Made by a program: the position numbers and the translations under genes. A model generated the notes under the pieces. It ran no database searches. It had not been told where the DNA came from and saw only the letters and a program-made list of their open reading frames with translations. A stretch of 20,000 nt of DNA from an uncultured virus (IMG/VR IMGVR_UViG_3300006674_000076) (Duplodnaviria > Heunggongvirae > Uroviricota > Caudoviricetes): the IMG/VR virus record IMGVR_UViG_3300006674_000076, positions 55,922 through 75,921 of that record; one strand, written 5' to 3'. The number at the start of each line of letters is the position of its first letter. The stretch's first letter is position 1. Below are positions 1-20,000 of this stretch, one piece after another.

Positions 1-2
1 GC

Positions 3-302
3 AGACCACTATCCATTTGGACAGACCAAGATATTCTTAGGTATATTAAAGAAAATAATATCCCAATAGCCAAGTGTTATGGAGAAATTGTAGAGGAAAA
101 CGGCGTTTTAAAAACAACTGGAGTAAGTGGCACTGGTTGTATGTTTTGCATGTTTGGTGTTCAATCAGAAAAGTGCCCTAATAAATTTCAAAAAATGAAA
201 GTAAATCACCCGAAGCACTGGGAATATTGTATGAAACCATTTGAAGAGGGTGGTTTAGGACTAAAACACGTATTAGAGGTGTTAAATGTCCCATACGAGT
301 AG
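3..302 (+). CDS. 3' part of a PAPS-reductase-family (adenine nucleotide alpha-hydrolase-like) phage protein, truncated by the window edge
   Basis: Not in the ORF track. Frame 3 reads RPLSIWTDQDILRYIKENNIPIAKCYG...TGVSGTGCMFCMFG...VLNVPYE* (TAG 300-302). The P-L-x-x-W-T-x-x-D-I and TGCxxC motifs are typical of this family's C-terminus. Confidence 0.75.
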   Translation, partial: RPLSIWTDQDILRYIKENNIPIAKCYGEIVEENGVLKTTGVSGTGCMFCMFGVQSEKCPNKFQKMKVNHPKHWEYCMKPFEEGGLGLKHVLEVLNVPYE

Positions 303-325
303 TTTTATCAAAGAGGTGAAAAATA

Positions 326-886
326 TTGGCTACTAAGAGGGATAAAATATGGTTGAGACAACCAAATGAACCTCAAAATGAGTATAATTTGTTTGAAAAA
401 TACTTAATGTTAGGCGTTGGACGTTCCTTAGAACAGCTTGCAAAGATGCAAGGAAGAACAAAAGTGCCTGCATCTTATGTTACTTTCTATCAAAACTATA
501 ATTGGGAGGAGCGAGCCAACGCATATGACGAATACATATTGGAAGAAAGAGGCAAAAAGAGAGCATTTACATCAGATAAACTACATGAAGAGCTCACTGG
601 AGTTGCCCAAAAGTTCCTTGATAAGGTTAATCAACGCTTGGCTACTCTCGATGCAGAGTCATTATCGCCAAAAGATGTTAAAGAATGGGTCGATGCGATT
701 GTAAAAGTGCAAAAATTGAGTGCTGACATGGGCTTAAATTACAGTAAAAACGGCAAAAAGACGTCTTTCAACACTCCTTTGGTTGAAGTTGTGATAAAAC
801 AAGATGAAAAAGAGGAAAAAGAGCTTCCAAAACCACAAATTATCAATGTAGAAGACGAAAAAGAAGCGATTGGTGGTGAAGAATAG
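326..886 (+). CDS. terS: Probable terminase small subunit
   Basis: TTG start after a GAGGTG RBS. HTH-like N-terminus (RSLEQLAK...YNWEERANAYD) and helical middle. Its stop overlaps the start of the large terminase. Confidence 0.7.
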   Translation: MATKRDKIWLRQPNEPQNEYNLFEKYLMLGVGRSLEQLAKMQGRTKVPASYVTFYQNYNWEERANAYDEYILEERGKKRAFTSDKLHEELTGVAQKFLDKVNQRLATLDAESLSPKDVKEWVDAIVKVQKLSADMGLNYSKNGKKTSFNTPLVEVVIKQDEKEEKELPKPQIINVEDEKEAIGGEE

Positions 887-2106
887 TGCCAAAAGCCAAA
901 ATACAGTTCATTCCACATGCTGGACAGCTTAAAGCTTGGAATTCTGAGAAGCGAATTGTTGCTGTAATAGCTGGTTCAGGCGGTGGGAAGTCCCTATTGG
1001 GCTCATTTTGGCTGTTAAGAGAGATACAGAAAGACCCAAGAGCCACTTTTATGGCTGTAGCACCGACATATTCAATGCTAATTCGTAATTTGATGCCTTA
1101 TATTCAGAATTTGCTTGAACCTTACGGTGCTTATTATAGAACTAATGAAAAAGTATGGTATTTACCAGAAGGCGGAAGAGTAATAATGGGCTCTGCTGAT
1201 AACCCATTAAGTTTAGAAGGAGCACACGTTAGAGCTGCTTGGTTAGACGAAGCTGGACAGATGGACGCTTTAGTTTGGGACGTTGTTAGAAGAAGAACTG
1301 CTTTTCATAGAGGTAGAATTTTGATTACAACTACTCCATACTTTTGGAACTGGATAAAGACTGAGGTATACGATAAATGGGCTTCAGGAGAAGATGAAGA
1401 TATTGAAGTAATAACCTTTGACTCAAAGACTAATCCTTACTTCCCTATTGAAGAGTTTGAAAGGCTAAGAGCTACGATGCCAGATTGGAAGTTTAAGATG
1501 TTCTACGAAGCACAGTGGACGAGACCTTCAGGCTTAGTTTACGCTGACTTCAGAGAAGATATCAATTTGGTGCAGCCATTTGATATTCCAAGCGATTGGC
1601 GTAGATACATCGGTGTAGACTTCGGGTTTAATAACCCATGTGCAGCAGTTTGGGTTGCAGTTGACAAAGACACAGATACTTGGTATGTTTACAGAGAATA
1701 CAAGAAGAAAGGTAAAACGGCACAGGAATTTGCAACTGAAATATCCAATATATCTTATGATGAGTTTATTTACAAAATATACGGAGACCCATCATCTCCA
1801 CAATCTTTGAAAGAATTACGTAAATACTTCCAAGGAGCAGTATCACCAGCAGACAACAAGGTATTAGATGGCATCGGAGCTGTAACTGTGCGAATTAGAA
1901 ATGGCAGTTTGAAGATATTCGCTAATTTAGATGGTTTATTAGATGAGTTAAAGTCATATAGATGGAAGATGAGTAACGATACAATGTATGATGAGCCAGT
2001 TAAAGAAAACGACCACTTGCTGGACGCACTAAGATATGTTGTTTATTCAACGTATAAGAGTAACAACATAAGAAAGATACCTGTTCCTAAACCGATGGGG
2101 TGGTGA
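886..2106 (+). CDS. terL: Terminase large subunit
   Basis: Walker A AGSGGGKS, Walker B AAWLDEAG, coupling motif ITTTP, nuclease motifs IGVDFG and DHLLDALRY. Confidence 0.95.
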   Translation: MPKAKIQFIPHAGQLKAWNSEKRIVAVIAGSGGGKSLLGSFWLLREIQKDPRATFMAVAPTYSMLIRNLMPYIQNLLEPYGAYYRTNEKVWYLPEGGRVIMGSADNPLSLEGAHVRAAWLDEAGQMDALVWDVVRRRTAFHRGRILITTTPYFWNWIKTEVYDKWASGEDEDIEVITFDSKTNPYFPIEEFERLRATMPDWKFKMFYEAQWTRPSGLVYADFREDINLVQPFDIPSDWRRYIGVDFGFNNPCAAVWVAVDKDTDTWYVYREYKKKGKTAQEFATEISNISYDEFIYKIYGDPSSPQSLKELRKYFQGAVSPADNKVLDGIGAVTVRIRNGSLKIFANLDGLLDELKSYRWKMSNDTMYDEPVKENDHLLDALRYVVYSTYKSNNIRKIPVPKPMGW

Positions 2107-2107
2107 G

Positions 2108-3538
2108 ATGTTAACAAGTTTAGATGTGATATCACAAGGTAAGTCTTTTCCACCTTTTACAGAACTGCCAAGGCTTGATAGATACAGGACTAATAAATTT
2201 CTATTTGATAATAAGCCACAAGCAGTATGGGTAGATTGGGCACGTAGATTAGAGGGCGACCAAGGTTTAGGCATGATGGTAGCTCTGAACTATCCACAAC
2301 GCTTGTCTAAGCTGTGGGCTGATATGCTATTTGGAGAAACACCAAGGATAACCGTTTACCCAGAAACGCAAGAGAATGTAACCGATATGACAAAGATGTT
2401 GCTTGTTTCAGACTTTTGGAACGTGTCTTATCAGGTTGCATTAGATGTTTCCAGATATGGCACTGGCATTTACAAGTTATGGTTAGACGGTGTTCCAAGG
2501 TTCCAAGCCATTCCTCCTCATATGTGGTTCCCAATAATTAATCCAAGCAATATGCATGAAGTTGTAGCACATGTTATAGCTTGGTTGTCTAAAGATACTG
2601 ATAATAGCGGAGACAATACGTTGTTGATGGAAATACATACTGCTGGCAAGATTGAATACAGAGCGTATAAAATGCACAGTGGCATTATCGGAGATGACAT
2701 TACCGATTTAGTTTACGAAAACAGAGAAGAAGAGACTGGAGTTGATATACCGCTTATATTCACAGTGCATAACATAAACGCTTCAGATAGTCCCATCGGG
2801 CAAGACGATTACGAGGCTATAGAACCTATTTTGTATGAACTTAATCAGAGGTTATCACAAATTGCAAGGATTCTAAATAAGCATTCAGACCCACATATGG
2901 CAGGACCAGAGACAGCCTTGGAGCAAGATGAAATGGGAAGATATGTATTTAGAGGTGGTGCTAAATACTTCCCATTAGAAGCTGGAGACCCGATACCACA
3001 GTATATAACTTGGGACGGTAAATTACAAGCTGCATTTGACGAGATTAAATTCTTAGTAGAACAGTTGTTTGTAATATCTGAGGTATCTCCAGTGCTGTTT
3101 GGCATGACTGAAGGTTCGCTTAGAACTGGTGCTGGACTACGTAAAGAGTTGATAGCTCCAATATCTAAATCCAACAGATTGAGAATGCGTTTTGACCCAG
3201 TGATTAGAAATATGATACTAACTGCTGGTGCGTTGTGGAACAAAGATTGGAAAGAGATAAACGTTAGCTGGCAGGAAGGGTTACCAATTAACGACCTTGA
3301 ACAAGCTCAGATTTACACGATGCTATATAAGACTGGATTGGTATCTCAGGAGACTGCTGTTAAAAAGCTGTTCTCTTTGGATAGCCAAACGCTAAACGAA
3401 GAACTATCTAAGATAAACCAATCAGCAACGGTTAAAAAGGGCGATGCTGCAACGTTGATTGATAACAAATACGGCGTAGCAGCGGAAAGTGCTCTAAATG
3501 CAGTGCAAGGTGACGGGACGTTAAACACGGAAATTTAA
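2108..3538 (+). CDS. Portal protein (SPP1/A118-like)
   Basis: 476 aa directly after terL. Portal-like segments LNYPQRLSKLWADMLFGE, GQDDYEAIEPILYELN and GLVSQETAVKKL. Confidence 0.88.
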   Translation: MLTSLDVISQGKSFPPFTELPRLDRYRTNKFLFDNKPQAVWVDWARRLEGDQGLGMMVALNYPQRLSKLWADMLFGETPRITVYPETQENVTDMTKMLLVSDFWNVSYQVALDVSRYGTGIYKLWLDGVPRFQAIPPHMWFPIINPSNMHEVVAHVIAWLSKDTDNSGDNTLLMEIHTAGKIEYRAYKMHSGIIGDDITDLVYENREEETGVDIPLIFTVHNINASDSPIGQDDYEAIEPILYELNQRLSQIARILNKHSDPHMAGPETALEQDEMGRYVFRGGAKYFPLEAGDPIPQYITWDGKLQAAFDEIKFLVEQLFVISEVSPVLFGMTEGSLRTGAGLRKELIAPISKSNRLRMRFDPVIRNMILTAGALWNKDWKEINVSWQEGLPINDLEQAQIYTMLYKTGLVSQETAVKKLFSLDSQTLNEELSKINQSATVKKGDAATLIDNKYGVAAESALNAVQGDGTLNTEI

Positions 3539-3539
3539 C

Positions 3540-3662
3540 ATGCCACGCAGGAATAGAAGGAAGCACAAAGAACCAGAAGATTATTACGAAAACATCAAGT
3601 TGAAGAGAAAAGACAAGTTTTATCGTAAAAAGAGGTGGAAGAAAAATGGCAGAAAGAGTTAG
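3540..3662 (+). CDS. Putative small, highly basic protein (40 aa)
   Basis: ATG lies 1 nt after the portal stop. MPRRNRRKHKEPEDYYENIKLKRKDKFYRKKRWKKNGRKS has 19 K/R in 40 aa. It fills the gap and overlaps the next gene by 17 nt. No strong RBS. Confidence 0.5.
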   Translation: MPRRNRRKHKEPEDYYENIKLKRKDKFYRKKRWKKNGRKS

Positions 3663-3957
3663 CCATAAGCCTTGGGGCAGATTCTCAGAAAGTGATTATA
3701 CATTGGAGCAGTTAGCTCGTGCTTCTTTAATACACATGCAGGAGCCACCCAAAACCAAGGCTGATTGCAAATTACCAATTAGAGAACCAGATGGAACTTT
3801 GAATGCAAACGGCATAGTAGCAGCTGCGATAAGAATACATCAAACAGATGCACCAATGGAAAAGAAACGCAAAGCAGCAAGGAAACTTGTATCTCTATAT
3901 AGAAACGTTCTTAATAGAGAACCACCAGACAGCTTGAAAAGATTAGCTGAAATGTAA
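3646..3957 (+). CDS. Head-module hypothetical protein (103 aa)
   Basis: GAGGTGG RBS. Lies between portal and scaffold. Contains KLPIREPDGTLNANGIVAAA. Confidence 0.75.
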   Translation: MAERVSHKPWGRFSESDYTLEQLARASLIHMQEPPKTKADCKLPIREPDGTLNANGIVAAAIRIHQTDAPMEKKRKAARKLVSLYRNVLNREPPDSLKRLAEM

Positions 3958-3976
3958 GTAATGCATGTGGTATAAT
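3947..3976 (+). promoter_or_regulatory. Putative sigma-A promoter with extended -10 for scaffold/capsid genes
   Basis: TGTG-G-TATAAT at 3966-3976 (TRTG element plus perfect -10). Weak -35 CTGAAA at 3947-3952 with an 18-bp spacer. Confidence 0.6.
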
Positions 3977-3994
3977 AATTATTAGTAAAAATTA

Positions 3995-4020
3995 CGCTGA
4001 CAACGAGCGGTAAATCGTTG
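3995..4020 (+). promoter_or_regulatory. Predicted H-type RNA pseudoknot directly 5' of the scaffold RBS
   Basis: Stem 1 CGCT(3995-3998)/AGCG(4006-4009), stem 2 CAACG(4001-4005)/CGTTG(4016-4020), loops GA / 0 nt / GTAAAT. SD GAAGGAGG starts at 4021. Confidence 0.5.
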
Positions 4021-4034
4021 GAAGGAGGTTTATG

Positions 4035-4631
4035 ATGGCAGACGAAGTTAAACAAGTCCAAAGCAGTAATGAGGTTAACGAAACTCAAGCAGTTAGTGAA
4101 CCTATACAAGAGCAAGAAACTCCTAAGGTATTTACACAAGAGGAGTTAGAAAAGATTATTGCAGAAAGGCTTGAAAGAGAAAGAAAGAAATACAAAGATT
4201 ACGACGAATTAAAGAAAGTTGCAGAAGAGTATAAGAAGATGAAAGAAGCACAGATGACAGAAGAAGAAAAATTACAGAGCAAGTTAGCTGAATTAGAAGC
4301 GGCTGTGCTTGAGAAAGAGTTGGAGGTGCAGGAAGCCATGATTGAAAAAACAAAGATGAAAGTAGCGATGGAAATGGGCTTACCTGCTGACGCTTTAGAT
4401 TTCATCTCTGGTTCTACAGAGGAAGAAATCAGAGAAGCGGCTGAGAAGTTTAAGAATTTACTTGGAGGAAATTACTCCAAGGTTGGTAAGCCTTCAGCTC
4501 CTGCAACAGCACAGTCTGGGTCGAAGGTATGGACACGTAGCGAAATTGAAAACATGTCACGAGAAGAACTAATACAGCACAGAGAAGAGATTAAACAAGC
4601 CATGAAAGAAGGCAGAATAATTGACAAATAA
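4035..4631 (+). CDS. Capsid scaffolding protein (DUF4355-like)
   Basis: KVFTQEELEKIIAERLERERKKY motif, E/K-rich coiled coil, located just before the capsid gene. The second ATG (4035) has better SD spacing than 4032. Confidence 0.88.
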   Translation: MADEVKQVQSSNEVNETQAVSEPIQEQETPKVFTQEELEKIIAERLERERKKYKDYDELKKVAEEYKKMKEAQMTEEEKLQSKLAELEAAVLEKELEVQEAMIEKTKMKVAMEMGLPADALDFISGSTEEEIREAAEKFKNLLGGNYSKVGKPSAPATAQSGSKVWTRSEIENMSREELIQHREEIKQAMKEGRIIDK

Positions 4632-4648
4632 AGAGGTGAAATATAAAT

Positions 4649-5629
4649 ATGGCTAATGAAATTTTTAGTAAAGATACAAGTGGAACCTTTACTAAAATTG
4701 TGCCCGGCGAAATAGTTCCCACTTTTTGGAGCGCAACATTATTAGAGGACCTTAAGAAAGAGCTGGTGTTTGGTTCTTTAACCAACGCACAGTATATTGG
4801 TGAAGTAAAATACGGTCAAACGTTAAAGATATTCAACGTATCTGGCGTAACAATTACAAATTATAGTCCAGTAGATGGATTTGGCAACGCATGGACTCCA
4901 AGCAGAGCTAAAGCTGAAGAAGTAACTACATTAACAATTGATAATGCAAAGGCATTTCAGTTCTTCATAGAGGACCTTGAAAATAGAGCAGTTCTCGTAG
5001 ACTTAATGTCTGCGATAATGAGAGAAACCACTTATAAATTAAGAGATGTTGTAGACCAGTATATCGCAGGGCTATTTGAAGCTGGAGCTACTCCATTCCT
5101 GACTGATACAGGAGGAGAGATTGCGGCACAGCTAACCAATACTTACACTTTCTACGACCTATTGGTTGACGTTGACACTTTAATGAATAAAAACAACGTT
5201 CCAAGGAATGGTCGTTGGATTGTCGTTCCACCAGAATTGAGAGCTCTACTGCTTAAGGACAATAGGTTTGTAGCCAACGCTTCTTCTCCACAAGCTTATG
5301 TATCTTTGCTGAATGGTGAAGTTGGTCAGGCGGCTGGATTTACTGTTAAGATGAGCAACAACGTTCCTACGCTTAGTGGAACATTAGATGGTTCTTATCG
5401 TTTCTACGCTGGAACTAACGATGCGTTGGCATTTGCATATGATGTAGAGAAGATTGAAACATACAGACCTGAGAACAGATTTGCAGATGCCGTTAAAGGA
5501 TTGTTTGTATACGGAGCTAAGGTAATCAGACCAGTTTGCGTTTACAAAGTTGCAGTTAAACTACCTGTTCCAGAACCAGAACAACCAGGACAAGGTAATA
5601 CTGGTGGTAATGGTGGTAATAGTTCATAA
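4649..5629 (+). CDS. Major capsid protein (HK97 fold, P22-coat-like)
   Basis: 326 aa after the scaffold. IVPTFWSATLL, LMNKNNVPRNGRWIVVPP and FADAVKGLFVYGAKVIRP are typical segments. Ends in a Pro/Gly-rich tail. Confidence 0.92.
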   Translation: MANEIFSKDTSGTFTKIVPGEIVPTFWSATLLEDLKKELVFGSLTNAQYIGEVKYGQTLKIFNVSGVTITNYSPVDGFGNAWTPSRAKAEEVTTLTIDNAKAFQFFIEDLENRAVLVDLMSAIMRETTYKLRDVVDQYIAGLFEAGATPFLTDTGGEIAAQLTNTYTFYDLLVDVDTLMNKNNVPRNGRWIVVPPELRALLLKDNRFVANASSPQAYVSLLNGEVGQAAGFTVKMSNNVPTLSGTLDGSYRFYAGTNDALAFAYDVEKIETYRPENRFADAVKGLFVYGAKVIRPVCVYKVAVKLPVPEPEQPGQGNTGGNGGNSS

Positions 5630-5650
5630 TTACGTTTATCACATTATTAG

Positions 5651-5676
5651 CGGGAGCTGTCATGCGACAGCTCCCG
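5651..5676 (+). terminator. Perfect 11-bp GC-rich hairpin after the capsid gene (attenuating terminator or mRNA stabiliser)
   Basis: CGGGAGCTGTC-ATGC-GACAGCTCCCG. No U-tract follows (AGATAAAT). Confidence 0.55.
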
Positions 5677-5694
5677 AGATAAATGGAGGTTAAA

Positions 5695-5925
5695 ATGGCA
5701 GTATTGTATGATAAGAAAAACAAGCATTACGTTTATGTAGAGGACGAAGAAGTTGAAACACTGATAAAAGCTTATGATTGGCTGGAGGTGGTCAGATGGC
5801 ACTCACAATTGGTACCAACAGTTACGTCGACGTCGGATACGCAGACGAATACTTCAGAGCAAGAGACATCGACGGAACAGGAATCTGGAAAGACCTCACG
5901 AAAGAACAAAAAGAAGCAATATTAG
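5695..5925 (+). CDS. Small hypothetical protein after the capsid gene (76 aa)
   Basis: GGAGGT RBS then ATG 5695 (MAVLYDKK...). The T/S/E-rich and basic C-terminal half overlaps the next gene by 130 nt. Confidence 0.55.
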   Translation: MAVLYDKKNKHYVYVEDEEVETLIKAYDWLEVVRWHSQLVPTVTSTSDTQTNTSEQETSTEQESGKTSRKNKKKQY

Positions 5926-6371
5926 TTCAAGCTGCATCTTTGCTTGATACTTTAATTTATAAAGGTGCCAAGAAAGACCCTAATCAGCCAATGGCATTTC
6001 CAAGAGTTCTAATGATTAAACACGGAGTAGAATTTGCAGCTGAGCTTTTAGACACTGGCTCCATTTATGAGGCTATCGCACAGTTATACCCACAAGAACC
6101 TTATATTTACAGGGTTGGAGATATAGAATACATTGACATTGGAACTCCAGAGATAATTAAGATGGCACAATGCGAACAGGCAAAGTATTTACTTGAAATG
6201 GCTAATGACCCGAGAATACAAGCTATTATGTCTGGAGTATCGTATGTAGCAGTAGGTTCAGTTAGAGAGGCATACAATACTGATAGGGTTAGTGCTAAAA
6301 CGGTGATAATTTCTCCTATGGCTAAGTCTTTAATAAAACCGTTAATCGCTGGAGCAGTTGGACAGATATGA
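5796..6371 (+). CDS. Head-tail connector/adaptor (DnaT-like phage family)
   Basis: GGAGGTG RBS then ATG 5796. Motifs NSYVDVGYADEYF, YKGAKKDPNQPMAFPR and PEIIKMAQCEQA. Synteny after the capsid gene. Confidence 0.8.
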   Translation: MALTIGTNSYVDVGYADEYFRARDIDGTGIWKDLTKEQKEAILVQAASLLDTLIYKGAKKDPNQPMAFPRVLMIKHGVEFAAELLDTGSIYEAIAQLYPQEPYIYRVGDIEYIDIGTPEIIKMAQCEQAKYLLEMANDPRIQAIMSGVSYVAVGSVREAYNTDRVSAKTVIISPMAKSLIKPLIAGAVGQI

Positions 6372-6682
6372 GCATTGTAGACAAATACTTAACGCAGACA
6401 GCTTACGTGTTAGAGCAGTTAGGAACTAACAGATACGGTGAGTATGAAACTGTTAGTAAACCGATTAAGTGCAGGTTAGAGATGTCGCAAAGCTACTTGG
6501 GAGAGATAACCAGAGCTTTAATGATAACTGAATACCAAGCTAAAGCGTTAATGTTTTGTAAAGAACCAGTAACTCTCGGGCAAAAAGTAATGTATAAAGG
6601 TAATGAATACACAGCGATACAGGTTAATGAAATAATCAATCTCGACGGCTCTCTATCTCATTATGAGGTAATATTAGGGTGA
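6368..6682 (+). CDS. Probable head closure / head-tail joining protein
   Basis: 104 aa, beta-rich, TNRYGE motif, ATGA coupling to the previous gene, synteny. Confidence 0.65.
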   Translation: MSIVDKYLTQTAYVLEQLGTNRYGEYETVSKPIKCRLEMSQSYLGEITRALMITEYQAKALMFCKEPVTLGQKVMYKGNEYTAIQVNEIINLDGSLSHYEVILG

Positions 6683-7089
6683 GAAAAGTAAAGATAAAAA
6701 TATCTAAGACTGACCCGTGGATTTCTAAAGCTGAAGAATACCAAGAAATACTTGAAGATGCTTTCATTAAAGACGGCGTAATCATTAACCTTAGAAAGAA
6801 AAGCGTTGATGCATTCTACTATGCTAAAGAAGTGCTTGCACCAGAAGATACTGGCAATTTAAGAAGCACGATGCAGTTGAGTGAAAGCTCATCTTCAGAT
6901 AAGATTACTTTTACATTCTCGGTATCTGCGTTTGACTTTGACGAAGGAGTGGCTTACGGCAGATTACACGAATTAGTGCATGATGGCGTTTATAGATATC
7001 ACAAAGAAGGAACGATGAACCAATACATGCTTAGAGCAATTAATAAGAAATTTGGCACTAACTTTAAGCACTACACTTCAGCTTTCTAA
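6679..7089 (+). CDS. HK97 gp10-like neck/tail-completion protein
   Basis: APEDTGNLRST motif (PVDTGxLRxS type) and YGRLHE. Synteny. Confidence 0.75.
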   Translation: MRKVKIKISKTDPWISKAEEYQEILEDAFIKDGVIINLRKKSVDAFYYAKEVLAPEDTGNLRSTMQLSESSSSDKITFTFSVSAFDFDEGVAYGRLHELVHDGVYRYHKEGTMNQYMLRAINKKFGTNFKHYTSAF

Positions 7090-7104
7090 GAGAGGGAATG
7101 AGAT

Positions 7105-7494
7105 ATGTTAGCGGCAGAAACAGTGTATGACCTTGTAGCAGAAGCAATAAACGGAAGGTGTGAGCTGTTTGTCGGCACACCACCTTTTGATTTAGATGAC
7201 TTGGTAGCACTTTACGATACTGGTATTGGAGATGGAGCTGAAGTTAACGGTTCAACGATGGAAAAAGCAATCATCATGGTAGTTGTCCGTTCTAAAAGAT
7301 ATGCTGATGGCTCTGCCATAATTGAAGATATTTACAAGCATCTCAACGATGCAAACAAAGATGGGTATGAATACAAAGATGGTGCATATATTATAATGAT
7401 AAGAGCATCAAGACCTCCATCTTATGAAGGTTTAGATGCGAGGCAAAGGCACATATTTACGCAACAATTTAATGTAATGCGAGAGGTGAAATAA
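7105..7494 (+). CDS. Probable tail terminator ('minor capsid' family)
   Basis: 129 aa just before the tail tube gene. VALYDTG, IMVVVRSKRY and GLDARQRHIFTQQF segments. Confidence 0.7.
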   Translation: MLAAETVYDLVAEAINGRCELFVGTPPFDLDDLVALYDTGIGDGAEVNGSTMEKAIIMVVVRSKRYADGSAIIEDIYKHLNDANKDGYEYKDGAYIIMIRASRPPSYEGLDARQRHIFTQQFNVMREVK

Positions 7495-7497
7495 AGA

Positions 7498-7905
7498 ATG
7501 GCTATAAGCGGCGCATACGGAAAAATATACGTTAAACAAGGTGGAACCAATGTTAAAATCGCAGAGATGTCAAGGTGGACCTTGAACTTGGACGTTAACG
7601 ATGTGGACGTAACTAACTTCGATACTGAAGGTTGGGTAGAAAGACTGACCACATTCAAGGATTGGACTGCATCTTGTGAAGGGAACCTTGTCATTGGCGA
7701 TGTCGGACAGATGGCTTTAATAGATGCTTACATAAACGGAGAACCAGTTACTATTGAGATGACAATTGGCAAGCCTTCTTCTCCACAATTGGTAATATCT
7801 GGCAAAGCGATGATGAGTTTAACATTAGAAGCATCTACAGACAGTCAGGCAACGTTCTCTGCTGACTTCAACGGCATGGGTGCGTTGACAATACATACTA
7901 CATAG
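7498..7905 (+). CDS. Major tail tube protein
   Basis: 135 aa. WTLNLDVNDVDVTNFDTEGWVERLTTFKDWTASCEG and the terminal FSADFNGMGAL match siphovirus tube proteins. No sheath gene seen. Confidence 0.88.
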   Translation: MAISGAYGKIYVKQGGTNVKIAEMSRWTLNLDVNDVDVTNFDTEGWVERLTTFKDWTASCEGNLVIGDVGQMALIDAYINGEPVTIEMTIGKPSSPQLVISGKAMMSLTLEASTDSQATFSADFNGMGALTIHTT

Positions 7906-7906
7906 C

Positions 7907-8299
7907 ATGATTACAGGTCTAATCGGTAGTGTTTGGTGTCTAAGCAAAATAGAAGATTTGACAAAACCGATAGACCGTGTTAAGGAGAGCCTGCCATTTT
8001 GTGGTGGGCTCTCCAATTGGCATTTTGAAATGATAATGAGTGAAGCTTTGGTTGATGGCTCTAAAAGTGTTACACCAGTTGGTTGGTTGTTAACATCAGA
8101 TGGGTTTTGGGCAATGCAAAGATGGATTGATAATCCGTATGGTTACGCTTTTGTGGAATTAAACTTAAACTTAGAAGATGTGCAAACTGCGATATGCGGT
8201 TACGTTTTACTTCCACCTATTGATGTTGAAGAAGGAGTATTGACGTATCAAAGGTTACAATTCCAAACGCTTGGAATACCATTTTTCATAAAAAAGTAA
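7907..8299 (+). CDS. Hypothetical tail protein, probable diverged tail-tube paralog
   Basis: 130 aa. By-eye colinear similarity to 7498-7905 (see findings). Confidence 0.55.
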   Translation: MITGLIGSVWCLSKIEDLTKPIDRVKESLPFCGGLSNWHFEMIMSEALVDGSKSVTPVGWLLTSDGFWAMQRWIDNPYGYAFVELNLNLEDVQTAICGYVLLPPIDVEEGVLTYQRLQFQTLGIPFFIKK

Positions 8300-8313
8300 T
8301 GGAGGTGCAATAA

Positions 8314-8634
8314 ATGAGTGACAGTAAAATAAGGATTGAAAACGGAGTTAGGGTAGCAGATGTTTTTGTAGGCGACAAATCTTACGTTGTTAAAGCTAAA
8401 AAAGTTAAAGAGCTAAGAGAGATTATGCAAAAGATAACCAAAGATAAAAACTTGCAGACCGAAGGTGATGCCGTAGAAAACATTGACAAACTGGTTAAGA
8501 TGTGCAAGCTAATGTTCCCAGAGATTAACCCAGACGATATAGACAATGCATACATGTCACAGCTTGTGGAATTAACTAATCTGTGGCAAGAGCTAAATTT
8601 TTCAGAGCTGGAAATGGAGGGGAGCTCTACATAG
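8314..8634 (+). CDS. Tail assembly chaperone (lambda gpG-like)
   Basis: 106 aa between tube and tape measure genes, GGAGGTG RBS, slippery site near its 3' end. Confidence 0.8.
   Translation: MSDSKIRIENGVRVADVFVGDKSYVVKAKKVKELREIMQKITKDKNLQTEGDAVENIDKLVKMCKLMFPEINPDDIDNAYMSQLVELTNLWQELNFSELEMEGSST
8595..8601 (+). other. -1 programmed ribosomal frameshift heptamer A-AAT-TTT
   Basis: X-XXY-YYZ pattern in the correct phase (CTA AAT TTT). The -1 frame stays open to 9068. Confidence 0.8.
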
Positions 8635-9068
8635 TTAATCCAACAGCCATGTCACTATCCTTGGGACTTGCTATTGAAACTGATAACAAGGGAGACATGC
8701 TAAAAGTGTTCTTCCCTTCAACGTTCTTGATTGACATTTTGCAGTATCTAAACATAACTCCATTCCAGCTTGAAGAAATGTATATGAATGATTTACTGTT
8801 TTGGGCTAAACTCGTTGCTGAGAAGAAGAGAGAAGATATGCTAGAAGAATACCAGAATAAATGGGGAGTGCTTATATCTTCAGTGATAAATAGTGGATAC
8901 AATATTGTCAGGGCTTGGGGAGCGAAAATACGCACAAGCATATCTCCAGATGATATTTATCCGTTCATAAAAGACTTAAGGTTTAGCGAAGATGAGAGAA
9001 AGAAGCTTGAGCAAAGAACAGTGGAATCAGCCATGGAGCTCGGCATACCTGCTCCGAAGGTGAAGTAA
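8601..9068 (+). CDS. Frameshift extension of the tail chaperone (gpGT-like, fusion about 251 aa)
   Basis: The ORF overlaps the chaperone in the -1 frame, lacks a good RBS at 8583, and ends flush with the tape measure ATG. Confidence 0.75.
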   Translation, partial: FRAGNGGELYIVNPTAMSLSLGLAIETDNKGDMLKVFFPSTFLIDILQYLNITPFQLEEMYMNDLLFWAKLVAEKKREDMLEEYQNKWGVLISSVINSGYNIVRAWGAKIRTSISPDDIYPFIKDLRFSEDERKKLEQRTVESAMELGIPAPKVK

Positions 9069-11669
9069 ATGGCAGATGTAATGGGCAAAGGCAGTGGCGA
9101 ACAGTTTAACATTGAAGTAACTGTTAATGTAACGCAGGCAAAAACAGCTTTAGCTGGCATCAGTAAAAGCCTTGACAGTATTACTAAGAAGGTNGGCGCA
9201 TTAACAAGCAAAATAATTGATTTGCAGTCACGTATTACTGCTTTATATTCTCAGCCAATAAATACGCAGTTAATGTTAAATGTCAGCTTTGCCTCTGCCA
9301 ATGTTGATGAAGCGTCTTTAGATGCCGCAGTCCAAAACATCGTATCACGAATTAAAGCAAGGTTGCAGTTAGCTGGAGAACAAAACCAGTTCGCTTTGCC
9401 AGTAACTCTTACTTCTAAGGGTGGCAAAGGTGCTACGAGTGTAGACACCATCGTTGCAATGACGACTGCAATGCAACAGGCTGTAACAGAGCTAACCAAA
9501 AACATACAGAATACATCGGAAAGCATAAACAAGTTAGATGAAGGCTTATCTAAAGTAACAAAGAAAGCTACGCAGCTTAAGAGAGTATCTGGCGGTAGAG
9601 GACAAGGCGGTTTATTAGATAAGGTATTCTTGTCAAGAGGCGTAACGTATTCCACTGTTTATGAAACCATATTCGGACAGCTTGGTTACTTGGTTTGGGC
9701 TGTAAGAAACGTATCACTAACTGCATCTAATATTGGTAGAACAATAAAGTCGATGGTTATTGACACGGTTGGTGTTCAGCAAAACTTCATGCTAACACTA
9801 ACAGCCATTACTGGTTCTTTAGAAAAAGCAAACGAGCTTAAGAATACCATTTGGGAGATATCCAGAACTGTTGGCGTTGATATGGCATCTCTAATGCATA
9901 CGGCTCAGCAGGCGGCTGTTTACAATATTCCTTACCAAAGGATACAAGATATGCTACAAACCATACCTGTATTTGCACAAATGGTTGGCATTGTTAGTGG
10001 TGGTGGAGCTGCTGGAACTTCGGCTATAACAAGCAGAGCAATTATGGCTATAGGTCAGATGTATGCTAAAGGTAAGGTAGTAGCAGAAGAAAGAAGGCAG
10101 CTTGCTAACATCGGCATTAACATCGTAGAACTCATAGCACAGGGAATGGGCAAACCACCAGCAGAAGTAGAAGATATGATGAGAAAAGGGCTTCTAACAA
10201 ACGTAGATGAAGTTGTAGGAATGATTATGAAAGAGCTTGGTAAGAAAACAGATGCCATCGTTAAATACATAGGAACTACCACTACTGGTGCACTTAATAT
10301 AGCCATTTCTTCGTTAAACCAGATATGGACAGCAGTCGCTGGAACAATAGCTAAAGTGCTAATGCCAGTGCTGTTAACCGTTTCTTCGGTTCTTCAAAGA
10401 ATAGCAGCTCAAGTTACTGAAACTGGTAATCTATTTTTAGCGATAAAAAATAACGTAAGCAGCTGGCTGTATAACATGATAGTAACTACATACGCTTGGC
10501 TTGTTAATATATATAATATTATCGCCAACATATTCAAAGTGGTTATAAATATACTATTTGGGACAAGTAACATATTGAGACCGATATTGATGACTGTTAT
10601 GGCTGGAACTCTGATATTTTGGATTACATCTTCAGTCCTAAAACTGATGAAACCGATGATTGGGTTCTTAATGACCATTTGGAAGCTGTCATTCTATATC
10701 AAAGAAAACTTCAAGAAGTGGATTGGTTGGATTAGTGGTGCAGCCAAGGGATTGGTTGGAGTAATAACTGGAGCTACAAGTTTAAGTGCTGTATTATCTG
10801 GAATAATGGCTAAATCCACCGTTATTGCCAATATGCTAACGCTTGGTATAGCTACTGCCATATTTGCTCTTTCACTTTATTTGGTTAACGTTGTAGATAG
10901 AACCTTAAATCGCAAGATTAACCAATCGCTTGATAAATTGGAACAACAAACAAAGAAAGCATCTGACACTACAAAAGATGCTTTTACTCAGCCAGCACAA
11001 GATACAGCCAAGATGAAGGACAACATGTCCAGCGTTGCAGATAGCACAAAAGAAATTAAGGATAACCTACAAAGCTTTGACGTAATACATGCTATAGAAC
11101 AACAAGCAGAGATGGTGGCGAACATCCCAGAAGTTCCAGAAACAATTATTGATATTGAGATGCAAGACTACTCTAAATTCTTAGACAATTTGGTAAAAGA
11201 AGCCACCAATATTGATACAAGTATTACATCGGCTGTTATTCCTAAGCTTGAAGATATGTCTATAAAGTTTGGAGATATTTGGGAAACAGTTAAAGGAGAC
11301 CTGGGAACCATATTCGATACTGTACTAAAAGGATTAGGCGATGCGTTTAAGTTTTTAATAGATGGGTTCACCAATCTTTGGAATGATATCAAACTTATGC
11401 TTGGCATAGGAAAAGACAAAGGACCTACAAGATTTATGATTCCGTATGAAGCATCTGCTGGATGGACACAGCAGTTAACAAAAAGTAGTATACCTCCACT
11501 TGTTCAAGTAGAGCCAAAGTTCACGCCAGCACCATCGTGGTATAAGCCAGGTGTAACAGGTGTAACAGAGCCTAAAATAGTGCTCGAGATAAAAGAAAGC
11601 AAGAATGAATACCCAGAGTTCATAACGAGAGAAATACTTATAAATGGTAATAGGGTTCAAATTCCCTAA
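9069..11669 (+). CDS. Tape measure protein (866 aa)
   Basis: Longest ORF, following the chaperones. Tape-measure motif AIGQMYAKGKVVAEERRQL, hydrophobic central segments, Trp/Phe-spaced helical repeats. Confidence 0.92.
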   Translation: MADVMGKGSGEQFNIEVTVNVTQAKTALAGISKSLDSITKKXGALTSKIIDLQSRITALYSQPINTQLMLNVSFASANVDEASLDAAVQNIVSRIKARLQLAGEQNQFALPVTLTSKGGKGATSVDTIVAMTTAMQQAVTELTKNIQNTSESINKLDEGLSKVTKKATQLKRVSGGRGQGGLLDKVFLSRGVTYSTVYETIFGQLGYLVWAVRNVSLTASNIGRTIKSMVIDTVGVQQNFMLTLTAITGSLEKANELKNTIWEISRTVGVDMASLMHTAQQAAVYNIPYQRIQDMLQTIPVFAQMVGIVSGGGAAGTSAITSRAIMAIGQMYAKGKVVAEERRQLANIGINIVELIAQGMGKPPAEVEDMMRKGLLTNVDEVVGMIMKELGKKTDAIVKYIGTTTTGALNIAISSLNQIWTAVAGTIAKVLMPVLLTVSSVLQRIAAQVTETGNLFLAIKNNVSSWLYNMIVTTYAWLVNIYNIIANIFKVVINILFGTSNILRPILMTVMAGTLIFWITSSVLKLMKPMIGFLMTIWKLSFYIKENFKKWIGWISGAAKGLVGVITGATSLSAVLSGIMAKSTVIANMLTLGIATAIFALSLYLVNVVDRTLNRKINQSLDKLEQQTKKASDTTKDAFTQPAQDTAKMKDNMSSVADSTKEIKDNLQSFDVIHAIEQQAEMVANIPEVPETIIDIEMQDYSKFLDNLVKEATNIDTSITSAVIPKLEDMSIKFGDIWETVKGDLGTIFDTVLKGLGDAFKFLIDGFTNLWNDIKLMLGIGKDKGPTRFMIPYEASAGWTQQLTKSSIPPLVQVEPKFTPAPSWYKPGVTGVTEPKIVLEIKESKNEYPEFITREILINGNRVQIP

Positions 11670-11683
11670 TAAGGTGATACAGA

Positions 11684-12082
11684 ATGCCAGAAAATAGAGT
11701 TATGTTAGAAATAGATGGGGCAAAGATGCCCACTCCAACGGAGATTAAATACGGCGAATATGTGTTGTCAAAAGCCGAGAGAAATCTACTAGGGAACATG
11801 GCATTCGCTTACATAAACAAGAAGATAAGGATTGATGTAAGATATGCAGCTTTAAGAGAAGATGAATTAAAAAATCTGAAATTACACCTATATTACACTA
11901 ATGCTGGAGGTAAGGGTATACATCAAGTAACAGTTAGATTTCCTTCTATGGCTGGACCAAATGACAAAAGCGTTGTAACATCGTTTAGAGCTTATGTCGG
12001 AGACTTAGAATACTCTACGCTAATACTTAAGCCAGACGGCATGTGGTATCAAGACGTTACATTCCAGTTGGTGCAATTATGA
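11684..12082 (+). CDS. Probable distal tail (Dit-like) protein
   Basis: 132 aa after the tape measure gene. IDGAKMPTP, AERNLLGNM, AYVGD and WYQDVTFQLVQL segments. Confidence 0.7.
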   Translation: MPENRVMLEIDGAKMPTPTEIKYGEYVLSKAERNLLGNMAFAYINKKIRIDVRYAALREDELKNLKLHLYYTNAGGKGIHQVTVRFPSMAGPNDKSVVTSFRAYVGDLEYSTLILKPDGMWYQDVTFQLVQL

Positions 12083-13455
12083 TAGCGATAACAGACTTTT
12101 ACGGTAGACTTTATGGCTCTGGCATATCTGAGACATTAGATGCTGATGACATCTTAGAAGCACAGTTCATGCAGAACATGTTTTGGGAAGGTAGAACTGT
12201 TGTTAAAGGCACTGGATATATCAAAATACTGGACTACGAAGAGAAATACAACATAGTTAATCCAAAGTCCAGCTTTGCCACATTAAAAAGCTACGAAGAT
12301 GTTAAGCTTGATGGCTATTTCATACTAAAAGACGAAAACGACAACACAAAGAGAATTGATTTTGATAGATGGTTTCTTAAAGAAATAGAGTTCTCTAAAG
12401 CTAATAAGGTGGCTACGCTACATTTTGAAGATGTTCTCGGTAAGTTTGATAGAATGACTTATGAGGGTTATGGATTAGTGAAGCCAGTCACAGTAAGTGG
12501 CTATTATTGGAGAATATTAAATGGTAATCCATATAAGGCATTTCCACAAATGGTTAGAAAACCATTCCTGTTTGAGGGCACGGAAGAAAATGCAGGCGGC
12601 TTGTGGTGTGCATTAAAGCAAGGAACGTATTTTAGCATTCTATCAAGCTTATCTCAATCTGTTGGAGCTGTGCTGTGGGCTAATCTTAAAGGAGAAATAA
12701 TGGCTGATTGGGTAACATTAGAAAATTTGTATATGTCAGGAGATTACATATTCCCTAATCAGCAGGTTGATGTTAACAGTGTGACAGATGTTAGAGCAGT
12801 TGTAATAGGTGGTTTAGGTATTCCTTCTTTGGCTGTAAAGCACGACTTTGACAACGGAGAAAAAGTAACCATCAGGCTTAAAGGCAGAACTCCAAGGTTT
12901 ACACAGCAACAGTTGTATAAGACAATGGAAGTAATGGTGCCAGTAGATAACAAACTGTTTATCAAAGAATATAGACCTGATAAATACAATCCTACTGGCT
13001 ACATGTTCTTAGACGTAGATGAAACTGGAGTAGCATCGTGTTATTATGGTGGAGGTGCTGTGTTTTACTACATTATTCCAACACAGGTAAACAGCTTAAT
13101 GATGTATAGTGGAACTGTAGAAGGAATAATTCCAATTACTGAAGAAGTGCCATTGAACCAGTATATAGATGAAGTTAGCACTGTAGACCCTACTTTGACT
13201 TTAGACTTTCCGATTTTGCAGAACAAAGATTTAATTGAGGCAACGTATTTAAGATACAAGAACAGTCCATTCAGAAAGAAACATATTGAGATATCTGTAA
13301 TACCAAGCAGATTAGATGAAATAGCTCCTTATCCCTGCAAGTTTAAGGTAATGAACGAAGATAACTCTGTGGCGTATGATACAATATTACATGGCATTAG
13401 ACACAATTTCAAAGAAGGCGGATACTCGTATGATGCATTTTGCGTGCTGGTGTGA
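12079..13455 (+). CDS. Probable baseplate hub / Tal-like tail protein
   Basis: ATGA-coupled start at 12079 (MIAITDF...), about 458 aa, position after Dit. Function is from synteny only. Confidence 0.6.
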   Translation: MIAITDFYGRLYGSGISETLDADDILEAQFMQNMFWEGRTVVKGTGYIKILDYEEKYNIVNPKSSFATLKSYEDVKLDGYFILKDENDNTKRIDFDRWFLKEIEFSKANKVATLHFEDVLGKFDRMTYEGYGLVKPVTVSGYYWRILNGNPYKAFPQMVRKPFLFEGTEENAGGLWCALKQGTYFSILSSLSQSVGAVLWANLKGEIMADWVTLENLYMSGDYIFPNQQVDVNSVTDVRAVVIGGLGIPSLAVKHDFDNGEKVTIRLKGRTPRFTQQQLYKTMEVMVPVDNKLFIKEYRPDKYNPTGYMFLDVDETGVASCYYGGGAVFYYIIPTQVNSLMMYSGTVEGIIPITEEVPLNQYIDEVSTVDPTLTLDFPILQNKDLIEATYLRYKNSPFRKKHIEISVIPSRLDEIAPYPCKFKVMNEDNSVAYDTILHGIRHNFKEGGYSYDAFCVLV

Positions 13456-13775
13456 TGAGTATGAGATATGAAGATAGACCGCAGTCAGAGGTAAAAGTTT
13501 TAGGAAATAACACTTTTCAATCAAAAGATGTTATTATCGGAACAGGTAGAATAATTAGAAGAGACCAATACGCTTTGGGTAAATTTAGAGTTGTAGAGTT
13601 TTACGATAACTCTGGCAAGCTTACAATGAAGAGCGAACTTGTAGGAGAACCGCCACAATACGAATACAGGATTGAAACATATTATGACGCTAATGGTCAA
13701 GTAGTGTATACGGTGCAGTATGCAAGAACATACGATGAGTATAGTAATTTGTTGTCGGAGCAAGTAATAAGATGA
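13455..13775 (+). CDS. Hypothetical tail-region protein (106 aa)
   Basis: TGATG-coupled start. Contains three YD-like turns (FYDNSG, YYDANG, TYDEYS). Confidence 0.65.
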   Translation: MSMRYEDRPQSEVKVLGNNTFQSKDVIIGTGRIIRRDQYALGKFRVVEFYDNSGKLTMKSELVGEPPQYEYRIETYYDANGQVVYTVQYARTYDEYSNLLSEQVIR

Positions 13776-14008
13776 GCAATATCTTTGACTACGTTTTATT
13801 TTGGCATGGAGATTTAAGTTCCATATTAATGGTTGGGTCTGTTCCTATCCAAGCGAATATTAAACAGAGAATTTCAATAGAGGCTATAGCACCTAATACA
13901 TCTCGTAAAGTTACAGTGCAAAGTCCAACATTAAGTTCTATACAGCAAGGCGTTAGCATTCCAGACGCAGTTTGTGAAGAAACATCTGTAAGTGTATCTC
14001 TGAGTTAG
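13772..14008 (+). CDS. Hypothetical tail-region protein (78 aa)
   Basis: ATGA-coupled to the previous gene and ends just before the GGAGG RBS of the next gene. Confidence 0.6.
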   Translation: MSNIFDYVLFWHGDLSSILMVGSVPIQANIKQRISIEAIAPNTSRKVTVQSPTLSSIQQGVSIPDAVCEETSVSVSLS

Positions 14009-14019
14009 GAGGAGATGGT

Positions 14020-15288
14020 ATGATAGTAAGAGATTATGTAAGAAATTACATGACAAACCAAGAGATAGTAAAAATAAAAGAAAAAGATGGAGACGTCAAA
14101 GGAATAGCTACTGTTCAGCTGTTTGATGCAAAAACAGGTGCTTTAGAGTTAGAAGCGAAAACGCACAATATTATATATCAGGCTGTTTATGATTGGCTAA
14201 AAAGTTATCAATGGGATAAGTTTTGTGCTGGAGCTTTTAATAAAACCAATACTTATCAAGGCTATTTTAATATGGACAATATTTATTTAACAGCATCAAC
14301 ACTTCCAGAAAACACTCCATATAACCTATTTAATTATGATGGTCCTACAATCGGCTGGGCTAATAAAGCCACGTATTCTGGTAGTGACACACAAAGAGGA
14401 ACTCCGAACTCTGCGGAAACGTATGCTAACGATGAGAAAATTCACTGGGTATTTGACTGGCCCACACATGCGGCTAACGGAACGTTTCAAACGATAATAT
14501 GGAGCAATACGATTGCTTTGACAGGAATATATGAAGGACCAATCAACGTTGGCATCAGTACTGGCTACTACGCTGGTTTTGGTCTTACGTACGATGGTTC
14601 CTATTTGTATGCCTTGAGTNNGGATGGAAANTTATATAAATTAACAACAAGTGGANCATTGATAAATGGACCAATCAACGTTGGCATTGATACTGGCACT
14701 GGCTCCTCTGGTTTTGGTCTTACGTACGATGGTTCCTATTTGTATGCCTTGAGTTATGATGGAAATTTATATAAATTAACAACAAGTGGANCATTGATAA
14801 NTGGACCAATCAACGTTGGCATTAATACTGGCACTAAATACTCTGGTTTTGGTCTTACGTACGATGGTTCCTATTTGTATGCCTTGAGTTATGATGGAAA
14901 TTTATATAAATTAACAACAAGTGGAGCATTGATAAATGGACCAATCAACGTTGGCATTAATACTGGCGCTTACGACTCTGGTTTTGGTCTTACGTACGAT
15001 GGTTCCTATTTGTATGCCTTGAGTTATAATGGAAATTTATATAAATTAACAACAAGTGGAGCATTGATAAATGGACCAATCAACGTTGGCATTAATACTG
15101 GCACTTACTACTCTGGTTTTGGTCTTGCATGTGATGGTTCGTATTTGTATGCTCTGAGTTGGGATGGGAGGCTATACAAAAATATAAATGCTTATGCTTC
15201 ATATTTCGCTCGCACTTTATTGCCATCTCCGATAACTAAAACTAATCAAAACACAATGAAAGTGATATATGAGTTTATTAGAAGCTAA
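14020..15288 (+). CDS. Baseplate/tail-tip protein with an inserted 5-repeat beta-propeller; candidate receptor-binding protein 1
   Basis: Non-repetitive N-terminus ending WVFDWPTHAANGTFQTIIW and C-terminus FARTLLPSPITKTNQNTMKVIYEF flank five 44-45 aa repeats GPINVGI...GFGLTYDGSYLYALSxDGNLYKLTTSG. Confidence 0.75.
   Translation: MIVRDYVRNYMTNQEIVKIKEKDGDVKGIATVQLFDAKTGALELEAKTHNIIYQAVYDWLKSYQWDKFCAGAFNKTNTYQGYFNMDNIYLTASTLPENTPYNLFNYDGPTIGWANKATYSGSDTQRGTPNSAETYANDEKIHWVFDWPTHAANGTFQTIIWSNTIALTGIYEGPINVGISTGYYAGFGLTYDGSYLYALSXDGXLYKLTTSGXLINGPINVGIDTGTGSSGFGLTYDGSYLYALSYDGNLYKLTTSGXLIXGPINVGINTGTKYSGFGLTYDGSYLYALSYDGNLYKLTTSGALINGPINVGINTGAYDSGFGLTYDGSYLYALSYNGNLYKLTTSGALINGPINVGINTGTYYSGFGLACDGSYLYALSWDGRLYKNINAYASYFARTLLPSPITKTNQNTMKVIYEFIRS
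14536..15180 (+). repeat. Intragenic tandem repeat, 5 units of 132-135 bp (last unit truncated)
   Basis: Units start at 14536, 14668, 14803, 14938 and 15073. Units 1-4 are nearly identical outside two loops. Unit 5 diverges at its 3' end. Confidence 0.97.
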
Positions 15289-15337
15289 AATCATATGTTA
15301 AAATTATAATTATNATAAATAGCAAAGAGGTGGTGGA

Positions 15338-15652
15338 ATGGACTTTTACATAAAACAAGGAGACACGCTACCGATATTTGCAGTTCAGCTGTTAGATGAT
15401 AATGGCACTCCGATTGACTTAACTTCTTGCACGGTTCAACTTTGGGTAGAAGGCATGGAACCTAATCCTAAGAATATGACAGTTTGCGATAATGCCGTTG
15501 TTACTTATCAATTTTCTAAAGAAGAAACTAAAAACTTTGGAACTTATTTAGCAGAAATTAGAATCATTTATAATAATGGTGATATAATAACACTACCAAC
15601 AATAGGCAGTATAAAAATACACGTGTATTACACGGTAAGTGAGGTGATATAA
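15338..15652 (+). CDS. BppU N-terminal-domain-like baseplate protein
   Basis: IKQGDTLP...LLDDNGTPIDLT...GTYLAEIRI...ITLPT pattern. Confidence 0.75.
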   Translation: MDFYIKQGDTLPIFAVQLLDDNGTPIDLTSCTVQLWVEGMEPNPKNMTVCDNAVVTYQFSKEETKNFGTYLAEIRIIYNNGDIITLPTIGSIKIHVYYTVSEVI

Positions 15653-15654
15653 TA

Positions 15655-16053
15655 ATGCCAACACAATATGCGTTAACCGATTATGCAGAAAGAAAGGCTT
15701 TAGACGCTGTATTCAATGATAGCGCAAGAACATACACAGTAGCTTTATTTACAATTACTCCTACAGAGACTACGGCAGGAACCGAAGTATCTACTGACAA
15801 CACTGGTTATGCTAGACAGACAATCAGTTTTACGGCTGCAACTACAACTTCTAACACGACTAAGGTGTCTAACGATGCCACAATTACATTTGGACCTGCA
15901 ACAGCAAGTTGGGGAACTGTAACTGGTGCTGCGGTTTTCGATGACCTTGAAAATATGTTAGTATTCGGCAATTTTGAAGGCGGACCAGTTACAGTATCCA
16001 CTGGTAACAAAGTGGAAATCGCTGTCGGCGCTCTAACTATTACATTAGACTAA
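15655..16053 (+). CDS. Conserved small virion tail/fibre-associated protein
   Basis: VALFT...GTEVS...GYARQTISF...SNDATITFGPATASWGTVT pattern seen in many phage tail modules. Confidence 0.7.
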   Translation: MPTQYALTDYAERKALDAVFNDSARTYTVALFTITPTETTAGTEVSTDNTGYARQTISFTAATTTSNTTKVSNDATITFGPATASWGTVTGAAVFDDLENMLVFGNFEGGPVTVSTGNKVEIAVGALTITLD

Positions 16054-16059
16054 TTGTAG

Positions 16060-16089
16060 TGGGGGCGCCTTGTGTGCCCCCATATATTA
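16060..16089 (+). terminator. Possible intrinsic terminator or hairpin
   Basis: TGGGGGCGC-CTTGT-GTGCCCCCA stem (one G-U pair) followed by an AT-rich, imperfect U-tract. Confidence 0.45.
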
Positions 16090-16104
16090 AGAGGTGCATG
16101 AAAT

Positions 16105-16740
16105 ATGCCGAGACTTAAAAGTTCTAATTTCGCAGTAACAGAATTGGCTGTCGACATAGACAGCACTGCTACAAGTTTTACAGTAGAAGATGCTTCCGCT
16201 TTTCCAGATACAGGACCCTTCATGATATTGGTTCACGATAACACTGGCTTAAGCGGTGTTAAAGAAATAATGGAAGTAGGAAGCATAGATAAAACCACAA
16301 AGACGTTTAGTAATGTGATACGAGGCAGAGAAGGAACTACTGCAGTTTCGCACAGTGCAGGTTCTGGCGTAGAATGTGTATGGACTGCTGGAACACATCA
16401 AGAATTAGCTGATGCTTCTGAACTAAGTACCCACGCTTCAACGACTGCAAGCATAAGCACTTTGGGACACGTAAAACACGCAGTTCTTACGGCAACGCTA
16501 GATACAACGTGGTCAGGAAGTGCCGCCCCTTATTCCCAAACTATAACGGTTAACGGGATTACATCAACGGATACTCCTATCATAGATGTGGTAATGAGTG
16601 GAACGTATGGCACTGATATTGAGAGAAGTTCCCAATGGAATTATGTTTATCGTGCTGTTACAAGTGATGGTTCTATAACGTTTTATGCAAAAACAAAGCC
16701 CACGATTGATTTACCAATACAAATAAAGGTGGTGAGATAA
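16105..16740 (+). CDS. Tail fibre / RBP-adaptor protein (211 aa)
   Basis: N-terminal ...VIRGREGTTAVSHSAG domain, fibre-repeat-like HASTTASISTLGHVK, and C-terminal WSGSAAPYSQTITVNGIT...ITFYAKTKPTIDL domain. Coupled (TAATG) to the next gene. Confidence 0.7.
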   Translation: MPRLKSSNFAVTELAVDIDSTATSFTVEDASAFPDTGPFMILVHDNTGLSGVKEIMEVGSIDKTTKTFSNVIRGREGTTAVSHSAGSGVECVWTAGTHQELADASELSTHASTTASISTLGHVKHAVLTATLDTTWSGSAAPYSQTITVNGITSTDTPIIDVVMSGTYGTDIERSSQWNYVYRAVTSDGSITFYAKTKPTIDLPIQIKVVR

Positions 16741-17987
16741 TGGGAGAAGCGATAATCAGTAGGCGTGGCGGGAAGTATGATATTGGCGNTGTAATAGCTA
16801 TGTCACACTTAGCGGAAGCAGAACCAAATGAAGTGTGGAGCAAAACAGATGTGGCGAATGGGTATGGTATAGCAGTAGACAACATAGGTAATGTGTATTG
16901 TGCACACTATGTTGGTAGTGGTAATAAAGCAATACGTAAGCTTGACAGTAATGGTAATGAAGTATGGAGTAAAACAGATGTAGCGAATGGGATTGGTATA
17001 GCAGTAGACAACATAGGTAACGTATATTGTGCGCATTATGTTAGCAGTGTTAAAGCAATACGTAAGCTTGACAGCAATGGCGATGAAGTATGGAGTAAAA
17101 CTGATGTTAGCTATGGTCATGGTATAGCAGTAGATTCTGCGGGTAATGTTTATTGTGCTCATNATGTTTGGCCTGGTGATAAAGCAATAAGAAAACTTGA
17201 TAGTAATGGCAATGAAATATGGAGTAAAACTGATGTTGGCTTTGGNTTTGGTATAGCAGTAGATTCTGCGGGTAATGTTTATTGTGCTCATGATGTTGGC
17301 ACTGGTGGTAAAGCAATAAGAAAACTTGATAGTAATGGCAACGAAATATGGAGTAAAACTGATGTTGTCAATGGTCGTGGTATAGCAGTAGACAGTTCAG
17401 GAAATGTTTATTGTGCTCATTTAGTTGGTAGTAAAGCAATAAGAAAACTTGATAGTAATGGCAACGAAATATGGAGTAAAACTGATGTTGAACGTGGTTA
17501 TGGTATAGCAGTAGATTCTGCGGGTAATGTTTATTGTGCTCATGATGTTGGAAGTGGGAGTAAAGCAATAAGGAAGTTGGACAGTACAGGCAATGAAATA
17601 TGGAGTAAAACTGATGTTGGAAGTGGTCGTGGTATAGCAGTAGATTCTGCGGGTAATGTTTATTGTGCTCATTATGTTACAAGTGGTAAAGCAATAAGAA
17701 AACTTGATAGTAATGGCAACGAAATATGGAGTAAAACTGATGTTGGCTTTGGATTTGGTATAGCAGTAGACAGTTCAGGTAATGTTTATTGTGCTCATTA
17801 TGTTGGTGATAAAGCAATAAGAAAACTTGATAGTAATGGCAATGAAATATGGAGTAAAACTGATGTTTCCAATGGTTCTGGTATAGCAGTAGATTCTGCA
17901 GGTAATGTTTATTGTGCTCATGATGTTACAAGTGGTAAAGCAATAAGAAAACTTGATGGTGCTACTTATTATAAAATCATTTCATAA
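16740..17987 (+). CDS. Nine-repeat beta-propeller protein (NHL/SBBP-like); candidate receptor-binding protein 2
   Basis: 29-aa leader, then nine 40-43 aa repeats NEIWSKTDVxxGxGIAVDSAGNVYCAHxVxxxxKAIRKLDSNG. Lies between a fibre gene and the XkdX-type genes. Confidence 0.78.
   Translation: MGEAIISRRGGKYDIGXVIAMSHLAEAEPNEVWSKTDVANGYGIAVDNIGNVYCAHYVGSGNKAIRKLDSNGNEVWSKTDVANGIGIAVDNIGNVYCAHYVSSVKAIRKLDSNGDEVWSKTDVSYGHGIAVDSAGNVYCAHXVWPGDKAIRKLDSNGNEIWSKTDVGFXFGIAVDSAGNVYCAHDVGTGGKAIRKLDSNGNEIWSKTDVVNGRGIAVDSSGNVYCAHLVGSKAIRKLDSNGNEIWSKTDVERGYGIAVDSAGNVYCAHDVGSGSKAIRKLDSTGNEIWSKTDVGSGRGIAVDSAGNVYCAHYVTSGKAIRKLDSNGNEIWSKTDVGFGFGIAVDSSGNVYCAHYVGDKAIRKLDSNGNEIWSKTDVSNGSGIAVDSAGNVYCAHDVTSGKAIRKLDGATYYKIIS
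16827..17960 (+). repeat. Intragenic tandem repeat, 9 units of 123-129 bp (last unit slightly truncated)
   Basis: Units start at 16827, 16956, 17082, 17211, 17340, 17463, 17592, 17718 and 17841. Length differences are whole codons in loop 2. Confidence 0.97.
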
Positions 17988-17999
17988 GGAGGTAATGTG

Positions 18000-18320
18000 A
18001 TGAAATTTTTAGGTGATTTACAGAAGGTAGAAGAAAATAAATACAGGGTTGGTTTGATACATAACATGCCGTTTGACCCTGTGCAAGGGTTTGGTAAAAG
18101 TGCAGAGGAACTCGAGCAGATGGGCGTATTGGTGGATGATGTTCCCGAGCCGCAGATACCAGAGGGTAAGCAGATAGCGGGGTTGTTTGTTAATCCCATT
18201 ACCAAAGAAGTATGGTACGAGTATGAAGATAAGCCACTTGACCCTGAAGAAAGGTTACAAATATTAGAGCAGATAAATGCCCAGTTGTTAGTTGAGTTGC
18301 TGGAACAGGAGGTGCTATAA
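18000..18320 (+). CDS. Probable tail fibre assembly/chaperone protein (XkdW-like position)
   Basis: AGGAGG RBS with ATG 18000. Acidic, with VWYEYEDKP then a coiled-coil C-terminus. Precedes the XkdX-family gene. Confidence 0.6.
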   Translation: MKFLGDLQKVEENKYRVGLIHNMPFDPVQGFGKSAEELEQMGVLVDDVPEPQIPEGKQIAGLFVNPITKEVWYEYEDKPLDPEERLQILEQINAQLLVELLEQEVL

Positions 18321-18458
18321 ATGGATTGGTTCGCTATTGCAAAGTATTATTATGGCAGGGGGATTTACACTAAAGAACAAGTGGCAGTGTTTGTAGAAAA
18401 AGGAAAGATAACAGCAGAGGAATATGAAGAGATAGTCGGGGAGCCATTCCCAGAATAG
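18321..18458 (+). CDS. xkdX: XkdX-family small protein (45 aa)
   Basis: Not in the ORF track. MDWFAIAKYYYGRGIYTKEQVAVFVEKGKITAEEYEEIVGEPFPE with an AGGAGG RBS upstream. Confidence 0.88.
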   Translation: MDWFAIAKYYYGRGIYTKEQVAVFVEKGKITAEEYEEIVGEPFPE

Positions 18459-18468
18459 GGGGACGTAA

Positions 18469-18747
18469 ATGCCAGATGCAAGCATAGCCGAATATGGATT
18501 GGCAATTTTTGCTATAGCCATGCTTGGTTACGTGCTGGTAAAAGTACTGGTACAGCCGAAGAGTGAAAGGAATGAGGCAGTCCCGAAAGAGTTTGTGCAG
18601 GTTATTGAGAATAACACCGCAGTAATGCGAGAGTTGATGGATGTAATACGTGAGCTCCAAGTTGAGATGGCGAAGCAGCAAGTAAAGCTTGACGAGATAT
18701 TGGATGCTGCAAGGCATGTAAGGAGGCGTCCAGATGACAGAAAATAA
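18469..18747 (+). CDS. Single-TM plus coiled-coil lysis-cassette protein (BhlA/XhlA-like holin partner)
   Basis: N-terminal hydrophobic helix YGLAIFAIAMLGYVLVKVLV followed by heptad repeats. Confidence 0.6.
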   Translation: MPDASIAEYGLAIFAIAMLGYVLVKVLVQPKSERNEAVPKEFVQVIENNTAVMRELMDVIRELQVEMAKQQVKLDEILDAARHVRRRPDDRK

Positions 18748-18955
18748 GTTTTCAAAGAAGGTGGTTCGTTGGATTATCATGCTTAATGCCTTGTTTGTGG
18801 TGGCAGTATTAATACTTTATTGGCACACTGGTTCTGAGCCAGCAACGTTAATAGCGAGTTGGTTTGCNTTTACCACNGGNGANTTGTGGGCATTAGCNGG
18901 AATAAAGAGAGAAGAGACAAAGAAGGGAGGGAGCGACGATGAAAGTATGCATTGA
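18734..18955 (+). CDS. Small two-TM membrane protein, putative holin
   Basis: Two hydrophobic segments and a charged C-terminal tail. Overlaps the endolysin start. Confidence 0.6.
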   Translation: MTENKFSKKVVRWIIMLNALFVVAVLILYWHTGSEPATLIASWFXFTXXXLWALXGIKREETKKGGSDDESMH

Positions 18956-19688
18956 TCCTGGGCATGGTGGCACTCAACCTGGCGCTGTAGGGTATTTCGG
19001 GACGAAAGAAAAGGATATTACGCTTCAGGTTGCTTTNCAGCTNAGAGATGTACTNAAAAATGCGGGTGTGGAAGTGGTAATGACAAGGGAGAGCGATAAA
19101 GATGTGAGAACGGCCAAGCAACCCAACGAACTGCAGGCACGCTGTGACGTAGCAAACACCGCTAATGCCGATGTTTTCATTTCAATACATTGTAATGCAT
19201 CAAATGACTCGTCGGCCCATGGGACGGAGACGTGGTACTACCCGAAAGACGCCAAAAGCAAGACTTTAGCACATTTTATCCAGACGGAGTTGGTGAAACA
19301 AATAGGTCTAAAGGACAGAGGAGTTAAACAAGGCAATTATTACGTAACACGTTATACGAAAATGCCAGCAGTGCTTGTAGAAGTGGCATTTATCAGTAAC
19401 CCTGAAGAGGAGGTATTACTGAAGAATAAGGCATTTCAGAAGAAGTGCGCTATTGGCATAGCTAATGGCGTGCTTAGTTTTTTAGGCATGTCTCTAGTAA
19501 AGGAGGGGCAGAGTATGAAAGACGTACCGCAGACGCACTGGGCGTATAAGTACATTAAAGAGCTAGACGACCTAGGGATTATTCAAGGTGACGCTAATGG
19601 AAACTTCCACCCTGACAAAGCAGCTACGAAGGCAGAAGTAGCTACAATGTTTGCAAAGTTATATGAAAAATTGAAAGGAGGGCAGTAA
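18939..19688 (+). CDS. Endolysin: N-acetylmuramoyl-L-alanine amidase (Amidase_3) with a C-terminal SLH domain
   Basis: IDPGHGG, EKD, FISIHCN and AVLVEVAFISN zinc-amidase motifs. SLH-like DVPQTHWAYKYI...GIIQG...FHPDKAATKAEVATM. Confidence 0.93.
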   Translation: MKVCIDPGHGGTQPGAVGYFGTKEKDITLQVAXQXRDVXKNAGVEVVMTRESDKDVRTAKQPNELQARCDVANTANADVFISIHCNASNDSSAHGTETWYYPKDAKSKTLAHFIQTELVKQIGLKDRGVKQGNYYVTRYTKMPAVLVEVAFISNPEEEVLLKNKAFQKKCAIGIANGVLSFLGMSLVKEGQSMKDVPQTHWAYKYIKELDDLGIIQGDANGNFHPDKAATKAEVATMFAKLYEKLKGGQ

Positions 19689-19689
19689 G

Positions 19690-20000
19690 ATGCATGATGT
19701 AATTTTAAGGCTGCTATACGACATTATCGCTATTTTAGTATCAATCTTGGTAGCGTACTTGGTGGCATTGATACAGAAGAAGCTGGGCTCGGAGAAGGTG
19801 CAGAAGATAATATATGAACTGGAGACAAAGAAGGAATTGGCCCGAATTGCTGTAATGTTTGTTCAGCAAGCATATAATGATTTAGGTGGACCTGAGAAAT
19901 ACGAAAGAGCAGCAGACTGGCTAAGTGACATGTCAGATTATATGTGCTTAGATTTAACACCGGAAGAAGTAAAGGCCCTAATCGAAGCTGCGCTAAAAGA
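19690..20000 (+). CDS. Holin, LL-H-like family (runs off the window)
   Basis: Not in the ORF track. AGGAGG RBS. MHDVILRLLYDIIAILVSILVAYLVALIQKK...AVMFVQQAY..LGGPEKYERAA...EEVKALIEAALK. Confidence 0.8.
   Translation, partial: MHDVILRLLYDIIAILVSILVAYLVALIQKKLGSEKVQKIIYELETKKELARIAVMFVQQAYNDLGGPEKYERAADWLSDMSDYMCLDLTPEEVKALIEAALK

Follow-up and report, generated by a model that had tools for sequence, protein, structure and literature searches.

Two tail genes in a 20,000-nt stretch of DNA from an uncultured virus (positions 55,922 to 75,921 of IMG/VR record IMGVR_UViG_3300006674_000076; hereafter the window) encode predicted beta-propellers in which most differences between blades are confined to two loops per blade. 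We favor, with a probability of about 0.65, a reading in which these are recently re-amplified receptor-binding propellers whose frameworks are kept uniform by recombination while selection diversifies the loops. Both propellers would have been re-amplified from single blades. Homologous recombination, both within one array and between co-occurring related phages, would keep the blade frameworks nearly identical by unequal exchange and by gene conversion of short tracts, plausibly with help from the RecT, exonuclease and RusA that the phage itself encodes. The loops connecting strands D-A and B-C would escape homogenization, diversifying selection for binding to variable host surface structures would maintain their differences, and the outcome would be a population-wide pool of blades open to re-assortment. 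We infer both selection as the cause and recombination (with RecT) as the homogenizing force from the patterns described below.

ORF-A (14020..15288; all features given here lie on the + strand) encodes a 422-residue tail-tip protein of the phrog_25763 family (PHROG match 6.2e-30), whose N- and C-terminal parts form a beta-sandwich domain into which a 5-blade propeller is inserted. Its array A (14536..15180) comprises five blades of 132 or 135 bp, starting at 14536 (132 bp), 14668, 14803, 14938 and 15073, and was detected by Tandem Repeats Finder at 14536-15167 (period 135, 4.7 copies, 92% matches). The framework of blades 1-4 is identical at the protein level; blade 5 is diverged and continues into the C-terminal strands. 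An AF2 model based on a 56-row alignment (pLDDT 91.6, pTM 0.86) predicts a 5-blade propeller, which spans residues ~170-395 and matches the 5-bladed glutaminyl cyclase 3mbr (Z 19.9, rmsd 3.1, 208 residues) as well as 5efv (Z 11.9, 200 residues). Entry 5efv is the phi11 host-recognition device; this siphovirus infects a Gram-positive host, Staphylococcus, and its receptor-binding protein contains a 5-bladed propeller. ORF-A shares 14% sequence identity with 5efv and differs in its remaining architecture.

In ORF-B (16740..17987, 415 residues) a short N-terminal adaptor precedes an SBBP beta-propeller, with matches to Pfam SBBP PF06739 (5.3e-26; 90.7 bits, cut-off 20.5) and phrog_8401 (1.6e-82). 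Array B (16827..17957) contains nine SBBP blades of 123-129 bp each, starting at 16827, 16956, 17082, 17211, 17340, 17463, 17592, 17718 and 17841; Tandem Repeats Finder delimits the same interval (period 129, 8.9 copies, 82% matches). Blades 1 and 2 are older (75-79% nucleotide identity to blade 7), and blades 3-9 are mutually 86-92% identical. A single-sequence AF2 model (pLDDT 67.6, pTM 0.63, 36 strands) points to a 9-blade propeller, and its closest PDB structure is the designed 9-blade Cake9 (6tjh; TM 0.86, target-normalized). Both repeat arrays of the original prediction are real, and its assignment of both proteins as propellers is upheld by the models and structural matches.

The same prediction placed most of the differences in two loops per blade, and this is what we observe in both arrays. 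Among blades 1-4 of array A, 31 of 34 pairwise nucleotide differences lie within 8 of 45 codons (8 and 11-14 in the D-A loop; 30, 31 and 33 in the B-C loop), and among blades 3-9 of array B, 232 of 317 lie within 10 of 43 codons. The latter include codons 10, 11 and 13 in loop 1 and codons 28 and 30-33 in loop 2 (2-4 codons long); codons 19-20, which form a turn on the opposite face, are also variable. Judged by strand order in the predicted models, the D-A and B-C loops should lie on the same propeller face, in line with the original prediction, because they are alternate connections of each blade's four-strand meander. Loop differences are mostly non-synonymous (pN 0.319 in array A, 0.48 in array B), these values being inflated because the loop columns were chosen post hoc from data already seen. 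In line with the residue bias noted earlier, the hypervariable positions of 76 ORF-B-type blades (the window plus 18 loci), which have one common framework, comprise 19% S, 17% G, 14% Y, 10% D, 8% N and 6% R. The proposed invariance of the frameworks at synonymous sites held for blades 1-4 of array A (pS 0.019, pN 0) but not for the diverged blade 5, and applies only partially to array B, which is less uniform (pS 0.142 in blades 3-9 and 0.318 in all nine). In array B, loop pS (0.307) exceeds framework pS (0.142), which fits old loops in a young framework and would also fit local hypermutation.

Such arrays could also reflect plain recent amplification, in which each lineage underwent a few duplications and unconstrained loops have since drifted without any ongoing process. 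Pereira and Lupas (PMC9218822) describe recently amplified propellers as frequent in every kingdom, viruses included, and most members of the ORF-A family have diverged blades, both of which would be in keeping with this scenario. However, neutral drift cannot yield a loop pN of 0.319 at a framework pS of 0.019, so relaxed constraint alone is insufficient, and codons that differ at all three nucleotides adjoin 111 identical framework nucleotides. Together with the re-assortment, mosaic blades and lineage-specific changes described next, this leads us to regard plain amplification as improbable.

Comparison with relatives revealed that loops re-assort between blades. In 62 unambiguous ORF-B-type blades we found 45 loop-1 types and 55 loop-2 types in 61 combinations; the loop pair is unique in 61 of these blades, and each of the 13 loop-1 types that recur is combined with at least two different loop-2 types. 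Blade frameworks are more alike within contigs (nucleotide identity 0.917, 156 pairs) than between them (0.841, 2,694 pairs), a gap equalled in none of 1,000 label shuffles, and lineage-specific framework residues are common to all blades of one protein. Mosaic blades are present at loci L028 and L029, where a window-type central segment of ~30 nt is flanked by own-lineage sequence, in support of the reshuffling that had been proposed. Of 92 proteins in ORF-A's family, the blades are diverged in 79, of an intermediate kind in 7 and highly repetitive in 6; at least three lineages have been re-amplified separately, and the variable loops occupy the same two positions in three repetitive lineages. 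In close relatives the flanks are 92-99% and the N-domains 97-99% identical, yet blade counts differ and the loops differ strongly, in support of the original prediction. Among the variants listed from other metagenomes, all eight in array A fall in loop-1 codons 12-13 (14838, 14839, 14971, 14974 twice, 14975, 15106 and 15107).

The source is a short-read metagenome assembly, and the window holds 19 Ns, which make the consensus ambiguous where they fall in the arrays. Six are in array A (14620, 14621, 14631, 14656, 14791 and 14801), at positions that vary among relatives or sister blades, and two are in array B (17163, in hypervariable codon 28, and 17246, the third position of codon 12); in the full set of 76 blades, the 10 hypervariable columns (of 43) account for 20 of the 31 codons that carry an N (binomial p 1.2e-6). 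Many related contigs terminate inside arrays, and the independently assembled Logan contigs contain them in short pieces: X1 yielded 748, 373 of them placeable at two positions, and no piece spans an array. Some loop pairings, together with the number and order of the blades, could therefore have arisen in assembly. Blade counts range from 2 to 9, and counts of 2, 3, 4 and 8 in the ORF-A family, although normal members have 5, are more suggestive of collapse or expansion than of biology. The 75.9-kb contig itself joins two related genomes (about two genome equivalents, with lysis cassettes as their boundaries), the flanks and first blades of ORF-B in the window are L008-like and its later blades of the pool type, and up to ~120 nt are identical between successive loop-1 sites of array A, near read length. 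For repeats of this kind, PMC12222747 calls short-read assemblies unreliable. All of this would fit a scenario in which real blades from co-occurring strains had been joined from near-identical short reads into chimeric arrays, in which case number, order, pairings and mosaics would be artefactual and no single phage would be this blade-diverse. We consider such an origin possible but unlikely. The same design occurs in SBBP tail fibres of the isolate genomes Paenibacillus P0098 and Clostridium oryzae P0101, the latter with two identical blades, and dozens of independent contigs, as well as runs from 14 studies, show it too. The mosaic junctions of L028 and L029 share only ~18-20 identical nucleotides with the other lineage, probably too short for a path switch by a long-k assembler, and a single framework with many variants of the loops would remain even if the order were scrambled completely.

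A dedicated diversification system, as originally envisaged, did not emerge from the searches made beyond the window. The whole contig contains no RVT_1 match at E<=1, and no reverse transcriptase was found in five related records; model matches across the contig revealed no invertase or resolvase and no integrase or tyrosine recombinase. Nor is there a further copy of either blade unit in the contig, including the non-coding copy that had been suggested, and no inverted repeats flanking the arrays were found. A DGR or other site-directed mutator that rewrites the loop codons of every blade would have to reside in unassembled phage DNA or in the host, and the record is 86% complete by CheckV. 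Such targeted mutagenesis would match the residue spectrum, rich in Y, S, G, N, D and R, and the raised loop pS of array B. Several hypervariable codons moreover vary at positions 1-2 and retain T at position 3 (codon 11 in 72/75 blades, codon 28 in 66/70, codon 31 in 68/73), a pattern reminiscent of the NNY codons that arise from AAY codons in a template. This genome has 38% GC, however, and T is usual at the third position of framework codons too (codon 24 in 76/76 blades, codon 8 in 73/76); codons 10, 13 and 30, moreover, differ at each of their three positions. To our knowledge, known DGRs rewrite one terminal variable region and never each repeat of an array, and we regard targeted mutagenesis as very unlikely. 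The evidence favors recombination plus selection, which the original prediction had named as its fallback. RecT-like, exonuclease and RusA-like genes are encoded in the same contig, although such genes are common in phages and are thus weak evidence.

DGRs act on phage receptor-binding proteins such as Mtd of Bordetella phage BPP-1, and the Tentaclins paper (PMC10743442) reportedly concerns such systems. The propellers resemble Mtd in combining a constant scaffold with a hypervariable, here predicted, binding surface in a phage tail protein, and their residues recall the Y-, S-, G-, N- and D-rich spectrum of DGR targets; they differ in that no reverse transcriptase or template repeat was found in the contig and every blade of two arrays varies, as opposed to a single terminal region. 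T4-type gp38 adhesins carry hypervariable segments between conserved glycine-rich motifs, which are proposed recombination sites, and conserved repeated motifs likewise frame the hypervariable loops here. The gp38 fold is a polyglycine sandwich with short conserved motifs, whereas here the fold is a propeller and whole blades of 40-45 residues are identical at the nucleotide level. Afanasieva and colleagues reportedly described recently amplified, highly repetitive beta-propellers in 2019 (PMC6805158). Pereira and Lupas 2022 (PMC9218822) report amplified propellers with near-identical blades, even at the nucleotide level, independent amplification of close homologues and one family ranging from identical to diverged blades, and likewise voice assembly doubts. 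The words "phage", "hypervariable" and "SBBP" are absent from the main text of that paper, whose passages on amplified propellers mention viruses just as one of the kingdoms, and it does not describe hypervariable loops in phage tails. In WD40 repeats of fungal NLRs (het-e/het-d and HNWD of Podospora anserina), near-identical blades are attributed in PMC12222747 to concerted evolution, with repeat combinations that vary between alleles. Those are intracellular immune receptors of a eukaryote, with a NACHT domain and WD40 blades in two 7-blade propellers, whereas the phage blades, of SBBP and unnamed families, belong to two virion tail proteins without NLR architecture.

As distal tail proteins, ORF-A and ORF-B belong to a siphovirus-type Bacillota phage from anaerobic digesters: their genes are located after the tape-measure gene, and SBBP homologues bear Phage_fiber_2 or tail-collar Pfam domains. 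Gene order and fused homologues suggest that they probably function in host recognition and receptor binding. Between the two propeller genes lie a 104-residue ORF (15338..15652) with weak BppU_N similarity (E 0.0013, below the Pfam cut-off) and a counterpart in the contig's other half (75% nucleotide identity), a 132-residue ORF (15655..16053) matching Pfam Gp80, the podophage GP4 fibre I protein family (E 1.5e-20; 74.3 bits, cut-off 27), and a 211-residue ORF (16105..16740) with a tail-fibre-like N-terminus (phrog_8469 tail fibre, 7.7e-06). The stop codon of this last ORF overlaps the start of ORF-B, and in P0098 an N-terminus of the same type is fused to SBBP blades; its product is likely a shaft or adaptor carrying ORF-B. 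The last 173 nt of the 211-residue ORF and the first 47 nt of ORF-B form a conserved junction module (16567..16786) that is 94-100% identical by blastn in L004, L005, L008, L009 and L014, where the adjoining sequence otherwise differs from that of the window. In Logan contigs of X1, X3 and X5, divergence from the window sets in immediately before 16567 and immediately after 16786.

The window forms the final 20 kb (55922–75921) of a linear 75,921-bp IMG/VR virus record and encodes a siphovirus-type late module, with a large terminase (886–2106), a portal (2108–3538), a major head protein (4649–5629), a tape-measure protein (9069–11669), a run of tail-tip genes, an endolysin (18939–19688) and a holin (from 19690). 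Among the tail-tip genes are ORF-A (14020–15288, plus strand, 422 aa) and ORF-B (16740–17987, plus strand, 415 aa), separated by three small ORFs; a megablast search of 11684–18320 against 50,697 GenBank phage records gave no match. Tandem Repeats Finder places array A of ORF-A at 14536–15167 (period 135, 4.7 copies, 92% matches) and array B of ORF-B at 16827–17957 (period 129, 8.9 copies, 82% matches). Read in frame, these are five units, the first of 132 bp, and nine units of 123–129 bp, each unit encoding one blade with two hypervariable loops (loop 1 and loop 2) in a framework. In tables that omit N-bearing codons, blades 1–4 of array A vary at codons 8, 11–14, 30, 31 and 33 and are identical elsewhere bar one synonymous site; blade 5 is diverged and passes into the C-terminal strands. 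The variable codons of array B are 10, 11, 13, 19–20, 28 and 30–33, the last stretch of which also varies in length.

Nei–Gojobori analysis of blades 1–4 of array A gave a framework pS of 0.019 and pN of 0, and a loop pN of 0.319 and pS of 0.016. The corresponding values are 0.142, 0.016, 0.483 and 0.307 for blades 3–9 of array B, and 0.318, 0.022, 0.490 and 0.393 for all nine of its blades. The almost complete invariance at synonymous sites that the original prediction ascribed to both frameworks thus holds for blades 1–4 of array A and only in part for array B. The predicted non-synonymous excess in the loops is borne out in both: pN/pS is 20 in the loops of A blades 1–4 and 1.6 in those of B blades 3–9, versus 0–0.11 in the framework, for loop columns picked post hoc, after the data had been inspected. 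Neutral drift is excluded for array A because loop pN so far exceeds framework pS, and the comparison of pN with pS also rules out relaxed constraint as the only cause of loop variation. Frameworks differ at 3 of 642 nucleotides compared in A blades 1–4 and at 85 of 2,007 in B blades 3–9, and both arrays therefore show the near-identity of blades at the nucleotide level that marks recently amplified propellers. Loop pS is raised in array B, as would be the case if the loops predated their surrounding frameworks; the rise would also suit local hypermutation of these loops, an alternative to which we leave a small place. Array B loop codons are partly NNT-like, with codons 10, 13 and 30 varying at all three positions, and framework codons in this AT-rich genome are also T-ending, which matches the NNT look of the loops.

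ORF-A belongs to the phrog_25763 family of tail proteins, whose profile it matches across residues 8–420 (E 6.2e-30), and has no Pfam family above cut-off. Its AlphaFold2 model, built with a 56-sequence alignment, is confident (pLDDT 91.6) and features a five-blade propeller inserted in a beta-sandwich formed by the first 170 residues together with the C-terminal strands. This propeller resembles five-bladed glutaminyl cyclases (Z 19.9) and the host-recognition device of staphylococcal phage phi11 (Z 11.9). ORF-B is an SBBP protein (PF06739, 90.7 bits against a cut-off of 20.5, E 5.3e-26) in which Pfam detects propeller families only. Its single-sequence AlphaFold2 model is moderate (pLDDT 67.6), with 36 strands, four per blade, and among solved structures it is closest to the designed nine-blade Cake9 (6tjh, TM 0.86 on the target); with moderate confidence, we predict a closed propeller fold. 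BLASTP of ORF-A against ORF-B detected no sequence similarity between the two repeat families (E 0.33), in line with the prediction of unrelated families, and a very distant common origin is possible.

In both models the variable codons lie where one blade's last strand leads into the first strand of its successor, and between strands two and three; the other two connections are conserved turns. Alternate connections of a four-strand meander share one side, so both variable loops are predicted by strand order to lie on one face of each propeller, as anticipated. Binding by propellers usually involves this face. A BFVD fold search returned only uncharacterised siphovirus proteins as top matches. 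Both proteins are putative receptor-binding proteins at the tail tip, a role to which their position downstream of the tape-measure gene, the fusion of homologues to tail-fibre domains and the phi11 match indirectly point.

We identified 91 homologues of ORF-A and 40 loci in Bacillota genomes and MAGs, and the family is frequent in prophage regions of Clostridium, Anoxybacillus, Thermoanaerobacterium and other Bacillota. Blades are diverged (adjacent-blade identity below 0.4) in 79 of 92 proteins, intermediate in 7 and highly repetitive in 6, which forms an evolutionary series. Repetitive proteins form at least three lineages: that of the window, a second 45-residue lineage (L028–L030, L034, L036) and a 41-residue lineage (P0042, P0054, P0039). 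Their frameworks are lineage-specific and their variable residues sit in the same two loops, so the family combines independent amplification with diverged homologues, as recently amplified propellers do. Blades of the related loci L028 and L029 contain, within flanks of their own lineage, some 30 central nucleotides identical to the window lineage, a mosaic that reflects short-tract exchange between blade types. Only some 18–20 nt at its borders are common to both lineages, probably too short for path-switching by an assembler. The closest relatives (L023–L027) are 92–99% identical in flanking genes and 97–99% in the N-domain, and their loops are nevertheless different, as expected of a diversifying surface; their complete ORF-A genes have three blades versus five in the window. 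In L026, a 53-kb contig, the orthologue ends early (208 aa, approximately 8600–9133), with two more blades in another frame, which is either a frameshift or an assembly error within the array.

Analysis of ORF-B relatives from the window and 18 further loci yielded 76 blades with one common framework, and between 2 and 9 blades in seemingly complete genes. The 62 blades free of ambiguous residues comprise 45 loop-1 types and 55 loop-2 types in 61 combinations, and each of the 13 recurring loop-1 types has two or more loop-2 partners. Frameworks are more alike at the nucleotide level within contigs (identity 0.917, 156 pairs) than between them (0.841, 2,694 pairs), a gap reached by none of 1,000 label shuffles, and more distant loci have framework substitutions common to all of their own blades. 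Both features are the mark of either concerted evolution or separate amplification.

Blade frameworks of the window are 91–93% identical to those of contigs whose flanking genes are only 67–76% identical or cannot be aligned, and a 220-bp junction (16567–16786) is kept at 94–100% identity in contigs that are unlike the window on both sides. It covers the C-terminal 57 codons of a 211-aa ORF and the first 16 codons of ORF-B, and Logan contigs diverge at both of its borders. Shared frameworks and a shared junction amid dissimilar flanks, with divergence at the same borders, indicate that the propeller moves between phages as a module, and the junction is probably both an adaptor interface and a recombination border for swapping it. 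Within ORF-B, the N-terminus, blades 1–2 (16827–17081) and the downstream gene are 96–99% identical to locus L008, and blades 3–9 (17082–17957) and the C-terminal tail resemble a common pool (L004, L005, L012), so that either natural recombination or chimeric assembly accounts for the gene. The same SBBP design occurs in tail fibres of isolate genomes, in Paenibacillus (P0098) and, with two identical blades, in Clostridium oryzae (P0101), and some SBBP homologues bear Phage_fiber_2 or tail-collar domains.

The original prediction had allowed for a driver encoded outside the window, an option for which a search of the rest of the contig gave no support. No reverse transcriptase (RVT_1, PF00078) was found at E≤1 in the whole 75,921-bp contig or in five related records, which may be incomplete; the same search was positive in 4 of 14 control genomes. 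A blastn search (word size 7) of one unit per array against the whole contig returned the array copies themselves and otherwise matches of at most 31 nt, so a diversity-generating retroelement (DGR) is rejected, with neither reverse transcriptase nor template found in this DNA. Resolvases (PF00239) and tyrosine recombinases (PF00589) likewise gave no matches at E≤1 in the whole contig, and no inverted repeats flank either array within 13400–18400, where we found AT-rich palindromes within the array A unit or near 15300 and one 22-nt pair with 82% match (15580/16910). An invertase shufflon of the Gin, Hin or Rci type is rejected on these grounds, and neither system is supported as the driver. 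Genes for a RecT-like annealing protein, an exonuclease and a RusA-like resolvase are present in the contig; they are ordinary phage recombination genes and could promote exchange between near-identical repeats.

The contig consists of two related genome equivalents in series, in which the structural modules (15851–29930 and 55256–69434) match at 78–95% nucleotide identity and the early regions are largely unrelated. With three lysis cassettes (about 1194–2382, 37566–38432 and the contig end), the contig spans the phage of the window between two successive cassettes, and the CheckV completeness of 86% is misleading because the record strings two genome equivalents together. Either the two lie in tandem or the assembly passed from one strain into another. 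The other half lacks ORF-B and contains two paralogues of ORF-A, both with diverged blades; at the place of ORF-B, contig positions 35158–37185 (16158–18185 of L002) encode proteins of 496 and 675 aa; the latter has degenerate repeats with many similar short units and no PHROG match.

Overlooked in the original prediction were 19 Ns in the window (6 in array A, 2 in array B), part of 46 clustered Ns in the whole contig. Over the 76 blades, 20 of 31 N-bearing codons fall in the 10 hypervariable columns of 43 (p 1.2e-6), and the Ns of array A are located where relatives differ, which indicates mixed reads, whether from true heterogeneity or from superimposed reads of sister blades. Clusters of single Ns also occur just upstream of the endolysin gene (18868–18898, n=5), inside it (19037–19055, n=3) and, among other places, at contig positions 1310–1481, 50121–50183 and 54114–54121, and probably mark strain-variable sites. 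A viral contig scan found ORF-B relatives at 19 loci and ORF-A relatives at 17, mostly from one metagenome, and many of these contigs terminate within the arrays.

Twenty runs from 14 studies (anaerobic digester, activated sludge, wastewater, biogas fermenter and one labelled only 'metagenome') contain 0.23–0.50 of the sampled words. Logan contigs of four runs were mapped to 14802–18100, a range that begins after blades 1–2 of array A, and cover the arrays in short pieces too fragmented to bridge blades; in one run (X1), 373 of 748 pieces fit two places and none spans an array. All eight array A variants among those listed from Logan contigs fall in loop-1 codons 12–13. Given mixed reads and fragmented coverage, blade number and order in the window stand only as assembled, and collapse or expansion is probably at least one cause of the departures from five blades (to 2, 3, 4 or 8) in the ORF-A family. 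Such genes are not to be trusted in short-read viral catalogues, and short-read assembly of fungal repeats with high internal conservation is reported to meet the same problem (PMC12222747).

The data agree with propellers that were recently and repeatedly amplified. We propose that recombination homogenises the blade frameworks and that selection would keep the loops of one face diverse, most plausibly for host recognition. A more tentative proposal, to which we give a probability of roughly 0.3, is that blades are exchangeable cassettes whose frameworks are conserved as recombination substrates, and that RecT-type annealing continually re-assorts a library of loop pairs in the two tail proteins. 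Annealing would then act within an array and between co-infecting relatives, and the library would be population-wide. If this cassette proposal is true, combinatorial host-range change would be independent of reverse transcriptase and would have evolved several times over in tail proteins of Bacillota prophages. Assembly of lamprey VLRs and repeat shuffling in fungal NLRs are analogues of it.

The usual view is that phages change host range through swaps of whole receptor-binding domains or DGR mutagenesis of one terminal region. Two propeller families in one tail instead follow a regime of identical frameworks and variable loops, which is known from fungal and bacterial immune receptors. Two unrelated propellers and several lineages of one family converge on this design, with at least three separately amplified ORF-A lineages and isolate SBBP tail fibres that share it. 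The nearest phage analogue is the T4-type gp38 adhesin, in which conserved glycine-rich motifs frame hypervariable segments; a full-text literature search of incomplete coverage returned no account of phage tail proteins under such a regime. WD40 repeats of fungal NLRs with high internal conservation are under the same regime (PMC12222747), and arrays A and B share their hypervariable sites with non-synonymous excess. The NLR architecture itself (NACHT/NB-ARC plus repeats) is not detected by Pfam in ORF-A or ORF-B, which work alike and are not members. A further match to the phage arrays is the catalogue of recently amplified propellers from Pereira and Lupas (PMC9218822); the words 'phage', 'hypervariable' and 'SBBP' are absent from its main text. 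If long reads confirm the arrays, they would point to a third, recombination-driven route to receptor diversity and would offer a natural scaffold in which each blade has two loops open to design.

Directly upstream of ORF-A, a 111-aa ORF (13440–13775) that is kept at 94–99% nucleotide identity in L023–L027 has a weak MORN-repeat-like match (E 3.4e-4, below cut-off). The endolysin (18939–19688) joins Amidase_3 to an S-layer homology (SLH) domain, which suggests a host with an S-layer or a pyruvylated cell-wall polymer and agrees with the Bacillota hosts of ORF-A homologues.
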